Shown: positions 1 through 64,000 of the stretch, piece by piece | How the letters are laid out: each line of letters starts with the position of its first letter | How positions within the stretch are numbered: position 1 is the first letter of the stretch | Notes under the pieces: model-generated | Database searches by the model: none | What the model saw: the letters and a program-made list of their open reading frames with translations, nothing else | Told to the model about the DNA's origin: nothing | Assembly (NCBI RefSeq): GCF_016026235.1 | Contig: NZ_CP065613.1 | Strand: one strand, 5' to 3' | Origin: Escherichia coli | Lineage (GTDB): Bacteria; Pseudomonadota; Gammaproteobacteria; Enterobacterales; Enterobacteriaceae | Length of the DNA: 64,000 nucleotides | Program-made: the position numbers and the translations under genes

Positions 1-1
1 T

Positions 2-172
2 ACCGGTTTAACGGATTATGCTCAGGAGCCGTATTATTCGACGGCGGTGGGATTGCTTCACTATGGGAAAGAGTCACATCTTAACGGTGAAGCTGAAGTA
101 GAAAAACGTGTTACAGCATCAGTTGGCTCGTGGATCAAGCGACTCAATAGTTGGCTGCGAAAAGAGTTTTAA
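2..172 (+). CDS. ftsA: Cell division protein FtsA, 3' end (partial, start outside window)
   Basis: Open frame ending ...WIKRLNSWLRKEF-stop, immediately upstream of ftsZ as in the E. coli dcw cluster. Confidence 0.8.
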   Translation, partial: TGLTDYAQEPYYSTAVGLLHYGKESHLNGEAEVEKRVTASVGSWIKRLNSWLRKEF

Positions 173-232
173 TTTTTATGAGGCCGACAATGATTACGGC
201 CTCAGGCGACAGGCACAAATCGGAGAGAAACT

Positions 233-1384
233 ATGTTTGAACCAATGGAACTTACCAATGACGCGGTGATTAAAGTCATCGGCGTCGGCGGCGGCGGCGG
301 TAATGCTGTTGAACACATGGTGCGCGAGCGCATTGAAGGTGTTGAATTCTTCGCGGTAAATACCGATGCACAAGCGCTGCGTAAAACAGCGGTTGGACAG
401 ACGATTCAAATCGGTAGCGGTATCACCAAAGGACTGGGCGCTGGCGCTAATCCAGAAGTTGGCCGCAATGCGGCTGATGAGGATCGCGATGCACTGCGTG
501 CGGCGCTGGAAGGTGCAGACATGGTCTTTATTGCTGCGGGTATGGGTGGTGGTACCGGTACAGGTGCAGCACCAGTCGTCGCTGAAGTGGCAAAAGATTT
601 GGGTATCCTGACCGTTGCTGTCGTCACTAAGCCCTTCAACTTTGAAGGCAAGAAGCGTATGGCATTCGCGGAGCAGGGGATCACTGAACTGTCCAAGCAT
701 GTGGACTCTCTGATCACTATCCCGAACGACAAACTGCTGAAAGTTCTGGGCCGCGGTATCTCCCTGCTGGATGCGTTTGGCGCAGCGAACGATGTACTGA
801 AAGGCGCTGTGCAAGGTATCGCCGAACTGATTACTCGTCCGGGTTTGATGAACGTGGACTTTGCAGACGTACGCACCGTAATGTCTGAAATGGGCTACGC
901 AATGATGGGGTCTGGCGTGGCAAGCGGTGAAGACCGTGCGGAAGAAGCTGCTGAAATGGCTATCTCTTCTCCGCTGCTGGAAGATATCGACCTGTCTGGC
1001 GCACGCGGCGTGCTGGTTAACATCACAGCGGGCTTCGACCTGCGTCTGGATGAGTTCGAAACGGTAGGTAACACCATCCGTGCATTTGCTTCCGACAACG
1101 CGACCGTGGTTATCGGTACTTCTCTTGACCCGGATATGAATGACGAGCTGCGCGTAACTGTTGTTGCGACAGGTATCGGCATGGACAAACGTCCTGAAAT
1201 CACTCTGGTGACCAATAAGCAGGTTCAGCAGCCAGTGATGGATCGCTACCAGCAGCATGGGATGGCTCCGCTGACCCAGGAGCAGAAGCCGGTTGCTAAA
1301 GTCGTGAATGACAATGCGCCGCAAACTGCGAAAGAGCCGGATTATCTGGATATCCCAGCATTCCTGCGTAAGCAAGCTGATTAA
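233..1384 (+). CDS. ftsZ: Cell division GTPase FtsZ
   Basis: 383 aa ORF with tubulin signature GGGTGTG, N-terminal [26 protein letters not shown]. Confidence 0.97.
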
Positions 1385-1463
1385 GAATTGACTGGAATTT
1401 GGGTTTCGAGGCTCTTTGTGCTAAACTGGCCCGCCGAATGTATAGTACACTTCGGTTGGATAG

Positions 1464-2402
<939 letters not shown>

Positions 2403-2464
2403 CGACATTTATACTGTCGTATAAAATTCGACTGGCAAATCTGGCACTCTCTCCGGCCAGGTGA

Positions 2465-3145
<681 letters not shown>

Positions 3146-3206
3146 CAACAATAAACCTTTACTTCATTTTATTAACTCCGCAACGCGGGGCGTTTGAGAT
3201 TTTATT

Positions 3207-5912
3207 ATGCTAATCAAATTATTAACTAAAGTTTTCGGTAGTCGTAACGATCGCACCCTGCGCCGGATGCGCAAAGTGGTCAACATCATCAATGCCATGG
3301 AACCGGAGATGGAAAAACTCTCCGACGAAGAACTGAAAGGGAAAACCGCAGAGTTTCGTGCACGTCTGGAAAAAGGCGAAGTGCTGGAAAATCTGATCTC
3401 GGAAGCTTTCGCCGTGGTACGTGAGGCAAGTAAGCGCGTCTTTGGTATGCGTCACTTCGACGTTCAGTTACTCGGCGGTATGGTTCTTAACGAACGCTGC
3501 ATCGCCGAAATGCGTACCGGTGAAGGTAAAACCCTGACCGCAACGCTGCCTGCTTATCTGAACGCACTAACCGGTAAAGGCGTGCATGTAGTTACCGTCA
3601 ACGACTACCTGGCGCAACGTGACGCCGAAAACAACCGTCCGCTGTTTGAATTCCTTGGTCTGACTGTCGGTATCAACCTGCCGGGCATGCCAGCACCGGC
3701 AAAGCGCGAAGCTTACGCAGCTGACATCACTTACGGTACGAACAACGAATACGGCTTTGACTACCTGCGCGACAATATGGCGTTCAGCCCTGAAGAACGT
3801 GTACAGCGTAAACTGCACTATGCGCTGGTGGACGAAGTGGACTCCATCCTGATCGATGAAGCGCGTACACCGCTGATCATTTCCGGTCCGGCAGAAGACA
3901 GCTCGGAAATGTATAAACGCGTGAATAAAATTATTCCACACCTGATCCGCCAGGAAAAAGAAGACTCCGAAACCTTCCAGGGCGAAGGCCACTTCTCGGT
4001 GGACGAAAAATCTCGCCAGGTGAACCTGACCGAACGTGGTCTGGTGCTGATTGAAGAACTGCTGGTGAAAGAGGGCATCATGGATGAAGGGGAGTCTCTG
4101 TACTCTCCGGCGAACATCATGCTGATGCACCACGTAACGGCGGCGCTGCGCGCTCATGCGCTGTTTACCCGCGACGTCGACTACATCGTTAAAGATGGTG
4201 AAGTTATCATCGTTGACGAACACACCGGTCGTACCATGCAGGGCCGTCGCTGGTCCGATGGTCTGCACCAGGCTGTGGAAGCGAAAGAAGGTGTGCAGAT
4301 CCAGAACGAAAACCAAACGCTGGCTTCGATCACCTTCCAGAACTACTTCCGTCTGTATGAAAAACTGGCGGGGATGACCGGTACTGCTGATACCGAAGCT
4401 TTCGAATTTAGCTCCATCTACAAACTGGATACCGTCGTTGTTCCGACCAACCGTCCAATGATTCGTAAAGATCTGCCGGACCTGGTCTACATGACTGAAG
4501 CGGAAAAAATTCAGGCGATCATTGAAGATATCAAAGAACGTACTGCGAAAGGCCAGCCGGTGCTGGTGGGTACTATCTCCATCGAAAAATCGGAGCTGGT
4601 GTCAAACGAACTGACCAAAGCCGGTATTAAGCACAATGTCCTGAACGCCAAATTCCACGCCAACGAAGCGGCGATTGTTGCTCAGGCAGGTTATCCGGCT
4701 GCGGTGACTATCGCGACCAACATGGCGGGTCGTGGTACAGATATTGTGCTCGGTGGTAGCTGGCAGGCAGAAGTTGCCGCGCTGGAAAATCCGACCGCAG
4801 AGCAAATCGAAAAAATTAAAGCCGACTGGCAGGTACGTCACGATGCGGTACTGGCAGCAGGTGGCCTGCATATCATCGGTACCGAGCGTCACGAATCCCG
4901 TCGTATCGATAACCAGTTGCGCGGTCGTTCTGGTCGTCAGGGGGATGCTGGTTCTTCCCGTTTCTACCTGTCGATGGAAGATGCGCTGATGCGTATTTTT
5001 GCTTCCGACCGAGTATCCGGCATGATGCGTAAACTGGGTATGAAGCCAGGCGAAGCCATTGAACACCCGTGGGTGACCAAAGCGATTGCTAACGCCCAGC
5101 GTAAAGTTGAAAGCCGTAACTTCGACATTCGTAAGCAACTGCTGGAATATGATGACGTGGCTAACGATCAGCGTCGCGCCATTTACTCCCAGCGTAACGA
5201 ACTGCTGGATGTCAGCGATGTGAGCGAAACCATCAACAGCATTCGTGAAGATGTGTTCAAAGCCACCATTGATGCCTACATTCCGCCACAGTCGCTGGAA
5301 GAAATGTGGGATATTCCGGGGCTGCAGGAACGTCTGAAGAACGATTTCGACCTCGATTTACCAATTGCTGAGTGGCTGGATAAAGAACCCGAACTGCATG
5401 AAGAGACGCTGCGTGAGCGCATTCTGGCGCAGTCCATCGAAGTGTATCAGCGTAAAGAAGAAGTGGTTGGTGCTGAGATGATGCGTCACTTCGAGAAAGG
5501 CGTCATGCTGCAAACGCTTGACTCCCTGTGGAAAGAGCACCTGGCAGCGATGGACTATCTGCGTCAGGGTATCCACCTGCGTGGCTATGCACAGAAAGAT
5601 CCGAAGCAGGAATACAAACGTGAATCGTTCTCCATGTTTGCAGCGATGCTGGAGTCGTTGAAATATGAAGTTATCAGTACGCTGAGCAAAGTTCAGGTAC
5701 GTATGCCTGAAGAGGTTGAGGAGCTGGAACAACAGCGTCGTATGGAAGCCGAGCGTTTAGCGCAAATGCAGCAGCTTAGCCATCAGGATGACGACTCTGC
5801 AGCCGCAGCTGCACTGGCGGCGCAAACCGGTGAACGCAAAGTAGGACGTAACGATCCTTGCCCGTGCGGTTCCGGTAAAAAATACAAGCAGTGCCATGGT
5901 CGCCTGCAATAA
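3207..5912 (+). CDS. secA: Preprotein translocase ATPase SecA
   Basis: 901 aa ORF with Walker motifs and C-terminal zinc-binding [14 protein letters not shown]. Confidence 0.97.
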
Positions 5913-5933
5913 AAGCTAACAGTTGAAGTAAAA

Positions 5934-5957
5934 GGCGCAGGATTCTGCGCCTTTTTT
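5934..5957 (+). terminator. Stem-loop plus T-run downstream of secA
   Basis: ggcgcaggattctgcgcc followed by tttttt. Confidence 0.5.
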
Positions 5958-5971
5958 ATAGGTTTAAGACA

Positions 5972-6361
5972 ATGAAAAAGCTGCAAATTGTGGTAGGTAT
6001 TATTCGCAACGAGAACAATGAAATCTTTATAACGCGTCGCGCAGCAGATGCGCACATGGCGAATAAACTGGAGTTTCCCGGCGGTAAAATTGAAATGGGC
6101 GAAACGCCGAAACAGGCGGTGGTGCGTGAACTTCAGGAAGAAGTCGGGATTACCCCACAACATTTTTCGCTATTTGAAAAACTGGAATATGAATTCCCGG
6201 ACAGGCATATAACTCTGTGGTTCTGGCTGGTCGAAAGCTGGGAAGGGGAGCCGTGGGGTAAAGAAGGGCAACCCGGTGAGTGGATGGCGCTGGTCGGTCT
6301 GAATGCCGATGATTTTCCGCCAGCCAATGAACCGGTAATTGCGAAGCTTAAACGTCTGTAG
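5972..6361 (+). CDS. mutT: 8-oxo-dGTP diphosphatase MutT (Nudix)
   Basis: 129 aa ORF with Nudix box GGKIEMGETPKQAVVRELQEEVG. Confidence 0.95.
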   Translation: MKKLQIVVGIIRNENNEIFITRRAADAHMANKLEFPGGKIEMGETPKQAVVRELQEEVGITPQHFSLFEKLEYEFPDRHITLWFWLVESWEGEPWGKEGQPGEWMALVGLNADDFPPANEPVIAKLKRL

Positions 6362-7177
<816 letters not shown>

Positions 7178-7281
7178 ATCAGCATACTTGTCCTTAGCCT
7201 TCTGCAGTGACAGCTGGTAGTACAGCGTGCTTCTGGCCAGCCCTGCAGCCTTTAACAGGTCAGACTGGCAGTGTCCGCACT

Positions 7282-7812
7282 TCAGGCTCTGGATGACTTT
7301 CGTTTTTTCTCCAGCTCCTGGCGCTTTTTTTCCAGGAGATGCTCCTGCATGGCTTTCAGATATGCATTTTCTGCGCGAAGATAACGCAGCTCATTCTTCA
7401 TCTCTTCCGGCGTCATGTTTCCCTCGTTTTCATGGGTATCATCAGAACGGGTCATGCTTTTCTCCTTCCTGCGCCTGATAAAGGCCTCATTACCAGATTT
7501 GCGGTAGCCTTTTATCCAGTTTTTAACCATGTTGTGGCTGAGAATGTTAAACCGGGCAGCTACCCGGGGTAGAGACTCAGAATGCCCGAGAGCATAAAGA
7601 ACCACGCAAAGTTTATCTTCAGGAGAATAGCTACGCTTGTGTCTGCAATCCAGTGCCTGAGGACCGTGAAGAAGAAAAAGATTAATCCAGTGTGAGAGGC
7701 TGGTGTGAGAAAGTTGAAAGAGTTTTGCCGTAGAAATGATGCCTGCATGACCGGCCAGGTAATGATTTACAGCGGCAAGTTTTACTTCAAATGAATGTTT
7801 CATAAACTGCAC
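7282..7812 (-). CDS. insJ: IS150 OrfA (HTH DNA-binding protein)
   Basis: 176 aa ORF MKHSFEVKLAAVNHYLAGHAGIISTAKLFQLSHTSLSHWINLF... recognised as IS150 InsJ. Confidence 0.9.
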   Translation of the reverse strand: MQFMKHSFEVKLAAVNHYLAGHAGIISTAKLFQLSHTSLSHWINLFLLHGPQALDCRHKRSYSPEDKLCVVLYALGHSESLPRVAARFNILSHNMVKNWIKGYRKSGNEAFIRRRKEKSMTRSDDTHENEGNMTPEEMKNELRYLRAENAYLKAMQEHLLEKKRQELEKKRKSSRA

Positions 7813-7908
7813 CTTCAGATGTCAGATTATGTCCAACATTTGGGGTGCAGTTCATGGCGCGTCTTATCAGGCCTAAAGGGATTTCTAACTCATTGATAAA
7901 TTTTTTTT

Positions 7909-8010
<102 letters not shown>

Positions 8011-8012
8011 TG

Positions 8013-8210
8013 TCACTGCTTTGGTTCTTCGCTCCAGTCATCGCTTTCGGAAAGATCGCCACTGCTGGGGATTCGTTTTTCTTCAGCAGCCCATTCTCCG
8101 AGGTCGATCAGCTGACAACGTTTGGAGCAAAATGGCCGAAACGGGCTGATTTCACCCCACACCACCGTTTTCCCGCAGGTTGGGCAATTCACCGTAATAG
8201 TTTCTGACAT
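8013..8210 (-). CDS. yacG: DNA gyrase inhibitor YacG (zinc ribbon)
   Basis: 65 aa [43 protein letters not shown]. Confidence 0.9.
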
Positions 8211-8219
8211 TTTTACTCC

Positions 8220-8963
8220 TTAGCAACAGGCCAGTTCGAAATCCAGACGTTCCGGTACCTGTCCGTTTTCAGTGTCCAGCGGCATAAAACGAATGGCAAA
8301 ACGGCTCTTATGTCCGGAAATTTGCGGATAAAGCTGTGAATCGAGCGACAGATTCAGGCGCAGCAAGTCGGCATCGCCACCGTTATCCTGATAAAAACCA
8401 TTCAGGCTGGTTTGTTTACGGAAGGGGGCCGACTGGCGAATTAAATCCAGCACCATGGTAAGTGCCTGGGTGAGCGGGTTCAGGCTGGCAATCCAGGTTT
8501 CTACCTGGCTGTCGCGCTGCGCCTGGGGTAGATGCAGCCAAATGTGCAATGTTGGTAAATCAAAGCTGCAACAGCCGCCTGGGATGCTCAGTCGCTGACG
8601 CACCAGAGCAATCAAACGATCTTCACGTAGAAATTGCCCGATACGCGGCGCGGAGATTAATACGCTCCCCGCCGCTTTTAACTGCTGAATTAATGCTTCA
8701 ATACGGCTCTGGTCCACGCCAGGCACGCCAATCCAGGTCTGGAGTTTACGTTGCTGCCGGTCAAGTTCTTTCAACAGCTCAGTGCGGACTTCGCCGCGCT
8801 CGAAAACATCCAGTAATTCACTGACATTACGGAAGAAATGCAGCGCGCCAGCGTGGTCAACGATGGGTAAATTAACGGTGAGTTGCTGAATCAAAAACTC
8901 AATGCGCAGCCATGTACGCATTTTTTCATTTAGTGGATGTTCAAAAAGGACCTGGGTCTGCAT
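8220..8963 (-). CDS. zapD: Cell division protein ZapD
   Basis: 247 aa ORF in the conserved position between yacG and coaE. Confidence 0.88.
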
Positions 8964-9583
8964 TACGGTTTTTCCTGTGAGACAAACTGCGACGCAAGCT
9001 GCAAATAGTGTGCGTGCAGGCGGGCAACATCCGATGCGATAGCATCCGGTGCGCCGTTATTATCAATGACGTCATCTGCCACGGCAAGGCGGGCTTCGCG
9101 CGTTGCCTGAGCAGCAAGGATTTGTTCGACATGCTCGCGAGTTACATCATCGCGCTGCATGGTGCGCTTAAGTTGCGTTTCTGGGCTGACATCCACCACC
9201 AGCACTCGATTCGCTTTTTTATACAGTGAGTTTTCTACCAGCAATGGCACAACCCACAGTACATAGGGGGAGGTTGCTTGCTGGATCTGGTGTTGCGTCT
9301 CTTGCTGAATCAGCGGATGCAGCAGGTCGTTAAGCCAGTTTTTCTCTTCCGGGTTGGCGAAGATCCGCTCGCGCAAGGCCCGGCGCTGCAATGTTCCATC
9401 AGCAGCAATCATGTTAGCGCCAAAGTGATCAGCAATGGCATGTAGCGCAGGTGCACCTGGTTCAACCACCTGACGCGCAATAATATCGGCATCAATGACG
9501 TTAATTCCGAGATCAGCAAACGCATTGGCAACGGTACTCTTGCCACTGCCAATGCCTCCCGTTAAGGCAACTATATACCTCAT
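8963..9583 (-). CDS. coaE: Dephospho-CoA kinase CoaE
   Basis: 206 aa ORF with P-loop [19 protein letters not shown]. Confidence 0.92.
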
Positions 9584-9807
9584 AATTTATATTCCCGGGA
9601 ATTCATCATGATTATCAAAACGTTAAAAATGAGCGCACGAAAGCGAAATTGATGAAACGTTCGCTCACTATTTACCAGGTAAATTTATGGGATTGTAGCG
9701 TAAAAAAAGACAATTTCGCAGTCTTGCGCCGCATTGATTAGTGCGTATGATAGCGTCACTGGAGTTGCGCTCTTACCCTTATAGCCATTAACCCCAGGAA
9801 TCCGCAC

Positions 9808-10851
9808 ATGCGTATTGAAGAAGATCTGAAGTTAGGTTTTAAAGACGTTCTCATCCGCCCTAAACGCTCCACTCTTAAAAGCCGTTCCGATGTTGAACTG
9901 GAACGTCAATTCACCTTCAAACATTCAGGTCAGAGCTGGTCCGGCGTGCCGATTATCGCCGCAAATATGGACACCGTAGGCACATTTTCTATGGCCTCTG
10001 CGCTGGCTTCTTTTGATATTTTGACTGCTGTGCATAAACACTATTCTGTCGAAGAGTGGCAAGCGTTTATCAACAATTCTTCCGCTGATGTGCTGAAACA
10101 TGTGATGGTTTCTACCGGTACGTCAAATGCGGATTTCGAAAAAACTAAACAGATTCTCGACCTGAACCCGGCATTAAATTTCGTTTGTATTGACGTGGCG
10201 AATGGTTATTCCGAACACTTCGTGCAGTTCGTTGCGAAAGCGCGTGAAGCGTGGCCGACCAAAACCATTTGTGCTGGTAACGTAGTGACTGGTGAAATGT
10301 GTGAGGAGCTTATCCTCTCAGGTGCCGATATCGTTAAAGTTGGCATTGGCCCAGGTTCTGTTTGTACAACTCGCGTCAAAACAGGCGTCGGTTATCCGCA
10401 ACTTTCTGCGGTAATCGAATGTGCCGATGCTGCGCACGGTCTGGGCGGAATGATCGTCAGCGATGGTGGCTGCACCACGCCGGGCGATGTCGCGAAAGCT
10501 TTTGGCGGCGGTGCCGATTTCGTCATGCTTGGCGGCATGCTGGCGGGCCACGAAGAGAGCGGCGGTCGCATCGTTGAGGAGAACGGCGAGAAATTTATGC
10601 TGTTCTACGGCATGAGCTCCGAGTCTGCGATGAAACGTCACGTTGGCGGCGTTGCGGAATATCGCGCAGCAGAAGGTAAAACCGTTAAGCTGCCGCTGCG
10701 AGGCCCGGTTGAAAATACCGCGCGTGATATTTTGGGCGGCCTGCGTTCAGCTTGTACATACGTTGGGGCTTCACGCCTGAAAGAACTGACCAAGCGCACC
10801 ACATTTATCCGTGTGCAGGAACAAGAAAACCGCATCTTCAACAACCTGTAA
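9808..10851 (+). CDS. guaC: GMP reductase GuaC
   Basis: 347 aa IMPDH/GMPR-family [24 protein letters not shown]... Confidence 0.95.
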
Positions 10852-10885
10852 TCTTCCAACGCTGGTGTGGAGCAACACGCCAGCG

Positions 10886-12088
10886 TTATCCCATCCCACT
10901 CATCGCATCGCCTAAATGGAAAATTGGCAGATACATCGCCACCACCAGCGTACCGATAATTCCTCCCGTTATGATCAGCAACGCCGGTTCCAGTAAGGCT
11001 GCTAGGTTATCCGCCAGCGCCATTGTGTTATCCCGATGATGATGGGCGAGGTTGTCTAACATGAGATCCAGCGAGCCGGAGGCCTCTCCTGTTCTCACTA
11101 ATTGCAAACAGAGCGGGCTAAACTCACCGGTATTTTTTAGCGCCAGCCAGATGGGAAGACCGTTACTGATATCGTGCTGGATTTGTGTCAGAAGTTGCAC
11201 CCAGTACGGGCAGCGCATTGTTTCTCTGACGCTCTCTACGCCCTGTAAAAAAGTAATGCCTGCACTTTGTGTCAGCGCCAGAATCGTAAAGATCTGCGTG
11301 AGTTTTTGTCCCCGCATCAGTGAGCCCATAATCGGGATGTGTAACAGCAATTTCTGCCGCACGATAAGCCAGGTCGGTCGGCGCATCAGCAACTTATTGG
11401 CTATCGCCAGCAGAAAGCCGAACAACACCAGCAGCCAGCCCCATTCGCCACTAAAGTCTGCCAGCGTCATGATCCCCTGCGTTAGTGCCGGTAGTGGGGT
11501 GTTGAAGGTCTTATATATAGCGGCAAACTCCGGCAGAACAAAATGCAGCATTGCCACAACCACCATGATTGCCATCGCTAAAATGATGATGGGATAACGC
11601 AACGCTGATTTCACTTTGTCGGTCAACTGACGCTGGGCTTTTTGCTGACGCGCCAGTTCAAAGCAGCATTCATCCAGCTTACCGGTCAGTTCACCCGTGC
11701 GGATCATCGCCTGATAGAGCGGCGGAAATACCTCTGACCAGGGTAATAAGGCATTGGAAAAGGCAATGCCCTGTTCGAGATCGTGTGCCAGAGATTGCAG
11801 CAACGCTTGCCATTGCTTACTGGGATGCTGTTCCGCCAGCAGTGCCAGCCCTTCAGAAAGCGTTAACCCGGCTTTAAGTAGCGTCGCCAGTTGATGAATG
11901 ACTTCCGCGCTTTTATCTCCTCGCCACTGCGCAGAATTGATAGCAATTCGCTTCAGGCTTAGTGGAGTAACCATCTGTTGCTGTAGTGCCATGAGCAGCA
12001 AAGCACGGCTCTCTGCCCATAGCATCCCATCTTGCGCATTGCCGTCGCCGGTTATGCCATGCCAGCGCCAGAGTTGCTTACTCGCCAT
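10886..12088 (-). CDS. hofC: Type IV pilus / T2SS GspF-family inner membrane platform protein HofC
   Basis: 400 aa membrane ORF, GspF/PilC-like, in hofB-hofC-ppdD context. Confidence 0.88.
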   Translation of the reverse strand: MASKQLWRWHGITGDGNAQDGMLWAESRALLLMALQQQMVTPLSLKRIAINSAQWRGDKSAEVIHQLATLLKAGLTLSEGLALLAEQHPSKQWQALLQSLAHDLEQGIAFSNALLPWSEVFPPLYQAMIRTGELTGKLDECCFELARQQKAQRQLTDKVKSALRYPIIILAMAIMVVVAMLHFVLPEFAAIYKTFNTPLPALTQGIMTLADFSGEWGWLLVLFGFLLAIANKLLMRRPTWLIVRQKLLLHIPIMGSLMRGQKLTQIFTILALTQSAGITFLQGVESVRETMRCPYWVQLLTQIQHDISNGLPIWLALKNTGEFSPLCLQLVRTGEASGSLDLMLDNLAHHHRDNTMALADNLAALLEPALLIITGGIIGTLVVAMYLPIFHLGDAMSGMG

Positions 12089-13463
12089 GCGGCATCCCCA
12101 GTACGCGGATTAACTCTTCAAAGGTGGTTAAGCCTTGCTCCACGGCCAGGCAGCCGTTTTCAAAAAGCGTACGCATACCCGCCTGTCGTGCGTGCGTTTC
12201 CAGCGATTCAACGTCGGTATTAGCGGAAATAAGCTGACGAATGACCGGCGTTATGGGCAGAACTTCAAATAAGGCCGTACGACCATAAAAACCGTGGTAG
12301 CAATGTACACAACCGGGTGCCTGCCAGTGGGGCAGCGGCGACGGCCATACATTGACTGGAATATGGATGGGCTCCCCTTGCTGCTGGCGACAATGTGGGC
12401 AAAGTTTACGTACCAGACGCTGGGCTATTACCAGCGTAAGCGCTGATGAGAGCATCCAGCGGGCGACTCCCATTTGCTGTAAACGTACCAGCGTTTCGCA
12501 GGTGGAATTAGTGTGTAGGGTAGACAACACCAGGTGACCAGTTTGCGCCGCTTTAATAGCGATCTCTGCTGTTTCGCCATCGCGGATCTCTCCGATCATG
12601 ATGACGTCAGGATCCTGGCGCAATAACGCACGCAAAACGCCCTGAAAGGTGAGTCCTGCACGCGGATGGATTTGCGTCTGGTTTAGTCCGGCTATGGGGA
12701 TTTCAACCGGATCTTCGACGCTACAAATATTAATGTCAGCGGTATTCAGCTTTTGCAGGGCACTATAAAGCGTGACCGTTTTGCCGCTGCCGGTAGGGCC
12801 AGTTACCAGCACCAGTCCCTGTGGTTGTTGCAAGGCATGAGCAAAGTCCGCCAGTTGTAACGGCTGCATTCCAAGCGTGTTGACATCCAGTGCCTGACTC
12901 ACCTGCTGTAACAACCTTAATACCACCTTTTCACCACCCCGACATGGTAAGGTCGCAATACGAAATGAGACGGCGTTTCCTGCCAGTTCGACAGTGAATT
13001 GCCCGTCCTGCGGCAGGCGATGTTCCGCAATATCCAGGTTTCCCAGCACTTTTAATCTGGCGGTTAATGCGACTCCGGCATCCGGTGAAACATCCGGTAA
13101 AGGATGCAATACGCCGTCGATACGCAAGCGGATGCGGTAGGCATTGTCCGCTGGTTCGATATGAATATCAGATGCGCGTTGTTCCAGCGCAGATTGTAAC
13201 GTTCGAGTCAGCAACTCTGCTTTGGGCTGATGCTTCTCCTGAACAGCTACGGGCAATGTCTGTTGTGTGCGACTGGCGTGACCTTCCATTTGTTGGCGCG
13301 TCCAGCAGGTGATCTCAATACGTTTGGTGGTAGCGAAATGCAATGCGTCCAGTAGCTCATGCGAAGGTGCATCGACTACCGCAACATGAACCACCTCTTC
13401 GCTGGCATCCAGCAAGACTCCATGATAACGCAGACACAGGGCAGTGAGCTGTGGAATATTCAT
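12078..13463 (-). CDS. hofB: Type IV pilus assembly ATPase HofB (GspE/PilB family)
   Basis: 461 aa ORF with Walker A LVTGPTGSGKT and GspE signatures. Confidence 0.9.
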   Translation of the reverse strand: MNIPQLTALCLRYHGVLLDASEEVVHVAVVDAPSHELLDALHFATTKRIEITCWTRQQMEGHASRTQQTLPVAVQEKHQPKAELLTRTLQSALEQRASDIHIEPADNAYRIRLRIDGVLHPLPDVSPDAGVALTARLKVLGNLDIAEHRLPQDGQFTVELAGNAVSFRIATLPCRGGEKVVLRLLQQVSQALDVNTLGMQPLQLADFAHALQQPQGLVLVTGPTGSGKTVTLYSALQKLNTADINICSVEDPVEIPIAGLNQTQIHPRAGLTFQGVLRALLRQDPDVIMIGEIRDGETAEIAIKAAQTGHLVLSTLHTNSTCETLVRLQQMGVARWMLSSALTLVIAQRLVRKLCPHCRQQQGEPIHIPVNVWPSPLPHWQAPGCVHCYHGFYGRTALFEVLPITPVIRQLISANTDVESLETHARQAGMRTLFENGCLAVEQGLTTFEELIRVLGMPHGE

Positions 13464-13472
13464 TGCCGCTCC

Positions 13473-13913
13473 TTAGTTGGCGTCATCAAAGCGGAAGACA
13501 TCTTCGCAGGCTTGATGCAATGCGCTGTCACTTTGAATATTGCAGTTGCGCGTCCAGCCGGTGACGCCGTTTGCGTTATCCCAACCCGGTGTCATGACGA
13601 CGCTTAGCCCATTGAGACTTTCTTGCCCGGTCAGCGACACCACGCCCTTTGCCACACTCATGGCTGAAACATAGCGGGTGGTGGTAGGCGAGGGAATGCC
13701 ATTGCTGCCACCGTCGCAGGTATCTAATCCACCATGTTCCAGCGCGCACAACTCTACGGCGGTACGGTAAGGCACAAAGGTTTGTAGCATGTCGGTGAGT
13801 GCGGCTTTGCGCAGGTAGTTTTGATAAGCGGGAATACCAATGGCGCTTAAAATGGCAATGATGCCAATAACCACCATCAGTTCGATAAGTGTAAAACCGC
13901 GTTGCTTGTCCAT
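13473..13913 (-). CDS. ppdD: Type IV prepilin PpdD
   Basis: 146 aa ORF with prepilin N-terminus MDKQRGFTLIELMVVIGIIAILSAIGIPAYQNY. Confidence 0.9.
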   Translation of the reverse strand: MDKQRGFTLIELMVVIGIIAILSAIGIPAYQNYLRKAALTDMLQTFVPYRTAVELCALEHGGLDTCDGGSNGIPSPTTTRYVSAMSVAKGVVSLTGQESLNGLSVVMTPGWDNANGVTGWTRNCNIQSDSALHQACEDVFRFDDAN

Positions 13914-14115
13914 CTGTTTCGCTCCTTGATTTAGTTGGCGCTACTTTGGCAAACGCCATCAGCACAGGCGAGGGGCAAAAAACGAAACGGGAAAGCAGAT
14001 TCCGAGGTTTTTTATTTCGTTGCAGCGAAAGACAAGAAATTTGCGAGGCGTTACGAAGAAAGTTGGGGAAGGGGAGATTATCCGCCCGCGATGGAGCGGA
14101 TAAATCTGTCAACTA

Positions 14116-15069
<954 letters not shown>

Positions 15070-15096
15070 TTAGCACCACATATAAGGAGATCCTGC

Positions 15097-15648
15097 ATGT
15101 TGTTAGAACAGGGGTGGCTGGTTGGCGCGCGCCGCGTTCCCTCACCACATTACGATTGCCGCCCGGATGACGAAACACCCACCCTGCTGGTGGTGCACAA
15201 TATTAGCCTGCCGCCAGGCGAGTTTGGCGGTCCGTGGATCGACGCATTATTCACTGGAACTATTGATCCGCAGGCACATCCTTTCTTTGCTGAGATCGCC
15301 CATTTGCGCGTCTCCGCTCACTGTTTGATTCGCCGTGATGGTGAAATAGTCCAGTATGTTCCTTTCGATAAACGTGCCTGGCATGCGGGAGTCTCTCAGT
15401 ATCAGGGGCGCGAACGCTGCAATGATTTTTCTATTGGGATTGAGCTTGAAGGCACCGATACGCTGGCGTATACCGATGCGCAGTATCAACAGATTGCGGC
15501 GGTTACGCGGGCACTGATTGATTGCTATCCGGATATCGCTAAAAACATGACGGGCCATTGTGATATTGCGCCGGATCGGAAAACCGATCCCGGTCCTGCA
15601 TTTGATTGGGCACGGTTTCGTGCGCTGGTCAGCAAGGAGACAACATGA
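15097..15648 (+). CDS. ampD: 1,6-anhydro-N-acetylmuramyl-L-alanine amidase AmpD
   Basis: 183 aa [29 protein letters not shown]... Confidence 0.93.
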
Positions 15649-16499
15649 CGCTATTTACAACCTTACTGGTGTTAATTTTCGAGCGCCTGTTTAAGTTGGG
15701 CGAGCACTGGCAGCTTGATCATCGTCTTGAAGCGTTCTTTCGGCGGGTGAAACATTTTTCTCTCGGGCGCACGTTAGGCATGACCATTATTGCGATGGGC
15801 GTGACTTTTTTACTGTTACGCGCATTGCAGGGAGTATTGTTCAACGTTCCCACGCTGCTGGTGTGGCTGCTGATTGGTTTGCTGTGTATTGGCGCAGGTA
15901 AAGTTCGTCTTCATTATCATGCTTATCTGACAGCTGCTTCACGTAATGATAGCCATGCCCGTGCCACGATGGCTGGCGAACTCACCATGATTCACGGCGT
16001 CCCGGCAGGCTGCGACGAACGTGAGTATTTGCGTGAGCTGCAAAATGCATTGCTGTGGATTAACTTTCGTTTTTATCTTGCACCGCTGTTCTGGCTGATT
16101 GTGGGGGGAACCTGGGGACCCGTTACGCTGATGGGGTATGCGTTCTTGCGTGCATGGCAATACTGGCTGGCGCGATACCAGACGCCGCATCATCGTTTAC
16201 AGTCCGGCATTGATGCCGTGCTTCATGTACTGGATTGGGTGCCGGTTCGTCTTGCGGGTGTGGTATATGCCTTGATCGGTCATGGTGAGAAAGCGTTACC
16301 GGCCTGGTTTGCTTCGCTGGGTGATTTCCATACTTCGCAGTATCAGGTGTTAACGCGTCTGGCGCAGTTCTCTCTGGCGCGTGAACCGCATGTCGATAAG
16401 GTGGAGACGCCGAAGGCAGCGGTTTCAATGGCGAAGAAAACCTCGTTCGTGGTCGTGGTGGTGATTGCGCTACTGACGATTTACGGGGCGTTGGTGTAG
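15645..16499 (+). CDS. ampE: Regulatory membrane protein AmpE
   Basis: 284 aa membrane ORF starting [16 protein letters not shown], overlapping the ampD stop. Confidence 0.9.
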
Positions 16500-16528
16500 T
16501 GCCCGGCGATATACACCGGGCATTGTAA

Positions 16529-17479
16529 TCAGTAAGTCTCCGCAGGAGGGATGCCAAAGTCAGGCATCCCACTTTCATCCCAGCGAATCAATTTTAAGCG
16601 CGTATGGCGATTAGGATCGTACAGTGGATCGCCTTCTATTTCGGTGTAATTACGTGCGTGGTAGACCAGCACATCCTCACCCTCGGGCGTTTGGGTAAAA
16701 CTGTTATGTCTGGGGCCATACTGGCGATTTTCATAGCTGGTCGAAAAGACCGGACGCGGCGATTTATGCCAGTTCTCAGGCACTCTCGGGTCAGCGTCGA
16801 TGTCTATCCACAATAACCCCATGCAGTAGTTCTCGTCGGTAGCGCTGGCTGAGTAGCTGATGAATAACCGCTCGCCATGCATCACGACAGCCGGACCTTC
16901 ATTGACCCAGAATCCGCGACATTCCCAGTCATACTCCGGTTTGCTCAACATCACCGGCTCGCCTTTGATCGTCCACGGATTTTCCATTTCGGCCAGGTAA
17001 ATATTGGAGTTCCCGGCGATATCCGGTGCTTTTTGCGCCCACAAATACCACTGTTTACCCTGATGGTGAAAAGTGGTGGCATCCAGGGCAAAAGTATCAA
17101 ATGGTGTTTTAACTTGTCCTTTTTCAATCCACGTTCCGCTGAGCGGATCGGCATCACAACATTCAAGGGCAAACATCCGGTGCTGAAACATCCCCAGTTT
17201 GTCGAGCGCCTGAGTATGGGTGGCGGCAAAATAGATATACCACCGACCTGCAATATGATGCAGCTCCGGCGCCCAGATAAGTTCGCTCATGGGGCCGCTT
17301 TGCGGTTTACGCCACACCACGACAGGCGTGGCGCTGCGCAGCCCGACGAGCGAGTCTGCCCGGCGAATTTCCAGCCGGTCGTACTCCGGCACCGAGGCGA
17401 TAAAATAATAGTGGTTGCCATCGCGCAGTATAAAGGGATCGGCGCGTTGCTCGATAAATGGATTCGGCCAGTCTTGCAT
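16529..17479 (-). CDS. GH43-like glycoside hydrolase (predicted beta-xylosidase/arabinofuranosidase-type); accessory relative to K-12
   Basis: 316 aa ORF with ADPF and WAPE motifs typical of the five-bladed propeller GH43 clan; start overlaps the upstream transporter stop. Confidence 0.65.
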   Translation of the reverse strand: MQDWPNPFIEQRADPFILRDGNHYYFIASVPEYDRLEIRRADSLVGLRSATPVVVWRKPQSGPMSELIWAPELHHIAGRWYIYFAATHTQALDKLGMFQHRMFALECCDADPLSGTWIEKGQVKTPFDTFALDATTFHHQGKQWYLWAQKAPDIAGNSNIYLAEMENPWTIKGEPVMLSKPEYDWECRGFWVNEGPAVVMHGERLFISYSASATDENYCMGLLWIDIDADPRVPENWHKSPRPVFSTSYENRQYGPRHNSFTQTPEGEDVLVYHARNYTEIEGDPLYDPNRHTRLKLIRWDESGMPDFGIPPAETY

Positions 17480-18873
17480 TAGGCTTTCCTTACTGTTTCT
17501 ACAGCGTTTATTTCCTGATAGTCATTCAGTTCGCGGTAATTGGTGCGACGTTTTTCCAGATCGGTCTGGATGCGTTTCATCAGTTCGCGGTCTACTTTCA
17601 GTAGGCGGACGACGCCTGCGGTAATCAGATAGCCCACCCCAGGAATGACGGTAAAGAGCAGTACAATACCGTTAATCGCCGTGGCGCTTTGGGCTTTCGC
17701 ACCGGCATCGTAGCCGTACCATGAGAGCAGAAAGCCCACCATCGCCCCGGCAATGGCCAGGCCCAGTTTGAGGAAGAAAAGGTTACCGGAGAAGCTGATG
17801 CCGGTGATGCGTTTACCGGTTTTCCATTCGCCGTAGTCGTCGACGTCTGCCATCAGCGACCAGTGCAGCGGGGAGGGGATCTGGTGCAGAATGTTGAGCA
17901 CCACAATCATCACCGTGGCGTGCGGATTAAAGAAATAAAAGGCGCAGGAGAAAATTGCCAGCGCGATGTTGGTCCAGAAAAAGACTTTCAGTTTGCACCA
18001 GCGGTCGGTTAACACTTTCGCCAACATACTGCCGATCATCATTCCGACAACGCCGAGGCTAATAAAGAGGGTTGCAAACTGAGTACTCTCACCCATTACC
18101 CAGGTGACATAGTACATGGTTGCCGCCATGCGGATAAATCCAGGGCAGACGTTGCACAAGGTGAGCAGCAGAATGCGCACCCACTGATCGTTTTTCCAGA
18201 CATCTTTAAAATCGTTCTTCATGTCGTCATGGGTTTGTACCGCCGGGCGAATGCGCTCACGAACCGTGGCGAAACAGAACAAAAACATACACATACCGAT
18301 GATTGCCAGCACGGTCATAGCCAGCTGATACCCTTTCGCTTTGTCGCCGCCGCCAAATAGATCCACCATCGGCAATAGCGTCAGCGAGAGCAGAAGGGTA
18401 GCGATGCCCACCATCACAAAACGGTACGACTGGCAGGCCACGCGCTCTTGTGGGTCATTAGTAATCACGCCACCTAACGAGCAGTAAGGAATGTTAATGG
18501 CGGTATAGGTCAGGGAGAGCAGGAAATAGGTAACAAAGGCATAGATAACCTTGCTGCTATAGCTCCATTCTGGCGTGGTAAACATCAGGATGCTGAATAG
18601 CGCGTAGGGGAAGGCAATCCACAATAGCCAGGGACGAAAACGACCATATTTGCTTTGGGTGCGGTCGGCAATGGCCCCCATAATAGGGTCAGTGACGGCA
18701 TCGATAACCCGTACAGAGAGCAGTAATACGCCAACGAGTGCCGGGGCCAGACCAAAAATATCCGTATAAAAATAGTTAACAAACAGCATGATAGCGCCAA
18801 AGATGATGTTGCATCCTGCGTCGCCCATCCCGTAGCCGATCTTTTCTCTTACTGATAATTTACTGCTATTCAT
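17479..18873 (-). CDS. Glycoside-pentoside-hexuronide (GPH) family sugar:cation symporter
   Basis: 464 aa polytopic membrane ORF with MelB/GPH-like N-terminus GYGMGDAGCNIIFGAIMLFVNYFYTD. Confidence 0.75.
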   Translation of the reverse strand: MNSSKLSVREKIGYGMGDAGCNIIFGAIMLFVNYFYTDIFGLAPALVGVLLLSVRVIDAVTDPIMGAIADRTQSKYGRFRPWLLWIAFPYALFSILMFTTPEWSYSSKVIYAFVTYFLLSLTYTAINIPYCSLGGVITNDPQERVACQSYRFVMVGIATLLLSLTLLPMVDLFGGGDKAKGYQLAMTVLAIIGMCMFLFCFATVRERIRPAVQTHDDMKNDFKDVWKNDQWVRILLLTLCNVCPGFIRMAATMYYVTWVMGESTQFATLFISLGVVGMMIGSMLAKVLTDRWCKLKVFFWTNIALAIFSCAFYFFNPHATVMIVVLNILHQIPSPLHWSLMADVDDYGEWKTGKRITGISFSGNLFFLKLGLAIAGAMVGFLLSWYGYDAGAKAQSATAINGIVLLFTVIPGVGYLITAGVVRLLKVDRELMKRIQTDLEKRRTNYRELNDYQEINAVETVRKA

Positions 18874-19031
18874 AGAGAAGACTCCCCATCAAGTGATGAG
18901 GATAATTATTCGCTCGCTATGGATAAATTGCGTTGCAGGATAACGCCGCTGATATGGATAAAATCGCTTTGCACGGAAAAGTGTGAGGCAGGTAACAACC
19001 CTCACCCTGTACGGGTGAGGGCGTAGAGAGA

Positions 19032-20405
19032 TTAATGCGCTTTTACGGCTTTGGCGGTTTTCTCTTTAAACAGATAGCCGATACCTAACACGATCAGCCA
19101 TACCGGGATCAGGTATACCGAAATCGCCATTCCTGGGGTCATCAGCATAATCACCAGTACCGCCGCCATAAACAGCAGGCAGATCCAGTTACCCAGCGGA
19201 TAAAGCAGAGCAGGGAAGCGAGTTACCACGCCTTGTTCCTGCTTGGCGCGACGGAATTTCATATGCGCCAGGCTAATCATCGCCCAGTTGATCACCAGTG
19301 CAGATACCACCAGTGCCATTAACAGGCCAAATGCGGATTCCGGAGCAAGATAGTTAATCAATACGCACAATGCTGTAACCAGCGCAGACACCAGAATGGT
19401 GTTAACCGGTACGCCGCGTTTATCGACAGACGCCAGCGCTTTTGGCGCATTACCCTGTTGTGCCAGACCAAACAGCATACGGCTGTTGCAATATACGCAG
19501 CTGTTGTACACGGAGAGCGCCGCAGTCAGTACCACGATGTTCAGCGCATTCGCCACAAAGGTATCGCCTAACTCGTGGAAGATCAGCACAAACGGACTGG
19601 TATCGGCGGTAACGCGGGTCCACGGCATCAGTGAGAGCAGAACGGCTAACGAACCAATATAGAAAATCAGGATGCGGTAGATAACCTGGTTAGTTGCTTT
19701 CGGGATACTTTGCTCCGGGTTATCAGCTTCTGCTGCGGTGATCCCCACCAGTTCCAGACCACCGAACGAGAACATGATAATCGCCATCATCATCACCAGC
19801 CCGGTGAAGCCGTGCGGCAGGAAACCACCCTGATCCCACAGGTTGCTAACGCTTGCCTGCGGACCGCCGTTACCACTGAACAGCAGCCAGCCGCCGAAGA
19901 TGATCATCGCTACTACCGCAATAACTTTGATAATGGCAAACCAGAACTCCATCTCACCAAACACTTTTACGTTGGTCAGGTTGATGGCGTTAATCACCAC
20001 AAAGAACACGGCGGCAGAAACCCAGGTTGGGATTTCCGGATACCAGAACTGAATGTATTTACCCACGGCAGTCAGCTCTGCCATGGCAACTAAAACGTAC
20101 AGTACCCAGTAGTTCCAGCCAGAGGCGAAACCGGCAAAACTGCCCCAGTATTTATAAGCAAAGTGGCTAAAGGAGCCTGCGACAGGTTCTTCGACCACCA
20201 TTTCACCCAGCTGACGCATGATCAGAAAGGCGATAAAACCAGCAATGGCGTATCCCAGGATAATCCCTGGCCCTGCGGACTGTATTACGGAGGCGCTACC
20301 CAGGAATAGCCCTGTCCCTATCGCGCCACCCAGCGCGATAAGCTGAATATGGCGGTTTTTAAGGCCGCGCTTTAGCTGCTCGCCGTGCTGTTGACCTTCC
20401 ATCAT
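19032..20405 (-). CDS. aroP: Aromatic amino acid permease AroP
   Basis: 457 aa APC-family permease MMEGQQHGEQLKRGLKNRHIQLIALGGAIGTGLF. Confidence 0.95.
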   Translation of the reverse strand: MMEGQQHGEQLKRGLKNRHIQLIALGGAIGTGLFLGSASVIQSAGPGIILGYAIAGFIAFLIMRQLGEMVVEEPVAGSFSHFAYKYWGSFAGFASGWNYWVLYVLVAMAELTAVGKYIQFWYPEIPTWVSAAVFFVVINAINLTNVKVFGEMEFWFAIIKVIAVVAMIIFGGWLLFSGNGGPQASVSNLWDQGGFLPHGFTGLVMMMAIIMFSFGGLELVGITAAEADNPEQSIPKATNQVIYRILIFYIGSLAVLLSLMPWTRVTADTSPFVLIFHELGDTFVANALNIVVLTAALSVYNSCVYCNSRMLFGLAQQGNAPKALASVDKRGVPVNTILVSALVTALCVLINYLAPESAFGLLMALVVSALVINWAMISLAHMKFRRAKQEQGVVTRFPALLYPLGNWICLLFMAAVLVIMLMTPGMAISVYLIPVWLIVLGIGYLFKEKTAKAVKAH

Positions 20406-20982
20406 GAAACCTCGTGCGGTGATTGTTTTTTTGATCTACGCAGTGATGCGTGTGTAAGTTTGCAATTCCGTTTGTTGTATTGATTTCTTTACGTTTCATG
20501 TAACTGAATTATGATAATGCTACTTTTAACTATCACAAGATAATGGTATGTGCCCGGGAATGCACCTGCTTTATGTAGATGCGTTGATTTTTTGGATAAA
20601 AAAAAACCAATTGTAAGTTTTTTTCACATTTTATAGATACTTTAAGTAGGATAACATGCTGTTTTAACTAGCTATACTTGTCATTCTTCAAGTTACATGT
20701 GCTGCAACTCGAATTATTTAGAGTATATAAACCGGATTTATTTGCCTGCTGAACAACATGCCTTAGGTACCAGCACGATAATCTTACGAAATGCCATATA
20801 AAAATAAATAGATGTTAATAATGCAGTGGGCTTGTAACGTAAGTATTTAAATATAATATTGCGAGATGAGTGAAAACGTTAAGTAATAGAAATAATTTTT
20901 CATTAAAAGCGTTTATAATTGATCGAGAAATAAGTTTTCTATTTAATGGAAATAAGTTAAGGATAAACGGGAATAAAATAAA

Positions 20983-22764
20983 GTGAGCGATATTGTTTAC
21001 CTGAGAATAATCGGTGAGAAGCAGGGCGATATTTCTTCAGGCTGTGGGACGTATGCGTCGGTTGGTAATCGCTGGCAGGTTGGCCATGAAGATGAAATTT
21101 TTGCCTTTGCACTCACCAACGCCATTACCAGTACTGGTAATGGCGTTAATCTACAGGGGCTACAATTTTGCAAACTCATTGATAAAAGCTCACCGCTACT
21201 GTCTAATGCCATCAATCAGAATGAGCGGTTATTTATTGAAATCGATTTGTATCGTATAAATAAAAGCGGGCGCTGGGAACGGTATTATTATATTCAGCTA
21301 AGAAATGCTTCATTAACTGCTATTCATGTAAACATTTCTGACAATAATCTTCCTACCGAATGTGTAACTGTCGATTATCACTACATATTATGTAAACATC
21401 TAATAGCCAATACGGAATTTGACTGGTTGGCCTTTCCTGCTGGCTATAATAGCTTATTTATTCCGCCTAAAAGCCCACCTGCCAGTAATCTTAAGCCTGA
21501 ACCTCTACCAGTTGTTAACCTTCCACTCTCTTCACCAGCGGTTAACCCGGTCTATGCCAAATCCTGTCTGAAGGAGAAGGGATGTACAGATGCTGGAACG
21601 GCAGAAGAACCCGCTGAAAACTTCGGTCAAGTAGCGATTTTTGCTCAGCCAGTGGTTGATGACTGCTGTGGATACCACCATCCCGAGGCTAACGATGTCG
21701 GGCAACCCGCAGAAGCTCAAACCATGCTACTGTTTCCGGGTAGTGTGTTGGCGGCTCAAATATGGGGAAAATGGTCGCTCAGTGGCATACTCAGTGCAAC
21801 CCGCGGCTCTTACATCGGTGCGTTGGCATCTGCTTTGTATATTCCCTCTGCGGGCGAGGGCAGTGCTCGCGTGCTCGGACGTGATGAGTTCTGGTATGAG
21901 GAAGAACTGCGGCAGAAAGCACTAGCAGGCAGTACCGCCACCACCCGGGTACGTTTTTTCTGGGGAACTGATATTCACGGCAAGCCTCAGGTGTATGGTG
22001 TTCATACGGGTGAAGGTACGCCGTATGAAAACGTCCGCGTGGCGAACATGCAGTGGAACGAGCAGACGCAGCGTTATGAATTTACCCCCGCTCACGATGT
22101 CGATGGCCCCCTGATTACCTGGACGCCGGAAAATCCGGAACATGGGAATGTTCCGGGCCATACCGGTAACGACAGGCCGCCGCTGGATCAGCCCACCATT
22201 CTGGTGACGCCGATTCCGGACGGTACAGATACCTATACCACGCCGCCATTCCCGGTTCCTGATCCGAAAGAATTCAACGATTATATTCTGGTTTTTCCGG
22301 CGGGATCCGGTATTAAGCCCATCTATGTTTACCTGAAGGAGGATCCGCGAAAGCTGCCTGGTGTTGTAACAGGGCGCGGCGTCCCGCTTTCATCAGGAAC
22401 TCGCTGGCTGGATATGTCGGTATCCAATAACGGCAACGGCGCGCCAATCCCGGCGCATATTGCTGATAAATTGCGCGGACGGGAGTTTAAAACCTTTGAT
22501 GAGTTTCGCGAGGCGCTGTGGCTGGAGGTGAGTCAGGATCCGGAGTTGATAGCGCAGTTTTCAAGTGGTAACCAAACACGTATAAAACAAGGATTAACCG
22601 CAAAAGCACCTATTGACGGTTGGCATTATGGCCCTAAAGAAATAGTTAAAAAATTCCAGATACATCATCGTGTTGCAATTGAATATGGCGGCAGCGTATA
22701 CGATATTGATAATTTACGAATTGTTACCCCCAGACTACACGATGAGATTCACTACAGGAGATAA
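20983..22764 (+). CDS. Hcp (T6SS tube protein) fused to a C-terminal colicin E9-type HNH DNase domain (Hcp-ET class effector)
   Basis: N-terminal ~165 aa Hcp-like (LRIIGEKQGDISSG, GHEDE, SPLLSNAI, QLRNASLTAIHV); Pro-rich linker; C-terminal ~130 aa alignable with colicin E9 DNase (GAPIPAHIADKLRGREFKTFDEFREALWLEVSQDPEL ... HHRVAIEYGGSVYDIDNLRIVTPRLHDEIH); GTG start in an AT-rich leader. Confidence 0.85.
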   Translation: MSDIVYLRIIGEKQGDISSGCGTYASVGNRWQVGHEDEIFAFALTNAITSTGNGVNLQGLQFCKLIDKSSPLLSNAINQNERLFIEIDLYRINKSGRWERYYYIQLRNASLTAIHVNISDNNLPTECVTVDYHYILCKHLIANTEFDWLAFPAGYNSLFIPPKSPPASNLKPEPLPVVNLPLSSPAVNPVYAKSCLKEKGCTDAGTAEEPAENFGQVAIFAQPVVDDCCGYHHPEANDVGQPAEAQTMLLFPGSVLAAQIWGKWSLSGILSATRGSYIGALASALYIPSAGEGSARVLGRDEFWYEEELRQKALAGSTATTRVRFFWGTDIHGKPQVYGVHTGEGTPYENVRVANMQWNEQTQRYEFTPAHDVDGPLITWTPENPEHGNVPGHTGNDRPPLDQPTILVTPIPDGTDTYTTPPFPVPDPKEFNDYILVFPAGSGIKPIYVYLKEDPRKLPGVVTGRGVPLSSGTRWLDMSVSNNGNGAPIPAHIADKLRGREFKTFDEFREALWLEVSQDPELIAQFSSGNQTRIKQGLTAKAPIDGWHYGPKEIVKKFQIHHRVAIEYGGSVYDIDNLRIVTPRLHDEIHYRR

Positions 22765-22766
22765 AT

Positions 22767-23051
22767 ATGTTTAAAGAAAAGCTCCAGGATTATACCGAGG
22801 ATGAATTTCTTAATTTTTTAGGCGGATTGAGATCATCTATGAAAGATGGAAAATCCTTAAAAGGTAAGGAGCTAGAAATGTACTGGGATTCATTAGTAGA
22901 TCATTTTATTGAAATTACACAGCATCCGTCAGGGAGCGATCTAATTTTCTACCCTAAAAGTCAAGGAGATGATAAGCCTGAAAACATCCTGAAAATTGTC
23001 AAAGAATGGCGGCGTTCACAGGGGTTACCCTTGTTTAAAGACTCTAAATAA
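22767..23051 (+). CDS. Colicin-DNase immunity protein (Im9-like), cognate to the Hcp-DNase
   Basis: 94 aa; DYTEDEFLNFL ... ITQHPSGSDLIFYP ... resembles Im9 (DYTEAEFL ... TEHPSGSDLIYYP); starts 3 nt after the toxin stop. Confidence 0.85.
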   Translation: MFKEKLQDYTEDEFLNFLGGLRSSMKDGKSLKGKELEMYWDSLVDHFIEITQHPSGSDLIFYPKSQGDDKPENILKIVKEWRRSQGLPLFKDSK

Positions 23052-23204
23052 AGTAGATAATAAAACTATATATGGAACATCATCGCATCTGGCTAATGCG
23101 ATGATATTAATGACATAAAATAATAATGTGATTGCTCTTAAAAAACAGGTAAAAATACTGAAGCCTCATTAGGTTATTTTATCATTTTCCCGCTTTTACC
23201 GATA

Positions 23205-23458
23205 CCCTTTGGCTGGAGGTGAGTCAGTATCCGGAGTTGATAGCGCAGTTTTCAAGCGGTAATCAAACACGTATAAAACAAGGATTAATCGCAAAAGCAC
23301 CACTTGAAGGTTGGCATTATGGCACTAAAGAAATCGTTAAAAAATTCCACATGGATCATCGTGTTGCGATTGAATATAGTGGCGGAATTTACGATATTGA
23401 TAATTTAAGGAGGGCACACCTCATTTGCATGATGAAATTTATTACAGGAGATAGTTAA
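23205..23458 (+). pseudogene. Orphan HNH-DNase C-terminal fragment, no Hcp or linker, frameshifted at the 3' end
   Basis: Homology to the primary toxin begins abruptly at WLEVSQYPELIAQFSSGNQTRIKQGL...; the final HDEIYYRR motif is out of frame. Confidence 0.7.
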
Positions 23459-23749
23459 ATGTATAATTTTAAAGATAAAATAGAAGATTACACAGAGCGG
23501 GAATTCATTGAGTTGCTTGGCGAGTTTACAAATCCAACCGGGGATAACGCTCAATTAAAAGGGGAAGAGCTTGACAAATATTGGGATGATCTAGAAGAAC
23601 ATCTTACCAGAATTACACAACATCCGTTGATGAGCGATCTTATCTACTATCCTGCAAAGAAGGGAGATGATGAACCTGAAAACATCCTGAAAATTGTCAA
23701 AGAATGGCGGCGTTCACAGGGGCTACCCTTGTTTAAAGACTCTAAATAA
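23459..23749 (+). CDS. Orphan Im9-like immunity protein (variant 2)
   Basis: 96 aa; divergent N-terminal half, C-terminal PENILKIVKEWRRSQGLPLFKDSK identical to immunity 1. Confidence 0.8.
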   Translation: MYNFKDKIEDYTEREFIELLGEFTNPTGDNAQLKGEELDKYWDDLEEHLTRITQHPLMSDLIYYPAKKGDDEPENILKIVKEWRRSQGLPLFKDSK

Positions 23750-23901
23750 AGTAGATAATAAAACTATATATGGAACATCATCGCGTCTGGCTAATGCGAT
23801 GATGTTAATAACATAAAATAATAATGTGGGTGCTCTTAATAAACAGGTAAAATACTGAAATCTCATTAGGTTATTTTATCAATTTCCCGCTTTCACCGAT
23901 A

Positions 23902-24152
23902 CCCTTTGGCTGGAGGTGAGTCAGTATCCGGAGTTGATAGCGCAGTTTTCAACTGGTAACCAAACACGTATAAAACAAGGATTAATCGCAAAAGCGCCTC
24001 TTGAAGGTTGGCATTATGGATCTAAGGAAATTGTTGAAGAATTCCATATATATCATAGTGTTGCGATTGAATGTGGTGGCGAAATTTATTATATTGATAA
24101 TTAAAGGATTGTTACGTCTCGACTACATGATGAAATTCACTACAGGAGATAA
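23902..24152 (+). pseudogene. Orphan HNH-DNase C-terminal fragment with premature stop (TTA to TAA) before the terminal catalytic His motif
   Basis: WLEVSQYPELIAQFSTGNQTRIKQGLIAKAPLEGWHYGSKEIVEEFHIYHSVAIECGGEIYYIDN-stop, then in-frame RIVTSRLHDEIHYRR. Confidence 0.7.
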
Positions 24153-24448
24153 TGTATATGCATGATTTAAAATATAAAATATATTTTTACACAGAAGGTG
24201 AATTTCTTGAAATGCTTGAGGAGATAGTAAATGCAACTAGCAAAGATAAATCCCTAAAAGGGAAAAAATTAGAAAAATATCTCGATACCTTAGTGGATCA
24301 TTTCATTAAAATTACTGAACATCCTAAAAAGGGAGATCCCATTTTCTATCCTAATTCCCCAGAAGATGGTAAACCTGAAAACATCCTGAAAATCGTCAAA
24401 GAATGGCGGCGTTCGCAAGGATTGCCTTTGTTCAAAGATTCAGAATGA
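24152..24448 (+). CDS. Orphan Im9-like immunity protein (variant 3)
   Basis: 98 aa; conserved C-terminal PENILKIVKEWRRSQGLPLFKDSE, divergent N-terminal half. Confidence 0.8.
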   Translation: MYMHDLKYKIYFYTEGEFLEMLEEIVNATSKDKSLKGKKLEKYLDTLVDHFIKITEHPKKGDPIFYPNSPEDGKPENILKIVKEWRRSQGLPLFKDSE

Positions 24449-24855
24449 ACTCTAAACAGAATCTGTCACCTGAAAATCATCACGTTCTGGTTAAGTGATG
24501 ATTTTCGCTACGAGAAGGTTACGGTGGCGATTGTAGTGATAATAAGCAATGTAAAAAGAAAACATAGGTAAATACTACCTTTCTCTCCTTCCCTGAACAT
24601 TCATTTTACATATTAATTCACATAATTGAATTGTTATGCGTTTTGTTGCTTGGTGAATCGGTTCAGAGGAAATATTTTTTCGTTTCAATTCTGTTAATCT
24701 CACCCCTTGATGGGTAAATTTAACATTTGTGCATAGTTACAACTTTGAAACGTTATATATGTCAAGTTGTTAAAATGTGCACAGTTTCATGATTTCAATC
24801 AAAACCTGTATGGACATAAGGTGAATACTTTGTTACTTTAGCGTCACAGACATGA

Positions 24856-24872
24856 AATTGGTAAGACCAATT
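24856..24872. promoter_or_regulatory. PdhR operator palindrome AATTGGTAAGACCAATT
   Basis: Perfect inverted repeat matching the PdhR box, ~30 bp upstream of the pdhR start. Confidence 0.8.
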
Positions 24873-24903
24873 GACTTCGGCAAGTGGCTTAAGACAGGAA
24901 CTC

Positions 24904-25668
24904 ATGGCCTACAGCAAAATCCGCCAACCAAAACTCTCCGATGTGATTGAGCAGCAACTGGAGTTTTTGATCCTCGAAGGCACTCTCCGCCCGGGCGAAA
25001 AACTCCCACCGGAACGCGAACTGGCAAAACAGTTTGACGTCTCCCGTCCCTCCTTGCGTGAGGCGATTCAACGTCTCGAAGCGAAGGGCTTGTTGCTTCG
25101 TCGCCAGGGTGGCGGCACTTTTGTCCAGAGCAGCCTATGGCAAAGCTTCAGCGATCCGCTGGTGGAGCTGCTCTCCGACCATCCTGAGTCACAGTATGAC
25201 TTGCTCGAAACACGACACGCCCTGGAAGGTATCGCCGCTTATTACGCCGCGCTGCGTAGTACCGATGAAGACAAGGAACGCATCCGTGAACTCCATCACG
25301 CCATAGAACTGGCGCAGCAGTCTGGCGATCTGGACGCGGAATCAAACGCCGTACTCCAGTATCAGATTGCTGTCACTGAAGCGGCCCACAATGTGGTTCT
25401 GCTTCATCTGCTAAGGTGTATGGAGCCGATGTTGGCCCAGAATGTCCGCCAGAACTTCGAATTGCTCTATTCGCGTCGCGAGATGCTGCCGCTGGTGAGT
25501 AGTCACCGCACCCGCATATTTGAAGCGATTATGGCCGGTAAGCCGGAAGAAGCGCGCGAAGCATCGCATCGCCATCTGGCCTTTATCGAAGAAATTTTGC
25601 TCGACAGAAGTCGTGAAGAGAGCCGCCGTGAGCGTTCTCTGCGTCGTCTGGAGCAACGAAAGAATTAG
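24904..25668 (+). CDS. pdhR: Pyruvate dehydrogenase complex repressor PdhR (GntR family)
   Basis: 254 aa from [26 protein letters not shown]...; the ORF track adds 11 upstream codons. Confidence 0.95.
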
Positions 25669-25828
25669 TGATTTTTCTGGTAAAAATTATCCAGAAGATG
25701 TTGTAAATCAAGCGCATATAAAAGCGCGGCAACTAAACGTAGAACCTGTCTTATTGAGCTTTCCGGCGAGAGTTCAATGGGACAGGTTCCAGAAAACTCA
25801 ACGTTATTAGATAGATAAGGAATAACCC

Positions 25829-36967: not shown

Positions 36968-37321
36968 TTAACTCTGAAGCATAGCGGCACGACAGGCGTT
37001 CCAGCCTCTCACCTCTGCAATAGCGGCAACAGCATCAACCGCGTACATGCTAAGAGGATTAGGCATTGGTTTTTCTTCCGGTACTATTGGCGCTGGAGGG
37101 GCGGCGTATACTTCAATTATCCCATTATCAATAGGCCAATCCCCATCCTTGATGTAATCACTTGTGCCATCGACCTGCTGTTCTGCAATGTGGAAAGCAC
37201 CTATCGGCTCTGCTGTCAGCGATGCCAGAGCAATTTCATAAGCACGGCGTTCAACATTGTCTCGCACATCCAAACTGCTGATACGCTCTTTGATTTCTTT
37301 AATCAGTTCTTTGTCGTTCAC
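36968..37321 (-). CDS. Hypothetical prophage protein (DUF551-like)
   Basis: 117 aa ORF. Confidence 0.4.
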   Translation of the reverse strand: MNDKELIKEIKERISSLDVRDNVERRAYEIALASLTAEPIGAFHIAEQQVDGTSDYIKDGDWPIDNGIIEVYAAPPAPIVPEEKPMPNPLSMYAVDAVAAIAEVRGWNACRAAMLQS

Positions 37322-37393
37322 TTATGCCTCCGATTCCCGGATGTCACCCAAATCAACGCTACAATGCCAACCAGTGCAACGAGCGCAAAACTA

Positions 37394-37918
37394 TCAAGCA
37401 TCTCCAACCTCTTTAACGGTAACTGTCTGTGCCTCCAGTTCTGCTATGCGCTTTTCTGAGGCTTCAAGTAACGCCTGCTTATCGCGTAGCGCTTCTTCCA
37501 GTTCAGCAACATGGCATTCACTATCAATAAGGTTGTTCTCTGCTGCTTCCAGCTCAACACGCAACTTCCCTACCGTTAGCGCAATTTCCTCGTTCTCCTG
37601 ATCGCGGCTTTTGATGTATTGCAGGTTTCTTTCCCGTTCATCCAGTAGTGCCAGCGCAACATTTGGATTAAAAGCAGCAATAAATTCAGCGTTTGCATAA
37701 GCCTGAACATCTGTTTCAACCAGGCAGTTAACATGACATTCCGCAATCACACCACCGGGTTCTCCTTTCCATTTTTGACAAACAAAAACTCCTGTTAAAT
37801 TGCCGTGCTGGTTAACAGATGTATGCCCTACGATGTAGCTCCCTTTAGTTGCCTGCTCTGCCGCCTCACGCAGTGCCTGATAGTCAATCTTGCTCACTGG
37901 TTGCCTCCTTTGCGCCAC
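37394..37918 (-). CDS. Ea22-like early-left protein
   Basis: 174 aa with C-terminal coiled coil; DNA in 37440-37640 resembles the lambda ea22 region as recalled. Confidence 0.55.
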
Positions 37919-38071
37919 ATCGCATTCAGATATTTGTTGTCATTAACAGAACCGAAACTCTTTCTCTTAAGCAATTCCTCTCTCGATGGCATTGGCTTTA
38001 CGCGTTGGCGAATAATCATTTCTGCCGGAAGAATGCCGGGATTGTATGCAAGTCCTCTCATGGTAAATTCC

Positions 38072-38368
38072 TCAGTCATTACTGGTAGCGCCATAGCGTG
38101 AGCGGTAATTACGCAGGCGCGGGTCGATATATTCAGGGAATTTGTCTATTGTCGCTTTTCGCAACGGTCTCATTGCTGTTTCGTTTGTTCGGTCCTTCTC
38201 CTGTTTTAGCGCGAGTTGTATATCGCGTCGGTACATCCGTTCTGCTTTTGTTTCTGGTTTCAGAGCAAGAAACGCGTCGAAATTGTTTTTGATATTTTCC
38301 AGCACCTCCGCCTTGGAGCTACCGGAGCAGTTGCGCGGGTCATCCGCACCATACAGAGGCGCTGGCAT
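38072..38368 (-). CDS. Hypothetical prophage protein
   Basis: 98 aa ORF. Confidence 0.4.
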
Positions 38369-38391
38369 AATGGGAGCCTTATTTTCAGTAA

Positions 38392-38979
38392 TCAGAAAGG
38401 AGGGTAATCGTTCTGGCTGTAACCATAATCATCTGCATGATTATGGCTTACGTTTTTAGAGCGATTGTCTTTATCTTTGAGGCTGCCAACCATGTTGGCG
38501 ATAGTTTCTGGTTGCTTGCCTTCCGCCTTTTCTTTAAGGGTTTGACCTGTTTGTGCAATAAACGGGATGCGTATTTCCATCTGGTAGCTGTCTGCGCCAG
38601 TCTTTTTGTTTGTGGTTAATACTTTCTGGAGCACTAACCCGATTTTCTTTCCATGAAATTCAGGAGCAACAAATTTACTGGCGGAAACCATATGTTGCGT
38701 TAACTGCTTAATCCCAACACACCCCATCATGGCATGAACGACGTTTGCACCAAACTTGTTTTCCGTTCCGTCATTTTTCTGAACACAAACGCTAAGATAT
38801 TGGATTTTACGTCCGTCGTCGGATTCGCCAGAAAGCTCAATAAATTTTGCGCCTTTTTCTGATTGCTTTAGTTCTGCTTCAGTAATGGTAATGATATGAG
38901 CGCCAGTTTCGTTAATAAAACCACCTTGCCCTGCGGTCAGTGCTGCTTCTTCGTTATAAGTAAAAATCACGTTGCTCAT
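38392..38979 (-). CDS. DUF669-like protein (putative ssDNA-binding partner of Sak4-type recombinases)
   Basis: 195 aa ORF immediately downstream of and overlapping the AAA ATPase gene. Confidence 0.45.
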   Translation of the reverse strand: MSNVIFTYNEEAALTAGQGGFINETGAHIITITEAELKQSEKGAKFIELSGESDDGRKIQYLSVCVQKNDGTENKFGANVVHAMMGCVGIKQLTQHMVSASKFVAPEFHGKKIGLVLQKVLTTNKKTGADSYQMEIRIPFIAQTGQTLKEKAEGKQPETIANMVGSLKDKDNRSKNVSHNHADDYGYSQNDYPPF

Positions 38980-39656
38980 GCGGCGTTTTCCTTAATTTGA
39001 TGAACATTATTGATGCCGTAGTAATCACAAACAGTGGCATCGACGAAAGAGAGATCGTTATCAATCTCATTGGAGTCAAACATTCCCATTGGGGATTTAA
39101 CAGTGTCTGCACCGTTGTTTTTCGTGGTGAAAAAGAACTGGTCATCACGGGTAAGGGTGCGAAGAACTATAGTAAACATGCCTTCGACAGTGATTTTCTC
39201 GTCCAGCATTTTTCCTATAGTTTTCATTTTCACGCGCCCCATAGGGGTTTCTTCGGTGTGCGCAAGAAAATAGACTCTCAGGTCATCTGGCGCATCCTGT
39301 GCAGCCTTAATCACCTCCCATGCGTGGCGGCCTATCTCAGTAAATTTATCAAACGATTTTTCTTCTGAGCGGCGCATAAACTCATTGCTCATCACATACT
39401 GGAAGTCATCAACAATAACGATTCTTTTCCCGTATTCGTGAGCACGCTTAATTACGGCAACTATTACGCCCCATTTATCAGTGGTAACTACGGTTCCTTT
39501 TTTTGCTCTGGCATCCCATGCCAGCCAGTCTTTTGATTTAAATGGCAGCGGCTTGCCTATTGGTTTTATAAGTATTGCTTCCTCTGGATTGATATTTCTC
39601 ATGCTGGTTGATTTTCCGGTGCCAGATTCACCGAGTATTAATGTCGCAGTTCCCAT
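38976..39656 (-). CDS. Sak4-like RecA-fold ATPase (phage recombination/annealing protein)
   Basis: 226 aa with Walker A ILGESGTGKST and Walker B-like IVIVDDF; occupies the position of lambda exo/bet. Confidence 0.6.
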   Translation of the reverse strand: MGTATLILGESGTGKSTSMRNINPEEAILIKPIGKPLPFKSKDWLAWDARAKKGTVVTTDKWGVIVAVIKRAHEYGKRIVIVDDFQYVMSNEFMRRSEEKSFDKFTEIGRHAWEVIKAAQDAPDDLRVYFLAHTEETPMGRVKMKTIGKMLDEKITVEGMFTIVLRTLTRDDQFFFTTKNNGADTVKSPMGMFDSNEIDNDLSFVDATVCDYYGINNVHQIKENAA

Positions 39657-39664
39657 AATTTGCC

Positions 39665-39865
39665 TCAGAATGGTAATTCGGATGGGGTGGAAAGAAATTC
39701 GCGCTCATTCATGCGCTCTCTTTGCGCCTGCCATAAGCAAAGTTGTTTCTTTGATTTATCTCCCGCTTTACGCCAGTAACGAGCCTCAGCAATGTGATAC
39801 TCTCTTTTTAATCGACTTAACTCTGGGGTTTTCGCCAGTTCTACCGGAATCATTTTGACCTCCAT
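39665..39865 (-). CDS. Hypothetical small prophage protein
   Basis: 66 aa ORF. Confidence 0.35.
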   Translation of the reverse strand: MEVKMIPVELAKTPELSRLKREYHIAEARYWRKAGDKSKKQLCLWQAQRERMNEREFLSTPSELPF

Positions 39866-39948
39866 TTTTTATAAGCGTCGACGGCTTCACGAAACATCTT
39901 TTCATCGCCAATAAAAGTGGCGATAGTGAATTTAGTCTGGATAGCCAT
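39850..39948 (-). pseudogene. kil: kil remnant (host-killing FtsZ inhibitor), codons 6 onward; codons 1-5 (MDQTL) lie at 41216-41230 on the far side of the IS600-like element
   Basis: MAIQTKFTIATFIGDEKMFREAVDAYKKW... matches lambda Kil from residue 6; the ATA target duplication rejoins to give MDQTLMAIQTKF. Confidence 0.75.
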
Positions 39949-39992
39949 ATGAGGTGTACTGGCAATAGCGGACACTACCATTTGTTCTTTTT

Positions 39993-40811
39993 TTAAGCAG
40001 CCATCTGATGATATTTTTCCCTGAAGGCTGCCGGGGAGATATTCCCCAGACGAGAGTGACGACGCTGACGATTGTAGAAAATCTCAATGTATTCCCGTAT
40101 TACTGAGATGGCCTCATTCCGGCTCTTAAAACGATAGTGGCTCAGGCTCTCATTTTTCAGCGTTCCCCAGAAGCTTTCCATCGGAGCGTTGTCGTAACAG
40201 TTACCTTTACGCGACATTGATGTTTTCAGACCAGACTGCTCCTGTATGACCCGGTAATCGTATGCGCAGTACTGTGAACCTCGATCGGAGTGGTGGATTA
40301 GCCCGGCAGGTGGGCGCTGGCTCCTGAGCGCCATAAACAGGGCTTTACCTGTCAGCTCTTTTGTCATGCGCTCTCCCATGGCGTAGCCGACAATTTCGCA
40401 CGTATAAACATCTTTGATGCCAGCGAGGTACAACCATCCCTCCTGTGTGGCAACATACGTCAGGTCCGCCACCCAGACCTGATTTGGTGCTGTAGGAGCG
40501 AACGTCTGGTTCAGCAGATTTGGCGCAACTGGCAGATTGTGGTTCGAGTTCGTAGTCGCTCTGAACTTGCGTTTCTGCTTACAGCGTAGCCTTAGCTCCT
40601 TACGAAGACGTGCCAGTCGGTCACGACCAACGATGATGCCATTCTCTGCCAGCTCCGTCTGGAGCCGCCGGGTTCCATATGTTTCGCGAGTGCGGATATG
40701 TGCCACCTTAATCTCCAGTTTTAGCCGCTCATCACTTTGTTTTCTGTCTGAGGGTTCATGCTGTACCCAGTTGTAATAACCGCTCCTGGATACACCAAAT
40801 ACCCGACACAT
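39993..40811 (-). CDS. IS3-family transposase OrfB (DDE)
   Basis: 272 aa rve-domain ORF. Confidence 0.85.
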   Translation of the reverse strand: MCRVFGVSRSGYYNWVQHEPSDRKQSDERLKLEIKVAHIRTRETYGTRRLQTELAENGIIVGRDRLARLRKELRLRCKQKRKFRATTNSNHNLPVAPNLLNQTFAPTAPNQVWVADLTYVATQEGWLYLAGIKDVYTCEIVGYAMGERMTKELTGKALFMALRSQRPPAGLIHHSDRGSQYCAYDYRVIQEQSGLKTSMSRKGNCYDNAPMESFWGTLKNESLSHYRFKSRNEAISVIREYIEIFYNRQRRHSRLGNISPAAFREKYHQMAA

Positions 40812-40846
40812 CGCTTCAATGGGAAATTGTTGTCGCCATTGTTCGA

Positions 40847-41149
40847 TTAACGCGTATTTTTCAGCGACTCCTGTGCAAAATACGCTGTTGCTTTTTTTAA
40901 TATATCTCGCTCAAGGCGAGCTTCATTTAACGCCTTACGCAGTTGCAGAATTTCAGATTCCAGTTCAGCCACCGTGCGGGAACCAGGAGTACCGAGCCCT
41001 TTTCTGGCGGCGGTAACCCATTGTCCTAAAGTGCCTTCAGGAAGGGATAATCGGGAAGCGCCTTCACTGATCGAAAGTTGATTTTCAAGAACCGTTCTGA
41101 CAGCTTCGGCTTTGAACTCTTTAGAGTAACGTTGGGTTTTTCTGCTCAT
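40847..41149 (-). CDS. IS3-family transposase OrfA (HTH)
   Basis: 100 aa MSRKTQRYSKEFKAEAVRTVLENQLSISEGASRL... Confidence 0.85.
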   Translation of the reverse strand: MSRKTQRYSKEFKAEAVRTVLENQLSISEGASRLSLPEGTLGQWVTAARKGLGTPGSRTVAELESEILQLRKALNEARLERDILKKATAYFAQESLKNTR

Positions 41150-41210
41150 TATTAGCTCCTTCTGATGCCATTCTATTTCAGGAAGGAGTGTCCGTTAAAC
41201 TCAGGCTACC

Positions 41211-41363
41211 TCAATAAGTGTTTGATCCATTCTTTGGGACTCCTGGCTGATTAAGTATGTCGATAAGGCGTTTCCATCCGTCACGTAATTTACGGGTGAT
41301 TCGTTCAAGTAAAGATTCGGAAGGGCAGCCAGCAACAGGCCACCCTGCAATGGCATATTGCAT
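41211..41363 (-). CDS. cIII: cIII (FtsH inhibitor), last 4 codons replaced by a stop inside the IS inverted repeat
   Basis: MQYAIAGWPVAGCPSESLLERITRKLRDGWKRLIDILNQPGVPKNGSNTY-stop; lambda cIII continues GYPD. Confidence 0.8.
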   Translation of the reverse strand: MQYAIAGWPVAGCPSESLLERITRKLRDGWKRLIDILNQPGVPKNGSNTY

Positions 41364-41462
41364 GGTGTGCTCCTTATTTACGCTTTAAATTGCTCCGTGT
41401 ATTCACTCGTTGGAATGAATACACAGTGCAGTGTTTATTCTGTTGTTTATGCCAAAATAATT

Positions 41463-41705
41463 TTAATCAGCAATAAACTCTTCTGGTAATTTATCAACTA
41501 TTTGATGACTTATTATCAGCCATTTGCCATCCTTCGTTTCGTATGCATATTTCTGGTCTTTTATCATCATGTGTTCAGCTACTGCCTTAACTGCCTGTTC
41601 GGTTACATCTTCTTTCTTTCCCACCCACATTCCTTTTTCAGTGTTTAATGTTCCTTGAAAAATACGACCACTTAATGGGCTTGCGCCCATAGTTTTTACT
41701 CTCAT
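41463..41705 (-). CDS. Hypothetical early-left protein between N and cIII
   Basis: 80 aa ORF. Confidence 0.4.
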   Translation of the reverse strand: MRVKTMGASPLSGRIFQGTLNTEKGMWVGKKEDVTEQAVKAVAEHMMIKDQKYAYETKDGKWLIISHQIVDKLPEEFIAD

Positions 41706-41715
41706 GTATCAGTCC

Positions 41716-42042
41716 TCAAATAAGTGGTTTGCTGCCTAATTTCATTTTCTGGCGACCAACACAAGTCACACCCATTTCACTGCGTGGCTTGCTGTACCAT
41801 GTGCGCTGATTCTTGCGCTCAATACGTTGCAGGTTGCTTTCAATCTGTTCGTGGTATTCAGCCAGCACTGTAAGGTCTATCGGATTCAGCGCGCTTTCTA
41901 CTCGTGATTTCGGTTTGCGATTCAGCGAGAGAATAGGGCGGTTAACTGGTTTTGCGCTTACCCCAACCAACAGGGGATTTGCTGCTTTCCATTGAGCCTG
42001 TTTCTCTGCGCGACGTTCGCGGCGGCGTGTTTGTGCATCCAT
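41716..42042 (-). CDS. N: Antitermination protein N (lambda-type)
   Basis: 107 aa MDAQTRRRERRAEKQAQWKAANPLLVGVSAKPVNRPILSL... with arginine-rich motif; the ORF track adds 30 upstream codons. Confidence 0.9.
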   Translation of the reverse strand: MDAQTRRRERRAEKQAQWKAANPLLVGVSAKPVNRPILSLNRKPKSRVESALNPIDLTVLAEYHEQIESNLQRIERKNQRTWYSKPRSEMGVTCVGRQKMKLGSKPLI

Positions 42043-42152
42043 CTGGATTCTCCTGTCAGTTAGCTTTGAGTAACGCGCCGTGATGCTTATCTCCACGGTT
42101 GCTGTCTTGCAGCTGCATTTCGCGCTACTCAAAGCTTTCTGCTTTGAATGCT

Positions 42153-42184
42153 GCCCTTCTTCAGGGCTTAATTTTTAAGAGCAT
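42153..42184 (-). promoter_or_regulatory. nutL (boxB hairpin GCCCTGAAGAAGGGC plus adjacent boxA-like element)
   Basis: On the bottom strand ...gctcttaaaaattaagccctgaagaagggcagc... upstream of N. Confidence 0.75.
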
Positions 42185-42342
42185 CACCTTCAATGGTGGT
42201 CAGTGCGTCCTGCTGATGGCTAAATAGTACGATTTGTACTTTATCGAGTCAATACAAAATGTTCTAAATATAATTAGTTTCTTATAACGCTTTGTATTTA
42301 ATGGGTTTATATTTTGGAAAAAGAAAACCCGACACTAAGGTC

Positions 42343-43768
42343 TAATGCCGATCAGTTAAGGATCAGTTGACCGATCCAGTGGCTGTGTAAGAATCCGGAA
42401 ACGCTCACTTGTTTCCGGATTTTTTTATGCACATTGGACAGGCTCTTGATCTGGTATCCCGTTACGATTCTCTGCGTAACCCACTGACTTCTCTGGGGGA
42501 TTACCTCGACCCCGAACTCATCTCTCGTTGCCTTGCCGAATCAGGTACTGTAACGCTACGCAAGCGCCGTCTTCCCCTCGAAATGATGGTCTGGTGTATT
42601 GTTGGCATGGCGCTTGAGCGTAAAGAACCTCTTCACCAGATTGTGAATCGCCTGGACATCATGCTGCCGGGCAATCGCCCCTTCGTTGCCCCCAGTGCCG
42701 TTATTCAGGCCCGCCAGCGCCTGGGAAGTGAGGCTGTCCGCCGCGTGTTCACGAAAACAGCGCAGCTCTGGCATAACGCCACGCCGCATCCGCACTGGTG
42801 CGGCCTGACCCTGCTGGCCATCGATGGTGTGTTCTGGCGCACACCGGATACACCAGAGAACGATGCAGCCTTCCCCCGCCAGACACATGCCGGGAACCCG
42901 GCGCTCTACCCGCAGGTCAAAATGGTCTGCCAGATGGAACTGACCAGCCATCTGCTGACGGCTGCAGCCTTCGGCACGATGAAGAACAGCGAAAATGAGC
43001 TTGCTGAGCAACTTATAGAACAAACCGGCGATAACACTCTGACGTTAATGGATAAAGGTTATTACTCACTGGGACTGTTAAATGCCTGGAGCCTGGCGGG
43101 AGAACACCGCCACTGGATGATACCTCTCAGAAAGGGAGCGCAATATGAAGAGCTCAGAAAACTGGGTAAAGGCGATCATCTGGTGAAGCTGAAAACCAGC
43201 CCGCAGGCACGAAAAAAGTGGCCGGGACTGGGAAATGAAGTGACAGCCCGCCTGCTGACCGTGACGCGCAAAGGAAAAGTCTGCCATCTGCTGACGTCGA
43301 TGACGGACGCCATGCGCTTCCCCGGAGGAGAAATGGCGGATCTGTACAGTCATCGCTGGGAAATCGAACTGGGATACAGGGAGATAAAACAGACGATGCA
43401 ACTGAGCAGGCTGACGCTGAGAAGTAAAAAGCCGGAGCTTGTGGAGCAAGAGCTGTGGGGTGTCTTACTGGCTTATAATCTGGTGAGATATCAGATGATT
43501 AAAATGGCGGAACATCTGAAAGGTTACTGGCCGAATCAACTGAGTTTCTCAGAATCATGCGGAATGGTGATGAGAATGCTGATGACATTGCAGGGCGCTT
43601 CACCGGGACGTATACCGGAGCTGATGCGCGATCTTGCAAGTATGGGACAACTTGTGAAATTACCGACGAGAAGGGGAAGGGCCTTCCCGAGAGTGGTAAA
43701 GGAGAGGCCCTGGAAATACCCCACAGCCCCGAAAAAGAGCCAGTCAGTTGCTTAACTGACTGGCATTA
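42343..43768 (+). mobile_element. IS4 (1426 bp) with 12-bp target duplication gacactaaggtc
   Basis: Terminal inverted repeats taatgccgatcagttaagga.../...ttaactgactggcatta; identical 12-mer at 42331-42342 and 43769-43780. Confidence 0.88.
42409..43755 (+). CDS. IS4 transposase
   Basis: 448 aa DDE transposase ORF filling the element. Confidence 0.88.
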
Positions 43769-43815
43769 GACACTAAGGTCGGGTTATTGTTGTGTGCTTT
43801 AGAGTAGTGAGGCTG

Positions 43816-44550
43816 TTAACTAAATGTCTCTTCAGGCCACTGGCTGGCGATAACTTTCCCCACAACGGAACAACTCTCATTGCATGGGATCATTGGGTAT
43901 TGTGGGTTTAGTGGCTGTAGAAACACCTGACCACTATCCCTGATCAGTTTCTTGAAAGTAAATTCATCACCACCAAGTCTGGCTATGCAGAAATCGCCGG
44001 GCTCAACAGCTTGCTCAGGGTCAACCAGAATTAACATCCCGTCAGGAAAACTGGGTTTGGAACCTGTTGGTGCGGTCATGGAATTACCTTCAACTTCAAG
44101 CCAAAACGCACAATCACTGGCTTTTTTGGTTGTGCTGACCCATCTCTCCGCATCACCTTTGGTAAAGGTTCTAAGCTCAGGCGAGAACATCCCGGCCTGA
44201 ACATGAGAAAAAACAGGGTACTCATATTGTTTTTTAACGGGGGCAGATGAGTATTCGCCAACAGGTGAAAATGTACCGTCGTGGTTGAATGAGACGTTAT
44301 CAATACCAAGGTATTTAAACACCACACCAATCTCGTCAAGAGATGGATGACGAGATCCGCGCAACCAGTGACCAATTCCACCCTGCGTCATACCAAGCTC
44401 TTCAGCTAACTTCTCTTGAGTTATGCCGAGCTCTTTCATTCTGGATCTAGCCAGTTCATACCATTTCATTTTCATATCCTTATTATTACGCTCTGTACTA
44501 AAACCATCCATGCACAAGATGTATTTTTTGTTTGCATTCCAAAAGTACAT
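43816..44550 (-). CDS. cI: CI-type prophage repressor (HTH_XRE N-domain plus S24 LexA-like C-domain)
   Basis: 244 aa; C-terminal half matches lambda cI ([34 protein letters not shown] ... [10 protein letters not shown]) while the N-terminal DNA-binding domain is unrelated to lambda cI. Confidence 0.85.
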
Positions 44551-44586
44551 ATCGTATTATTGTCTCATGGTTACTATGGAGGGCAT

Positions 44587-44802
44587 ATGAGCAACCTACG
44601 AAAATATCGAGAGTCACTGAATATCTCTCAAACAACACTTGCTAAGGCGGTTGGATGCACACAGGGAGCTATTGGGCATTGGGAATCTGGTCGTCGCTTC
44701 CCAGACCTTAAAACATGCCGCGCTCTTGTTGCATGCCTAAACAAGTTAGGCGCAAAAGTCAGTCTTGATGACGTGTTCCCTCCGGAACACAAAGCCGCTT
44801 AA
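44587..44802 (+). CDS. cro: Cro-like HTH repressor (non-lambda)
   Basis: 71 aa MSNLRKYRESLNISQTTLAKAVGCTQGAIGHWESGRR..., divergent from cI across a ~36 bp operator region. Confidence 0.75.
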   Translation: MSNLRKYRESLNISQTTLAKAVGCTQGAIGHWESGRRFPDLKTCRALVACLNKLGAKVSLDDVFPPEHKAA

Positions 44803-44921
44803 GACATTCCAGCTCTTACACATTCCAGCCCTGAAAAAGGGCATCCAATTAAACCACACCTATGGTGTATGCATTTATTTGCATACATTCAATCAATTGT
44901 TGTCTAAGGAAATACTTACAT

Positions 44922-45290
44922 ATGGTTCGTGCAAACAAACGCAACGAGGCTCTACGAATCGAGAGTGCGTTGCTTAACAAAATCGCAATGCTTGGAACTG
45001 AGAAGACAGCGGAAGCTGTGGGAGTTGATAAGTCGCAGATCAGCAGGTGGAAGAGGGACTGGATTCCAAAGTTCTCAATGCTGCTTGCTGTTCTTGAATG
45101 GGGCGTCGTTGACGACGATATGGCTCGATTGGCACGACAAGTTGCTTCGATTCTCACCAATAAAAACGCCCGGTGTGGCAAACCGAGCGTTCTGAACAAA
45201 TCCAGATGGAGTTCTGAGGTCATTACTGGATCTATCAACAGGAGTCATTATGACAAATACAGCAAAAATACTCAACTTCGGCAGAGGTAA
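44922..45290 (+). CDS. cII: cII transcriptional activator, C-terminus divergent from lambda (possible frameshift)
   Basis: Residues 1-80 match lambda cII (MVRANKRNEALRIESALLNKIAMLGTEKTAEAVGVDKSQISRWKRDW...); the lambda C-terminal EQIQMEF is encoded in another frame. Confidence 0.7.
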   Translation: MVRANKRNEALRIESALLNKIAMLGTEKTAEAVGVDKSQISRWKRDWIPKFSMLLAVLEWGVVDDDMARLARQVASILTNKNARCGKPSVLNKSRWSSEVITGSINRSHYDKYSKNTQLRQR

Positions 45291-46188
45291 CTTTGCCGGA
45301 CAGGAGCGTAATGTGGCAGATCTCGATGATGGTTACGCCAGATTATCAAATATGCTGCTTGAGGCTTATTCAGGCGCAGATCTGACCAAGCGACAGTTTA
45401 AAGTGCTGCTTGCCATTCTGCGTAAAACCTATGGGTGGAATAAACCAATGGACAGAATCACTGATTCTCAACTTAGCGAGTTGACAAAGTTACCTGTCAA
45501 ACGATGCAATGAAGCCAAGTTAGAACTCGTCAGAATGAATATTATCAAGCAGCAAGGCGGCATGTTTGGACCAAACAAAAACATCTCAGAATGGTGTATC
45601 CCTCAAAACGAGGGGGGTTCCCCTAAAATGAGGGATATCCCTCAAAACGAGGGAAAATCCCCTAAAACGAGGGATAAAACATCCCTCAAATTGGGGGATT
45701 GCTATCCCTCAAAACAGGGGGACACAAAAGACACTATTACAAAAGAAAAAAGAAAAGATTATTCGTCCGAGAATTCTGGCGAATCCTCTGACCAGCCAGA
45801 AAACGATCTTTCTGTGGTTAAACCGGATGCTGCAATTCAGAGCGGCAGCAAGTGGGGAACAGCAGAAGACCTGACCGCCGCAGAGTGGATGTTTGACATG
45901 GTGAAGACTATCGCGCCATCAGCCAGAAAACCGAATTTTGCTGGGTGGGCTAACGATATCCGCCTGATGCGTGAACGTGACGGACGTAACCACCGCGATA
46001 TGTGTGTGCTTTTCCGCTGGGCCTGCCAGGACAACTTCTGGTCCGGTAACGTGCTAAGTCCGGCCAAACTCCGCGACAAGTGGACCCAGCTCGAAATCAA
46101 CCGTAACAAGCAACAGGCAGGCGTGACAGCCAGCAAACCAAAACTCGACCTGACAAACACTGACTGGATTTACGGGGTGGATTTATGA
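45250..46188 (+). CDS. O: Replication initiator O (lambda-type)
   Basis: 312 aa, matches lambda O with a 13-aa insertion in the iteron-encoded segment. Confidence 0.9.
   Translation: MTNTAKILNFGRGNFAGQERNVADLDDGYARLSNMLLEAYSGADLTKRQFKVLLAILRKTYGWNKPMDRITDSQLSELTKLPVKRCNEAKLELVRMNIIKQQGGMFGPNKNISEWCIPQNEGGSPKMRDIPQNEGKSPKTRDKTSLKLGDCYPSKQGDTKDTITKEKRKDYSSENSGESSDQPENDLSVVKPDAAIQSGSKWGTAEDLTAAEWMFDMVKTIAPSARKPNFAGWANDIRLMRERDGRNHRDMCVLFRWACQDNFWSGNVLSPAKLRDKWTQLEINRNKQQAGVTASKPKLDLTNTDWIYGVDL
45598..45765 (+). promoter_or_regulatory. ori-lambda: six iteron-like 18-19 bp repeats plus AT-rich region, inside O
   Basis: atccctcaaaacgagggg / ttcccctaaaatgaggga / atccctcaaaacgaggga / atcccctaaaacgaggga / atccctcaaattggggga / atccctcaaaacaggggga then A-rich tract. 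Confidence 0.8.
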
Positions 46189-46886
46189 AAAACATCGCCG
46201 CACAGATGGTTAACTTTGACCGTGAGCAGATGCGTCGGATCGCCAACAACTTGCCGGAACAGTACGACGAAAAGCCGCAGGTACAGCAGGTAGCGCAGAT
46301 CATCAACGGTGTGTTCAGCCAGTTACTGGCAACTTTCCCGGCGAGCCTGGCTAACCGTGACCAGAACGAACTGAACGAAATCCGCCGCCAGTGGGTTCTG
46401 GCTTTCCGGGAAAACGGGATCACCACAATGGAACAGGTTAACGCAGGAATGCGCGTAGCCCGTCGGCAGAATCGACCATTCCTGCCATCACCCGGGCAGT
46501 TTGTCGCCTGGTGCCGGGAAGAAGCATCCGTTACCGCCGGGCTGCCAAACGCCAGCGAGCTGGTTGATATGGTTTACGAGTATTGCCGGAAGCGAGGCCT
46601 GTATCCGGATGCGGAGTCTTATCCGTGGAAATCAAACGCGCACTACTGGCTGGTTACCAACCTGTATCAGAACATGCGGGCCAATGCGCTGACTGACGCG
46701 GAATTACGACGCAAGGCTGCCGATGAACTGACCTGTATGACAGTGCGAATTAACCGTGGTGAGGCGATACCTGAACCAGTAAAACAACTTCCTGTCATGG
46801 GCGGTAGACCTCTAAATCGTGCACAGGCTCTGGCGAAGATCGTAGAAATTAAAGCTAAGTTCGGACTGAAAGGAGCCAGTGTATGA
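46185..46886 (+). CDS. P: Replication protein P (DnaB helicase loader)
   Basis: 233 aa matching lambda P (MKNIAAQMVNFDREQMRRIANN...). Confidence 0.9.
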   Translation: MKNIAAQMVNFDREQMRRIANNLPEQYDEKPQVQQVAQIINGVFSQLLATFPASLANRDQNELNEIRRQWVLAFRENGITTMEQVNAGMRVARRQNRPFLPSPGQFVAWCREEASVTAGLPNASELVDMVYEYCRKRGLYPDAESYPWKSNAHYWLVTNLYQNMRANALTDAELRRKAADELTCMTVRINRGEAIPEPVKQLPVMGGRPLNRAQALAKIVEIKAKFGLKGASV

Positions 46887-47173
46887 CGGGCAAAGAGGCA
46901 ATTATTCATTATCTGGAGACGCACAAGAGCTTCTGTGCGCCGGACGTTGCCGCGCTAACAGGTGCAACAGTAACCAGCATAAATCAGGCCGCGGCTAAAA
47001 TGGCACGGGCAGGTCTTCTGGTTATCGAAAGTAAGGTCTGGCGAACGGTGTATTACCGGTTCGCTACCAGAGAAGAACGGGAAGGAAAGGTGAGCACGAA
47101 CCTGATTTTTAAGGAGTGTCGCCAGAGTGCCGCGATGAAACGGGTATTGGCGGTATATGGAGTTAAAAGATGA
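46883..47173 (+). CDS. ren: Ren (Rex exclusion escape protein)
   Basis: 96 aa matching lambda Ren (MTGKEAIIHYLETHKSFCAPDVAALTG...). Confidence 0.85.
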   Translation: MTGKEAIIHYLETHKSFCAPDVAALTGATVTSINQAAAKMARAGLLVIESKVWRTVYYRFATREEREGKVSTNLIFKECRQSAAMKRVLAVYGVKR

Positions 47174-47243
47174 CCATCTACATCACTGAGCTTGTAACAG
47201 GCCTGCTGGTAATCGCAGGCCTTTTTATTTGGGGGAGAGGGAA

Positions 47244-47522
47244 GTGAACGATAGCTACCGACAGTTTGAAAACTGGTGGTCAAAAGACAAAAGCCAGTTC
47301 ACAGGAGACGATGAATTAAAAGAGTTTGCCTGGGTGATATGGCAGGCATCGCGCTCTGCTATTGAACTGGATATCGACTGGCCCGAATCGAATGACGACT
47401 TTTGGAAAGATGGTGAAGAAGGTGCTTATGCGATGGGTTATGAGGATGGGCGTGACAAAACGGTAATTGCAGTAATGAAAGCCATCAGGGCCGCAGGAAT
47501 CAAAGAAAAGAATTTCGATTAA
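47244..47522 (+). CDS. Hypothetical acidic prophage protein (GTG start assumed)
   Basis: ORF with upstream GGAGAGGG Shine-Dalgarno, inserted between ren and ninB. Confidence 0.4.
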   Translation: MNDSYRQFENWWSKDKSQFTGDDELKEFAWVIWQASRSAIELDIDWPESNDDFWKDGEEGAYAMGYEDGRDKTVIAVMKAIRAAGIKEKNFD

Positions 47523-47653
47523 GCAAATATCACTTCAATAAATCGCTTTTAAGGCATCACAATCGCTCTGTAGCGAGGTAAACGCGTGCAAGGTATTTAT
47601 ATAGCAGCGAGAATGAAAAATGCGTCAGAATGCGTTTGAGGAGGTTTTAAGAA

Positions 47654-47863
47654 ATGAGTTCGTTGACTGAGCTTGTCCGCGCCGACTTTCAGGAGAACAT
47701 TGGTCGTGCAAAGCGGTACTGGTCTGCTTCCAGACTTCCGACTGGCGAGAGACAGAAAACGCCCCTAAGCCACGGAGCTATCCGCGTGACCGCGTTCTTC
47801 GCCGGTTGGTTAAAATCGATAATGATTTTCAGTGTGACAGAATTATCCGGAGTCTGGATTTAA
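47654..47863 (+). CDS. Hypothetical small protein (moron candidate)
   Basis: 69 aa ORF with strong GAGGAGG Shine-Dalgarno 8 nt upstream. Confidence 0.45.
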   Translation: MSSLTELVRADFQENIGRAKRYWSASRLPTGERQKTPLSHGAIRVTAFFAGWLKSIMIFSVTELSGVWI

Positions 47864-47878
47864 AGTGAAGGAGTGAGC

Positions 47879-48175
47879 ATGAGCAAAGTATCACGAGGAA
47901 TGAAAATATCGCTTATTTTCATCCTTAATCCGCATCGTATCTTTTTGGCTTCAGCAGTATGGCTGTCATATTTTGTTTATTGGTTAGCAGATAAATTGGA
48001 TGATTTTGCGAAATGGCTTGAGAATTTTGCGAATGCGAGGTTTGAGTCATGGCCGCTTATCGGAGAGAGGATGTCTGACGAATTAAACCGGTATTACGCG
48101 GATAAGCGCAAGGAGAAGAGCAGGAGGGCAAGTGAAGCAATTATTCCTGCTTCGCAACGAAGCAATCAGAAATAA
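47879..48175 (+). CDS. Hypothetical small membrane protein (moron candidate)
   Basis: ~98 aa with one predicted TM helix (ISLIFILNPHRIFLASAVWLSYFVYWLA) and a basic C-terminus; AAGGAG Shine-Dalgarno. Confidence 0.45.
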   Translation: MSKVSRGMKISLIFILNPHRIFLASAVWLSYFVYWLADKLDDFAKWLENFANARFESWPLIGERMSDELNRYYADKRKEKSRRASEAIIPASQRSNQK

Positions 48176-48599
48176 CGCCATAGACGCCATTCTCTCACTA
48201 CCCATCGACGACAAGTCACCCCACGAAGTCCACGTTAGAGAACCAAAGCGGAGCAATCCTCAAAACCGCCTTATGTGGGCGTTATTGCAGGACGTATCGC
48301 GTCAAGTGCTATGGCATGGTCAACGGCTGGCGCCGGAAGACTGGAAAGACCTGTTCACTGCCCTGTGGCTTAAGACCAAAAAACTGGAGCAACGAAGTGC
48401 GCCTGGTATCGACGGTGGCGTTGTCATGCTTGGTGTGCGTACCAGCAAAATGCGAAAGGCCAGCATGACTGAGCTTATCGAAATCATGTTCTGGTTCGGC
48501 TCAGAGCGCAACGTGCGGTGGAGTGATGACTCCCGGCGAGAGTATGAATGGTCACAACGGAAAGGTAACACGGACAATATGCGAGGGTTGAATGATTAA
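48132..48599 (+). CDS. ninB: NinB-family recombination protein
   Basis: 155 aa; ...NPQNRLMWALLQDVSRQVLWHGQRLAPEDWKDLFTA... parallels lambda NinB (...DQNRKLWACLGDVSRQVEWHGRWLDAESWKCVFTA...). Confidence 0.75.
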   Translation: MKQLFLLRNEAIRNNAIDAILSLPIDDKSPHEVHVREPKRSNPQNRLMWALLQDVSRQVLWHGQRLAPEDWKDLFTALWLKTKKLEQRSAPGIDGGVVMLGVRTSKMRKASMTELIEIMFWFGSERNVRWSDDSRREYEWSQRKGNTDNMRGLND

Positions 48600-49122
48600 G
48601 CATAAATCAGAAACACCAAAAGAAGTTAGAGACTGCTGGCAAACGCCGCTTTGGCTTTTTGATGCACTGGATATTGAGTTTGGATTCTGGCTTGATTCGG
48701 CAGCGAGCGACAAAAACGCTCTGTGCGCTCACTGGCTAACTGAGGCCGACGACGCGCTAAATTCTGAGTGGATAAGCCACGGTGCAATCTGGAATAACCC
48801 ACCGTACAGCAATATCAGGCCGTGGGTGGAAAAAGCCGCTGAGCAGTGCATACAACAGCGACAGACGGTAGTGATGCTTGTGCCAGAGGATATGTCTGTC
48901 GGATGGTTCAGTAAGGCTCTGGAGAGTGTTGACGAAGTTCGCATTATCACTGATGGACGGATTAATTTTATCGAACCATCGACAGGGCTGGAGAAGAAGG
49001 GAAACAGCAAAGGCTCCATGCTGCTGATTTGGCGACCGTTCATCAGTCCTCGACGGATGTTTACTACCGTATCCAAAGCGGCATTGATGGCGATCGGGCA
49101 GGGCGTCAGGAGGGCGGCATGA
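48592..49122 (+). CDS. Phage DNA N6-adenine methyltransferase (Dam-like)
   Basis: 176 aa with NPPY motif (IWNNPPYS). Confidence 0.75.
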
Positions 49123-49295
49123 GACGACAGCGACGAAGTATCACCGACATCATCTGCGAAAACTGCAAATACCTTCCAACGAAACGCTCCAGAAATAAAC
49201 GCAAGCCAATCCCAAAAGAATCTGACGTAAAAACCTTCAACTACACGGCTCACCTGTGGGATATCCGGTGGCTAAGACATCGTGCGAGGAAATGA
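49119..49295 (+). CDS. ninE: NinE
   Basis: 58 aa [58 protein letters not shown], matches lambda NinE. Confidence 0.8.
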
Positions 49296-49338
49296 CAATG
49301 GTGCTCGACAAGCCCCGCCGTTCAGGGCGGGGAAATTG

Positions 49339-49644
49339 TTAAGGATGAGGCTGAATTTCTTCAGGTCGGTATTTTGTTGAGAGATGAGAGATGTCAACTT
49401 CTCTCTCTGCTTTTTCAAGACTCCATGCCATCTGAAGACGAATCCATGAGGCCGGAGTTCCTCCAAGAACGGCGGCGAGACGAACAGCCATTTCAGGAGA
49501 GATTGCCGCATTTCCTGAAACCAGTCGCTGAACAGTGGAAGGCGCAACATCAAGCGCTCTTGCCAGCTCTCTGATCCCAATATTCTGATCTTCCAGAATA
49601 TCCGCAATAATTTCTCCTGGATGAGGGGGGTTAAACATCGTCAT
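49339..49644 (-). CDS. higA: HigA-type antitoxin (HTH_XRE)
   Basis: 101 aa; HTH region IGIRELARALDVAPSTVQRLVSG; immediately downstream of and overlapping the toxin gene. Confidence 0.8.
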   Translation of the reverse strand: MTMFNPPHPGEIIADILEDQNIGIRELARALDVAPSTVQRLVSGNAAISPEMAVRLAAVLGGTPASWIRLQMAWSLEKAEREVDISHLSTKYRPEEIQPHP

Positions 49645-49922
49645 TAATGGTAATCCTCGTAGTTAAGAATATAAGCGTCACCGTCACGAAACTCGAAGGT
49701 GATCCTCCAGTTACCGGAGACGGAGACAGACCACGTATCGGCCCTGTCTCCTTGCAACTGGTGCAGCCTGTAACCGGCAAGGTTAATATCATCAATGATT
49801 TCGGCTTGATCTATCACCTGAAGGCGCATTCTAAGGCGTTTAACATGATTGGGATTTACGCCTGATGCACTTCCAGTTTCAAAGAAACGTTGAAGTCCTT
49901 TGTGTTTCCAGCTTTTTATCAT
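49644..49922 (-). CDS. higB: HigB-type toxin (RelE/ParE superfamily mRNA interferase)
   Basis: 92 aa MIKSWKHKGLQRFFETGSASGVNPNHVKRL...NWRITFEFRDGDAYILNYEDYH, typical HigB. Confidence 0.8.
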   Translation of the reverse strand: MIKSWKHKGLQRFFETGSASGVNPNHVKRLRMRLQVIDQAEIIDDINLAGYRLHQLQGDRADTWSVSVSGNWRITFEFRDGDAYILNYEDYH

Positions 49923-50258
49923 GTTTGTTTCCTGTTGCGTTACGCGAATCATTATAGAGTGTGTTGTGTCATTCGCAACCGTTGGTTTGACAAAAACACA
50001 TATCCGGGGCTATATTCCCTGAACGCCAGCAAATCTGGCGTCGGGATTGGCGTCCCGGATATCGAAACGGTGCATAACCGCGCTGGCGGTTTTTTTATGC
50101 GCTAAGCACAGTCACATTCGCGATTTATGGTGGGCTGTGTGGGGGAGTTGAGAGACTCGCCGGATGTTTCGACCGGTTACGCCAACCCTGCACAGTTCAC
50201 CACCCAGCGATTGGCGTCGCAGGTGGTGAGTTAAAAACCATCGAAACGCGAGGTCGTT

Positions 50259-50945
50259 ATGACTGTTCAGATTTCTGTCAAAAACCTTTCCCCTGTTACC
50301 TATAACCAGATTCCGGTAATCACAACTGAGTTGCTTGCCCGCCTTTATGGAACAGAAACAATCCGTATACAGCAGAATCACCATGAAAATAAATCTCGGT
50401 TTATTGAGGGAAAGCACTTCTTTAAAGCTGTTGGTGATGAACTCAGAAATTTGCGACTAGTTTTAAACGAGTCGCAAAATGAGGTGAAAATCTCTCCCAA
50501 AACCCGCTCGCTCATCCTCTGGACAGAACGAGGCGCAGCCCGCCACGCAAAAATGCTCGAAACCGATCAGGCGTGGGAAGTGTTCGAAAAACTGGAAGAC
50601 TGCTATTTCAGCCAGACTTCGAAAAGCGCAGGTCATCACGAGAAGAAAACCAGCGAGCTTTCTGCAAAAGATGCAAACAGTCTGGTATGGTTGTGGGATT
50701 ATGCCAACCGCTCACAGGCATTATTCCGCGAACTGTATCCGGCGCTAAGACAAATTCAGTCTAACTATTCCGGCAGATGCCACGACTACGGTCATGAGTT
50801 CTCGTATGTTATCGGAATGGCGAGAGACGTTTTAATCAATCACACACGAGATGTTGATATTAATGAGCCAGACGGACCAACGAATCTTTCTGCATGGGTA
50901 AGACTTAAGAACAAAGAATTACCTCCTTCACTACATCACTACTGA
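50259..50945 (+). CDS. ORF6N-domain antirepressor-like protein
   Basis: 228 aa; N-terminal ORF6N-like segment ([36 protein letters not shown]). Confidence 0.55.
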
Positions 50946-51013
50946 CAGATTGCCAACGCAACGACCCAGCTTCGGCTGGGTTTTTTATTGCTGAATTTTC
51001 AATATGAGAGGAC

Positions 51014-51274
51014 ATGACAATGAACGAGCTGATAAATAGCAACGCCATTAAAATGACCAGCATTGAAATCGCTGAGTTGGTGGGTAAGCGTCATGACAAT
51101 GTGAAACGTACCATCGAAACGCTGGTTAAAAGTGGAGTTATCCGGCTTCCTCAAATTGAGGTTTCCGAAAGAATCAATAACTTAGGGTTCAATGTTCAGT
51201 ACGAGCATTACGTCTTCGAAGGCGAACAAGGTAAGCGCGACAGCATTATTGTCGTTGAAGGAGGTGTTGCATGA
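51014..51274 (+). CDS. Rha-family phage regulatory protein (short)
   Basis: 86 aa with Rha-like motif TSIEIAELVGKRHDNVKRTIETL. Confidence 0.55.
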   Translation: MTMNELINSNAIKMTSIEIAELVGKRHDNVKRTIETLVKSGVIRLPQIEVSERINNLGFNVQYEHYVFEGEQGKRDSIIVVEGGVA

Positions 51275-52040
51275 ATGCCGTAATTATTGCCAACGCAGAA
51301 ATCGTGCCGATTGAGTTTAATGGCGAGCGTGTTGTTACGTATCAAATGATTGCTGATATTCACGGGGTTCCAGTAGCCACTATTCAAAATGGCTATGCGC
51401 GAAACTCTGAGTATTTCATAGACAGGGAAGATACATATTTTATTGATTTTCATGAAAATACCTTTAGAAGGGGTTTTGAAATTCCTCCTCGTGGCATGCG
51501 AGTTTTCACTGAATCAGGCTATTTGATGCTGGTTAAAACCCTGCGCGACGAGACGGCGTGGAGAGTGCAACGTGAGCTTGTTCGCAATTATTTTCGTGGC
51601 CAAAAGAAGATAAGTCAGCCTTGCCCGACTTCACAAACCCTGCTGAAGCCGCCAGAGCGTGGGCAAACGAATATGAGCAGAAAGTGAAGCTGGAGCAACA
51701 ACTCGCGATTGCCGCACCTAAAGTTGAGTTTGCCGATCGCGTTGGCGAGGCCAGCGGAATTTTGATTGGAAACTTTGCAAAGGTTGTTGGTATTGGCCCA
51801 AACAAACTGTTTGCGTGGATGCGTGATCACAAAATCCTTATTGCTTCAGGTTCCCGGCGCAATGTGCCAATGCAGGAATATATGGATCGCGGCTATTTCA
51901 CAGTGAAAGAAACAGCGGTCAACACAAATCACGGAATACAGATATCGTTCACCACAAAAATCACCGGGCGTGGTCAACAGTGGCTGACCAGAAAGCTGCT
52001 CGATAACGGAATGCTGAAAGTAACAGGGGAGGCTGCATGA
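51271..52040 (+). pseudogene. Antirepressor (N-terminal DNA-binding plus KilA-C domain) split by a frameshift near 51600
   Basis: Overlapping ORFs 51271-51687 and 51621-52040 in different frames; second part ...DFTNPAEAARAWANEYEQKVKLEQQL... is KilA-C-like. Confidence 0.6.
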
Positions 52041-52399
52041 ATGAGTACAGATTCACGCTTCCATACCCGCCGTCGCTGAACACCTACTGGCGAAGACGGG
52101 GAAGCCGATACTACATCAGCGATAAAGGCCAGAAATACCGAAAAGACGTTCAGCAAATCATCCGCCAACTCAAGTTAGATATTTTCACCAAAGCACGACT
52201 CCGCATCAAAGTCATCGCAGACGTTCCAGACTCCCGCCGCCGCGACCTCGACAACATCCTGAAAGGTTTACTCGACTCCCTTATCCACGCCGGATTTGCG
52301 GAAGACGACGAGCAATTCGATGACATTCGCGTAATTCGTGGCGTGAAAGTACCAGGCGGACGGCTTGGAATAAAAATCACCGAACTGGAGAACGCATGA
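52037..52399 (+). CDS. rusA: RusA-family Holliday junction resolvase
   Basis: 120 aa; LPYPPSLNTYWRRRG ... RRRDLDNILKGLLDSL ... GGRLGIKITELE. Confidence 0.85.
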   Translation: MNEYRFTLPYPPSLNTYWRRRGSRYYISDKGQKYRKDVQQIIRQLKLDIFTKARLRIKVIADVPDSRRRDLDNILKGLLDSLIHAGFAEDDEQFDDIRVIRGVKVPGGRLGIKITELENA

Positions 52400-52584
52400 A
52401 CGCCACAATTCAAACGATACCAGAGCTTCTTATCCAGACACGAGGCAATCAGACCGAAGTGGCGAGGATGCTTTCCTGCGCAAGAGGAACAGTGCTCAAG
52501 TACAACCGAGACAGCAAAGGCGAGCGTCACGTAATAGTTAACGGCGTCCTGATGGTCAAACAGGGCAAAAGGGGAAGACGATGA
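52396..52584 (+). CDS. ninH: NinH-like protein
   Basis: 62 aa ...RGNQTEVARMLSCARGTVLKY..., located just upstream of Q. Confidence 0.65.
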   Translation: MNATIQTIPELLIQTRGNQTEVARMLSCARGTVLKYNRDSKGERHVIVNGVLMVKQGKRGRR

Positions 52585-53099
52585 GCATAAGAGAACTAAA
52601 CCTCACCAAAGAACAGCACGAGTGGCTGAATGGCTGGCTTGAACTGTGGGGCGCATGGGTTTATTCAGGTCGTCTGGAAAAGCGTATGAGCAGCGTAATA
52701 GCGAAGTTCATGGAGAGCGTAGAGCCGGGAAGAGTTATGACAAGGCCAATGTGCAATGATGATGATGGAATGTTGATTTCTCAGGTCGTCGATTCCGTCA
52801 TGTGCATTGACAAGAAAGCCTTTGGCATCCTCCTCAGCTACTACGCTCATGGTTCATCTAAGCGAGCAATTGCATCCTACTATCACGCGACTGCAAAGCC
52901 ACGCAAGATGTGTGGACGTGGTGGCGAGGGATGGAGAAAACCTTCACTGGCAACCTGTAGAAACGAAATTGACGACATCCTGAAAGCGTCGTTATTTGTT
53001 TTGTACCAGCCAATGCAAAATGCTTTCAAAATGCGTAAACGTGTTGAGAAAGTTAAGCATTTTGCTGTTAAAGACCTTGACATGCAATTATCCATTTAG
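52581..53099 (+). CDS. Q: Late-gene antiterminator Q (non-lambda type)
   Basis: 172 aa ORF in the Q position, directly followed by a pR'-like promoter and terminator. Confidence 0.65.
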   Translation: MSIRELNLTKEQHEWLNGWLELWGAWVYSGRLEKRMSSVIAKFMESVEPGRVMTRPMCNDDDGMLISQVVDSVMCIDKKAFGILLSYYAHGSSKRAIASYYHATAKPRKMCGRGGEGWRKPSLATCRNEIDDILKASLFVLYQPMQNAFKMRKRVEKVKHFAVKDLDMQLSI

Positions 53100-53106
53100 C
53101 CATAAT
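53077..53106 (+). promoter_or_regulatory. Putative late promoter pR' (TTGACA-18 bp-CATAAT)
   Basis: Consensus -35 and near-consensus -10 overlapping the Q stop codon. Confidence 0.55.
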
Positions 53107-53120
53107 TAGAAGGTAAGCTG

Positions 53121-53158
53121 CCGTTAGTGACTCTTAAGTTGCAACGGTGGCTTTTTTT
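53121..53158 (+). terminator. Putative tR' (stem-loop plus T7 run), Q-antiterminated
   Basis: ccgttag...caacggtggc followed by ttttttt. Confidence 0.5.
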
Positions 53159-53162
53159 ATTT

Positions 53163-53237
53163 GGGTCAGTCGTATAAAGGTCATTACGGAAGGCTGTTAA
53201 CCTTCTTATCGTGGTTCGAGTCCACGCTGTCCCGCCA
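53163..53237 (+). tRNA. tRNA-like sequence, anticodon GUU (Asn), imperfect acceptor and D stems; possibly degenerate
   Basis: Anticodon arm gaagg-CTGTTAA-ccttc, T arm cgtgg-TTCGAGT-ccacg, 3' CCA; one mismatch in the acceptor stem, weak D stem. Confidence 0.35.
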
Positions 53238-53242
53238 AATAT

Positions 53243-53318
53243 GCTGGTTTAGCTCCAATGGTAGAGCAGTCGCCTTGTAAGCGAATGGGTAGCGGTTCAA
53301 GTCCGTTAACCAGCACCA
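53243..53318 (+). tRNA. tRNA, anticodon UGU (Thr), 76 nt with encoded CCA
   Basis: 7-bp acceptor stem GCTGGTT/AACCAGC, D arm GCTC-CAATGGTA-GAGC, anticodon loop CTTGTAA, T arm AGCGG-TTCAAGT-CCGTT, discriminator A, CCA. Confidence 0.6.
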
Positions 53319-53434
53319 TAACTGAGCCGTAGCCACTGGCTATCCTGAATTCATCAGTGACAGTTACGCTGCGGCCTTCTTTTTCCCTTCCCAATATAAG
53401 AACTACGCCATCCGTTATTTGCGGAGGTGAGGCT

Positions 53435-53650
53435 ATGAAATCCATGGACAAAATATCAACGGGCATTGCCTACGGCACCTCCGCAGGCAGTGCCGGCTAC
53501 TGGTTTTTACAGTGGCTTGATCAGGTCAGTCCATCACAGTGGGCTGCGATTGGTGTGCTGGGAAGTCTGCTTCTGGGGCTTCTGACTTATCTGACGAATC
53601 TGTATTTCAAAATAAGAGAAGATAAGCGTAAGGCTGCGAGAGGTGAATAA
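53435..53650 (+). CDS. S: Phage 21-type pinholin S (dual-start; antiholin from Met1, holin from Met4)
   Basis: [45 protein letters not shown]... matches S21. Confidence 0.9.
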
Positions 53651-54147
53651 TGTCGCCATCATTACGCAAGGCTGTTGCAGTTGCTATTGGTGGCGGGGCT
53701 GTTGCTATAGCATCTGTGTTAATCACTGGCCCAGGTGGTAACGATGGTCTGGAAGGTGTCAGCTACATACCATACAAAGATATCATTGGTGTATGGACTG
53801 TATGTCACGGACACACCGGAAAAGACATCATGCCTGGTAAAACGTATACCGAAGCAGAATGCAAAGCTCTCCTGAATAAAGACCTTGCCACTGTCGCCAG
53901 ACAAATTAACCCGTACATCAAAGTCGATATACCGGAAACAACGCGCGGCGCTCTTTACTCGTTCGTTTACAACGTGGGCGCTGGCAATTTCAGAACATCG
54001 ACGCTTCTTCGCAAAATAAACCAGGGCGATATCAAAGGCGCATGTGACCAGCTACGTCGCTGGACATATGCTGGCGGTAAGCAATGGAAAGGGCTGATGA
54101 CCCGTCGTGAGATTGAGCGTGAAGTCTGTTTGTGGGGGCAGCAATGA
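53650..54147 (+). CDS. R: SAR endolysin R (phage 21-type lysozyme)
   Basis: 165 aa with N-terminal signal-arrest-release segment ([18 protein letters not shown]) and lysozyme domain. Confidence 0.9.
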
Positions 54148-54581
54148 GCAGAGTCACCGCGATTATCTCCGCTCTGGTTATCTGCATCATCGTCCGCCTG
54201 TCATGGGCTGTTAATCATTACCGTGATAACGCCATTACCTACAAAGAGCAGCGCGATAAGGCCACATCCATCATCTCTGATATGCAGAAGCGTCAACGTG
54301 ATGTAGCAGAACTCGACGCCAGATACACAAAGGAGCTTGCTGATGCTAACGCGACTATCGAAAGTCTCCGTGCTGATGTTTCTGCTGGTCGTAAGCGCCT
54401 GCAAGTCGCCGCCACCTGTGCAAAGTCAACGACCGGAGCCAGCAGCATGGGCTATGGAGAAAGCCCAGGACTTACAGCAGATGCTGAACTCAATTATTAC
54501 CGTCTCCGAAGTGGAATCGACAGGATAACCGCGCAGGTTAACTACCTGCAGGAATACATCAGGACGCAATGCCTGAAATAA
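54144..54581 (+). CDS. Rz: Spanin inner-membrane subunit Rz
   Basis: 145 aa [17 protein letters not shown]..., coiled coil. Confidence 0.85.
54337..54528 (+). CDS. Rz1: Spanin outer-membrane lipoprotein Rz1, nested in the +1 frame of Rz
   Basis: Lipobox LVVSAC followed by a Pro-rich segment; exact start uncertain. Confidence 0.65.
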
Positions 54582-54613
54582 TTTTTTTGCAAATCACAAA
54601 GTCAATTTAATGA

Positions 54614-54636
54614 GCCTCGCACTTGCGGGGCTTTTA
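54614..54636 (+). terminator. Stem-loop plus T-run downstream of Rz
   Basis: gcctcgc-actt-gcggggc followed by tttt. Confidence 0.5.
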
Positions 54637-54783
54637 TATGTCCGCAGTAAACCGCGCATCGCAGCGCGTAACAATCCCGAGTCTTTCAGAAAGCTGAGCC
54701 TGAGAACTGCCGTATATGGTGGCGACCATCTCGGGGCGGCTTTTCTGTGCGAACAGGCTCATCTTTCTAAAAGGTAAGACGCT

Positions 54784-55305
54784 ATGAATATCGTTCCACT
54801 GAATTACAAAGGCGAACCTATCCGCTTCAATACTGATGGCTGGATTAATGCCACTGATATTGCAAAACGTTTCGGGAAGCGTCTGGATCACTGGTTGTCC
54901 AACGCTGAAACTCTCGAATACGTTAGAGCTCTGGATGAGGTTTATTCAGGTGAACCATCGAAAATTCTACATACCCGTGATTCCGGGTATGTAAAAACAA
55001 GCAAGGCACGAAAGGACAGGGGCGGCGGAACATGGCAGCATCCAAAGTTATCAGTTGCCTTTGCAAGATGGTGCGATCCGAAATTCTCCGTATGGTGCGA
55101 CCTGCACATTGATAGTCTGCTTCGCGGTGAACTGACTGAGCAGCAGAAATATGAGCAAGCATGTCGCATTCGCGATGACCGGAAATCAAAAGCCAGCAAT
55201 GGGGCAAGAGAGATGGCTCGCTGGCGATGGGATAAGCCGGTTATTGAAGCAAATGTCGAGTACTGGCGCGAGCAACTGCAGTTGACTCTCGATATCGCGT
55301 GCTGA
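54784..55305 (+). CDS. KilA-N domain protein
   Basis: 173 aa; N-terminal segment with KilA-N-like features. Confidence 0.55.
   Translation: MNIVPLNYKGEPIRFNTDGWINATDIAKRFGKRLDHWLSNAETLEYVRALDEVYSGEPSKILHTRDSGYVKTSKARKDRGGGTWQHPKLSVAFARWCDPKFSVWCDLHIDSLLRGELTEQQKYEQACRIRDDRKSKASNGAREMARWRWDKPVIEANVEYWREQLQLTLDIAC

Positions 55306-64000: not shown

Follow-up and report, generated by a model that had tools for sequence, protein, structure and literature searches.

A frameshifted cII allele in a defective lambdoid prophage of Escherichia coli

CII proteins and their C-terminal tails

The CII protein of phage lambda (NP_040630, 97 aa; PF05269; PDB 1XWR, 1ZPQ and 1ZS4) is the natural point of comparison for the gene described here, and several versions of it lacking the native tail have been engineered. 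Its hallmarks are activation of the promoters pRE, pI and pAQ and a fast turnover in the cell. The truncated proteins cII1-87 and cII1-92 complement fully and cII1-77 fails (PMC5869508). The C-terminal 16 residues are the signal for degradation by FtsH, according to the summary of Kobiler 2002 that is given in PMC5869508. E. coli prophages also encode a form of CII that is 98 aa long (WP_089503326 and WP_000251074, ending in ...KKRPVCKTERSEQIQMEF), and a further in-frame tail (...KKRPVWQTERSEQIQMEF) is found on contig L007 of IMG/VR.

Here, we analysed a stretch of 64,000 nucleotides of the E. coli contig NZ_CP065613.1, hereafter the window, and in particular a cII reading frame of 122 aa at 44922-45290 on the plus strand. 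Aligned with lambda CII, its residues 1-81 are of the lambda type, with the single substitution A76S, and the remaining 41 are read in another frame; the first changed residue is 82, K to N. A preliminary description had placed the end of the match at residue 80. The divergence of frame that it reported is there, and the match reaches K81 in both the protein and the DNA alignments. The same description was right that EQIQMEF is still encoded in another frame: the terminal codons of a lambda-type cII, stop included, are intact at 45194-45217 on the plus strand (GAA CAA ATC CAG ATG GAG TTC TGA) and out of frame with the ATG at 44922. The lambda-type tail (...TERSEQIQMEF) is thus not in frame, and the product ends in ...KNTQLRQR instead. 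This novel tail does run over the start of the replication gene O (45250-46188, plus strand, 312 aa, TIGR01610), as had also been claimed, with the cII stop ending at 45290 and the first 41 nt of O lying under the extended cII frame.

In spite of its unusual end, the product is recognisably a CII protein. A match to PF05269 is precomputed for exactly this sequence of 122 aa, and a phmmer comparison with PDB 1XWR gave E = 1.5e-47 over residues 1-83; a scan of NCBIfam assigned no family to it. The gene occupies the place of cII in lambda, between cro/nutR/tR1 and O and opposite the antisense oop/pO, and at its 5' end it keeps the sequence of the TTGC-N6-TTGC direct repeat (44931-44944, minus strand). 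We take this repeat to be the CII-binding motif of pRE, as in established lambda biology. Unlike lambda CII, the allele loses its frame after K81, so that the C-terminal 16-17 residues, degradation signal included, give way to 41 unrelated ones. It thereby resembles the engineered truncations (cII1-87, cII1-92 and cII1-77 of PMC5869508, and the tag deletions of Kobiler et al. 2002), which, as outlined in PMC5869508, lack the native tail and keep the helical core. Yet, those proteins have clean ends, whereas the allele of the window adds a foreign tail of 41 residues and leaves the native sequence between the active 1-87 and the inactive 1-77.

The A-run deletion and the oop terminator

The preliminary description had called for an alignment with the cII DNA of lambda, and we found that NC_001416 differs from the window at this point. 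Two indels separate them, and both are also seen against an E. coli prophage. In the first, AATAAAAAAC of the lambda A-run reads AATAAAAAC in the window, a loss of 1 nt at 45162-45166; in the second, lambda GCCCGGCGGCAACC corresponds to GCCCGGTGTGGCAAACC, a gain of 3 nt. The net difference is +2, i.e. the window has 401 bases where all full-length matches in the phage and E. coli collections have 399. The shift of frame had been attributed to changes in the A-run and in the adjacent GC-rich stretch together. The deletion that turns A6 into A5 accounts for it, and the change in the GC-rich stretch does not, as the +3 is in frame elsewhere. The A5 run (45162-45166, plus strand) is A6 in lambda and in all in-frame relatives, and is the sole frame-breaking deletion. 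The second change places TGTGGCAAA at 45174-45182 on the plus strand, where lambda has CGGCAA.

Several relatives carry the +3 without any loss of frame. When the site was searched with a query of 61 nt, the matches in E. coli prophages were 62 nt long, which exceeds the window by one base and lambda by three. CII proteins of 98 aa ending in RPVCKTERSEQIQMEF are annotated in the prophages of E. coli no107 and S51 that carry the +3. Those introduced above likewise share with the window the +3 in the oop-terminator loop; they differ from it in having A6, in frame. A scan of IMG/VR with a 23-mer of the window, CGCCCGGTGTGGCAAACCGAGCG, returned a single matching contig, L007, in which these 23 nt are preceded by A6, read in frame as ...TNKKRPVWQTERSEQIQMEF (...LTNKKRPVWQTERSEQIQMEF-stop) and followed by the same O start. 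L007 is thus identical to the window over the 23 nt and the downstream O start, and unlike it in its A6, its intact frame and the other cII body that lies upstream of CTCACCAAT. Since these A6 relatives, the 98-aa CII proteins and L007, have the +3 in frame, this change is natural variation that leaves the frame intact. What breaks the frame is a single event, the disappearance of one A of A6, to which the neighbouring +3 is unrelated.

Both changes fall in the terminator of the antisense RNA, in its loop and its U-tract, which the preliminary description had overlooked. The equivalent of oop is encoded at 45161-45239 on the minus strand, by homology with lambda 38675-38599, and is 79 nt long (77 in lambda). 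Its pO-like promoter (TTGAGT, 17 nt, CATAAT; 45247-45275, minus strand) is identical to that of lambda and points leftward from inside the start of O. Relative to lambda, the tO hairpin (about 45165-45191, minus strand) has an unchanged stem, a loop of 7 nt in place of 4 and U5 in place of U6: the +3 polymorphism lies in the loop, and the A that was lost corresponds to a U of the U-tract. The predicted folds are at -28.5 kcal/mol in lambda and -27.8 in the window for the whole oop, and at -14.7 and -14.0 kcal/mol, respectively, for the terminator hairpin. A simple consensus scan called tO in lambda and not in the window, because the tail of the latter is one T short of the rule used, a marginal result that does not prove a defect. 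Rfam holds no oop family, and its only real match nearby is the cIII thermoregulator.

CII varies at residues 85-87 (AA, VCK or VWQ), whose codons lie where the antisense strand forms the terminator loop; the codons on either side, which form its stem, are conserved (L001, L003, L004 and L007). The A6 run may persist in cII because the oop terminator uses it as its U-tract, a dual role that would leave the gene with a slippage-prone tract at codons 81-82. This might explain both the persistence of the run and the occasional appearance of the same frameshift in unrelated prophages. In L007, the coding sequence of positions 1-60, ahead of CTCACCAAT, is unrelated and continues in frame into a lambda-type CII tail, which points to a boundary of mosaic recombination at the oop/tO region.

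A prophage in decay

The window begins with chromosome of the E. coli/Shigella type (1-32808; secA ... aroP, tssD, pdhR-aceEF-lpdA and a truncated yacH), 99.9% identical to E. coli FDAARGOS_943 over the stretch compared. The lambdoid prophage begins at 32791. Its left junction lies inside yacH, at 32791-32808, and consists of TTCTTATCAGTAAGTTGA, which is common to the chromosomal and the phage homologies and resembles the attP core of lambda, TTTTTATACTAAGTTGG; the sequence across the prophage/yacH junction is TTCTTATCAGTAAGTTGACATTATAAAAAAGC. This suggests that the prophage integrated at a secondary attachment site, truncating yacH. The region around cII aligns collinearly with lambda 38247-40642 (95% identity). 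That alignment has 43 gap positions, presumably in the iteron/ori region. O is a protein of 312 aa here and of 299 aa in lambda.

Three lesions outside cII affect this prophage, and the preliminary description had overlooked these inactivating changes. A lambda-type int (32877-33946, minus strand) is split into frames of 131 and 230 aa by a deletion of 1 nt at lambda position 28553. An IS3-family element of 1264 bp, IS600 in the RefSeq naming (39950-41213, minus strand), sits at lambda 33314-33316 with a duplication of 3 bp; it disrupts kil and the last codons of cIII, where kil overlaps the 3' end of cIII. Just upstream of it, the thermoregulator RNA of cIII is intact (41318-41376; Rfam RF01804, 88.5 bits). 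An IS4-family element of 1426 bp (42343-43768, plus strand), flanked by a 12-bp direct repeat, GACACTAAGGTC, that represents its duplication, occupies the place of rexAB in lambda, with the nutL/pL side on one flank and the 3' end of cI on the other. The reading frames of cI, cro, O, P and ren are intact, among them a cI-type repressor with HTH and S24 peptidase domains and a non-lambda immunity specificity (43816-44550, minus strand) and a cro-type HTH protein of 71 aa (44587-44802, plus strand).

The split int has a distribution of its own. Exactly the same N-terminal product of 131 aa, frameshifted end included, is found on at least 10 contigs of other assemblies (loci L011-L016). There, the split gene adjoins a pectinesterase gene, and the DNA is 98.0-98.5% identical to the window. 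We take this gene to be ybhC, on the canonical attB side of lambda. Given this degree of identity and the pectinesterase neighbour, the same int lesion is common to diverged prophages at different chromosomal sites.

We think it quite probable that the cII allele results from a genuine deletion of one A in the homopolymer and is turning, without selection, into a pseudogene of a decaying prophage. Slipped-strand mispairing during replication of the resident prophage is the likely origin, removing one A from a run that encodes Lys81-Lys82 and serves, read from the other strand, as U-tract of the oop terminator. The loss shifts the frame after K81, exchanging the 17-residue tail of the 98-aa parental type (KRPVWQTERSEQIQMEF) for 41 unrelated and strongly basic residues, and translation would continue through the oop/pO region and then 41 nt into O. 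The prophage is already grounded and decaying, with its int frameshifted, IS600 in kil/cIII and IS4 beside cI, and the allele would be decaying neutrally, free of selection, in an element unable to make Int. CII is needed only to establish lysogeny and is dispensable for maintaining it. Since the prophage is already defective and can be maintained without the protein, the allele is most likely an unselected pseudogene. But this has to be set against the intact frames of cI, cro, O, P and ren, which show that degradation is not widespread in the immunity and replication module and so count against decay.

The cII frameshift is an ordinary homopolymer lesion, of an already known kind, in a defective prophage. 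Its significance beyond annotation is small. For annotation, it means that the record of this defective lambdoid prophage should show a cII that is frameshifted, either a pseudogene or a variant, and no new protein.

Selection, recurrence and the reliability of the base call

What would the 122-aa protein do, if it is made? It would keep the DNA-binding and tetramer core, residues 1-81, and lose the FtsH degron. A tryptic core of CII ending near residue 81-82 is reportedly still tetrameric and resists HflB. The structure of the cII-DNA complex, PDB 1ZS4, was obtained with a construct of 83 residues that matches residues 4-81 of the query. With a count of about +7, the new tail, NARCGKPSVLNKSRWSSEVITGSINRSHYDKYSKNTQLRQR, is strongly basic; it has a polar/charged end, ...QLRQR, whereas the native tail ends in the apolar MEF. 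Judged from these features, the protein is predicted to bind DNA, to be active and to be longer-lived than the wild type, escaping FtsH. The altered stability that the preliminary description had put forward thus seems biochemically plausible, and the product, if active and stable, would be the natural equivalent of the CII mutants that were engineered to lack the degron. Residue 81, at which the native sequence ends, falls inside the interval 77-87 that is unmapped for activity in PMC5869508, and the 41 foreign residues may misfold, disturb folding or attract other proteases. Ribosomes on the extended cII frame would also pass over the ribosome-binding site of O.

The same frameshift occurs in other backgrounds. 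A homology search with the 122-aa product returned further products that switch, at this position, to the alternative frame seen in the window. One has a lambda-type loop (P0002, 121 aa), another a VCK-type loop (P0004, 114 aa), and P0007, P0009 and P0010 (143-195 aa) have another downstream module; all carry A5 in place of A6. P0009 lies on an NCBI contig of 4.75 Mb; its prophage has an immunity region of the P22-Cro type and a replication module of the DnaB type, and A5 was confirmed there by alignment. The A6-to-A5 change is also carried by the cII alleles L010, from GCA_045583525.1, and NZ_CP163516.1. These alleles have lost the same base as the window and continue in the same alternative frame; they differ from it in their loop sequences and downstream modules, which is why the A5 products of other prophages range from 114 to 195 aa. 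Variants with A7 exist as well (P0015 and P0016). Frameshifting of the A-run is recurrent but uncommon, as expected of occasional slippage without selection.

The exact variant of the window is itself rare. It is absent from 5,426 complete E. coli genomes, the best of which reaches 97.8% identity over 401 nt and 93.5% over the 61-nt core, and exact-pattern scans of the GTDB representative genomes (31-mer and 23-mer) and of JGI metagenomes (23-mer) gave no match. The repaired protein of 98 aa is absent from a collection of 15 billion proteins, and our searches returned no intact direct ancestor and no sister prophage combining the same N-terminal sequence with A6.

One might speculate that the allele is instead a functional, selected variant of altered stability. 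With the degron lost and the core active, CII would accumulate and lysogenisation would be frequent, hence the discovery of the allele in a prophage. C-terminal cII mutants are said to raise the frequency of lysogenisation. The conservation of residues 1-81, which correspond to the DNA-binding construct of 1ZS4, and the substitution of a basic ...QLRQR for the apolar MEF would both suit such a variant, as would the recurrence of the frameshift in other backgrounds. The truncation experiments bear on it in both directions: proteins cut back to residue 87 still complement fully and degradation is, as outlined there, signalled by the C-terminal 16 residues, but cII1-77 is inactive, which places the boundary of activity between residues 77 and 87, and stable CII is toxic when expressed (PMC5869508). 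The allele is also rare: the lambda-type A5 form has one full match among the approximately 1100 complete RefSeq E. coli genomes with lambda-type sequence. Length and sequence of the tail also vary with the background (121, 122, 114, 143 and 195 aa), which looks like a by-product of the frame. Since this prophage has other inactivating lesions, int included, decay is favoured over a selected variant, which we regard as unlikely. A more general version would make A6, kept in place by its second role as U-tract of the oop RNA, a recurrent contingency site, where the loss of an A would repeatedly yield an FtsH-resistant, active CII and high-frequency lysogenisers, to be found preferentially as resident prophages. 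We consider this version quite improbable.

The preliminary description had also raised the possibility of a sequencing error. In this case the true sequence would have A6 and the cII gene would be intact, with 98 aa. Errors in the length of homopolymers are the commonest indel error in long-read assemblies, the continuity of a 64-kb window across several IS copies suggests that this is such an assembly, and int holds a second deletion of 1 nt. Nevertheless, the exact product of 122 aa is present in the collection of 15 billion proteins, where it was called on 5 contigs of other assemblies, among them one of NCBI GCA_001907385.1 and one of the Logan assembly for run SRR30892832. Two of the 5 contigs were retrieved, and they match the window at 100% identity, the site included, over 5475 and 3743 bp. 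They are short, and one ends inside the IS4 element, as is typical of IS-bounded contigs from short reads, which suggests short-read assemblies. Short reads distinguish A5 from A6 accurately. The split int product likewise recurs in other assemblies. Because these assemblies agree with the window, a one-off homopolymer miscall is very unlikely. The contigs with the 122-aa product may all belong to one clonal lineage; their agreement shows that the base call is reproducible, and not that the mutation arose repeatedly in this background.

Weakest of all, and extremely unlikely, is recoding by a -1 ribosomal slip on U AAA AAC (45161-45167), which would restore the native frame as ...TNKN-RPVWQTERSEQIQMEF and yield a CII of 98 aa (K82N) beside the product of 122 aa: the cII-sense strand can form a hairpin just downstream (-11.5 kcal/mol), but the heptamer departs from the canonical X XXY YYZ, the Lys tRNA in the P site would be left to pair with UAA after the slip, the hairpin begins within the slippery site, where -1 frameshift sites have a spacer of 5-9 nt between the slippery heptamer and the stimulatory structure, and all common relatives have A6 and need no recoding. 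Programmed -1 frameshifting was thus rejected on the anatomy of the site, with its non-canonical heptamer and its hairpin without spacer, and so was transcriptional slippage, for which A5 is too short.

Phage mEp332 (PV340541.1) was considered as a viable phage with the same allele and rejected, as its frameshift lies at another homopolymer, a change from G6 to G5 near cII codon 61. The 2025 record of this phage (L017, 563-988) annotates cII as a product of 141 aa that runs into the start of O. The change is either a mutation of the clear-plaque type in the stock or a sequencing error.

In the chromosomal part of the window, 20983-24000 holds a reading frame of 593 aa whose match in RefSeq carries the annotation of type VI secretion tube protein TssD. 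Behind tssD, the E. coli record with this match has several small genes that are labelled there as bacteriocin immunity proteins, and the locus looks like an Hcp-toxin fusion with an array of immunity genes.

Follow-up and report, generated by a model that had tools for sequence, protein, structure and literature searches.

A six-iteron variant of the lambda-type replication origin within gene O of a lambda-like prophage of Escherichia coli

The lambda-type origin with six initiator-binding iterons is already known: it has been annotated in the databases, published and studied biochemically for the Stx phages. In the GenBank record of phage 933W (AF125520, 1999), six sites for O binding carry the labels "ori iteron 1" to "ori iteron 6", and their positions are homologous to those described below. 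Kozlowska et al. (2020), who credit Nejman et al. (2009) with the original iteron comparison, describe six iterons in the Stx phage origins versus four in lambda, together with 13 additional residues in the O protein (PMC7466680). In EMSA the O proteins of lambda, P27 and 933W bind each single iteron, including iteron 1'; however, when the whole six-iteron origin is footprinted with DMS, strong protection is seen only at the four AT-proximal iterons, and the distal two are barely protected. Synonymous mutation of either distal iteron lowers transformation by a P27 replicon from ~5x10^4 to <10 per microgram. The same authors propose that the 13-residue insert is a spacer that loosens the O-some, making initiation less dependent on host processes (PMC7466680).

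Phage lambda, which has no distal 39-bp unit, has four iterons and an O protein of 299 aa, and phage 21 has the same origin type, again with four iterons. The iteron-containing plasmid origins (R6K, pSC101, P1, and F) can be compared by analogy only. These also consist of direct-repeat initiator sites beside an AT-rich element, and the number of repeats influences initiation; however, they depend on unrelated initiator families, and their iterons lie outside the coding sequence of the initiator, unlike those of the lambda type. To our knowledge, copy control by handcuffing has not been established for lambda O.

The window (the whole 64,000-nt stretch of E. coli DNA analysed here) contains a lambda-like prophage, whose origin region is composed of the following features. 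The 18-bp iteron boundaries were set in register with the annotated ITN1-4 of lambda, and the limits of the A-rich region follow the extent of ori-lambda given in PMC3349717.

43816-44550, - strand: CI-type repressor with HTH and S24 peptidase domains (domain match)
44587-44802, + strand: cro-like gene, first of the rightward pR operon (cII, O, origin, P); Pfam HTH_3 match
45250-46188, + strand: gene O, replication initiator of 312 aa with the origin inside its coding sequence; intact ORF
45598-45636, + strand: 39-bp in-frame unit, absent from lambda and phage 21, encoding IPQNEGGSPKMRD
45598-45615, + strand: extra iteron a (ATCCCTCAAAACGAGGGG), the most distant from the AT-rich region
45618-45635, + strand: extra iteron b (TTCCCCTAAAATGAGGGA), the "iteron 1'" of the Stx-phage literature
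45637-45654, + strand: ITN1 equivalent, identical to lambda 39034-39051
45657-45674, + strand: ITN2 equivalent, identical to lambda 39054-39071
45681-45698, + strand: ITN3 equivalent; reads TTGGGGG as in lambda, where the Stx form has TTAGGGG
45704-45721, + strand: ITN4 equivalent, identical to lambda
45722-45763, + strand: A-rich DNA-unwinding region, aligned with and identical to lambda 39119-39160
46185-46886, + strand: gene P, loader of the DnaB helicase recruited by O, 233 aa; intact ORF

The iteron array is confined to gene O. When the window was scanned with the pattern TCCCYYAAAWYNRGGGR, allowing at most one mismatch, six matches were found on the + strand, all between 45599 and 45721, against a chance expectation of 0.06 for the 64 kb. 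The total of seven matches (the seventh is the palindromic iteron 3 read on the - strand) was reached in none of 100 shuffles. The repeats match the 18-19 bp imperfect-palindrome consensus ATCCCTCAAAACGAGGGA and start 20, 19, 20, 24, and 23 bp apart, a spacing of about two helical turns. An AT-rich unwinding region of ~40 bp lies directly to the right of the last iteron, and here the GC content of gene O reaches its minimum (27.5% at 45720-45759, with an AT skew of +0.72). The iterons (45598-45721) lie within the coding sequence of an O-family initiator, and a gene for a P-family helicase loader, whose start overlaps the O stop codon, follows directly downstream. Residues 22-115 of O match Pfam PF04492 (Phage_rep_O, E=4e-36), and P matches PF06992 (Phage_lambda_P, E=2e-61). 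A sequence search of the PDB with O returned no solved relative; thus, the domain boundaries used here come from the Pfam match only. The cro-like gene, of 71 aa, is also called in related contigs.

We conclude, with a probability of roughly 93%, that the feature is a six-iteron variant of the lambda-type (O/P-dependent) origin, arranged as in the Stx phages 933W and P27; this assignment is based on the DNA and its predicted proteins. The likeness to these two phages includes the 39-bp insertion at the same place, the six iterons, the insert IPQNEGGSPKMRD, the A-rich region, and the arrangement of O and P. In DNA, gene O is 98-99% identical to its counterparts in Stx phages, phage 21, and lambda-group phages, with 98.6% identity to 933W/P27, and the O protein is 99% identical to that of P27. 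However, the O proteins of P27 and 933W have E17 and I37, whereas O of the window has the lambda residues G17 and L37, together with I78L, which is its sole difference from lambda O apart from the 13-residue insert. Iteron 3 likewise has the G of lambda in place of the A of iteron 3* in P27/933W. Extra iteron b is identical to the P27 sequence, while the last base of extra iteron a (45615) is G rather than A, a synonymous change (GGA to GGG). The window therefore has two of the features of the 933W/P27 type, the two iterons added by a 39-bp insertion and the 13 residues added to O, and lacks Gly17Glu, Leu37Ile, iteron 3*, and carriage of stx. Gly17Glu, Leu37Ile, and iteron 3* accompany the published examples and do not define the six-iteron arrangement. 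The remainder of the origin is that of lambda: across the lambda ori (39034-39160), the window has every base of the four AT-proximal iterons, the spacers between them, and the A-rich region in common with lambda.

The additional pair of iterons can be traced to a duplication. Tandem Repeats Finder detects a 39-bp unit present in 2.1 copies with 87% matches (45597-45676), and its two copies (45598-45636 and 45637-45675) differ at 5 of 39 positions, one of them within an iteron and four in the inter-iteron spacer. In a four-way alignment P27 is collinear with the window without a gap, while exactly 39 bp are missing in lambda and phage 21; outside this gap the window is nearly identical to both. 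As judged from the alignment, the insertion is a diverged tandem copy of the ITN1-spacer-ITN2-spacer unit inside gene O. Since the copies differ at five positions, the duplication is old, not fresh. Since 39 is a multiple of three, O stays in frame and gains 13 residues (312 aa versus 299 aa in lambda); the insert, which is identical in the O protein of P27, follows residue 116 and begins one residue past the end of the Pfam DNA-binding domain at residue 115. Phage 21 shares with the window the T before the first iteron and a patch at the 3' end of cII. A preliminary description, made from the letters of the window alone, had placed an ori-lambda with six iterons of 18-19 bp instead of four inside O at 45598-45765, had put an AT-rich unwinding region after them, and had taken the first two iterons for a copy of the first pair that added 13 residues to the O linker. 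Its coordinates are accurate within two bases, and each of these points agrees with the pattern scan, the Pfam matches, the identity of the O gene and the A-rich region to their relatives, the base composition, and the tandem repeat; the alignment with lambda O that it called for contains a single 39-bp gap in otherwise near identity.

The left part of the window is chromosomal and contains pdhR-aceEF-lpdA, of which aceEF-pdhR is 100% identical to E. coli FDAARGOS_943. At the left edge, Rfam PssrA (plasmid-encoded Shigella sRNA A) matches 152-241 with 103 bits, and an ORF of 383 aa (233-1384) lies just downstream. The prophage, whose int and xis are of the lambda type, begins near 32790 and adjoins lpdA and a neighbouring ORF of 228 aa, not the genes that usually flank the att site of lambda. 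The att core at the junction (~32791-32810), TTCTTATCAGTAA, differs from that of lambda, TTTTTATACTAA, pointing to the use of a secondary integration site. The int gene (32877-33946, - strand) is 98% identical to lambda int, but a 1-bp deletion near 33617 (lambda GGCAGACCCC to GGCAGCCCC) breaks it into two ORFs (131 and 230 aa); thus int is probably a pseudogene and the prophage probably excision-defective. The lambda-like cII gene (44922-45290) also has a 1-bp deletion, in an A6 run (~45163-45167) that, by our reading, doubles on the opposite strand as the T-tract of the oop terminator. The frameshift alters the C-terminal tail and gives a product of 122 aa, the reading frame of which extends into the beginning of O; shortly after the deletion comes a phage-21-like patch. 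Because the identical sequence is present in five independent assemblies, this deletion is probably real, not a homopolymer error.

Insertion sequences are also present. A complete IS4 of 1426 bp (42343-43768; Pfam Nterm_IS4 and DDE_Tnp_1) has inserted in a hairpin loop that separates the 3' end of cI from the pL/N region, and its 12-bp target, GACACTAAGGTC, is duplicated on either side (42331-42342 and 43769-43780). In the early-left region, an element of two ORFs (100 and 272 aa; 39993-41149, - strand) has the recombination-side genes on one side and the cIII thermoregulator/N region on the other; these ORFs presumably correspond to IS3-family orfA and orfB transposase genes, which they resemble by eye. 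Taken with the frameshifts in int and cII, the two IS elements make the prophage look defective. Farther to the right, Rfam matches to isrK (an Hfq-binding RNA) and C4 antisense RNA (50023-50207) lie directly upstream of an antirepressor-like ORF (50259-50945) with ORF6N and P22_AR_C domains. In Stx phages the interval between Q and the lysis genes is the slot for tRNA genes and stx. Here, no stx and no ORF of stxA size is present from Q (52581-53099) to the holin-like ORF (53357-53650), and the only features between these two genes are tRNA-Asn(gtt) and tRNA-Thr(tgt) (53163-53318).

On the model of lambda and of P27/933W, the old 39-bp tandem duplication in O would have yielded both the extra pair of iterons and 13 residues directly after the N-terminal DNA-binding domain. 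Dimers of O would bind the iterons, bending and wrapping the DNA to form the O-some. The A-rich region beside the iterons would unwind on supercoiled DNA, aided by transcription from pR, and host DnaB would be brought to the complex by P. The iterons at 45637-45721 would carry most of the O binding, while the distal iterons (45598-45635) would serve as weak auxiliary sites, of the kind needed in cis for the P27 replicon. The insert would lengthen the segment that follows the DNA-binding domain, and the proposal in the literature is that this gives looser packing of the O-some. The CI-type repressor would hold pR off, and with it the expression of O and P and the activation of the origin. Because O of the window lacks G17E and L37I and the first iteron has a base change, the quantities measured for P27 and 933W may not transfer exactly.

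The six-iteron form is common. Public collections contain exactly this 312-aa O protein under the name "replication protein [Escherichia coli]", and an identical 261-bp segment of the six-iteron origin was found in six independent assemblies, built with different assemblers from different samples; four come from NCBI, and two are sequencing runs assembled in Logan. With a 76-nt probe running from the extra iterons across their boundary with ITN1, and with matches required to cover at least 80% of the probe, the form is detected in 353 (~6.5%) of the 5426 complete E. coli genomes, mostly STEC, at 519 places and up to four times per genome. The exact allele is absent from the complete RefSeq E. 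coli genomes, where identity reaches at most 98.6% for the O gene and 97.4% for the 76-nt probe. Nor does the E. coli collection contain any match to at least 80% of the immunity/replication region (42000-47500). In a set with each species represented by one genome, no junction of the extra pair with ITN1 was found, a result that is uninformative for this question since E. coli/Shigella is represented there by a single genome. Among phage records, 72 contain the six-iteron form by the same probe, and another 55 lambda-like records match only its ITN1-ITN2 part, that is, they have the four-iteron form. One phage record whose organism name starts with 'Campylobacter' matches the lambda-type origin probe; this may reflect contamination or mislabelling.

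The exact junction pattern is present in 66 IMG/VR contigs, and by direct count six iterons are recognisable in 57 of the 66; in several others the fourth of the six is mutated, and the rest are either cut by contig ends or are two contigs with other arrangements, L015 and L042. L042 (IMGVR_UViG_2671180417_000002) is short of one iteron owing to a 20-bp deletion, and its O gene is frameshifted. In E. coli O157:H7 Z866 (NZ_CP062766.1, 4500125-4501529), an O gene of the four-iteron type has gained a fifth iteron by duplication of 23 bp, the iteron 3 unit, and this O gene is frameshifted and annotated as a pseudogene. Such out-of-frame changes in iteron number destroy the initiator, illustrating how the reading frame constrains the number of repeats. 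Contig L015 (IMGVR_UViG_2695420596_000008, 10124-10290) has eight iterons by way of a third, exact 39-bp unit; O is in frame across its array, with the 13-aa peptide repeated twice. The eight-iteron case is uncertain because ~60 bp separate the array from the contig end, and past the array the sequence diverges from O.

Assemblers can miscount short tandem repeats, and the exact extra copy in the eight-iteron array of L015 shows that artefacts or fresh slippage do occur. The extra pair in the window might therefore be an assembly artefact or a very recent, private slippage, and the preliminary description had itself allowed that alignment might reveal four iterons and an artefactual copy. Artefactual expansion or collapse, however, would yield identical copies, whereas those of the window differ at five positions; moreover, the exact 261-bp segment is found in six independent assemblies, and the same insertion in 353 complete genomes and 72 phage records. 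With diverged copies, independent assemblies, and hundreds of genomes carrying the array, this explanation is rejected, and the chance that it holds is negligible.

Two other explanations accept the six-iteron array but differ on what it does. One, which would leave the identification as a six-iteron ori-lambda intact, is that the prophage is decaying and that its origin, now a silent relic, has ceased to fire, as the split int gene, the altered tail of cII, the IS4 between cI and N, and the IS3-family element in the early-left region might indicate. However, the ORFs for O, P, ren, the CI-type repressor, cro, an N-like product, Q, and the lysozyme are intact, and the four AT-proximal iterons and the A-rich region are exactly as in lambda. 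Replication of lambda requires neither int nor cII, and induced, excision-defective lambda prophages still start 'onion-skin' replication in situ. Since the prophage looks defective, the origin may never support productive phage growth, but since the decayed genes are not required for replication from ori-lambda, it may still fire in situ upon induction; we consider a silent origin rather unlikely. It is more doubtful still that the importance of the duplication is confined to the protein, where it lengthens the O linker by 13 residues, and that the extra DNA repeats are passengers with no role in binding. The very weak DMS protection of the two distal iterons by the O proteins of lambda, P27, or 933W and the proposed role of the 13 residues as a spacer would fit this explanation (PMC7466680). 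Yet O bound every iteron tested alone, iteron 1' included; distal-iteron mutations that leave the residues of O unchanged abolished transformation by the P27 replicon (PMC7466680); and the extra iterons of the window retain the consensus. From the listed primers, the mutated P27 iterons are the homologues of 45598-45615 (leftmost, the 'iteron 1' of those authors) and 45618-45635. That iteron number could affect origin firing, as the preliminary description suggested, is thus a reasonable hypothesis, and one already tested for P27/933W (PMC7466680). For the window, the reading we retain is that of a six-iteron lambda-type origin whose distal pair would act as auxiliary O-binding sites.

Beyond correct annotation, the locus has little significance, and its value is modest: the variant is common in E. 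coli and is not confined to stx-carrying phages. Because the prophage of the window has no stx gene, the claim in the literature that extra iterons occur only in Stx phages is too narrow. More tentatively, and with odds that we still place below even, the six-iteron origin may not be a specialisation of Stx phages at all; it is found here in a stx-less, excision-defective lambda-like prophage, where it forms a natural chimera. With O, P, the origin, and the repressor intact and int broken, SOS induction could amplify the adjoining pdhR-aceEF-lpdA region by 'onion-skin' replication in situ (a mode illustrated in PMC3349717), rather than make phage. The O protein of this chimera joins the lambda DNA-binding residues (G17 and L37) with the 13-residue insert and so separates variables that are confounded in P27 and 933W, namely the weaker-binding substitutions on the one hand and the insert plus extra iterons on the other. 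Consequently, the allele could serve as a natural control for distinguishing the effects of the insert and the extra iterons from those of G17E and L37I.

Follow-up and report, generated by a model that had tools for sequence, protein, structure and literature searches.

Accessory gene cassettes between ren and ninB in the nin region of an Escherichia coli prophage

In phage lambda, the gene ren, which protects the phage from Rex exclusion, has ninB as its immediate downstream neighbour, at a distance of only 73 bp. The operon logic of this region is the N-dependent readthrough of the intrinsic terminator tR2. This terminator is located 30 bp after the AUG of NinA and 16 bp before the NinA stop codon, and a maximal termination efficiency of about 0.9 has been reported (PMC4824070). 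For P22, ninB is listed directly after ninA (PMC4837284, table), and the same order is found in lambda. Additional genes are present between ninA and ninB in the Salmonella P22-like phages ST64T and L, and between ren and ninB in Stx phages.

Here, the corresponding interval was analysed in a stretch of 64,000 nucleotides from E. coli (contig NZ_CP065613.1), which is called the window in the following. Sequence identity between the window and lambda extends from the 3' end of ren across the tR2 hairpin up to and including the Shine-Dalgarno sequence. Behind it, lambda continues directly with ninB, whereas in the window about 890 bp of cassettes lie in between (Table 1). The left flank holds the position of lambda ren and is annotated as 'Ren protein' or 'protein ren' in matching records, while the 5' end of ninB forms the right cassette junction. 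The initial annotation had rightly described the lambda order as well as three + strand ORFs, each preceded by a good Shine-Dalgarno sequence: GGAG is found 6 nt ahead of the GTG at 47244 (ORF1), GAGGAGG 9 nt ahead of the ATG at 47654 (ORF2) and AAGGAG 5 nt ahead of the ATG at 47879 (ORF3). None of the three had been assigned to a family, which can now be corrected to PF26207 for ORF1, PF23975 for ORF2 and PHROG 5603 for ORF3. Relative to lambda, what remains of the initial picture is the presence of extra genes between ren/tR2 and ninB, one of them probably membrane-associated, but not their reading as morons, as a gene pair or as defence genes.

Table 1. Features of the ren-ninB interval (positions of the window)
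Feature	Coordinates	Strand	Remarks
ren	46883..47173	+	Left conserved flank, last gene before the terminator; ORF call and annotation in matching records
ninA mini-ORF	47170..47247	+	25 codons, hydrophobic peptide; phrog_5907, E = 1.2e-18; coding sequence is the tR2 region
Intrinsic terminator, counterpart of lambda tR2	47199..47232	+	8-bp GC-rich stem (47199-47222), then TTTTTATTT
ORF1	47244..47522	+	Intact 92-aa Phage_phiTE_015 protein (PF26207, phrog_343)
AT-rich spacer	47523..47653	+	131 bp; travels with the ORF1/DUF7301 cassettes
ORF2, DUF7301 pseudogene	47654..47868	+	PF23975, phrog_1785; 1-nt deletion in the A-run 47756-47759
ORF3	47879..48175	+	Intact 98-aa orf98-family protein (phrog_5603); last 44 nt overlap ninB
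ninB	48132..48599	+	Recombination mediator, right conserved flank; PF05772 in identical loci; NinB in matching records

The terminator tR2 and the three cassettes

Directly upstream of ORF1, the ninA mini-ORF with tR2 is found, which had been overlooked in the initial annotation. This short ORF begins at the stop codon of ren, its product is 96% identical to NinA of phage L, and the segment hardly differs between lambda, P32 and phage L. The tR2 hairpin was recovered by a terminator scan as well as by RNA folding, and an alignment revealed that hairpin and T-tract are base-for-base the same as in lambda. The geometry also agrees with the placement described for lambda tR2 (PMC4824070). Lambda, the window, P32 and phage L remain the same through the tR2 hairpin and GGGGGAGAGGGAAGT, and their divergence starts at the start codon.

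ORF1 makes use of the Shine-Dalgarno sequence from which ninB is translated in lambda. Its assignment is based on phrog_343 (E = 4.6e-29) and on PF26207, for which precomputed matches cover the identical protein as well as 60 of 65 homologues; furthermore, a profile built from relatives of ORF1 recovers the name-giving phiTE_015 with E = 1.5e-14. Direct Pfam scans of ORF1 and ORF3 gave noise only (Glyoxalase_4, E = 0.077; HTH_RNase_II, E = 0.094). The identical protein is found on at least 1000 enterobacterial contigs, and a pN/pS of 0.14 indicates purifying selection. In the virulent Pectobacterium myophage phiTE, phiTE_015 directly precedes phiTE_014, which belongs to the Lar family (TIGR03655, 46.7 bits against a cut-off of 39.6). 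A literature search yielded no paper naming phiTE_015, and gene 015 is not discussed in the phiTE paper (PMC3475682).

ORF2 is a broken gene. In the alignment, the A-run comprises four residues (A4) in the window against five (A5) in the intact gene of E. coli E6. Residues 1-36 (34-36 codons) are in frame and match DUF7301 relatives, while the last 32 residues are out of frame; as seen by three-frame translation and split PHROG matches, the ancestral C-terminal half lies in another frame and ends at the TGA at 47866-47868. The ORF as first read (47654-47863) therefore represents a chimeric product of 69 aa, which occurs on only about 5 contigs. After repair, the protein is 100% identical to the intact genes in the loci L013, L016 and L022-L024 and covers positions 1-64 of 65 of PF23975 with E = 3.5e-23, obtained with an approximate query in which KR replaced NA at positions 35-36; with these two residues corrected, the repaired protein shows 94% identity to a RefSeq entry named 'DUF7301 family protein'. 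Thus, the family profile is matched, and an intact frame for the whole domain is not present in the window. The A4 allele also occurs in seven identical independent assemblies (L004-L009 and L011), in which ORF3 is intact, and a sequencing error as cause of the frameshift is ruled out by this recurrence. Programmed frameshifting or transcriptional slippage was likewise rejected by inspection: on general grounds, such events call for a X XXY YYZ heptamer, which is missing here, or for a run far longer than A4. Closely related intact A5 genes exist for DUF7301, and a long-range dN/dS of 0.43 speaks for a real gene, as does the value of 0.14 for ORF1. A 'Lar-like' PHROG match of the frameshifted ORF2 is an artefact, since it covers profile positions 26-57, outside the zinc-finger domain at 72-130. 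No paper naming DUF7301 was found in the literature search. The frameshift is a warning against taking the product of ORF2 at face value.

ORF3 belongs to the family of orf98, a gene of ST64T and L that is otherwise typical of P22-like phages of Salmonella. Residues 1-92 align with positions 1-92 of 92 of the phrog_5603 profile (E = 1.4e-51), and its identity to the orf98 proteins of ST64T, L, ST160 and SE1 amounts to 94-98% (26 Salmonella phage records). Only 13 representatives at 50% identity are present among 1.84 billion proteins, and orf98 overlaps ninB in all 34 viral loci reaching that far. The protein displays a basic N-terminus and a hydrophobic stretch with an invariant Asn17-Pro18-His19, followed by a helical hairpin. 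A single-sequence AlphaFold2 model places helices at residues 3-56 and 58-87 (pLDDT 79); a Foldseek search of this model against BFVD gave no match. A single transmembrane helix had been proposed initially; the hydrophobic stretch is there, but it is borderline only, with a best 19-residue Kyte-Doolittle mean of 1.45 and the invariant Asn-Pro-His in its middle. Throughout the family this mean ranges from 1.4 to 2.3, a crude Hessa-scale sum is positive in every member and the N-terminus consistently carries a net charge of +2 to +4. The basic tail is present as well, but its last residues, ASQRSNQK, are set by the overlapping 5' end of ninB. Due to this overlap, the same tail is common to orf98, Lar of phage P32 and the phiTE_015 member P0058, which are unrelated genes in the same slot. 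CxxC zinc-finger motifs are missing from ORF3, which does not match the Lar profile either, and nothing relevant on ST64T orf98 was found in the literature.

Against distant homologues, the dN/dS of orf98 is 0.2-0.35, and length and motifs are kept over deep divergence. Close alleles display an almost neutral pN/pS of 0.88, a comparison of low power given control frames of 1.49 and 0.50. The coding status therefore rests on the deep comparisons, by which orf98 is judged to be a real coding gene. Since the close alleles are near-neutral and codon 80 is a premature stop in three of the 16, orf98 may be dispensable or decaying in some lineages; a frameshift is also found in locus L045. Furthermore, none of the 80 loci sampled through ninB contains orf98, nor, at megablast sensitivity, does any of 5,426 complete E. 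coli genomes. Both interruption and absence of these ORFs among related prophages, named by the initial annotation as what would refute its reading, are thus observed: ORF2 is interrupted, and orf98 shows stops, a frameshift and absences.

A slot for exchangeable genes

Across the loci compared, the interval from tR2 (in ninA) to ninB clearly behaves as a cassette-exchange hot spot of lambdoid and P22-like phages, and the three ORFs behave as independently assorting single-gene cassettes. In related phages, the slot is empty, holds a 68-aa hydrophobic protein or contains phiTE_015, DUF7301, orf98 and Lar genes in many combinations. The 80 loci sampled through ninB display 26 slot architectures, among them the 68-aa protein (phrog_1165) alone (34/80), DUF7301-Lar (24/80) and the empty slot (2/80), and 33 architectures were counted in 80 loci sampled through phiTE_015. 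The left junction is the start codon behind the Shine-Dalgarno sequence of lambda ninB. The right junction lies inside the 5' end of ninB, and it is this sequence that fixes the C-terminal residues of whichever gene fills the slot. The recurrent adjacency of phiTE_015 with orf98 and of DUF7301 with Lar partly contradicts the independence of the cassettes.

The window is itself a mosaic: ORF1 and the spacer share 99% identity with Stx phage P32 (the first ~80 bp of the spacer are fully identical), the DUF7301 allele is 98% identical to that of E. coli E6 and ORF3 is 97% identical to orf98 of phage L. This exact arrangement is rare, being found in a handful of draft E. coli assemblies and in none of the complete RefSeq E. 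coli genomes. With two intact catalogued genes and one broken gene in a known swapping hot spot, the interval is therefore a common type of accessory region rather than a defence module that stands on its own. The nin region of the same prophage also holds a true toxin-antitoxin insertion, HigB/HigA, at 49339-49952.

Expression and possible functions

Classical morons and superinfection-exclusion genes are exemplified by bor and lom of lambda, gp15 of HK97 and sieA and sieB of P22. Such small accessory genes come with a promoter and a terminator of their own and are active in the prophage; they are dispensable for plaque formation, and some of them encode small membrane proteins. For the cluster in the window, a promoter of its own had been proposed within an AT-rich region of about 130 bp. 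The region is indeed AT-rich, with 39.7% GC over its 131 bp compared to 49.6% in the whole window, but no promoter was found: a simple consensus scan of the + strand from 46800 to 48700, which a weak or non-sigma-70 site might escape, gave no sigma-70-like promoter. Over the same range, Rfam had no match at E <= 1, and the spacer does not fold better than shuffled sequence (z = -0.21). A downstream terminator separating the cluster is missing as well, and the sole + strand terminator is tR2 upstream. A moron with its own promoter finds no support in these observations or in the overlap of ORF3 with ninB, and together they argue for transcription from pR only after N antitermination. By analogy, the operon logic of lambda should apply to the window as well, and we infer that ORF1-ORF3 are N-dependent delayed-early genes of the lytic cycle and not morons. 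The cluster would then be silent in the repressed prophage.

Taken together, it appears rather probable that the three ORFs represent hot-spot cassettes with N-dependent delayed-early expression. With lower confidence, their products would serve host takeover or counter-defence in lytic growth and not the protection of the lysogen. The best guess of a lytic-cycle accessory or counter-defence role is drawn by analogy, since Lar (restriction alleviation) is the only cassette of the slot with a named function, since the upstream ren acts against Rex exclusion and since the phiTE_015 family adjoins a Lar gene in a virulent myophage. Within such a scheme, orf98 would act at the inner membrane, anchored there by the hydrophobic N-terminal segment with its NPH motif, and the charged helical hairpin would make contact with a partner from host or phage, perhaps the phiTE_015 protein.

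Sequence, profile and fold searches revealed nothing that ties ORF1 or ORF3 to any characterised protein. An NCBIfam scan of all four products, ORF1-ORF3 among them, gave no match, including to Lar TIGR03655, for which the positive controls P32 Lar and phiTE_014 reached 62.3 and 46.7 bits, respectively (cut-off 39.6). Searches of PDB sequences with the ORF1 profile, repaired ORF2 and ORF3 returned nothing below E = 0.6. The defence function suggested initially is not supported, as none of the four products matches a PADLOC model at E <= 1 and the phiTE_015 family is present in a virulent myophage. In an accessory-gene screen (preprint 10.1101/2023.04.06.535777), the nin genes and the cluster proteins are not mentioned.

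A tentative alternative is that phiTE_015 (ORF1) and orf98 (ORF3) form a conserved module of a soluble and a membrane-associated protein, which is split here by a dead DUF7301 cassette. In viral contigs, phiTE_015 is found upstream of orf98 in 36 of 36 loci and directly adjacent, with a gap of 2-5 nt, in 30 of them, although the phiTE_015 alleles at these loci are very diverse (41-100% identical to the reference sequences) and the base rate of phiTE_015 in ninB-sampled loci is only about 35%. Distant relatives of orf98 fit as well: P0098 (54% identity), P0101 (45%) and P0104 (37%) directly follow phiTE_015, P0099 (46%) lies one gene away and P0105 (31%) shows the opposite order, orf98 and then phiTE_015. 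That this adjacency is almost always kept, down to 31% identity and in either order, is mildly unexpected. On the contrary, phiTE_015 is far commoner than orf98 and occurs mostly with DUF7301-Lar or directly before ninB, and the association is therefore one-sided. A fixed order of cassettes in the slot could also explain it, two of the seven distant relatives (P0103, P0107) have no detectable phiTE_015 neighbour, and 5/7 against the 35% base rate is marginal (P about 0.06, by simple arithmetic with no phylogenetic correction). It is rather unlikely, but conceivable, that small membrane-associated orf98-like proteins with the invariant NPH and phiTE_015-family proteins would constitute a conserved early-lytic two-component module of lambdoid and P22-like phages in the counter-defence slot of Lar, directed at a membrane-associated target of the host. 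A defence effector or an exclusion protein would be examples of such a target.

It is highly doubtful that the cluster is inert cargo, the decaying remains of a recombination between Stx-phage-like and P22-like nin regions. The pseudogene ORF2, the near-neutral close alleles of orf98 with their stops at codon 80 and the frameshift in L045, and the rarity of the exact arrangement in a few draft E. coli assemblies would fit. However, ORF1 is under purifying selection and its identical protein is widespread, orf98 is intact here with family length, motifs and dN/dS maintained, and neither the Shine-Dalgarno sequences nor the translational coupling to ninB has been lost.

A prophage-expressed moron, in which soluble ORF2 and membrane protein ORF3 form an exclusion, abortive-infection or toxin-antitoxin-like pair driven from the spacer, is very improbable: the hydrophobic N-terminal segment and charged C-terminal part of ORF3, the AT-rich spacer, the nearby HigB/HigA insertion and a weak similarity of the Lar family to the RalR toxin model, far below the cut-off of that model, would be in its favour, but ORF2 is frameshifted in eight identical copies (the window and the seven assemblies) with ORF3 intact and is therefore not an indispensable antitoxin or partner, DUF7301 adjoins orf98 in only 5 of 36 viral-contig loci, toxin or antitoxin families as well as PADLOC and NCBIfam models are not matched, and the transcriptional layout and the virulent phage carrying phiTE_015 speak against it. 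A type II toxin-antitoxin pair of ORF2 and ORF3 in particular is contradicted.

As it stands, the locus is of little importance, being one more recombinant of a well-known mosaic region with catalogued families. Coming back to the reading as lytic accessory cassettes, the only characterised occupant of the slot is an anti-restriction protein, and its other recurrent occupants (phiTE_015, DUF7301, orf98 and the 68-aa phrog_1165 protein) are therefore reasonable candidates for a cheap counter-defence screen. The phiTE_015-orf98 and DUF7301-Lar linkages provide two specific two-gene hypotheses.

Comparison with known clusters

Both the arrangement and the families are already known. With classical morons and superinfection-exclusion genes, the cluster shares that it consists of small accessory genes, but it differs from them in that no promoter or terminator of its own and no similarity to defence models were found.

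The Stx phages (933W-like vB_EcoS_P32; VT1-Sakai H0042-H0046) carry an akin cluster between ren and ninB. In P32, the segment comprising ren, ninA/tR2, ORF1 and the spacer agrees with the window at 99% identity, and the Stx-phage cluster continues with a DUF7301 gene in the corresponding position and joins ninB at the junction seen in the window. In contrast to the window, the DUF7301 gene of P32 is intact, with only 59% protein identity to the window allele, and in place of orf98 the third position is occupied by a zinc-finger protein of the Lar family (TIGR03655, 62.3 bits). Lar, of the Lar/RalR family known from the Rac prophage, thereby fills the exact slot of ORF3, upstream of and overlapping ninB.

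In ST64T and L, the cluster orf90-orf69-orf86-orf98 lies between ninA and ninB as in the window and is preceded by the same ninA/tR2. Here, orf98 shares 95% identity with ORF3 and likewise runs into ninB, while orf69 is related to DUF7301 (55% identity to repaired ORF2) and orf86 to phiTE_015 (33% identity to ORF1). The differences are the order DUF7301, phiTE_015, orf98, the additional orf90, the P22-type helicase gp12 upstream instead of lambda P and ren, and a cluster in which all genes are intact and which lacks the 131-bp spacer.

Anatomy and expression of the ren-ninB interval

The initial annotation reported three small ORFs with credible Shine-Dalgarno sequences (ORF1 to ORF3) and an AT-rich spacer between ren and ninB. 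All of these are present (see the table below), and the spacer has a GC content of 39.7% in comparison to 49.6% across the window. In lambda, the gap between ren and ninB comprises only 73 bp. Overlooked, however, were a frameshift in ORF2 and the ninA mini-ORF, which opens at the stop codon of ren and encloses the hairpin of the terminator tR2. For lambda, tR2 has been located within NinA, 30 bp past the start codon and 16 bp ahead of the stop, with a maximum termination efficiency of ~0.9 (PMC4824070). Exactly this geometry is found in the window, and the alignment revealed that the ninA/terminator segment matches lambda base for base.

Features of the interval and of the neighbouring toxin-antitoxin pair
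Feature	Position	Strand	Details
ren	46883-47173	+	left flank
ninA mini-ORF	47170-47247	+	25 codons; phrog_5907, E = 1.2e-18
Intrinsic terminator stem in ninA, then TTTTTATTT	47199-47222	+	terminator scan and RNA fold
ORF1	47244-47522	+	92 aa; GTG start; GGAG 6 nt upstream
AT-rich spacer	47523-47653	+	131 bp; between ORF1 and ORF2
ORF2	47654-47863	+	ATG start; GAGGAGG 9 nt upstream
ORF3	47879-48175	+	98 aa; ATG start; AAGGAG 5 nt upstream
ninB	48132-48599	+	right flank
HigA antitoxin	49339-49644	-	101 aa; TIGR02607, 89 bits (cut-off 47.7)
HigB-like toxin	49644-49952	-	102 aa; PF05015, E = 4.8e-21

The cluster had been regarded as a moron, possibly with its own promoter in the spacer. No promoter-like site was found on the plus strand in 46800-48700 (shuffled mean 2.0, both strands together), the spacer neither matches an Rfam family nor folds unusually, and no terminator was found downstream of the cluster. 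Since all three ORFs lie behind tR2 and the 3' end of ORF3 shares 44 nt with ninB, this anatomy, together with established lambda biology, argues against such a moron and for ORF1-ORF3 belonging to the delayed-early transcript from pR. Their transcription would require N to suppress tR2, the opposite of a moron active in a repressed prophage.

A cassette slot between ninA and ninB

Lambda, the window, the Stx phage vB_EcoS_P32 (P32) and phage L share an identical stretch that runs from the 3' end of the upstream gene (ren or a P22-type helicase gene) across tR2 and includes the Shine-Dalgarno sequence GGGGGAGAGGGAAGT, which in lambda serves ninB. Divergence begins exactly at the start codon that follows. 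On the right side, the sequences reconverge ~50 bp ahead of the ninB start and inside it, so that any gene in the last position ends with ...ASQRSNQK. This tail is common to the ORF3 family (orf98), the P32 member of the restriction-alleviation family Lar, and P0058, a member of the ORF1 family (phiTE_015) abutting ninB. The last 8-12 residues are identical in these proteins (window 48117-48175; equivalents in the P32 locus and P0058), because the 5' region of ninB encodes them in another frame. Judged from sequence, the common tail indicates that the recombination junction is fixed and that the 44-nt overlap with ninB is conserved.

The slot was sampled through orf98 (36 loci), ninB (80 loci) and phiTE_015 (80 loci). 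In the orf98 sample, orf98 always abuts ninB and invariably has phiTE_015 on its upstream side, as the immediate neighbour in 30 loci, while DUF7301, the family of ORF2, is present in a minority and directly ahead of orf98 in only five. The ninB sample displays 26 architectures, among them a hydrophobic 68-aa protein (phrog_1165) alone in 34 loci, DUF7301 followed by Lar in 24 and an empty slot in two; orf98 occurs in none. Sampling through phiTE_015 yielded phiTE_015-DUF7301-Lar in ~37 loci, phiTE_015 directly before ninB in ~25 and orf98 in three. In P22, ninB directly follows ninA (PMC4837284, table). By these comparisons the locus is a cassette slot and not the insertion of one module, and the window is a recombinant of three sources: its left part (ren, tR2, ORF1 and spacer) is of the Stx-phage type, its DUF7301 allele is one known from prophages of poultry and pig E. 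coli, and its orf98 is of the Salmonella P22-like type.

The commonest single occupant, the very hydrophobic phrog_1165 protein (E = 1e-34; L051 and 33 other loci; L002 1406-1612), may be a better candidate for a small membrane protein than orf98.

Families of the three ORFs

None of the ORFs had been assigned to a known family; all three in fact match catalogued ones. ORF1 matches phrog_343 (E = 4.6e-29) and carries precomputed PF26207 (Phage_phiTE_015) matches in the protein collection. At least 1000 contigs carry the identical sequence, under the label 'MULTISPECIES: hypothetical protein [Enterobacteriaceae]', and at the DNA level ORF1 is 99% identical to P32, to numerous Stx1/Stx2 phages and to prophages of E. 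coli O157.

ORF3 matches phrog_5603 over its full length (E = 1.4e-51) and shows 94-98% identity to the 'orf98' proteins of 26 phage records, all Salmonella, among them ST64T, phage L, ST160 and SE1. A megablast search of 5,426 complete E. coli genomes did not find it; the exact protein is found on ~8 E. coli draft contigs in the same arrangement as in the window. The family is small: a set of 1.84 billion proteins contains 13 representatives of it at 50% identity. A pN/pS of 0.14 for ORF1 and a dN/dS of 0.2-0.35 for orf98 against homologues of 38-54% identity were obtained, and both ORFs are, on sequence grounds, real coding genes. Close orf98 alleles appear nearly neutral (0.88), with a stop at codon 80 in 3 of 16 and a frameshift at one locus.

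The family displays a basic N-terminus, conserved Pro59 and Gly62, and an invariant Asn-Pro-His. A single-sequence model predicts a helical hairpin for ORF3 (helices 3-56 and 58-87, pLDDT 79). Of the single transmembrane helix proposed earlier, the hydrophobic stretch stands, but Asn-Pro-His interrupts it and its 19-residue Kyte-Doolittle mean is 1.45 (family 1.4-2.3); membrane insertion appears plausible but borderline.

ORF2 is split by the PHROG scan, residues 1-36 matching phrog_1785 and residues 38-69 the N-terminal part of a 'Lar-like' profile. Three-frame translation placed the conserved C-terminal half, ...PRSYPRDRVLRRLVKIDNDFQCDRIIRSLDLK, in a different frame with a TGA stop at 47866-47868. 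The intact gene closest to it, annotated 'DUF7301 family protein' in E. coli strain E6 (98% DNA identity), reads GACAGAAAAACGCC where the window has GACAGAAAACGCC; one A is missing from the A-run at 47756-47759, and the best E. coli matches are all one base longer than the query. Repaired ORF2 comprises 71 aa, is 94% identical to the E6 protein and 100% identical to intact genes on five viral contigs (L013, L016, L022-L024), and matches PF23975 end to end (E = 3.5e-23; query approximate, two residues off). A sequencing error is ruled out, since the four-A allele recurs in seven independent assemblies or runs (L004-L009 and L011; 99.7-100% identical). Slippage and programmed frameshifting were rejected as well: the run is too short for slippage and a slippery heptamer is lacking, and ORF2 is thus read as a plain DUF7301 pseudogene.

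The 'Lar-like' match of the ORF2 tail covers profile positions 26-57, and the Lar zinc finger lies at 72-130; the match reflects read-through annotations inside that PHROG family, not homology. The N-terminal part of phrog_599 ('Lar-like restriction alleviation protein', 262 positions) corresponds to what DUF7301 genes located ahead of Lar encode in their alternative frame (window 47765-47860). Frameshifted or read-through DUF7301 genes are therefore labelled Lar-like, which makes this label an annotation trap.

On the minus strand inside the pseudogene, a promoter-like site (47869 to 47842) and a weak terminator-like hairpin (47778-47761) would delimit an antisense RNA of ~70 nt; both are within chance expectation.

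Gene linkages and likely role

A soluble/membrane pair of ORF2 and ORF3 had been suggested. This is contradicted: ORF2 is dead while ORF3 persists, and their families are rarely adjacent elsewhere. The pair that recurs is phiTE_015 with orf98, in the 36 close loci and in distant orf98 relatives. Three of the latter (P0098, P0101, P0104) lie directly 3' of phiTE_015, P0099 is separated from it by one gene, P0105 shows the reversed order, and next to P0103 and P0107 no phiTE_015 gene was detected. However, phiTE_015 is far more widespread than orf98, and its base rate in ninB-sampled slots is ~35%, a comparison that ignores kinship; linkage beyond this rate is suggestive but not decisive.

In lambdoid phages, Lar before ninB is always directly preceded by DUF7301, in 24 of 24 ninB-sampled loci and ~37 more sampled through phiTE_015 (L048-L127, L140-L219; L001 2986-3448), which suggests a functional link. 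In the window, Lar is lost and the DUF7301 frame broken.

A genuine moron-like toxin-antitoxin insertion, as judged from its profile matches, is the HigB/HigA pair ~1.2 kb downstream of the cluster. It lies opposite to the nin genes, between a Dam methylase/NinE-like ORF and a 228-aa ORF (50259-50945) at a position annotated as an antirepressor in matching E. coli records. The 88-aa ORF at 49029-49295 matches NinE over residues 54-88 only (NF007245, 34 bits; cut-off 88) and shares its sequence in part with the end of the Dam methylase gene; an internal ATG is the probable start of the true NinE-like gene.

The cluster itself had been proposed as a candidate defence module. This reading is not supported: none of its products matches a PADLOC defence model, ORF2 is interrupted, and orf98 is interrupted at some related loci and absent from others, an outcome that the initial annotation had named as refuting. 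What lies here is a common type of nin-region mosaic, built from accessory cassettes that are already catalogued and include one pseudogene; it would gain somewhat in interest should the phiTE_015-orf98 or DUF7301-Lar linkages prove functional. Profile, PDB-sequence and fold searches gave no functional lead for the products, and no mention of these families was found in the literature.

The name-giving phiTE_015 (family profile match E = 1.5e-14) stems from a virulent rV5-like Pectobacterium myophage, in which the Lar-family gene phiTE_014 lies directly 3' (TIGR03655, 46.7 bits; cut-off 39.6), so that the phiTE_015-Lar neighbourhood reaches past temperate phages. There, gene 015 overlaps the start of gene 014 (JQ015307 8969-9647; L139 5970-6648), whose zinc finger forms the N-terminal 53 residues and is fused to a ~80-aa extension.

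The virulent phiTE with its Lar neighbour, the Lar gene in the orf98 slot, ren upstream and the lack of a PADLOC match favour a lytic and not a lysogen-protective role. The best available guess, a weak one by association, would be host takeover or counter-defence early in lytic growth, in which orf98 would act at the membrane. Ren shields lambda from Rex exclusion, and Stx phages carry a Lar-family protein (62.3 bits) in the very slot held here by orf98.

Follow-up and report, generated by a model that had tools for sequence, protein, structure and literature searches.

By its sequence, the 176-residue open reading frame (ORF) that lies between ninB and ninE in the window, the whole 64,000-nucleotide stretch of Escherichia coli DNA analysed here, is an ortholog of M.EcoVT2Dam and a member of the small phage "Dam" family (PF05869/TIGR01712). 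Altogether, the analysis argued for a GATC-methylating adenine methyltransferase of the PF05869 family acting as a delayed-early product that completes the methylation of phage DNA; we consider this the likely overall explanation, its timing and its benefit to the phage being the parts that we infer. The gene itself is already known, as a near-identical ortholog of a cloned enzyme sitting in the usual genomic slot and common in E. coli.

The methyltransferase gene, its family and its predicted fold

The gene, its operon neighbours and the sequence elements needed below are as follows, with positions in the window.
47199..47222, plus strand: strong terminator-like hairpin with an 8-bp stem, 6 G-C pairs and a T-run, found by consensus scan where the replication genes give way to the nin region
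48132..48599, plus strand: ninB, Orf-family recombination mediator (PF05772, E 7.7e-48; phrog_72)
48592..49122, plus strand: phage N6-adenine DNA methyltransferase gene, ATG start, intact, 176 aa, taken from the ORF listing
48685..48708, plus strand: codons of a putative AdoMet-binding, motif I-like strand and loop, F32-W-L-D35-S-A-A-S39 (tentative assignment)
48796..48807, plus strand: codons of catalytic motif IV, N69-P70-P71-Y72, within W67-N68-N69-P70-P71-Y72-S73
49119..49295, plus strand: ninE (PF05322, E 7e-44)

The earlier note had described a 176-aa ORF with an NPPY motif between ninB and ninE, and this description proved exact, with the motif at residues 69 to 72 and flanking genes matching PF05772 and PF05322. 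On reading the sequence, the stop of ninB and the start of the methyltransferase gene share 8 nt (ATGATTAA), its stop and the start of ninE share 4 nt (ATGA), and the AGGAGG Shine-Dalgarno of ninE is contained within its 3' end. Since overlaps of this kind with an internal Shine-Dalgarno are the usual signature of translational coupling, the methyltransferase gene appears coupled to both ninB and ninE in a single operon. On the opposite strand, a 174-aa ORF (48729..49253) in all likelihood just shadows the methyltransferase gene.

Classification by profile, the check that the earlier note had proposed, assigned the protein over its full length and above curated cutoffs to two methyltransferase families: PF05869 "Dam" in the Pfam search (E 1.1e-65, 220.9 bits for a cutoff of 28.1, profile positions 1-167 of 169) and the equivalog TIGR01712 "phage N-6-adenine-methyltransferase" in the NCBIfam search (262.2 bits for a cutoff of 97.05, positions 2-165 of 165). 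These two full-length matches place the ORF far beyond chance. The protein also matched phrog_111, "DNA methyltransferase" (E 6e-87), and RefSeq annotates the gene as "phage N-6-adenine-methyltransferase". The only Pfam family reaching E <= 0.01 was PF05869, and the family of E. coli Dam, PF02086, gave no match. Thus, the label "Dam-like" given by the earlier note holds for function and name and fails for ancestry, the protein belonging to the HP1/HP2, T1 and VT2 family (PF05869) and not to the PF02086 alpha class. Its description of a phage-encoded adenine methyltransferase agrees with the PF05869 and TIGR01712 matches and with the lambdoid prophage around the gene.

Among individual relatives, the VT2-Sakai dam product (BAA94133) shares 166 of 172 aligned residues (97%) with the window protein, and the RefSeq protein WP_371832392 from E. 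coli SH21PTE31 shares 175 of 175. From residue 16 onward, 9 of the differences from VT2-Sakai dam are synonymous and 1 is non-synonymous (dN/dS 0.03). T1 Dam (YP_003925) and HP2 dam, both of PF05869, are 35% and 34% identical to the window protein, respectively. Conservation was assessed in an alignment of 30 homologs of 57-94% identity, where D35, A37, P70, P71, Y72, S73, G122, R123, K140 and G141 are invariant and N69, L34 and A38 are at least 90% conserved. When the comparison is made with T1 and HP2 Dam, the unchanged residues are W16, T18, P19, L34, D35, A38, N69-P-P-Y-S73, R123, F126 and K140. Besides NPPY, the window protein carries the family segments W-Q-T-P and L-D-x-A-A.

Since sequence searches of solved structures, with the single sequence as well as with the 30-sequence profile, returned nothing meaningful, we relied on fold comparison. 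The predicted structure (mean pLDDT 74.6, pTM 0.78) has low confidence solely at residues 1-6 and 34-52, the latter being the presumed cofactor-binding loop, and places a short strand at residue 32. Nearly all top Foldseek matches were S-adenosylmethionine (SAM)-dependent methyltransferases, many of them N6-adenine enzymes, with 132-148 of the 176 residues aligned, E. coli Dam being the exception with 108. The best structural neighbour was the mRNA-cap adenosine methyltransferase PCIF1, and the best neighbours include the gamma-class M.TaqI. The methyltransferase fold on which the earlier claim depended is thus predicted, of class I and SAM-dependent, and the model depicts a small single-domain protein devoid of a separate recognition domain. 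In linear order, a putative motif I near D35 is followed by NPPY and by strands 5-7; this arrangement, combined with the presence of M.TaqI and HsdM among the neighbours, suggests a gamma-class-like core lacking a recognition domain, with the position of motif I still putative in this model.

The surrounding prophage

The host flank contains aceE, aceF and lpd (lpd being named by position) and is 99-100% identical to E. coli. A lambdoid prophage extends from ~32.8 kb to beyond the window end. Its minus strand carries a lambda-type integrase, an Ead/Ea22-like gene, an AAA ATPase, an IS3-family element, N, IS4 and cI. On the plus strand, cro, cII, O, P, three small ORFs, ninB, the methyltransferase gene and ninE are followed by antirepressor-type genes, RusA, NinH, Q, tRNA-Asn, tRNA-Thr, holin, lysozyme, Rz, KilA-N and terminase. 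Among these, cro, cII, NinH, holin and lysozyme were called from translations and position, the calls being independent of profile matches. Further features of the prophage are listed below.
32877-33946, minus strand: split lambda-type integrase, with the Arm domain (33551-33946) and the catalytic domain (32877-33569) in overlapping ORFs of different frames
39993-41149, minus strand: IS3-family element, orfA 40847-41149 (HTH_Tnp_1) and orfB 39993-40811 (rve)
42343-43768: complete IS4 of 1,426 bp, transposase 42409-43755, with terminal inverted repeats
49339-49644, minus strand: HigA-like HTH antitoxin (PF01381)
49644-49952, minus strand: HigB-like toxin (PF05015, E 4e-21)
50259-50945: antirepressor-type ORF with ORF6N and P22_AR_C domains
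51014-51274: truncated Rha N-terminus
51271-51687: ORF6N-domain ORF, overlapping in another frame a KilAC/ANT-domain ORF (51621-52040)
53163-53318: tRNA-Asn (GTT) and tRNA-Thr (TGT), between Q (52581-53099) and the holin gene

The prophage looks degraded, with its split integrase, its IS3-family and IS4 insertions and its fragmented antirepressor genes. The integrase break is an apparent frameshift, possibly a sequencing error, and the prophage may be unable to excise. The IS3-family element interrupts the leftward early operon downstream of N and probably exerts a polar effect on the genes for recombination and excision. The ORFs at 51271-51687 and 51621-52040 look like a single frameshifted antirepressor gene. 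No damage is apparent in the cro-to-Q rightward early operon, in the lysis genes or in the terminase. IS4 is flanked by a 12-bp target duplication (GACACTAAGGTC) and separates the 3' end of cI from the putative oL/pL, occupying the slot used for rexAB in lambda; an operator-like sequence at 42223-42242 pairs, as an inverted match, with 44542-44561 beside cro. We considered whether IS4 blocks N expression and rejected it, the insertion lying between cI and the putative oL/pL rather than between pL and N. The pL-N unit thus seems intact, with putative oL and N apparently not separated by IS4, and the insertion gives no reason to suppose that antitermination has been lost. By its position at the nin boundary, the hairpin at 47199-47222 would be a tR2-like terminator, by analogy with tR2 in lambda.

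Directly downstream of ninE, on the opposite strand, the HigB/HigA pair (49339-49952) looks like a moron in the nin region, and a G+C-rich hairpin is present at ~49305-49335 between ninE and higA. In Stx phages, tRNAs and then stx occupy the position of the tRNAs seen here; no toxin genes were found after the tRNAs at 53163-53318. Among complete E. coli genome records, none covers at least 80% of 44000-54200, i.e., no exact copy of the whole early region was found, and the prophage combines known modules into a new mosaic, as is normal for lambdoid phages.

The junction between ninB and the methyltransferase gene (48567-48633) is itself mosaic. Across the final ~30 nt of ninB and the initial ~14 methyltransferase codons it is identical to SH21PTE31, where this sequence comprises the 3' terminus of a homing-type HNH_3 endonuclease gene and the 5' end of dam (L002 3477-4004). 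About 60 nt correspond to an HNH 3' end and a variant dam 5' end present elsewhere in E. coli prophages, unlike the junction of VT2-Sakai. Of the 6 amino acid differences from VT2-Sakai dam, 5 fall in the first ~14 residues (SETPKEVRD against SNTPAHDKD). In SH21PTE31, the HNH gene starts with the first codons of VT2-Sakai dam, and an HNH-annotated gene next to dam is also seen in many other E. coli prophages. By this comparison, the window allele looks like an HNH-bearing allele after loss of the HNH ORF, a loss that would account for the longer NinB (155 aa versus 146-148) and for the divergent N-terminus of the methyltransferase.

GATC specificity and proposed role of the enzyme

The cloning of M.EcoVT2Dam by Radlinska and Bujnicki in 2001 and its GATC specificity are reported here as cited in a methylome paper (PMC6602927), which states that the enzyme "is known to target 5'-GATC-3'"; as later citations convey it, this specificity goes back to restriction-protection assays from 2001. 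T1 Dam methylates GATC (PMC10470545), and the HP2 record, in which the gene is annotated dam, states that its product was shown to methylate in E. coli. In view of the 97% identity to M.EcoVT2Dam and of the reported GATC specificity of T1 Dam at 35% identity, the window enzyme would almost certainly methylate the adenine of 5'-GATC-3'. In the literature searched, we found no SMRT-level data for the VT2-type enzyme.

The earlier note had suggested that the enzyme could alter the host methylome, which now appears unlikely. In a dam+ host (E. coli, Shigella), GATC is already methylated by host Dam, so that no new motif is expected. Moreover, Shiga toxin-producing E. coli (STEC) strain 95NR1, which has two copies of the enzyme, displays just the motifs GATC, CTGCAG and CRARCAG, the last assigned to another enzyme (PMC6602927), leaving no extra motif to attribute to it. 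GATC sites are under-represented in the prophage, with an observed/expected ratio of 0.73 (36000-64000; 80 sites versus 109 expected) compared to 1.02 in the host flank (1-35000), and the ratio is 0.57 within the rightward early operon. The same trend has been described for mobile elements in an E. coli ST131 methylome study (PMC4659465). This under-representation fits GATC avoidance at least as well as reliance on methylation.

We propose the following model. The target adenine would be flipped into a pocket made up of N69-P70-P71-Y72, where strand beta-4 of a Rossmann-type fold ends, the cofactor being held by the N-terminal W16-Q-T-P19 and L34-D35-x-A-A38 segments. Since the gene lies in the rightward early operon, downstream of the terminator-like hairpin, it would be expressed from pR after N-mediated antitermination as a delayed-early product upon induction or infection, and would be repressed in the stable lysogen. 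The enzyme would likely complete GATC methylation on phage DNA whose replication outpaces host Dam, so that progeny genomes would be packaged fully methylated. Such genomes would be protected from GATC-cutting, methylation-sensitive restriction in the next host, dam-negative hosts included, and the consequences of un- or hemimethylated GATC, e.g., MutH nicking, would be avoided, thus supporting burst size. Published observations on other phages are the following: (i) P22 and lambda virion DNA is undermethylated by host Dam (PMC8022706), (ii) deletion of T1 dam leaves GATC unmethylated in a dam-negative host (PMC10470545), and (iii) in a dam+ host, the same deletion results in partial methylation by host Dam and in a burst size of ~60% (PMC10470545).

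Several other explanations had to be weighed against this model, beginning with those that concern what the enzyme modifies and with which partner. A relaxed or non-GATC specificity, with methylation of adenines in many contexts as for M.EcoGII and hence a broad anti-restriction protection, would be favoured by the lack of a target-recognition domain (TRD) and by the existence of non-specific adenine methyltransferases in lambdoid and Stx prophages (PhiOS31_p25, phiP27 L24, M.EcoGI/GII type; PMC7556043, PMC5778455), of which the Serratia phage enzyme PhiOS31_p25 has homologs in "many Escherichia phages", including NP_543076 of phiP27 (PMC7556043). However, we rejected a kinship with the PhiOS31_p25/phiP27 type: phiP27 L24 is a PF01555 protein (E 1e-43), and its BLASTP match to the window protein (E 0.15) covers the PPY motif alone. 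The non-specific enzymes are of the PF01555 beta class and bear no similarity to the window protein, in which the PF01555 N6_N4_Mtase domain with its beta-class N-terminal motif order is absent; moreover, the VT2 and T1 members of PF05869 are reported as GATC-specific, the HP2 member is annotated dam, and the 95NR1 motifs stay at three despite two gene copies. Relaxed specificity is thus highly improbable. A wider range of substrates beyond duplex GATC, such as single-stranded replication or packaging intermediates, non-canonical sites or RNA, is conceivable for a TRD-less enzyme of 176 aa whose best structural neighbour is PCIF1 and whose specificity evidence traces back to 2001, and we give it a slim chance. 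That the enzyme is the modification half of a restriction-modification system with an overlooked nuclease, as the HNH-endonuclease-annotated gene directly upstream of the methyltransferase in the closest E. coli relatives could suggest, has a negligible probability. That gene is missing from the window and is of the HNH_3 type (PF13392), a homing-type family, and a second HNH copy at that locus has an AP2 domain, as phage homing endonucleases typically do; we therefore rejected it as a restriction partner. In the window, the gene is flanked by NinB and NinE, and a scan of gene-like ORFs of at least 100 aa over ~32-58.6 kb, plus several shorter ORFs around the methyltransferase, revealed no restriction endonuclease domain, the only nucleases among the prophage ORFs scanned being RusA, a Holliday-junction resolvase, and terminase. 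The earlier description of the enzyme as an orphan with no adjacent nuclease is thus upheld over this interval.

Other explanations concern when the enzyme acts, or whether it still does. Low expression in the lysogen could supplement host Dam at GATC and thereby stabilise lysogeny or tune phage and host promoters. The Phi24B dam coding sequence (17559-18086; at 528 bp, as long as the VT2-Sakai dam gene) came up when lysogen cultures were screened for expressed genes, and the authors of that screen proposed that phage dam supplements host Dam (PMC3342100); host Dam is reportedly needed for stable 933W lysogeny, according to Murphy et al. 2008 as cited in that paper. This detection does not fit a strictly lytic expression. 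Nevertheless, lysogen cultures always hold spontaneously induced cells, which can explain it, and recovery from such cultures is not proof of expression from a repressed prophage. The gene is also located deep in the rightward early operon, behind the terminator-like hairpin, an extra GATC methylase would find few sites still unmethylated in a dam+ host, and a predicted Dam homolog in a prophage of E. coli EC958, which may be of another family, was silent by RT-PCR (PMC4659465). Hence, we regard a lysogenic or regulatory role as unlikely. A silent passenger, intact merely through recent acquisition and without current function in a defective prophage, is doubtful as well, though it deserves more credit; the split integrase, the IS3-family and IS4 elements and the overlapping or truncated antirepressor ORFs speak in its favour. 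However, the methyltransferase ORF is of full length, retains all family-invariant residues and is identical to copies in other genomes, the cro-to-Q operon, lysis genes and terminase are apparently intact, and a defective integrase does not prevent induction-dependent expression. A silent passenger would concern present usefulness and not identity, and is therefore compatible with the delayed-early GATC methyltransferase that we favour; given the decay of the prophage, the gene may never be used in its present host.

Distribution and comparison with known methyltransferases

At a threshold of at least 95% nucleotide identity, the gene is present in 1,565 of 5,426 complete E. coli genomes (about 29%), and the ninB-dam-ninE block has matches in 418 phage records. 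By tblastn, the protein family was detected in 2,169 of 50,697 phage records (about 4%), with relatives in Stx phages, T1-like phages of Escherichia and Klebsiella, and Vibrio, Lactococcus and Gordonia phages. The locus by itself matters little, as an ordinary family member whose ortholog was cloned in 2001. The family-wide questions are those that still look under-studied, i.e., how GATC is recognised without a recognition domain and what selective benefit lies in duplicating a host activity. We found no structural explanation for the reading of GATC by a 176-aa enzyme, no solved PF05869 structure having come out of the sequence searches, and the T1 knock-out suggests an effect on burst size even in dam+ hosts. 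For the binning or host assignment of prophages by methylation motifs, the enzyme adds no new motif in Dam-positive enterobacteria.

The classical Dam enzymes (E. coli Dam, T4 Dam and DpnM; PF02086, alpha class) have about 260-280 aa and a separate target-recognition domain, which the window enzyme lacks, and just 101-108 core residues align structurally with it. In the window enzyme, by contrast, motif IV follows motif I in linear order and no domain is inserted, its 176 aa leaving no room for one. M.TaqI, HsdM, the MmeI-type gamma-class enzymes and PCIF1 (CAPAM), of 320-1500 aa, bear large recognition or accessory domains and are 12-17% identical to it; PCIF1 acts on mRNA caps. M.EcoGI, M.EcoGII, phiP27 L24 and PhiOS31_p25 are also orphan adenine methyltransferases from lambdoid or Stx prophages and are mostly silent in lysogens, but they are non-specific and of about 350 aa compared to 176 aa, and the L24 gene of phiP27 lies between Q and stx whereas the window gene lies in the nin region.

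Closer to the window enzyme, T1 Dam and HP1/HP2 Dam are the founding members of PF05869, with full-length matches for T1 and HP2, and all are orphans as well. T1 Dam, HP2 Dam and the window enzyme share W-x-T-P, L-D-x-x-A, N-P-P-Y-S and R-x-x-F-I, but T1 Dam reaches 237 aa through a 45-residue N-terminal extension and an insertion. Their settings also differ, T1 being a virulent phage and HP2 dam closing the early operon of a P2-like phage, in contrast to the lambdoid prophage of the window. The nearest known system remains M.EcoVT2Dam with its orthologs of 933W and other Stx phages, like the window enzyme in family, in orphan status and, within one residue, in length. VT2-Sakai dam occupies the same slot between ninB and ninE, the setting differing in that the prophage of the window carries no stx genes and looks degraded.

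Follow-up and report, generated by a model that had tools for sequence, protein, structure and literature searches.

A probable HigB/HigA toxin–antitoxin cassette divergent from the isrK–C4–ant antirepressor unit of an Escherichia coli lambdoid prophage

In a lambdoid prophage of E. coli, two small genes are read against the genes of the pR operon that surround them, and the locus raises the question of what these genes encode, whether they form an inserted unit and whether they have any connection with the genes next to them. The DNA analyzed, here called the window, is a stretch of 64,000 nucleotides (contig NZ_CP065613.1 of assembly GCF_016026235.1), and the chromosomal flank of the prophage in it is that of E. 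coli. Along the plus strand the phage genes run O, P, NinB, Dam and NinE, are interrupted by the two minus-strand genes, and continue on the plus strand with Ant, RusA, a NinH-like gene and Q. A cI-like repressor gene on the minus strand precedes O, and further antirepressor fragments follow Ant (PHROG matches and annotated loci). The initial annotation of this DNA had placed the pair between ninE and the antirepressor genes and antisense to the pR operon; the order is confirmed by PHROG matches and homologous annotated loci, and the pair does lie on the minus strand amid plus-strand genes. The genes directly concerned are the following:

49119–49295, plus strand: ninE, the last pR-operon gene before the cassette; it matches phrog_288 and is 100% identical to the NinE family protein of E. 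coli VL40
49922–49644, minus strand: higB, predicted toxin gene of 92 aa, from the ATG at 49922 to the stop codon TAA at 49646–49644
49644–49339, minus strand: higA, predicted antitoxin gene of 101 aa, encoding an XRE-type helix-turn-helix (HTH) protein

The ORF list of the window contains minus-strand ORFs at 49644–49952 and 49339–49644, and the coordinates assigned earlier to higB and higA agree exactly with those given here. The start of higB is set at 49922 because an AGGA Shine–Dalgarno sequence lies 8 nt upstream of this ATG and because all homology, in the Pfam and the PDB alignments, begins there. A longer higB reading frame from the ATG at 49952 was rejected, as this ATG is located inside a TATAAT −10 box and has no Shine–Dalgarno sequence. 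Alternative ORFs (for instance 49272–49607 on the minus strand and 49647–49865 on the plus strand) were set aside because they overlap two genes with strong family support. At the junction of the two genes, the sequence TAATG joins the stop codon of higB to the start codon of higA through one shared base, which is the toxin-first arrangement with a 1-nt overlap that had been reported for the pair. This reversed order, with the toxin upstream of the antitoxin in one operon and the two genes overlapping, is that of HigBA modules.

HigB matches the Pfam family HigB-like_toxin (PF05015; 3.3e-21) over model positions 1–91 of 91 and the PHROG family phrog_3066, 'toxin of TA system', at 2e-36. It aligns with HigB of Proteus vulgaris/Rts1 (PDB 4mct_B) at 1e-30, without gaps over residues 1–92 and with 59% identity (54/92). 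In this gapless alignment, His54, Asn71, Arg73, Asp90, Tyr91 and His92 of Rts1 HigB are unchanged at equal positions. [quoted passage not shown] Lys57 of Rts1 HigB is replaced by Gln in the window protein; the contact of Lys57 is made via backbone atoms, and the K57A variant indicates that the residue is not essential for toxicity (PMC5027501). The only NCBIfam match of HigB, RelE_StbE, scores 16.7 bits, which is under its cutoff of 27.9, and it was not used as support; because of this score the family assignment rests on Pfam and PDB. With the toxin model and the catalytic residues of the HigBA subfamily both found in it, HigB would by homology be a RelE-fold, ribosome-dependent mRNA endonuclease.

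HigA matches the HigA equivalog model TIGR02607 of NCBIfam with 89.1 bits (cutoff 47.7) and Pfam HTH_3 at 1.4e-9, which makes the antitoxin a HigA-family XRE-HTH protein; in the PHROG search, the pair matches toxin and antitoxin families. The closest solved antitoxin is HigA of E. coli CFT073 (PDB 2icp; 7e-28, 51% over 89 residues), which differs in coming from a chromosomal locus of a uropathogenic strain (2ICP/2ICT) and not from a prophage context like that of the window. Rts1 HigA (4mcx_A) aligns at 6e-20, and its Arg40, a sequence-specific DNA contact (PMC12266136), is kept in the window protein. The Rts1 HigB–HigA system of Proteus vulgaris (4MCT/4MCX, with ribosome complexes 4YPB/4ZSN) resembles the window pair in its toxin-first order, its 92-aa HigB, its catalytic residues, Arg40 of HigA and inverted repeats near the −35 and −10 elements of the promoter. 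It differs in being carried by a plasmid and not by a lambdoid prophage, in the sequence of HigA (41% identity), in its operator sequences and in Lys57, and the window pair is known from sequence.

The initial annotation had named the proteins HigB and HigA and had fixed in advance what would speak against these names, a failure to match RelE/ParE and HTH_XRE models; both proteins passed. We estimate at about 85% the probability that 49339–49922 is an intact type II toxin–antitoxin (TA) pair of the Rts1/Proteus subfamily that works as its homologs do. HigB would then cut A-site mRNA codons on the ribosome, a dimer of the XRE-HTH protein HigA would bind and neutralize HigB, and HigA would also act as the repressor of its operon, at inverted repeats that overlap the operon promoter. 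Toxicity, neutralization, autoregulation and the biological role of the pair are all things we infer. A module of this kind is known, and its sequence is already annotated. The exact proteins are present in NCBI on 38–39 contigs, the toxin as 'MULTISPECIES: type II toxin-antitoxin system RelE/ParE family toxin [Enterobacteriaceae]' and the antitoxin as 'HigA family addiction module antitoxin', and relatives are labelled likewise by PGAP and GenBank; the pair itself, closely related to the HigBA system that has been studied most, adds nothing new.

The limits of the inserted DNA can be read from related loci. In Stx2a_F451, which is 933W-like and has no TA pair, homology to the window runs up to 49309 and resumes at 50001, and the isrK promoter region follows within ~10 bp of ninE. 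In E. coli VL40, homology runs up to 49299 and resumes at 49987, at the −35 element of the isrK promoter, and the 710 bp between the breaks are a different toxin-first pair. The window thus holds a discrete cassette of ~690 bp (~49300–49986) made up of a hairpin, higA, higB and the higBA promoter, and the cassette-free locus of F451 upholds the view that the module was inserted. A discrete insert that is missing from F451, with sharp junctions, a promoter of its own and a terminator-like hairpin, has the properties of a moron. The control elements within the cassette are:

49313–49332, no strand assigned: GC-rich hairpin (arms CCCCGCC and GGCGGGG, loop GTTCAG) between the convergent genes ninE and higA, at the 3′ end of the cassette
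49978–49951, minus strand: predicted sigma-70 promoter of higBA (TTGCGA, 16 nt, TATAAT), matching 10 of 12 consensus positions
49934–49979, no strand assigned: operator-like inverted repeats, putative HigA sites, with arms GTTGCG/CGCAAC and GCGAAT/ATTCGC

In the higBA promoter, TTGCG of the −35 element is invariant across the aligned loci, and the −10 element TATAAT is invariant in close relatives and reads TATACT in L011, a relative with 63% identity. The arms of the inverted repeats flank or overlap the −35 element and the region downstream of the −10 element, and they are kept in relatives. In Rts1, the operators O1 and O2 overlap −35 and −10 (PMC12266136), and by analogy the repeats in the window may serve as HigA operators. 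All of this fits into the ~64 bp (49923–49986) that are left as upstream region for higBA. The whole of 49923–50258 had previously been proposed as the higBA promoter region; a predicted promoter is indeed found there, at ~49951–49978, but the remainder belongs to a separate plus-strand unit, isrK–C4–ant.

At the other end of the cassette, the hairpin at 49313–49332 folds with −19 to −21 kcal/mol and z of about −3.1 to −3.2 on both strands, has no T-run on either strand, lies inside the segment missing from F451 and is the same in L005 and L156. It is probably a transcription barrier or terminator. A plus-strand terminator-like site inside higA (49386–49405) gave z = −0.4 against shuffled sequences and was treated as chance. 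The cassette sits as a moron between ninE and the isrK–C4–ant promoter and would be transcribed against the pR operon; its own promoter together with this orientation implies that phage regulation need not control its expression in the lysogen.

The gap of 336 bp between higB and ant is occupied by plus-strand control RNAs. The features of this neighboring unit are:

49987–50016, plus strand: isrK–C4–ant promoter (TTGACA, 18 nt, TATATT), matching 11 of 12 consensus positions and located outside the TA cassette
50010–50061, plus strand: c4-a1b1 motif (RF03163), 45.3 bits, just below its gathering score of 46.7; it overlaps the IsrK-like sRNA
50023–50096, plus strand: IsrK-like sRNA (Rfam RF01394), 68.3 bits against a gathering score of 50
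50123–50207, plus strand: C4-type antisense RNA (Rfam RF01695), a regulator of ant of the P1/P7 immI type, 68.7 bits against a gathering score of 45
50127–50234, plus strand: 35-codon ORF that overlaps the C4 RNA, in a position analogous to that of Gifsy-1 orf45
50259–50945, plus strand: ant (antirepressor), matching phrog_377 'anti-repressor Ant' at 1e-79; its homologs are annotated as phage antirepressor Ant

The IsrK-like sRNA ends in an intrinsic terminator (stem and T-run at 50076–50098). All five aligned loci, TA-less F451 among them, have TTGAC and TATATT unchanged in the isrK promoter, and the higBA and isrK promoters stand back-to-back with their −35 hexamers 7–8 bp apart. The IsrK-like and C4-type RNAs both score above their gathering scores and are co-oriented with ant behind a promoter of their own, and the plus-strand unit is a homolog of isrK–orf45–anrP of Gifsy-1 and of the c4–ant genes of P1/P7 immI. 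In Gifsy-1, IsrK activates translation of the antirepressor and thereby induction (PMC4825925). Common to these loci (isrK–orf45–anrP; c4–icd–ant in P1/P7 immI) and the window are the promoter, the terminated IsrK-like sRNA, the C4-like RNA with a small ORF, and the antirepressor. Gifsy-1 differs in that the published locus comes without mention of a divergent TA cassette and has AntQ upstream (PMC4825925). What looks like intergenic DNA upstream of higB is in fact the region from which an antirepressor is controlled by IsrK/C4 RNAs.

Downstream of ant, three short and partly overlapping plus-strand ORFs (51014–52040) each match a different part of antirepressor families: one of 86 aa matches an N-terminal Rha/Ant fragment, one of 138 aa an ORF6N-like N-domain, and one of 139 aa, which starts with TTG, the C-terminal domain of Ant. 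Together they resemble a second antirepressor gene that is mosaic or has been frameshifted.

The association of higBA with this unit can be followed in relatives. The window allele is found exactly in the IMG/VR loci L005 and L156, and L005 matches 49104–52585 at 99.5%. Escherichia phage GER2 and the E. coli prophages JNEC-KY204 and STEC2018-553 carry the same module with ~91% nucleotide and 92–95% amino-acid identity, annotated as 'plasmid maintenance system killer HigB' (GER2) or 'HigA family antitoxin'. In this GER2 type, higBA is collinear with isrK, C4 and an ORF6N/Ant gene, as in the window; the type differs in a left context other than ninE, in its 3′ hairpin and in an allele that has diverged by ~9%. 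In GER2, JNEC-KY204 and the IMG/VR loci L006–L009, homology begins at 49338, one base past the higA stop codon, and runs through higBA, isrK and C4 into ant with ~80–82% identity, and the genes on the other side of the block differ from those of the window. Because the higBA–isrK–C4–ant block recurs in contexts outside the nin region, the module is associated with isrK–C4–ant and not with the nin region as such. Its assignment to the nin region in the initial annotation holds for the window, but the association that extends beyond it is with the antirepressor unit.

Among 59 IMG/VR relatives of HigB, isrK and/or C4 are divergently adjacent only in five loci with at least 92% identity and in one with 63%. 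In three of the 59, a C4 RNA is located 1.1 kb upstream on the same strand, and ~50 have neither isrK nor C4. The same-strand arrangement (L019–L021, ~1820–1907, plus strand; HigB identity 57%) is unlike the divergent one of the window. The full higBA module is present in 21 of 5,426 complete E. coli genomes, and no complete E. coli genome in the collection contains at least 80% of the 1.2-kb ninE–higBA–ant stretch.

Seen from isrK, the position is shared by other TA families. For this comparison, a sample of 108 IMG/VR loci was used in which the isrK sequence is preceded by 1 kb or more. None of three TA families is present in 93 of them (86%); eight pair an HTH protein with a Gp49-type toxin (PF05973, 9e-26), six pair one with a RelE toxin of PF06296 (1.6e-46), and one has higBA as in the window. 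Every TA pair in this position has the toxin gene first and points away from the isrK promoter. One and the same 19-nt hairpin, CGCCGCCAGAATGACGGCG, is found just 3′ of the antitoxin stop codon in members of all three families, which are unrelated to one another, at 717–831 bp from the isrK marker, or at 1138 bp where two cassettes are stacked, and it occurs in 10/15 TA-bearing loci versus 0/93 TA-less loci. It was located in L001, L003, L004, L006–L009, L091, L093, L097, L098, L123 and L129, and also in L144, L150, L153, L157, L184 and L185; the 3′ hairpin of the window allele differs from it. The pattern suggests a cassette-exchange slot with conserved flanks.

One reading that departs from an intact, working pair starts from orphan antitoxin genes. 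In 46 of the 67 E. coli genomes that match the module, and in 45 of 46 phage records, higA is kept with just ~22 nt of higB. The Stx-phage records with such an orphan higA (~90% identity) include PA2, PA8, VT2phi_272 and others; in the toxin position, PA8 (L184, 2501–3500) has two small hypothetical genes and, among the genomes, E. coli strain SCU-104 (L185, 2501–3501) has a second complete RelE/ParE and HTH pair. Many Stx phages keep only higA, which shows that the toxin is dispensable and often lost. The window locus might by the same token be a decaying remnant, or HigA alone might matter, as an anti-addiction or immunity antitoxin against HigB of plasmids or of other prophages. Both versions are extremely unlikely for the window, in which both reading frames are intact and the catalytic residues are all kept. 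Compared with seven relatives of ~90–92% nucleotide identity, dS is ~0.35 and dN 0.02–0.04, and dN/dS is 0.07–0.09 for higB and 0.11–0.12 for higA. Purifying selection on the two genes is strong (dN/dS ~0.1), even more so on higB than on higA, and the reading frames are intact in all seven relatives. Given the low dN/dS and the intact frames, the pair is not a decaying remnant.

For an intact HigB/HigA pair, the most likely main effect, and the default, is selfish addiction, a penalty on loss of the cassette DNA, with a possible benefit in excluding other phages. If that benefit were instead the chief function, the cassette would act by abortive infection: infection would deplete labile HigA, and freed HigB would shut down translation, to the benefit of the lysogen population and the resident prophage. 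A prophage moron that has a promoter of its own and an orientation for expression in the lysogen would suit this role, and the rapid turnover of three toxin-first TA families in the slot is typical of defense hotspots. Moreover, orphan HigA in Stx phages has been noted without explanation and discussed as a possible anti-defense gene (PMC12502783). However, no model of PADLOC-DB v2 matches HigB, HigA has weak generic HTH matches there (E of at least 3e-4), and in the literature searched no paper was found on defense by the HigBA subfamily in lambdoid prophages. Abortive infection as the chief function is rather doubtful, and it is compatible with addiction. The closeness of the promoters raises another idea, namely that HigA or HigB–HigA, bound at operators 8–24 bp upstream of the −35 element of isrK, modulates the isrK–C4–ant promoter and in this way induction. 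The back-to-back promoters would allow it, higBA is collinear with isrK–C4–ant across different prophage contexts, and all HigB relatives with at least 92% identity, plus the one at 63%, have isrK immediately upstream. Two other TA families with HTH antitoxins occupy the same divergent position, and IsrK controls Ant and induction in Gifsy-1 (PMC4825925). Yet the isrK promoter is the same in the 86% of sampled isrK loci that have none of the three TA families, the operator sequences that come with the cassettes are unrelated, and ~50 HigB relatives of lower identity lack isrK and C4 nearby. The pattern is explained just as well by a site between two transcription units that tolerates insertions. 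Such coupling is very unlikely.

A broader version concerns the slot as a whole. The interval from hairpin to isrK may be a dedicated slot for cassettes of RelE-superfamily toxins with HTH antitoxins in toxin-first order, wired to the antirepressor switch via the promoters or via pR-driven antisense transcription. This is quite unlikely; if true, prophage induction would affect the state of the TA pair and be affected by it in turn. In the literature, no direct report was found of the locus or of TA cassettes beside isrK/ant in lambdoid phages. What the comparisons do bring out is a recurrent slot in lambdoid prophages in which one TA cassette takes the place of another, unrelated one, in some cases with an orphan antitoxin gene as the remainder. 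This slot would offer a convenient natural system for TA turnover on phages and for prophage TA modules in relation to the control of induction. The exchange slot beside the IsrK/C4 switch is the only part of the locus that might merit follow-up.

Further along the prophage, Q (52581–53099, plus strand) is followed by tRNA-Asn, tRNA-Thr, endolysin and terminase genes. The tRNA genes, tRNA-Asn(GTT) and tRNA-Thr(TGT), lie directly downstream of Q at 53163–53318 on the plus strand, a position that in Stx phages is taken by tRNAs and stx. The ORF list of the window contains nothing of stxA size (~319 aa) at this point, and the endolysin ORF (53650–54147) comes next. Elsewhere in the window, further Rfam matches at gathering level are present at 152–241, 5888–5957 and 7913–7990, and on the minus strand at 25713–25826, 34890–34978 and 41318–41376; the families are PssrA, STnc40, naRNA4, tp2, sRNA-Xcc1 and the lambda cIII thermoregulator, and sRNA-Xcc1 also recurs in many of the phage loci compared.

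Follow-up and report, generated by a model that had tools for sequence, protein, structure and literature searches.

The window analysed here, a 64,000-nucleotide stretch of Escherichia coli DNA taken as a whole, contains a lambda-like prophage in which three antirepressor-like open reading frames (ORFs) occupy positions 50259-52040, between ninE/higBA and rusA/ninH/Q (Table 1). An initial annotation made from the sequence had placed three such genes here, in the nin region, and this held: the ORFs, named g1, g2 and g3 below, are preceded by genes for NinB, Dam and HigBA and followed by genes for RusA, NinH and Q. A Pfam search gave domain matches far past chance. ORF6N (PF10543; cut-off 27.8 bits) scored 75.3 bits in g1 and 42.9 bits in g3a, the first of the two frames of g3; P22_AR_C (PF10548) scored 98.6 bits in g1 (profile positions 1-73 of 73) and 38.6 bits in an AntA-type gene elsewhere in the prophage; and ANT/KilAC (PF03374) scored 116.4 bits in g3b (1-106 of 108), all above gathering. 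PHROGs placed g1, g3a and g3b in anti-repressor families. The ORF6N and KilAC labels of the initial annotation were right as far as they went; g1 additionally carries P22_AR_C, and ORF6N recurs in the N-terminal half of the third gene.

Table 1 Features of the antirepressor-like cluster and of related loci in the window.
Feature	Position (strand)	Product	Evidence or remark
Promoter-like site, sigma-70 type	49987..50016 (+)		TTGACA-18-TATATT, 11/12; aligns with Gifsy-1 isrK promoter
IsrK-like short RNA/leader	50023..50096 (+)		Rfam RF01394, terminator scan, complementarity
C4-type antisense RNA	50123..50207 (+)		RF01695, 68.7 bits (gathering 45), model positions 1-87 of 87
Leader ORF	50127..50234 (+)	35 aa	Gifsy-1 orf45 position (P1 icd position)
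Second target pair (a2, b2)	50211..50247 (+)
g1	50259..50945 (+)	228 aa	ORF6N 4.6e-21; P22_AR_C 2.1e-28
Intrinsic-terminator-like hairpin	50963..50992 (+)		8 pairs + T-run
g2	51020..51274 (+); alternative start 51014	84 aa (86 aa from 51014)	Partial Phage_pRha match; stop overlaps g3 start (ATGA)
ORF6N cassette in roi	51258..51675 (+)		Brings Shine-Dalgarno GAAGGAGG, start codon, ORF6N domain, linker
g3	51271..52040 (+)	256 aa in relatives	ORF6N::KilAC chimera; here a pseudogene in two frames
g3a	51271..51687 (+)	138 aa	ORF6N 6.3e-11
g3b	51621..52040 (+)	139 aa	ANT/KilAC 9.6e-34
Frameshift site	51602..51605 (+)		A4 here, A5 in relatives; codon 112-113
Possible stand-alone KilAC ORF	51684..52040 (+)	118 aa	In-frame GTG 51684-51686; speculative
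xis	33924..34142 (-)
AntA-type gene	34227..34850 (-)	207 aa	AntA 2e-26 + P22_AR_C; adjoins xis
Second c4-type leader cassette	34860..35092 (-)		Rfam match, complementarity, covariation
Fifth antirepressor-like gene	35172..35894 (-)		phrog_1726 'anti-repressor' 2e-97; no Pfam domain
cI-like repressor	43816..44550 (-)		HTH_3 + Peptidase_S24
KilA-N domain protein	54784..55305 (+)		Downstream of lysis genes

We observed a leader with two structured RNAs upstream of g1. The IsrK-like RNA that follows the promoter-like site matches its Rfam model at 68.3 bits (gathering 50; model positions 1-77 of 77), contains the target sites a1 (TTGGCGT, 50047-50053) and b1 (TCGAAAC, 50062-50068), and ends in a hairpin and T-run at 50076-50096. 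The isrK and c4-a1b1 models of Rfam both fall on 50010-50096, the latter with a marginal 45.3 bits, just under its gathering threshold of 46.7. The C4-type RNA contains the pairing segments b' (GTTTCGA, 50166-50172) and a' (ACGCCAA, 50179-50185), which over 7 nt each are exactly complementary to both copies of the targets, that is to a1/b1 and to the second pair a2 (TTGGCGT, 50211-50217) and b2 (TCGAAAC, 50241-50247). This last site abuts the Shine-Dalgarno sequence of g1, GAGG. Across three phages (the present one, JLK-2012 and Gifsy-1) the sites change in concert, a1/a'/a2 reading TTGGCGT versus TTAGCAC and b1/b'/b2 likewise TCGAAAC versus TCACC. The leader ORF overlaps the C4-like RNA, includes a2 and starts at an aligned ATGGTGGG; it is shorter than its counterpart orf45, and its stop lies 24 nt upstream of g1. 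The leader as a whole aligns at the DNA level to both JLK-2012 and the isrK locus of Gifsy-1, and IsrK/C4 leaders are present in 277 phage records. The RNA switches before g1 and before the AntA-type gene, which went unnoticed in the initial annotation, are the most informative features found here.

The g1 protein joins ORF6N (residues 12-99) to P22_AR_C (residues 128-200). Residues 1-123 are 65% identical to Gifsy-1 AnrP, the C-terminal part belongs with Ant of Phi24B/P22 type and shows 89% identity to the C-terminus of JLK-2012 Ant, and the exact protein occurs on 31 contigs. Judged by these alignments, g1 is the payload of a complete cassette of the Gifsy-1 isrK-orf45-anrP and P1 c4 type. 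In Salmonella, IsrK activates translation of orf45-anrP and AnrP induces Gifsy-1 (Hershko-Shalev et al. 2016, PMC4825925). The DNA-level alignment with that locus takes in the promoter, the IsrK RNA, the terminator, the start of the leader ORF and, for the downstream gene, its Shine-Dalgarno sequence and ATG; AnrP and g1 also both have ORF6N. However, the Gifsy-1 cassette lies downstream of Q, whereas the present one lies upstream of it in the nin region; AnrP lacks the P22_AR_C C-terminal domain of g1; the leader ORF measures 45 aa in Gifsy-1 and 35 aa here; the b-site is TCACC rather than TCGAAAC; and no RNA resembling the Gifsy-1 isrJ was detected at the present locus. A second parallel is immI of P1/P7 (c4 - icd - ant). 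The C4 model is matched here at full length, two RNA segments likewise have complementary sequences, as an ordered target pair, on each side of the RNA gene, those downstream falling at the ribosome-binding region of the genes under control, and an antirepressor-type gene follows. Unlike immI, the present cassette belongs to a lambdoid rather than a P1-like phage, encodes an antirepressor of different domain make-up, has in the icd position a 35-aa ORF that is unrelated in appearance, and carries its upstream target pair within a separately terminated IsrK-like RNA. The Ant of P22 (immI; Arc, Mnt, sar RNA) has P22_AR_C in common with g1 and the AntA-type gene, but g1 lacks P22_AR_N and has control of the c4/IsrK type instead. 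The ORF list contains no Arc-like ORF between higB and g1, and no Arc or Mnt genes adjoin g1; JLK-2012, in contrast, has both P22_AR_N and an Arc-like gene.

Antirepressors set the awakening of prophages, toxin-carrying ones included, and their control therefore matters for virulence and gene transfer. We propose that transcripts from the near-consensus promoter would stop mostly at the IsrK-like terminator, and that read-through transcripts would carry the C4-like RNA. Pairing at a2/b2 would keep g1 untranslated, while release would come from competition by the short RNA combined with leader-ORF translation (a role suggested by the Gifsy-1 study, PMC4825925); the strong terminator behind g1 would close the cassette. 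Against this model stands the fact that the logic of P1 (repression) and that of Gifsy-1 (activation) assign opposite effects to the short RNA. Once made, the g1 protein most probably targets a cI-type repressor, binding and inactivating it, and the cI-like repressor of this prophage is the presumed target of any antirepressor. Inactivation would lead to RecA-independent induction, possibly of other prophages too, and cross-talk of this kind, which the initial annotation had raised, is plausible by analogy (PMC3121763). Control by LexA, as in the antirepressors Gifsy GfoA/GfhA and 186 Tum, was considered and rejected: a scan of the window found no LexA box (CTGT-N8-ACAG) upstream of any antirepressor gene, and the sole match, at chance level, falls inside the 35172-35894 coding sequence.

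Next to this cassette, g2 and g3 have the appearance of one gene taken apart. The likely start of g2 is the second ATG, at 51020, which is the start called in related contigs. Its product matches residues 1-79 of JLK-2012 Roi with 78% identity and residues 1-80 of HK022 Roi with 66%, and DNA homology to roi around it spans 50994-51257. With Phage_pRha (PF09669; cut-off 29.9 bits) g2 scored 30.3 bits and full-length Roi 30.4 bits, the g2 match being partial (profile positions 1-27 of 91); PGAP labels g2 in relatives as a Rha-family pseudogene, and its database matches are mostly partial sequences at contig ends. The 'Rha-like' short gene of the initial annotation is a real ORF whose identity is that of a roi 5' fragment. 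Homology to roi exists on both sides, at 66-78% identity to Roi residues 1-80 in g2 and at 89-93% in the C-terminal half of g3, the upper figure applying to the HK022 Roi counterpart. Roi elsewhere is a single polypeptide of ~240 aa, with a Rha-like N-terminal part and KilAC, which is not so here, where the ORF6N cassette separates the halves. In the alignment to JLK-2012 roi, homology is lost at ~51257 and comes back at ~51676-51690; a mosaic boundary near 51237 is also visible against a related locus (L017).

These alignments identify g2 as the 5' end of roi, left orphaned, and g3 as the KilAC half of roi fused to an inserted ORF6N cassette. Both would derive from one ancestral roi gene, in which a cassette with its own ribosome-binding site took the place of codons ~80-110 and left behind the 84-aa g2 and a new ORF6N::KilAC protein, making the locus a snapshot of in-place N-terminal domain replacement. 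The ORF6N genes that relatives carry near xis yielded no donor, the closest of them being 26% identical. No own promoter was detected for g2/g3, which would be expressed solely after derepression, by way of antiterminated early-right transcripts. The g2 ORF is intact in two alleles with a mutual identity of 59% and is always translationally coupled to g3. The displaced fragment may have been retained as a small functional gene, although the diverged 84-aa allele (P0084) fits selection as well as it fits recombination at the conserved FEGEQGKRDSI segment.

The ant-roi pair of lambdoid and Stx phages (Phi24B, JLK-2012, BP-4795), together with HK022 Roi, occupies the same position, from ninE to ninG/rusA-type genes, and g2 and the C-terminus of g3 jointly cover the Roi of JLK-2012 and HK022 at 66-93% identity. 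The present locus differs in that Phi24B-type Ant has P22_AR_N in the place of the ORF6N of g1, the ORF6N cassette has turned roi into two ORFs, and g3 is frameshifted. We consider it probable that the region is an ant-roi gene segment in the nin region of a decaying lambda-like prophage, with a three-part anatomy of an RNA-gated g1 cassette, g2 and g3 derived from roi, and a frameshift in g3. To speak of three antirepressors overstates a cluster that holds three antirepressor-like ORFs but corresponds to the conserved lambdoid ant-roi pair. Every component of the region is of an already known kind, and what they make up is ordinary biology at an early stage of decay.

A serious alternative is that the proteins of g2/g3, perhaps with that of g1, act not as antirepressors but as regulators of the Roi/AriS kind, which bind DNA or modulate SOS; we rate this at somewhat under an even chance. 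In this reading KilAC would act by damping RecA/SOS or influencing lytic growth, with the variable N-terminal domain directed at phage DNA. Published work describes Roi-type and KilAC proteins as regulators that bind DNA or modulate SOS, not as proven antirepressors (PMC3430580, PMC9043618), and the C-terminal half of g3 is nearly that of HK022 Roi. In Listeria AriS (Azulay et al. 2022, PMC9043618), which like the intact g3 allele combines a variable N-terminal domain with a C-terminal ANT/KilAC, the KilAC domain inhibits SOS, and AntA, Bro-N and pRha alternate as N-terminal domains much as they do here. However, AriS is of Firmicutes origin and shares the domain family alone; g3 has ORF6N at its N-terminus and an enterobacterial host, and in this genome its KilAC half is out of frame, with the two domains in different frames. 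The Phi24B Ant enhances induction; its deletion left superinfection immunity unaffected and did no more than weaken late-promoter firing (PMC3064807). For g1 the AnrP precedent, with prophage induction and antQ activation (PMC4825925), favours an antirepressor role, as does control of the c4 type, by which P1 governs a true antirepressor. Within the cluster, g1 alone has a close, experimentally studied antirepressor relative, namely AnrP, with the whole IsrK leader conserved by alignment. We prefer an antirepressor role for g1. At least two things go under the label 'antirepressor' in the nin regions of lambdoid phages, an RNA-gated candidate for a true antirepressor of the AnrP/Ant type and putative regulators of the Roi/KilAC type.

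The lesion in g3 can be stated exactly. The initial annotation had described a third gene split into two frames, and comparison of 51260-52045 with the intact gene of E. coli FDAARGOS_943 showed a single missing A and otherwise 100% identity over 786 nt. The site falls in the linker between ORF6N (residues 14-89) and KilAC (residues 142-244). The reading frame is kept in all 14 intact relatives checked, and the A5 run is present at all nine related loci that cover the site and in the three genomes that carry the linker among 5426 complete E. coli genomes, none of which has the A4 allele. At four more diverged loci the 256-aa product is likewise intact, and the intact 256-aa protein occurs on 164 contigs. 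The exact 138-aa and 139-aa products are missing from a collection of ~15 billion proteins; this weighs little, because the source genome is probably not in that collection, from which several other ORFs unique to this genome are likewise missing. We propose that one A was lost from the run, so that the ORF6N domain would still be made with a 27-aa nonsense tail and KilAC would be essentially lost. The deletion is most likely a recent real mutation in an already defective prophage, and of little wider importance, one more lesion in a crippled element.

The initial annotation had offered decay or a sequencing error, which is the correct pair of options. Were it a homopolymer error in sequencing or assembly, the true genome would have A5 and an intact 256-aa ORF6N::KilAC protein. 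We regard this as unlikely, though it has points in its favour: the A4 allele is private, shared by no relative or database entry; g3 is otherwise identical to the intact allele; both frameshifts in the prophage, in the antirepressor-like gene and in the integrase gene, are one-base losses at short homopolymers; and in an NCTC long-read assembly (P0015) the linker has a different single-base indel, 50 nt further downstream, typical of homopolymer error. The host part of the window speaks against it. Over 32.8 kb it differs from a 99.8% identical genome by four indels and no coding frameshift; none breaks a gene or lies in a short homopolymer, although the segment has 114 runs of at least 5 nt. 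The two one-base differences lie in runs of 8-9 nt, and the run is the longer one in the window, contrary to what a deletion bias would give. As a gauge of assembly quality these indels are informative, not decisive. The prophage itself also shows independent signs of real decay, with insertions of an IS600 copy and of an IS4-family element and a displaced end that joins a truncated yacH and not ybhC. Its integrase gene is frameshifted too, through the loss of one base in a C run; on these grounds real decay is the more likely origin of the g3 frameshift.

That the split gene is still useful, either through a -1 slip on CAA_AAG that restores the full length or through halves that act separately, seems very improbable. 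The frame relations on the sequence confirm that such a slip would recreate the wild-type ...GQKEDK... exactly, and A_AAG is a slip-prone tetranucleotide in E. coli; however, the sequence shows no complete heptameric slippery site, and re-pairing from CAA to CCA would be poor. Separate halves would consist of ORF6N alone and of KilAC alone, reinitiated at the GTG codon, which lies 9 nt before the Pfam ANT start and overlaps the g3a stop (TGA, 51685-51687) as GTGA. An identical 118-aa product is annotated in an NCTC genome with a different frameshift (STH71906.1), and the KilAC domain is active by itself in Listeria AriS (PMC9043618), but the Shine-Dalgarno-like sequence of this GTG is weak, none of the 14 intact relatives has the frameshift, and any expression would be low and accidental. 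A programmed ribosomal frameshift was rejected, since the shift is common to no relative (nine loci, three complete genomes and four diverged loci) and is conserved in none of the 14 intact ones.

As the initial annotation had noted, an AntA-type gene adjoins xis, and we observed a second c4-type leader before it. Its structured RNA, at 34978-34890 on the minus strand, matches Rfam sRNA-Xcc1 (RF02221) at 68.3 bits (gathering 53). On the same strand, a promoter-like TTGACA (35092-35087) is followed by the upstream sites a1/b1, TGAACAC (35049-35043) and TGCAAAG (35038-35032), and then by a hairpin and T-run; of the a2/b2 pair, TGCAAAG at 34866-34860 overlaps the Shine-Dalgarno sequence. Two related leaders (L011 and L012) have covarying sites. 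The region supplies exact base-pairing sites for two c4-type switches, and their recognition sequences do not overlap, being ACGCCAA/GTTTCGA for the nin cassette and CTTTGCA/GTGTTCA for the xis cassette. From phage to phage the a and b sites seem to change partners, the present nin cassette combining the a-site of Gifsy-1 with the b-site of JLK-2012. We raise, as a rather doubtful joint proposal that includes the retention of g2 as a working gene, that this one lambda-like prophage might hold two separate RNA-gated antirepressor cassettes whose RNAs form a trans 'immunity code'. If the short RNAs act in trans, such a combinatorial code would determine which co-resident prophages silence each other's antirepressors, and it would sit on top of the protein repressor switch. 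The count of four antirepressor-like genes in the initial annotation was too low, as the genes at 35172-35894 (-) and 54784-55305 (+) add to the superfamily, the latter encoding a KilA-N protein of the same domain-shuffling kind.

We identified four plus-strand open reading frames in 50259-52040 by ORF calling, and Pfam and PHROGs assigned antirepressor-family domains to the cluster. This confirms the grouping of an ORF6N protein, a Rha-like protein and a KilAC antirepressor described in the initial annotation, whose interpretation is partly supported. Pfam recognized ORF6N in the first gene (g1), Phage_pRha at threshold level in the second (g2) and ANT/KilAC in g3b, one of two overlapping frames (g3a, g3b) of the split third gene (g3); PHROGs placed g1, g3a and g3b in anti-repressor families. 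Since the flanks encode NinB, Dam, a HigB/HigA pair, RusA, NinH and Q, the cluster lies in the nin region of a lambda-like prophage. All components belong to known kinds: a lambdoid ant-roi pair, IsrK/C4-type RNA control, domain shuffling and prophage decay. The analysis adds three points: exactly how g3 is broken, how g2 and g3 arose, and the presence of two RNA-gated cassettes whose covarying recognition sequences differ. Between ninE and the ant cassette, the opposite strand carries the inserted HigB-like toxin/HTH antitoxin pair, and a promoter-like site backs onto the promoter of the g1 cassette. Q and the holin gene are separated by two tRNA genes, where a related prophage has tRNA-Asn and tRNA-Thr.

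Features of the antirepressor cluster, the two RNA leaders and the surrounding prophage
Feature	Position	Strand	Details
yacH	32103-32800		truncated at ~32794
Integrase, lambda-type	32877-33946	-	Arm-binding fragment 33551-33946, catalytic fragment 32877-33569
xis	33924-34142		
AntA gene	34227-34850	-	AntA 2e-26, P22_AR_C
AntA leader	34860-35092	-	
Structured RNA	34890-34978	-	Rfam sRNA-Xcc1 68.3 bits, gathering 53; contains CTTTGCA and GTGTTCA
Second TGCAAAG copy		-	overlaps AntA-gene Shine-Dalgarno sequence
TGAACAC and TGCAAAG, upstream		-	AntA leader; then hairpin and T-run
Promoter-like TTGACA...TATATT	35092	-	AntA leader
phrog_1726 'anti-repressor' gene	35172-35894	-	240 aa; PHROG 2e-97; no Pfam domain match
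IS600-like element	39950-41214		early-left operon
N	41716-42040	-	
IS4-family transposase gene	42409-43755	+	
cI-like repressor gene	43816-44550	-	HTH, S24
HigB-like/HTH pair	49339-49952	-	
Promoter-like site	49978-49951		
g1 cassette promoter	49987-50016		TTGACA-18-TATATT, near consensus, 7 nt ahead of isrK match
c4-a1b1	50010-50061	+	Rfam 45.3 bits, below gathering 46.7
isrK	50023-50096	+	Rfam 68.3 bits, gathering 50
a1	50047-50053	+	TTGGCGT, within IsrK-like RNA
b1	50062-50068	+	TCGAAAC, within IsrK-like RNA
C4 antisense RNA	50123-50207	+	Rfam 68.7 bits, gathering 45
C4-like RNA segment	50166-50172		GTTTCGA
C4-like RNA segment	50179-50185		ACGCCAA
a2	50211-50217	+	TTGGCGT
b2	50241-50247	+	TCGAAAC, immediately 5' of the GAGG in the g1 ribosome-binding site
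g1	50259-50945	+	228 aa; ORF6N 4.6e-21, P22_AR_C 2.1e-28
Terminator-like hairpin, strong	50963-50982		3' of g1
g2	51014-51274	+	86 aa; Phage_pRha 30.3 bits (cut-off 29.9), only first 27 of 91 profile positions
g3a	51271-51687	+	138 aa; ORF6N 6.3e-11
g3b	51621-52040	+	139 aa, overlapping frame; ANT/KilAC 9.6e-34
Two tRNA genes	53163-53315	+	
KilA-N protein gene	54784-55305	+	173 aa

The C-terminal 104 residues of g1 are 89% identical to the C-terminus of phage JLK-2012 Ant, which is of the Phi24B type, an enhancer of induction whose C-terminal domain is common with P22 Ant (PMC3064807, PMC3430580). Over its first 123 residues, g1 shares 65% identity with Gifsy-1 STM2616 (AnrP), which likewise carries ORF6N. 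We consider the region upstream of g1, unexamined in the initial annotation, more telling than protein homology. An Rfam search of this 300-nt region returned isrK and C4 matches above their gathering scores and a c4-a1b1 match below its own, all on the plus strand. The isrK match terminates in a hairpin and T-run, and the whole leader aligns with the isrK-orf45-anrP locus of Gifsy-1 and with JLK-2012. Two segments of the C4-like RNA each have two exact complements in the same order, one pair (a1/b1) upstream and one (a2/b2) downstream, which is the a1/b1-c4(a',b')-a2/b2 layout of the P1 immI operon. The sites covary: JLK-2012 has TTAGCAC at all three a-sites (as its complement in the RNA) and Gifsy-1 has TCACC at all three b-sites. 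Similar leaders occur in 277 phage records, mostly of Stx phages. In P1, C4 pairing at a2/b2 blocks icd-ant expression, as summarized in an APSE phage preprint (doi 10.1101/2020.03.17.996009); in Gifsy-1, the short IsrK RNA activates orf45 translation and, by coupling, that of anrP, and AnrP then induces the prophage (PMC4825925). The RNA leader would keep g1 silent, and released g1 would inactivate a cI-type repressor such as the resident HTH-S24 protein. No promoter for g2 and g3 was detected beyond the g1 terminator, and both genes would be expressed only after derepression.

An AntA-type gene had also been placed next to xis, and we found it adjoining xis, behind a minus-strand leader with the architecture of the g1 cassette. 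In a related leader, that of strain Z1323HEC0108, the corresponding sites are TCAAAAC and GCGATAG, and both the RNA and the ribosome-binding site have changed to match. The APSE study describes c4 and isrK RNAs beside ant-type genes and an ORF6N gene preceded by sRNA-Xcc1 (doi 10.1101/2020.03.17.996009). No LexA box was found upstream of these antirepressor-like genes. The product of the phrog_1726 gene shares 62% identity, over its C-terminal half, with an ORF6N protein of E. coli FDAARGOS_943. Across loci, the xis-proximal site pairs the same C-terminal modules with different N-terminal domains, in agreement with a report that KilAC proteins alternate in their N-terminal domains (PMC9043618). 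A KilA-N protein of the shuffled regulator superfamily is encoded just 3' of the lysis genes.

The counterpart locus of JLK-2012 carries ant (334 aa, P22_AR_N and P22_AR_C), roi (240 aa, Rha-like and KilAC) and ninG. We observed that g2 is 78% identical to residues 1-79 of JLK-2012 Roi and 66% identical to residues 1-80 of HK022 Roi, while the intact form of g3 matches Roi at its other end (residues 125-256 against JLK-2012 residues 109-240, 89%; residues 126-256 against HK022, 93%). DNA homology to roi runs from 50994 to ~51257, is lost, and is regained at ~51676-51690; the ~420-nt intervening segment supplies its own Shine-Dalgarno sequence (GAAGGAGG), start codon and ORF6N domain, and the g2 stop overlaps the g3 start as ATGA. 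Because Roi homology is present in g2 and in the C-terminal half of g3 and interrupted between them, we conclude that an ORF6N cassette replaced the middle of roi, leaving an orphaned 84-aa 5' fragment (g2) and creating a chimeric ORF6N::KilAC gene (g3). In relatives, g2 is labelled a Rha-family pseudogene by the NCBI pipeline. The g2+g3 unit also occurs with a second g2 allele, which keeps the length and ending of g2 but shares only 59% identity with it; the adjacent g3 is 97-100% identical, and a mosaic boundary falls near 51237. This fits either g2 having been kept as a small gene or recombination within a conserved segment. In another nin region (related contig L017, 2002-2469), a DUF559/restriction-endonuclease-like C-terminus follows the 32 N-terminal residues of Roi/g2 (MNELINGNAIKMTSIEIAELVGKRHDNVKRTI) in one fusion protein, so the roi 5' end looks like a recurrent recombination joint.

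The split reported near 51600 was traced to a single base. The closest relative, FDAARGOS_943, carries an intact 771-nt gene (WP_001344365.1, 'phage antirepressor Ant', 256 aa) that differs from 51260-52045 only in reading CC-AAAAA-GAAG for CC-AAAA-GAAG; thus, one A was lost from an A5 run (51602-51605). As the intact protein has ORF6N at residues 14-89 and KilAC at 142-244, codon 112-113, where the frame shifts, belongs to the interdomain linker, and ORF6N is left whole in g3a with a 27-residue out-of-frame tail. All nine related loci covering the site have A5. The linker occurs in only 3 of 5426 complete E. coli genomes, each spanning 102 nt for the 101-nt query and therefore carrying A5; four more diverged loci encode an intact 256-aa protein, and the intact protein itself occurs on 164 E. 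coli and Shigella contigs. The 138-aa g3a product was not found among ~15 billion proteins, and the A4 allele appears private.

The initial annotation had left decay and sequencing error side by side. We consider real decay probable, and retain a sequencing or assembly error as the less likely alternative. Two facts favour an error: each of the two prophage frameshifts is the loss of one base from a homopolymer, that of the integrase lying at a C run near 33617 (against two intact relatives), and a long-read NCTC assembly has a different single-base indel in the same g3 linker. Real decay is favoured by the other lesions of the same prophage, the split integrase among them. An IS600-like element, 99.4% identical to FDAARGOS_943 copies, sits where a related prophage has kil, an IS4-family transposase gene separates N from the cI-like repressor gene, and the int-proximal end is joined directly to truncated yacH. 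In relatives, this prophage adjoins ybhC and yacH is intact beside lpdA; the junction reflects a rearranged chromosome or a misjoined assembly. Over the 32.8-kb host segment, which matches FDAARGOS_943 at 99.82% identity, there are only four indels; none breaks a gene, although the segment holds 114 runs of at least 5 nt, and two lie in 8-9-nt runs that are longer in the window.

As the sequence stands, the KilAC half would be lost in this genome, with two possible exceptions, both speculative. It might be reinitiated at a GTG overlapping the stop (51684-51687), and another genome has an annotated 118-aa ORF identical to the resulting one; or a rare -1 slip on CAA_AAG might restore the wild-type sequence. 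A programmed frameshift is rejected, since related loci keep A5 or the intact product and the 138-aa product is absent; it is thus either an error or a private change of very recent origin. Instead of serving as an antirepressor, intact g3 may behave like Roi or AriS.

Relative to FDAARGOS_943, where gspE is annotated as a pseudogene, the window carries 28 inserted nt in the hofC/gspE region and lacks 12 nt of a GPH symporter gene (12056 and 17895). Elsewhere in the host region (20983-24448, plus strand), a tssD (Hcp)-toxin fusion gene precedes three tandemly repeated bacteriocin-immunity paralogues that share ~80% identity with one another.

Follow-up and report, generated by a model that had tools for sequence, protein, structure and literature searches.

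A probable late-gene switch of the phage 21/phage L type carrying a tRNA-Asn/tRNA-Thr pair in an Escherichia coli prophage

Is the DNA between the late antiterminator gene and the lysis genes of this lambdoid prophage a late-gene switch, and why does it carry two tRNA genes? The locus lies in a 64-kb stretch of DNA (64,000 nucleotides, here called the window), and all of the features described below are on its + strand. We judge it highly probable (roughly 0.85) that a lambdoid prophage of the phage 21/phage L type has its late-gene switch here, with the tRNA pair carried as a mobile cassette. The anatomy of the locus, its homology to known phages, and the validity of both tRNAs are established below. 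As a genome feature, this one is already known: dozens of records annotate the same promoter, pause element, terminator, and tRNA pair, and since the arrangement is on record for phage 21, Sf6, and BTP1 as well as for many other phages, the locus is real but ordinary. About half of the complete E. coli genomes contain a match. The phage-L-type variant of the Q21 switch is illustrated here by a clean case that is fully mapped, and the sole fresh angle of the locus is an antidefense reading of the tRNA pair.

The open reading frame that precedes the control region (52581 to 53099) encodes a 172-amino-acid Q antiterminator of the Q21 family, corresponding to the allele of phage L and Sf6. Pfam analysis assigned the protein to PF06530 (1.3e-25), and a phmmer comparison with the PDB gave a full-length match to Q21 (6JNX/6P18; E, 5.6e-90). 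The protein is 84% identical to Q21 and 97% identical to Sf6 gp59. Alignment with Q21 revealed that residues 1 to 100 are near-identical and that 23 of the 26 differences fall within the 62 C-terminal residues from 101 to 162; beyond these, the protein has a 10-amino-acid C-terminal extension that is absent from the phage 21 protein. The divergent C-terminal part is the part that contacts the Q-binding element (QBE) (PMC8022706). Phages L/ST64T and Sf6/BTP1, which are P22-like, also have Q21-type antiterminators; in the prophage studied here, unlike in these phages, the terminase, portal, and capsid module is lambda-like.

A preliminary description of this DNA had placed a pR'-tR' late control region here, with a TTGACA-18-CATAAT promoter overlapping the Q stop codon, and closer analysis bore out both statements. 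The -35 hexamer TTGACA (53077 to 53082) and the -10 hexamer CATAAT (53101 to 53106) are separated by 18 nt and span 53077 to 53106 at the 3' end of the Q gene, the stop codon of which (TAG, 53097 to 53099) lies within the spacer. This predicted sigma-70 promoter matches the consensus at 11 of 12 positions. Matches of at least 11/12 were found three times on the two strands of the 64-kb window, compared with 0.77 expected from a first-order Markov simulation, and therefore the pR' hexamers by themselves are only mildly unusual. The case for a promoter at this site is made by its position and by homology: the promoter, pause element, and terminator align base for base with those annotated in phage 21 (GenBank OL657228), whose record supports its -35, QBE, -10, start site, pause element, and terminator annotations by citing the literature. 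The phage 21 -10 hexamer is AACACT with a 17-nt spacer, compared with CATAAT and 18 nt here. The probable transcription start, placed by homology only, is the G at 53113, which aligns with the annotated phage 21 start site.

The preliminary description named the parts of this control region correctly but overlooked both the putative 8-bp Q-binding repeats in the promoter spacer and a sigma-dependent pause element (SDPE) overlapping the 5' arm of the terminator. The putative QBE (53086 to 53101) consists of two direct 8-bp repeats, AATTATCC (53086 to 53093) and ATTTAGCC (53094 to 53101), and was recognized from its position and from its match to phage L, in which AATTATCC/ATTTAGCC is the putative QBE (PMC8022706). 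The Q stop codon falls inside the second putative repeat, ATTTAGCC. In position the repeats are homologous to the phage 21 QBE, ATTGAGCA/AATGAGCA, but their sequence is different. In the mechanism of Q21, two Q protomers occupy a pair of directly repeated subsites, each of 8 bp, that lie between the -35 and -10 hexamers (bioRxiv 10.1101/651190), and the Q protein encoded here would be expected to bind the variant repeats AATTATCC/ATTTAGCC. These comparisons point to a phage-L-type variant of the Q21 switch, in which the C terminus of Q and the DNA repeats appear to have diverged together. Such codivergence would represent a natural specificity swap, one that can be compared against the solved Q21-QBE structure.

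The SDPE, a -10-like TAAGCTG (53114 to 53120), is identical to the annotated phage 21 SDPE and is invariant in nearly all of the approximately 120 related loci. It overlaps the 5' arm of the hairpin of the tR' intrinsic terminator (53115 to 53162), which comprises a hairpin (53115 to 53153), a run of seven U residues (53152 to 53158), and then AUUU. RNA spanning 53113 to 53162 folded into a 17-pair hairpin of -20.2 kcal/mol (z = -5.4), and none of 200 shuffled sequences folded as well; the stem-loop/T7 terminator originally proposed downstream of the promoter is thus a strong hairpin followed by U7 (53115 to 53158). tR' was not reported by a simple terminator scan, probably because the bulged 17-pair stem fails the stem-and-loop rule of the scan, and folding was required to find it. 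The phage 21 terminator, which is 100% identical to tR', is annotated from PMID 1704887. An older phage 21 record annotates the leader of approximately 50 nt as misc_RNA.

The two candidate tRNAs downstream of tR' were checked with ARAGORN and against Rfam RF00005 (gathering score, 29 bits). ARAGORN found exactly two tRNAs in the 64-kb window, tRNA-Asn(GUU) (53163 to 53237; 75 nt, with G73 and an encoded CCA) and tRNA-Thr(UGU) (53243 to 53318; 76 nt, with G1-C72, C2-G71, A73, and an encoded CCA). Rfam likewise accepted both, with scores of 55.3 bits (E, 1.3e-10) and 61.5 bits (E, 2.7e-12), respectively, and the tRNA-Thr(UGU) of 76 nt with its encoded CCA therefore is as genuine as had been supposed. 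In E. coli tRNA-Thr, the ThrRS identity set comprises G1-C72, C2-G71, G35, and U36, and all four features are present in the sequence. Covariation was assessed first among clade variants and then with divergent homologs from P7, N4, and T4-like and jumbo phages. For tRNA-Thr the closely related clade alone gave a weak signal; in the family including P7, RCS47, and N4, 10 pairs showed compensatory changes, and none of 500 shuffles was as good. Comparison with host genes, a check that the preliminary description had also called for, showed that the tRNAs are approximately 58% (Asn) and 67% (Thr) identical to K-12 asnT and thrU and that their acceptor stems differ, and recent capture of both tRNAs from the host was rejected.

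Pfam analysis of the first late genes (53435 to 54581) identified an S21-type pinholin with a dual start (53435/53444 to 53650; PF04971), a SAR-type lysozyme (53650 to 54147; PF00959), and an Rz spanin (54132 to 54581; PF03245), so that the tRNAs do lie between Q and the lysis genes, as first described. These genes match the annotation of phage 21, in which the S21 pinholin, SAR endolysin, and Rz are also downstream. The lysis, terminase, portal, and capsid genes all lie downstream on the same strand.

The pR'/SDPE/tR'/Q mechanism has been demonstrated for phage 21, and that of Q21 has been described (bioRxiv 10.1101/651190). By analogy, RNA polymerase would start at the constitutive pR' (approximately 53113) and pause at the -10-like TAAGCTG. 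Without Q, it would stop at the tR' hairpin and release a leader RNA of approximately 45 to 50 nt. Once Q had accumulated, two protomers would bind the direct repeats in the spacer and load onto the paused polymerase, rendering it terminator resistant. The first products of read-through would be tRNA-Asn(GUU) together with tRNA-Thr(UGU), both presumably excised by host tRNA-processing enzymes, and the lysis and virion genes would come next. The logic is that of the lambda pR'-6S RNA-tR' region, where a constitutive promoter, a sigma-dependent pause, a terminator, and Q-mediated read-through likewise precede the lysis genes; the lambda Q family is unrelated. The lambda 6S leader, at 194 nt, is much longer than the leader here. 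A promoter scan of 53107 to 53163, between pR' and the tRNAs, found no promoter-like sites, and an independent tRNA promoter was rejected, there being no candidate for it in this interval. From the position of the genes, we accept the reading that tRNA expression in this prophage would depend on Q. A literature search on tRNA expression in BTP1 found nothing relevant.

What, then, would the tRNAs be for? The cassette would supply phage-type isoacceptors in late growth, and the likely benefit would be that ACA/ACG and AAC/AAU decoding could continue when host tRNAs are limiting, whether through the rarity of ACA in the host or through cutting by TOPRIM tRNases (P2 OLD and PARIS AriB). One account is pure codon supplementation, in which the tRNAs boost phage-favored codons and have no role against host nucleases; this we consider possible, at rather less than even odds. 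It has been proposed for the tRNA-Asn of phage L (PMC8022706). ACA occurs at 12.8 to 15.8 per 1,000 codons in prophage genes and at 3.5 in sampled host genes, an enrichment of approximately 4-fold, and ACA and ACG together account for 49% of the Thr codons in late genes versus 17% in the host sample. In the host, Thr(UGU) is encoded by thrU alone, the sole copy in E. coli K-12. The codon usage comparison that had been suggested for the late genes gave no support for Asn supplementation: these genes show no enrichment of Asn codons (39.5 per 1,000, compared with 37.7 in the host sample), and E. coli has several asn tRNA genes. Also weighing against pure codon supplementation, an identical tRNA-Thr is functionally resistant to OLD and host thrU is not, and the Asn(GUU)-Thr(UGU) pairing both recurs in the unrelated P7, RCS47, N4, and T5 and matches nuclease target sets.

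The other account, which we put forward just as tentatively, is that the Asn-Thr pair may be a dedicated counterdefense cassette of temperate coliphages and not a codon usage aid. The pair might deliver cleavage-resistant copies of the tRNAs destroyed by TOPRIM abortive-infection nucleases carried on P2/P4-type elements, and its placement as the first product could time the tRNAs to late protein synthesis. P2 OLD has five tRNA targets, including Thr(UGU), and expression of the HK446 tRNA-Thr(UGU), whose sequence is identical to that of the tRNA-Thr here, restores plating of P2 OLD-sensitive phages (bioRxiv 10.64898/2026.07.10.737580, a 2026 preprint). PARIS AriB targets host Lys-UUU (its main target), Thr(UGU), and Asn(GUU) and requires U39; Lys, Thr(UGU), and Asn(GUU) variants from T5 jointly neutralize PARIS. 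The tRNA pair thus matches the target lists of two recently characterized tRNA-cutting defense systems. Host U39 is replaced by G in the phage tRNA-Thr and by C in the phage tRNA-Asn; positions 36 to 41 read UAAGCG and UAACCU in these phage tRNAs, compared with UAAUCA and UAAUCC in their host counterparts, and position 41 and positions 27 to 29 also differ from the host. Both tRNAs therefore combine nuclease-target anticodons with substitutions at determinant positions, a pattern that would be consistent with an anti-PARIS role for the pair.

The counterdefense account might also extend to other phages. The Asn gene overlooked in HK446 could be the second half of the module, and the recurrence of the pair in lambdoid, P1-like, and N4 phages could reflect the same selection. 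As here, Asn(GUU) and Thr(UGU) tRNAs are both found in P7, RCS47, and N4, adjacent to each other in P7 and RCS47 and split by tRNA-Ser(UGA) in N4. The Thr tRNAs of these three phages are homologs of the prophage tRNA-Thr and share its acceptor stem and C31-G39, whereas the tRNA-Asn of P7 and N4 belongs to another lineage. In P7 (P1/P7 type), it is the C1-controlled Op(ban) operator that lies just upstream of the pair rather than a Q-controlled promoter. If the pair is an antidefense module, such a module is present in the late leader of very many prophages of E. coli and Salmonella.

Several observations argue against such a role. PARIS mainly targets tRNA-Lys(UUU), which is missing from the cassette, whereas the anti-PARIS tRNAs of T5 include Lys, and four of the five tRNAs that OLD targets are likewise absent. 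Neither lambda nor OLD toxicity was rescued by a single tRNA (bioRxiv 10.64898/2026.07.10.737580), and the authors of that preprint pointed to a protein inhibitor of OLD that HK446 encodes in addition, suggesting on this ground that its tRNA may have no connection with OLD. About half of the related phages lack the tRNA pair.

The preliminary description had termed the Asn gene degenerate and tRNA-like, and we think it improbable that it is a decayed, nonfunctional remnant beside which the Thr gene alone works. The acceptor stem mismatch noted at the outset is real but is limited to a single pair, U4·U69; U13·U22 also is unpaired, and the variable loop has 4 nt. The 70 copies from the closely related clade, which represent 15 alleles, gave no compensatory signal, and a few alleles have disruptive changes (indels, U33C, and stem-breaking substitutions). 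The gene is, moreover, unannotated in the HK446 record and overlooked in the OLD preprint, each of which mentions one tRNA only. Against decay, ARAGORN accepts the element, its Rfam score of 55 bits exceeds the threshold of 29, and the GUU anticodon, G73, and CCA all are kept. It belongs to a strongly covarying family of phage tRNA-Asn genes from T4-like and jumbo phages, in which 11 of 21 pairs showed compensatory changes (0 of 500 shuffles were as good) and 94.6% of alignment cells are paired. The whole family shares the unpaired 13:22 and the variable loop of 4 nt; the tRNA-Asn departs from the family consensus solely at pair 4:69, where U·G has become U·U, and two alleles restore this pair to G·U or U·G. 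Of the 70 copies, 54 are identical, across phages that differ in Q type and second tRNA, and the sequence is the same in phage 21, Sf6, HK446, JLK-2012, and Salfasec13b. The tRNA-Asn is a genuine phage tRNA gene, not a degenerate one. AsnRS recognizes G34, U35, U36, and G73; the tRNA has the GUU anticodon and G73 and may be aminoacylated.

Flanked by tR' on one side and a conserved boundary sequence on the other, the tRNA pair forms a self-contained mobile cassette. Among 123 loci with the same tR', 62 carry Asn plus Thr and 52 carry a lambda-type leader between the same flanks. HK446 is 100% identical from 53153 to 53330, a range that covers both tRNAs, and has this identical pair behind a lambda-type Q and pR', unlike the Q21-type arrangement here. 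The flank shared by tRNA-type and lambda-type cassettes, a mosaic boundary (53319 to 53380) defined by comparison with Sf6 and lambda-type loci, comprises a hairpin (53326 to 53375) followed by CUUCUUUUU; homology with Sf6 stops at 53380, and the flank is labeled "bsq3; boundary sequence" in CUS-3. The fold of 53319 to 53434 had a z score of -3.3. A gathering-threshold scan of the alternative-cassette segment in nine loci found no Rfam families.

It is very improbable that the tRNA-shaped RNAs are mainly processing or boundary elements rather than decoders, whether through RNase P and RNase E cuts that separate off the pR' leader and fix the late mRNA's 5' end or through tRNA sequences acting as recombination joints: the tRNA-Asn does begin 4 nt past the terminator U-tract, the cassette does fit exactly between conserved mosaic boundary sequences, and hybrid and fused tRNAs (the Thr of JLK-2012 and the Asn/Gly fusions of loci L034, L111, and L122) do show recombination inside tRNAs, but anticodons, identity elements, and full cloverleaf covariation are kept, none of which processing signals need, tRNA-Thr must decode for phage rescue from OLD, and the lambda-type cassette does the same job without tRNAs.

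The late-gene switch with its mobile tRNA cassette resembles known phages to different degrees. Phage 21 has the same gene order and matches the prophage at 100% identity in the SDPE, the terminator, and both tRNAs. The same Asn and Thr tRNAs are annotated in Sf6, BTP1, and others; phage L has in the Thr slot an aberrant second tRNA that ARAGORN rejects. The whole prophage was found in no complete E. coli genome, the best match covering 62% of it at 93% identity, and E. coli FDAARGOS_943, whose aceE is 100% identical, is without the prophage. Stx phage 933W carries ileZ-argN-argO between its Q-controlled late promoter and terminator and its first late genes, with tRNA species (Ile, Arg, and Arg) and a Q type that differ from those here. 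Past the boundary, Sf6 has lambda-type lysis genes, unlike the S21-type genes here. Lambda has the same conserved flank ahead of its lysis genes, and a 194-bp non-tRNA segment (44786 to 44979; orf-64) occupies the slot of the tRNA pair.

E. coli chromosome makes up the left half of the window (aceE there is 100% identical to that of an E. coli strain), and phage genes lie at the locus; the element carrying the late control region is therefore a prophage. Sequence after lpd, from about 32100 onward, is unlike that of strain FDAARGOS_943, where yacH and acnB stand. The prophage, or another island, starts near 32.1 kb and extends beyond the window end. The whole element was found in no complete E. 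coli genome (best match, 62% coverage at 93% identity). Just upstream of aceE, G+C content is low at 20000-26000 (0.42-0.44 versus about 0.51-0.53 in the flanking chromosome).

The Q antiterminator ORF (52581-53099; 172 amino acids; Pfam Phage_antitermQ) encodes a full-length match to the solved Q21 structures 6JNX and 6P18 (E value, 5.6e-90). The preliminary description had placed a consensus promoter over the Q stop, and this is what was observed: TTGACA (53077-53082) and CATAAT (53101-53106) form an 11/12 match, with the stop codon TAG (53097-53099) inside the 18-nt spacer. The window contains 3 matches of this quality versus 0.77 expected, only a modest excess, and so the assignment of the site as the late promoter, pR', rests on position and homology. 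The other two, both TTGACA-18-TATATT, are in the prophage part at 49987-50016 (plus strand), upstream of an ORF at 50259-50945, and at 35093-35064 (minus strand). Alignment with phage 21 places the putative transcription start at G53113, ahead of a sigma-dependent pause element (SDPE), TAAGCTG (53114-53120), that is 100% identical in phage 21. RNA folded from 53113 forms a 17-pair hairpin (53115-53153; -20.2 kcal/mol, z = -5.4) followed by seven U, corroborating the stem-loop terminator, tR', reported after the promoter.

The curated phage 21 record has the identical order of -35, Q-binding element (QBE), -10, transcription start, SDPE, and terminator, followed by tRNA-Asn, tRNA-Thr, pinholin, SAR endolysin, and spanins; Sf6 is annotated likewise. 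In the window, the tRNAs are followed by an S21-type pinholin (dual start), lysozyme, and Rz, and then by terminase, portal, and capsid genes. From the SDPE through tR' and both tRNAs, the window is 100% identical to phage 21; the differences are limited to the 3' part of Q and the promoter spacer and -10. Within Q, 23 of the 26 differences from Q21 fall in residues 101 to 162, and there is a 10-residue extension. This divergent segment is the one that contacts the QBE (PMC8022706). The QBE repeats of phage 21 are ATTGAGCA/AATGAGCA, whereas the putative QBE of the window is AATTATCC (53086-53093) and ATTTAGCC (53094-53101), exactly the pair given as the likely QBE of phage L (PMC8022706). By its C-terminal divergence and its repeats, the Q21-type switch of the window is of the phage-L/Sf6 allele. 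For Q21, two protomers bind the direct repeat and then load onto the sigma-paused complex, where they form a nozzle at the RNA exit channel (bioRxiv 10.1101/651190). Each feature in the preliminary description was observed. It named the right type of switch in the right place, and its interpretation was essentially correct, but it overlooked the QBE and SDPE. Eight related viral contigs (L013, L018, L025, L035, L043, L082, L102, and L112) have, 75 nt upstream of tR', a third type of promoter region that lacks TTGACA (...GAATGAAATATCATACCGTTTAAAGATG) and runs into the same SDPE and tR'; this implies a third Q specificity on the same pause/terminator module.

The segment was present in 115 phage records, mostly at 95-99% identity, including Sf6, BTP1, SPN9CC, and phage 21, and many of these annotate tRNA-Asn and tRNA-Thr. 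Among complete E. coli genomes it was matched in 2,584 of 5,426; in three (H40 to H42), the query region contains an insert of about 700 bp with an HNH endonuclease annotation. Published papers and public annotation already cover the late switch and tRNA pair.

ARAGORN, run on the 64-kb window, accepted both tRNA candidates and predicted no others. tRNA-Thr(UGU) (53243-53318; Rfam, 61.5 bits; gathering score, 29) has an encoded CCA, as originally noted, together with G1-C72, C2-G71, and A73. Its compensatory pairs number two within the clade and ten across P7, RCS47, N4, and related copies. In one viral contig (L044, about 2750 onward), foreign DNA interrupts this gene after GGTAGAG in the D arm. 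Recent host capture of either tRNA is ruled out by acceptor and anticodon stems unlike those of K-12 asnT and thrU.

The tRNA-Asn(GUU) element (53163-53237; CCA encoded) had been considered degenerate. The acceptor mismatch, U4·U69, is real, U13·U22 is unpaired, and the variable loop has 4 nt; the Rfam score is nevertheless 55.3 bits (gathering score, 29). Among 70 copies from viral contigs with the same terminator, 54 were identical to the window and the rare variants carried no compensatory signal; these copies by themselves would not settle its status. Searching with greater sensitivity recovered homologs in the T4-like phages G2285, STP4-a, and Morganella MP1, as well as in jumbo phages of Erwinia. 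In the alignment with these homologs, 11 of 21 pairs show both-sided changes, 94.6% of cells are paired, and none of 500 shuffles was as good. The unpaired 13:22 and 4-nt variable loop are traits of the whole family. At 4:69 the family consensus is U·G, one G-to-U change from the window allele, and two clade alleles have U·G or G·U. The identity set of AsnRS is the GUU anticodon plus G73, and the window tRNA has both. Because of this covarying family, the anticodon, and G73, we regard the element as a bona fide tRNA-Asn gene, with charging predicted. The first reading is amended to a proper Asn gene with one mismatch, with Q-binding repeats and a pause element added and the allele assigned to the phage-L/Sf6 type.

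A scan of viral contigs for the tR' hairpin yielded 120 loci; phage 21, Sf6, and the window bring the terminator copies to 123. Asn plus Thr followed 62 of the 123, and another segment, starting TTTGCACAACAGGTAAGAGCATTG, followed 52; the latter corresponds to lambda 44786-44979, directly after lambda's own tR'. A flank (53319-53380), labeled as boundary sequence in the CUS-3 record, is common to both types, 3' of each. The tRNA pair is thus a cassette. An identical pair occurs in phage HK446 (L126, 1511-1666; 100% identity to window 53153-53330), but behind a lambda-type Q and pR'. The GenBank record of HK446 (NC_019714) is without tRNA annotation, and a 2026 preprint on the phage P2 nuclease OLD mentions one HK446 tRNA only (bioRxiv 10.64898/2026.07.10.737580). 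The same slot is filled by Asn-Phe-Thr in Tbat2_3, by Asn, a hybrid Thr, and Gly(UCC) in JLK-2012, and by Asn plus an aberrant second tRNA in L-type phages. In JLK-2012 (L128, 429-582), the hybrid Thr switches from phage-type sequence in its 5' half to host thrU-type sequence in its 3' half and precedes a glyT-like tRNA-Gly(UCC), which suggests recombination with the host thrU-glyT operon. This Gly(UCC) species belongs among the reported OLD targets. In L034, L111, and L122, the Asn 5' part is fused onto a JLK-2012-type Gly 3' end, consistent with deletion.

No further promoter-like site was found between pR' and the tRNAs, and from their position both would be the first products of the Q-antiterminated transcript. 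Codon counts give codon supplementation partial support: ACA is enriched in prophage genes (12.8-15.8 per 1000 codons versus 3.5 in sampled host genes), but the late genes show no excess of Asn codons over the same host sample. A counter-defence cassette is a possibility, and the only part of this analysis with some novelty. AriB, the tRNA-cutting nuclease of PARIS, acts on host Lys(UUU) and Thr(UGU) and, less strongly, on Asn(GUU), cutting between positions 40 and 41 in the motif U36-A-A-U39-C; a change of U39 abolishes cleavage, and T5 variants of the three tRNAs jointly neutralise PARIS (PMC12409363). Positions 36 to 41 read UAAGCG (Thr) and UAACCU (Asn) in the phage tRNAs, which therefore both lack U39, versus UAAUCA and UAAUCC in the host; such differences at nuclease-determinant positions could arise by chance in any diverged tRNA. 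The PARIS target set includes tRNA-Lys, which the cassette lacks. P7, RCS47, and N4 also pair Asn(GUU) with Thr(UGU). Reported targets of OLD are Thr(UGU), Gly(UCC), fMet, Val(UAC), and Pro(UGG); expression of HK446 Thr(UGU) allows OLD-sensitive phages to plate again, whereas host Thr(UGU) fails (bioRxiv 10.64898/2026.07.10.737580). The window tRNA-Thr is sequence-identical to the HK446 gene, and this identity lends experimental support to its being a working decoder and probably nuclease-resistant. In the same preprint, single tRNAs failed to rescue lambda, and the additional presence of a protein inhibitor in HK446 leads the authors to doubt that its tRNA serves against OLD (bioRxiv 10.64898/2026.07.10.737580). 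The counter-defence reading is thus preprint-supported for Thr, via the identical gene, and hypothetical for Asn.

The lambda-type leader that replaces the tRNAs in roughly half of the loci sharing this tR' (e.g., just after tR' in L018, L038, L009, L040, L047, L093, and L030) has a long conserved stem, CACAACAGGTAAGAGCATTG ... CAGTGCTCTTWYCGTTGTG, enclosing an apical insert of 30-90 nt in at least six unrelated versions. It matched no Rfam family at gathering score, and we know of no described function. Inside the variable insert of one viral contig (L030:2189-2235) is a complete hammerhead type I core, CUGACGAG ... GGACGAAAC ... GCGUC (RF00163, 24.7 bits, E value 0.001, below the gathering score of 34). 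In the flank after tRNA-Thr, a hairpin closed by 8 pairs, GCCGUAGC...GCUGCGGC, and followed by CUUCUUUUU occupies 53326-53384 (z = -3.3 for the fold of 53319-53434). Unannotated in the phage 21 record, it may serve as a second terminator or mark a site of processing ahead of the holin gene.

Follow-up and report, generated by a model that had tools for sequence, protein, structure and literature searches.

In the window, meaning the whole 64,000-nucleotide stretch of Escherichia coli DNA that was analysed (assembly GCF_016026235.1, contig NZ_CP065613.1; positions are counted from its first nucleotide), the four lysis genes S, R, Rz and Rz1 lie on the plus strand at 53435-54581, exactly where a first-pass annotation made from the sequence had placed a lysis cassette. 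Open reading frame analysis, Pfam and PHROGs agree on the location and on the gene features (Table 1), and the Pfam matches of the four products are all so far over the curated cut-offs that chance is excluded. The S and R genes overlap by one nucleotide in the sequence TAATG and the R and Rz genes overlap in the sequence ATGA, both of these overlaps being also found in phage 21. All four reading frames are open, with neither a stop codon nor a frameshift, and comparison of the cassette genes with reference alleles gave pN/pS values of 0.05-0.19 with mostly synonymous divergence, which points to strong purifying selection on these genes in the past.

The list of open reading frames gave starts further upstream for three of the genes, namely GTG 53357 for S, GTG 54132 for Rz and TTG 54337 for Rz1, and the true starts were placed downstream of these, in line with the phage 21 annotation of the homologous genes. 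Short minus-strand reading frames within the cassette were judged spurious solely for lying under well-supported genes or tRNAs. In NCBIfam, S, Rz, Rz1 and the upstream antiterminator Q matched no named family, and R had only distant matches below the cut-off.

Table 1. Lysis genes, neighbouring signals and other elements located in the window
Feature	Position	Strand	Identification and basis
Q, late antiterminator, Q21 family	52581-53099	+	Pfam Phage_antitermQ, E=1.3e-25; PHROG 943, E=1.1e-92
pR' late promoter, TTGACA-18-CATAAT	53077-53106	+	promoter scan, 11/12 matches; aligned with annotated phage 21 pR'
tR' intrinsic terminator, long hairpin and U7	53115-53158	+	identical to annotated phage 21 terminator
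tRNA-Asn (GTT), late transcript leader	53163-53237	+	ARAGORN; Rfam tRNA, 55.3 bits
tRNA-Thr (TGT), late transcript leader	53243-53318	+	ARAGORN; Rfam tRNA, 61.5 bits
S, class II holin, phage 21 pinholin type	53435-53650	+	71 aa; Pfam PF04971, phage 21 alignment
R, SAR endolysin, R21 type, GH24 lysozyme	53650-54147	+	165 aa; Pfam PF00959, PDB matches
Rz, i-spanin (inner-membrane subunit)	54144-54581	+	145 aa; Pfam PF03245, alignment of 16 Rz sequences
Rz1, o-spanin (outer-membrane lipoprotein), HK97 o-spanin family	54343-54528	+	61 aa; Pfam PF06085, PHROG 3198
GC-rich terminator-like hairpin just 3' of Rz	54612-54633	+	terminator scan; fold -15.4 kcal/mol, z = -3.16
KilA-N gene after Rz, as in HK97	54784-55305		
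IS600-like IS3-family element, 1264 bp, exactly between kil and cIII	39950-41213		best E. coli matches annotate IS600
IS4 transposase gene, between the pL/oL region and cI	42409-43755		

The S product matches the Pfam family Phage_holin_2_1 (PF04971, 'Bacteriophage P21 holin S') with E=1.1e-35 and 121.8 bits for a cut-off of 26. In global alignment it has 68/71 residues (95.8%) in common with phage 21 S, residues 1-45 being identical and the three changes being V46L, F49L and R64K, with a pN/pS of 0.05 against phage 21, and it is 87.3% identical to DLP12 EssD. The dual-start motif MKSMDK that had been noticed in S is present, with ATG codons at 53435 (Met1) and 53444 (Met4) that are the same as the annotated S71 and S68 starts of phage 21, and a Shine-Dalgarno sequence GGAGG lies ahead of them at 53423-53427. 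The Met1 product would thus be the 71-residue antiholin form carrying the extra Lys2 and the Met4 product the 68-residue pinholin form. A regulatory stem-loop, of the kind that governs the proportion of the two starts, was also looked for at the S translation-initiation region, where folding was no better than that of shuffled sequences (z = -1.5, and z = -0.8 for phage 21). S has two predicted transmembrane segments, the first weakly hydrophobic; only the second one (residues ~36-57) holds 19-residue hydropathy windows above 1.0, the first segment, rich in Gly, Ala, Ser and Thr, staying below that value. The S21-68 pinholin of phage 21 forms heptameric channels of ~2 nm which depolarise the membrane and bar the passage of a soluble endolysin (PMC9636201).

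The R product matches Phage_lysozyme (PF00959) with E=9.5e-46 and, over residues 1-165, the solved structures 4ZPU (RrrD, E=5.6e-108) and 3HDE (R21, E=4e-107); it also matches the solved R21 structure 3HDF end to end. Its identity in global protein alignment is 94.5% to phage 21 R and 95.8% to DLP12 RrrD. SAR lysozymes are described as having an E-x8-D-x5-T motif and an N-terminal segment of ~20 weakly hydrophobic residues rich in Gly, Ala, Ser and Thr (PMC9239132). R carries this catalytic triad with the correct spacing (E35, D44 and T50), and the N-terminal SAR segment claimed in the first-pass annotation was recovered at residues 6-26, which comprise 6 Ala, 3 Gly, 1 Ser and 1 Thr. By its triad and its Gly/Ala-rich N-terminal segment, R fits the description of a SAR lysozyme, for which the definitive test is release by a pinholin (PMC9239132).

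Resemblance of S and R to their lambda counterparts had been named beforehand as the observation that would overturn a phage 21 assignment. A lambda-type cassette, made of a canonical holin and a soluble transglycosylase, is refuted by several lines of evidence: global alignment with the lambda proteins gives an identity of only 18.9% for S and 19.8% for R, their Pfam families are those of the P21 holin and of the GH24 lysozymes, and at the DNA level the lambda lysis region is matched only at 54144-54392, within Rz, with no similarity in S or R. Nothing speaks for such a cassette but the N-terminal part that Rz has in common with lambda, and phage 21 and HK97 have this part too. Consequently, the phage 21 type of S and R stands.

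The spanin genes gave a different result. Rz belongs to PF03245 (Phage_lysis, E=1.3e-34) and Rz1 to PF06085 (E=2.2e-20) and PHROG 3198 (E=4.1e-29), and the Rz1 gene is wholly nested within Rz in the +1 frame as had been reported, the gene starts being 0 (Rz) and 1 (Rz1) modulo 3. In global protein alignment Rz is 95.2% identical to that of HK97 versus 57.1% for lambda, 55.8% for phage 21 and 55.2% for DLP12, and a tblastn search with Rz retrieved mEp506, HK022, HK97, Sf6 and epsilon34 at 94.5-96.6% identity. In the same way Rz1 is 96.7% identical (59/61 residues) to the +1-frame product of HK97 versus 38.1% for lambda and 36.5% for both phage 21 and DLP12. The description of these spanins as phage 21-type therefore has to be abandoned, and of the broader claim of a phage 21-type cassette only the part concerning S and R is retained.

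In the classification of Kongari et al. 2018 (PMC6139136), the Rz proteins of lambda, phage 21, HK97 and P22 are in one 'Lambda' i-spanin family, while the embedded Rz1 proteins are split, phage 21 being in the 'Lambda' o-spanin family and HK97, HK022, P22, Sf6, 2851 and others in the 'HK97' o-spanin family. The criterion applied here for family membership was an identity of 40% or more covering 40% or more of the length, using whole-protein figures where PMC6139136 used periplasmic domains only. On these approximate whole-protein values, Rz belongs with the Lambda i-spanin family (55.8-57.1% to phage 21 and lambda, and still higher to HK97). Rz1 falls below the threshold for the Lambda o-spanin family, by whole-protein figures that are near it, and is well within the HK97 o-spanin family. 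Rz1 is found in public records as 'Lysis protein Rz1' or 'Rz1 family lipoprotein', and it has a signal peptide and a lipobox VSA|C20 followed by Lys, with no Asp at position +2. The N-terminal membrane anchor of Rz is hydrophobic over residues 4-23. This anchor holds one of two substitutions of Rz, C18R, at a position occupied by C, F, Y or S in the 15 relatives compared, the other one being D104Y, at a position where Asp is found in 12/12 of the HK97-type relatives compared and Asn in lambda, phage 21 and DLP12. A weakening of the spanin step by C18R and D104Y is possible but not likely.

The change of relationship along the cassette was located by comparing DNA profiles. In a binned profile, identity to phage 21 is ~83-100% from 53133 to ~54259 and then falls to roughly 50%, whereas homology to HK97 DNA runs at 95.2% identity over 54144-54659 and reaches 78 nt past the Rz stop codon. 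Rz codons 1-39 are shared among lambda, phage 21 and HK97, and from ~54260 on the sequence is that of the HK97/HK022/Sf6 allele. Because the identity to phage 21 collapses past ~54260 while the HK97 homology runs on from the start of Rz, a recombination joint is placed within Rz near 54260, after codon ~39; the crossover would thus coincide with the end of the membrane-anchor coding sequence that the alleles of lambda, phage 21 and HK97 have in common. As the spanins are of HK97 type and S and R of phage 21 type, the cassette itself is therefore mosaic, and the view of the prophage as a mosaic of modules, already put forward in the first-pass annotation, extends even inside the lysis genes.

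These profiles also bear on the possibility that the whole phage 21 cassette, spanins included, was transferred as a single module to an early region of lambda type. Such a transfer would account for the phage 21-like S, R, tRNA pair and tR', as well as for the first 39 codons of Rz, which are nearly identical to those of phage 21 Rz. It is highly improbable given the loss of phage 21 identity past ~54260, and it is refuted for the spanins by their far greater identity to HK97 than to phage 21; besides, the o-spanins of phage 21 and HK97 have been placed in separate published families (PMC6139136). The sequence downstream of Rz also argues against it, since the bor gene located after Rz in phage 21 and lambda is missing here and a KilA-N gene is found after Rz as in HK97. 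The terminator-like hairpin just 3' of Rz lies inside the HK97-homologous stretch. Farther 3', a search for head and packaging genes of phage 21 type gave just a weak match of 69% far downstream.

Upstream of S, the sequence from 53114 to ~53372 is ~100% identical to phage 21 DNA (1-2 mismatches per 60 nt) and the match degrades to the left of 53114. This segment holds tR', whose fold of -20.8 kcal/mol (z = -4.66) was equalled in stability by 0/200 shuffled sequences and which would be the target of Q antitermination, and the tRNA-Asn and tRNA-Thr genes, which lie at the same place in phage 21, the tRNA-Asn gene being 100% identical to the phage 21 copy in the alignment. Q itself shows 79.1% identity to its phage 21 counterpart and 14.7% to that of lambda; its first ~100 residues are nearly identical to those of Q21, and its C-terminal part is different and 10 residues longer. 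The Q reading frame reads through the -35 hexamer of pR'. This -35 hexamer is common to phage 21, and the stretch between the hexamers differs, at the place where phage 21 carries the Q-binding element (QBE). The pairing of this Q with this pR' is thus an assumption.

The prophage around the cassette was then compared with lambda, phage 21 and E. coli chromosomes. Positions 1-6000 of the window (ftsA-secA) are 100% identical to E. coli strain FDAARGOS_943, in which yacH is uninterrupted; the window matches that strain up to 32807 within yacH and then continues with lambda P'-arm sequence, which indicates that the prophage sits in yacH, with its right end outside the window. Identity to lambda is 98-100% for int, 98.6% for xis, 91% for N, 87% for cII, 95.5% for O and 97% for P, and a match to cIII and one to a fragment of kil are each 100% identical to lambda over the matched stretch. 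The cI product is only 71% identical to that of lambda, with 93.6% DNA identity in the part coding for the C-terminus, and the immunity of the prophage is therefore probably different. None of exo, bet, gam and rexAB was matched in this comparison with lambda.

The early region had been called lambda-like on account of int, N, O and P. This holds for int/xis and N, but O and P match phage 21 equally: O, P and ren show ~95-96% DNA identity to lambda and phage 21 alike, phage 21 itself carrying lambda-like O and P, so that O/P was rejected as a marker separating this early region from phage 21. The parts of lambda rather than phage 21 type are confined to int/xis, N, the pL/nutL region, cII and the C-terminal part of cI. 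Moreover, int is split into two reading frames by a deletion of one nucleotide (GGGTCTG in lambda, GGGCTG here). With this frameshift and with the IS600-like and IS4 insertions, the prophage looks crippled and immobilised, and its induction and late transcription may never happen.

The cassette could be a decaying remnant in a dead prophage, comparable to the essD-rrrD-rzpD/rzoD relic of DLP12 in E. coli K-12, its reading frames still open and either its spanin (by C18R and D104Y in Rz) or its route of expression broken. The int deletion, the two insertion elements in the early region and the absence of exo, bet, gam and rexAB are all in keeping with decay, as is the rarity of the 24-kb stretch 30000-54000, which includes the chromosome-prophage junction and the early region and of which at most 47% is shared by any of the 5,426 complete E. 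coli genomes of the collection. The private substitutions of Rz, one of them a charged residue in the anchor, point in the same direction, together with the very low frequency of the exact Rz protein, recorded in 2 contigs, one of these being a draft contig of 2.2 kb with 99.6% identity to the window over the cassette. Decay is however considered unlikely, as S, R, Rz and Rz1 are free of stop codons and frameshifts and the exact alleles of S, R and Rz1 are widespread, being recorded in 743, 449 and 219 contigs respectively. Furthermore, Rz position 18 is naturally variable and near the periplasmic end of the anchor, so that Arg may be tolerated there, the anchor keeps a high hydropathy (2.26 in the best 19-residue window compared with 2.63 with Cys18), and the downstream head and terminase genes look intact within the window.

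In the case of DLP12, it has been suggested that the host makes use of the lysis genes. Here too, the lysis genes could have been kept open in a prophage no longer able to excise or to undergo normal induction, as the host uses them or the unit formed by pR', tRNA-Asn and tRNA-Thr, with C18R and D104Y disabling the spanin and S and R acting without full lysis; this is considered quite unlikely. The reading preferred with high confidence is that 53435-54581 is an intact lambdoid late-lysis unit following the pathway of pinholin, SAR endolysin and two-component spanin and built from two known allele sets.

For such an intact unit, a lysis pathway can be proposed from the published pinholin pathway (PMC9636201), the release and activation of SAR endolysins (PMC9239132) and the disruption of the outer membrane by Rz-Rz1 (PMC6139136). 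Q would let RNA polymerase starting at pR' pass tR', and a single transcript would then carry tRNA-Asn, tRNA-Thr, S, R and Rz/Rz1. The S71 antiholin, made from Met1, and the S68 pinholin, made from Met4, would accumulate in the inner membrane until, at a fixed moment, the first, weakly hydrophobic helix of S exits the bilayer and the second helix forms heptameric channels of ~2 nm, whereby the membrane potential would collapse. Meanwhile, R would be exported by Sec, and its Gly/Ala-rich N-terminal segment would keep it inactive at the membrane; it would be freed on depolarisation, allowing it to refold around E35, D44 and T50 and to cut the murein. Once the wall is gone, Rz in the inner membrane and Rz1, the outer-membrane lipoprotein, would together assemble into a complex that spans the periplasm and disrupt the outer membrane. 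We infer each of these functional steps from the close homology to proteins that have been studied by experiment, and the damaged prophage may never express the cassette.

Among characterised systems, the phage 21 cassette (OL657228.1, 39866-41036) has the same gene order, start/stop overlaps and MKSMDK dual start, and the same upstream order of Q, pR', tR', tRNA-Asn, tRNA-Thr and S, with tR' and both tRNAs ~100% identical. It differs in the allele of Rz from ~54260 on and of the whole of Rz1, in having bor, in Q with its different C-terminal part, in the sequence at the position of the QBE and in its head genes, which are unrelated. The spanins of the HK97/HK022/Sf6/epsilon34/P22 group are the closest to those found here, and the KilA-N gene is next in both HK97 and the window. 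In HK97, however, they are paired according to its annotation with a holin like that of lambda and an endolysin of transglycosylase type instead of S and R of phage 21 type, and C18R and D104Y set the present Rz apart from those of the group. The DLP12 essD-rrrD-rzpD/rzoD cassette of E. coli K-12 resembles the present one by RrrD and EssD and by its location in a defective lambdoid prophage, but it keeps spanins of lambda/21 type as well as bor, its Rz being 55.2% identical to the present one.

Verbatim copies of S, R, Rz, Rz1 and Q are found in public databases under the expected names. Sequence related to the cassette is present in 5,070 of the 5,426 complete E. coli genomes, none of which contains the cassette with its flanks at more than 80% coverage and more than 91% identity. 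The cassette is already known, with no novelty, as the S21/R21 and HK97-spanin hybrid is found in described phages, and it touches no open question. Its main value is thus in correct annotation as pinholin (S21-type), SAR endolysin (R21/RrrD-type), i-spanin and o-spanin (HK97 family), the label 'phage 21 cassette' being wrong for the entire unit. The joint within Rz also provides a clean case of lambdoid mosaicism at sub-gene resolution, a pattern already documented for the Rz family.

The described phages in which a holin and endolysin of phage 21 type are combined with Rz/Rz1 of HK97 type include the Escherichia phages IdasGreatGrand, PhiR49_1 and ev099 and the Stx2-converting phages 1717 and 2851. 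Their DNA is 92-94.5% identical over 86-95% of a 1244-nt query, IdasGreatGrand reaching 94.3% over 95%. Within the cassette they differ from the present one by allelic differences only, and their flanking modules are different, with for instance stx genes upstream in the Stx phages.

The prophage left end was located within yacH, and an empty site is present in strain FDAARGOS_943, whose uninterrupted yacH was used for comparison of the junction. The lambda P' arm was found at this junction and the int/xis genes are 98-100% identical to those of lambda, which identifies the prophage in yacH as a lambda-Int prophage that does not occupy the gal-bio site. The core at the yacH junction reads CTTATCAGTAAG compared to TTTATACTAAG in lambda, and attR falls beyond the window. 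The int gene itself is broken into two overlapping ORFs of 131 aa and 230 aa because of a single-base deletion within a G run (AGGGGCTG here and AGGGGTCTG in lambda); either int is a pseudogene here or the deletion is an error of the assembly.

Features of the prophage discussed in this part, in window coordinates
Feature	Position	Strand	Details
Prophage left end	32760-32900		junction ~32807; inside yacH, lpdA upstream
Lambda-type int	32877-33946	minus	break near 33617-33626
IS3-family element, 1264 bp	39950-41213		orfA 40847-41149; orfB 39993-40811
IS4-family transposase gene	42409-43755		Nterm_IS4 and DDE_Tnp_1 domains
cI-like repressor, 244 aa	43816-44550	minus	HTH_3 and Peptidase_S24
Dam-family N6-adenine methyltransferase gene and two ORF6N / P22 antirepressor-C-domain genes	48592-49122 and 50259-51687		nin region
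Q divergence and pR' region	52860-53114		
Rz codons 18 and 104	54195-54197 and 54453-54455		C18R, D104Y
Short non-coding stretch	55479-55617		95% identical to phage 21

In the early region, the insertion point of the IS3-family element, copies of which are annotated as IS600 in close E. coli matches, falls exactly between the kil and cIII sequences of lambda, and the two flanks share 3 bp when placed on the lambda coordinates, as would be expected of a target duplication. The IS4-family transposase gene takes the place that rexA and rexB have in lambda, with the pL/oL-N region on one side and cI on the other; no rex genes were found. Likeness of the cI-like repressor to lambda is confined to the C-terminal coding part (93.6% DNA identity), with 71% identity for the whole protein, and its immunity specificity is probably neither that of lambda nor that of phage 21. 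The Dam-family methyltransferase and ORF6N / P22 antirepressor-C-domain genes have no counterpart in the lambda and phage 21 nin regions examined.

The late antiterminator Q is identical to Q21 over its first ~100 residues and diverges thereafter, a divergence accompanied by changed DNA between the hexamers of the late promoter pR', the -35 of which is read through by the Q ORF. The Q-binding element (QBE) of phage 21 sits between the -35 and -10, where the DNA differs here. The two changes together may mark a distinct Q/QBE specificity pair inside the Q21 family. The exact Q was recovered on 8 public contigs, and its 90%-identity cluster holds 2,112 members.

Downstream, the S protein (53435-53650) is 95.8% identical to that of phage 21 but its DNA only 86.1% (pS 0.53), whereas the adjoining block of tRNA genes and terminator matches phage 21 at ~100%. 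Divergence depth thus differs greatly between these neighbours, suggesting a further recombination boundary near 53373-53430.

Two private substitutions were noted in the spanin Rz. C18R falls in the membrane anchor, at a position occupied by C, F, Y or S in relatives, while position 104, Y here, is D in the 12 HK97-type relatives compared and N in the lambda, phage 21 and DLP12 proteins. The exact Rz protein occurs on only 2 public contigs and the embedded Rz1 allele on 219.

The short non-coding stretch close to phage 21 is ~85% identical to lambda and DLP12; its counterpart lies directly downstream of bor in all three, and it has been retained here despite the missing bor.
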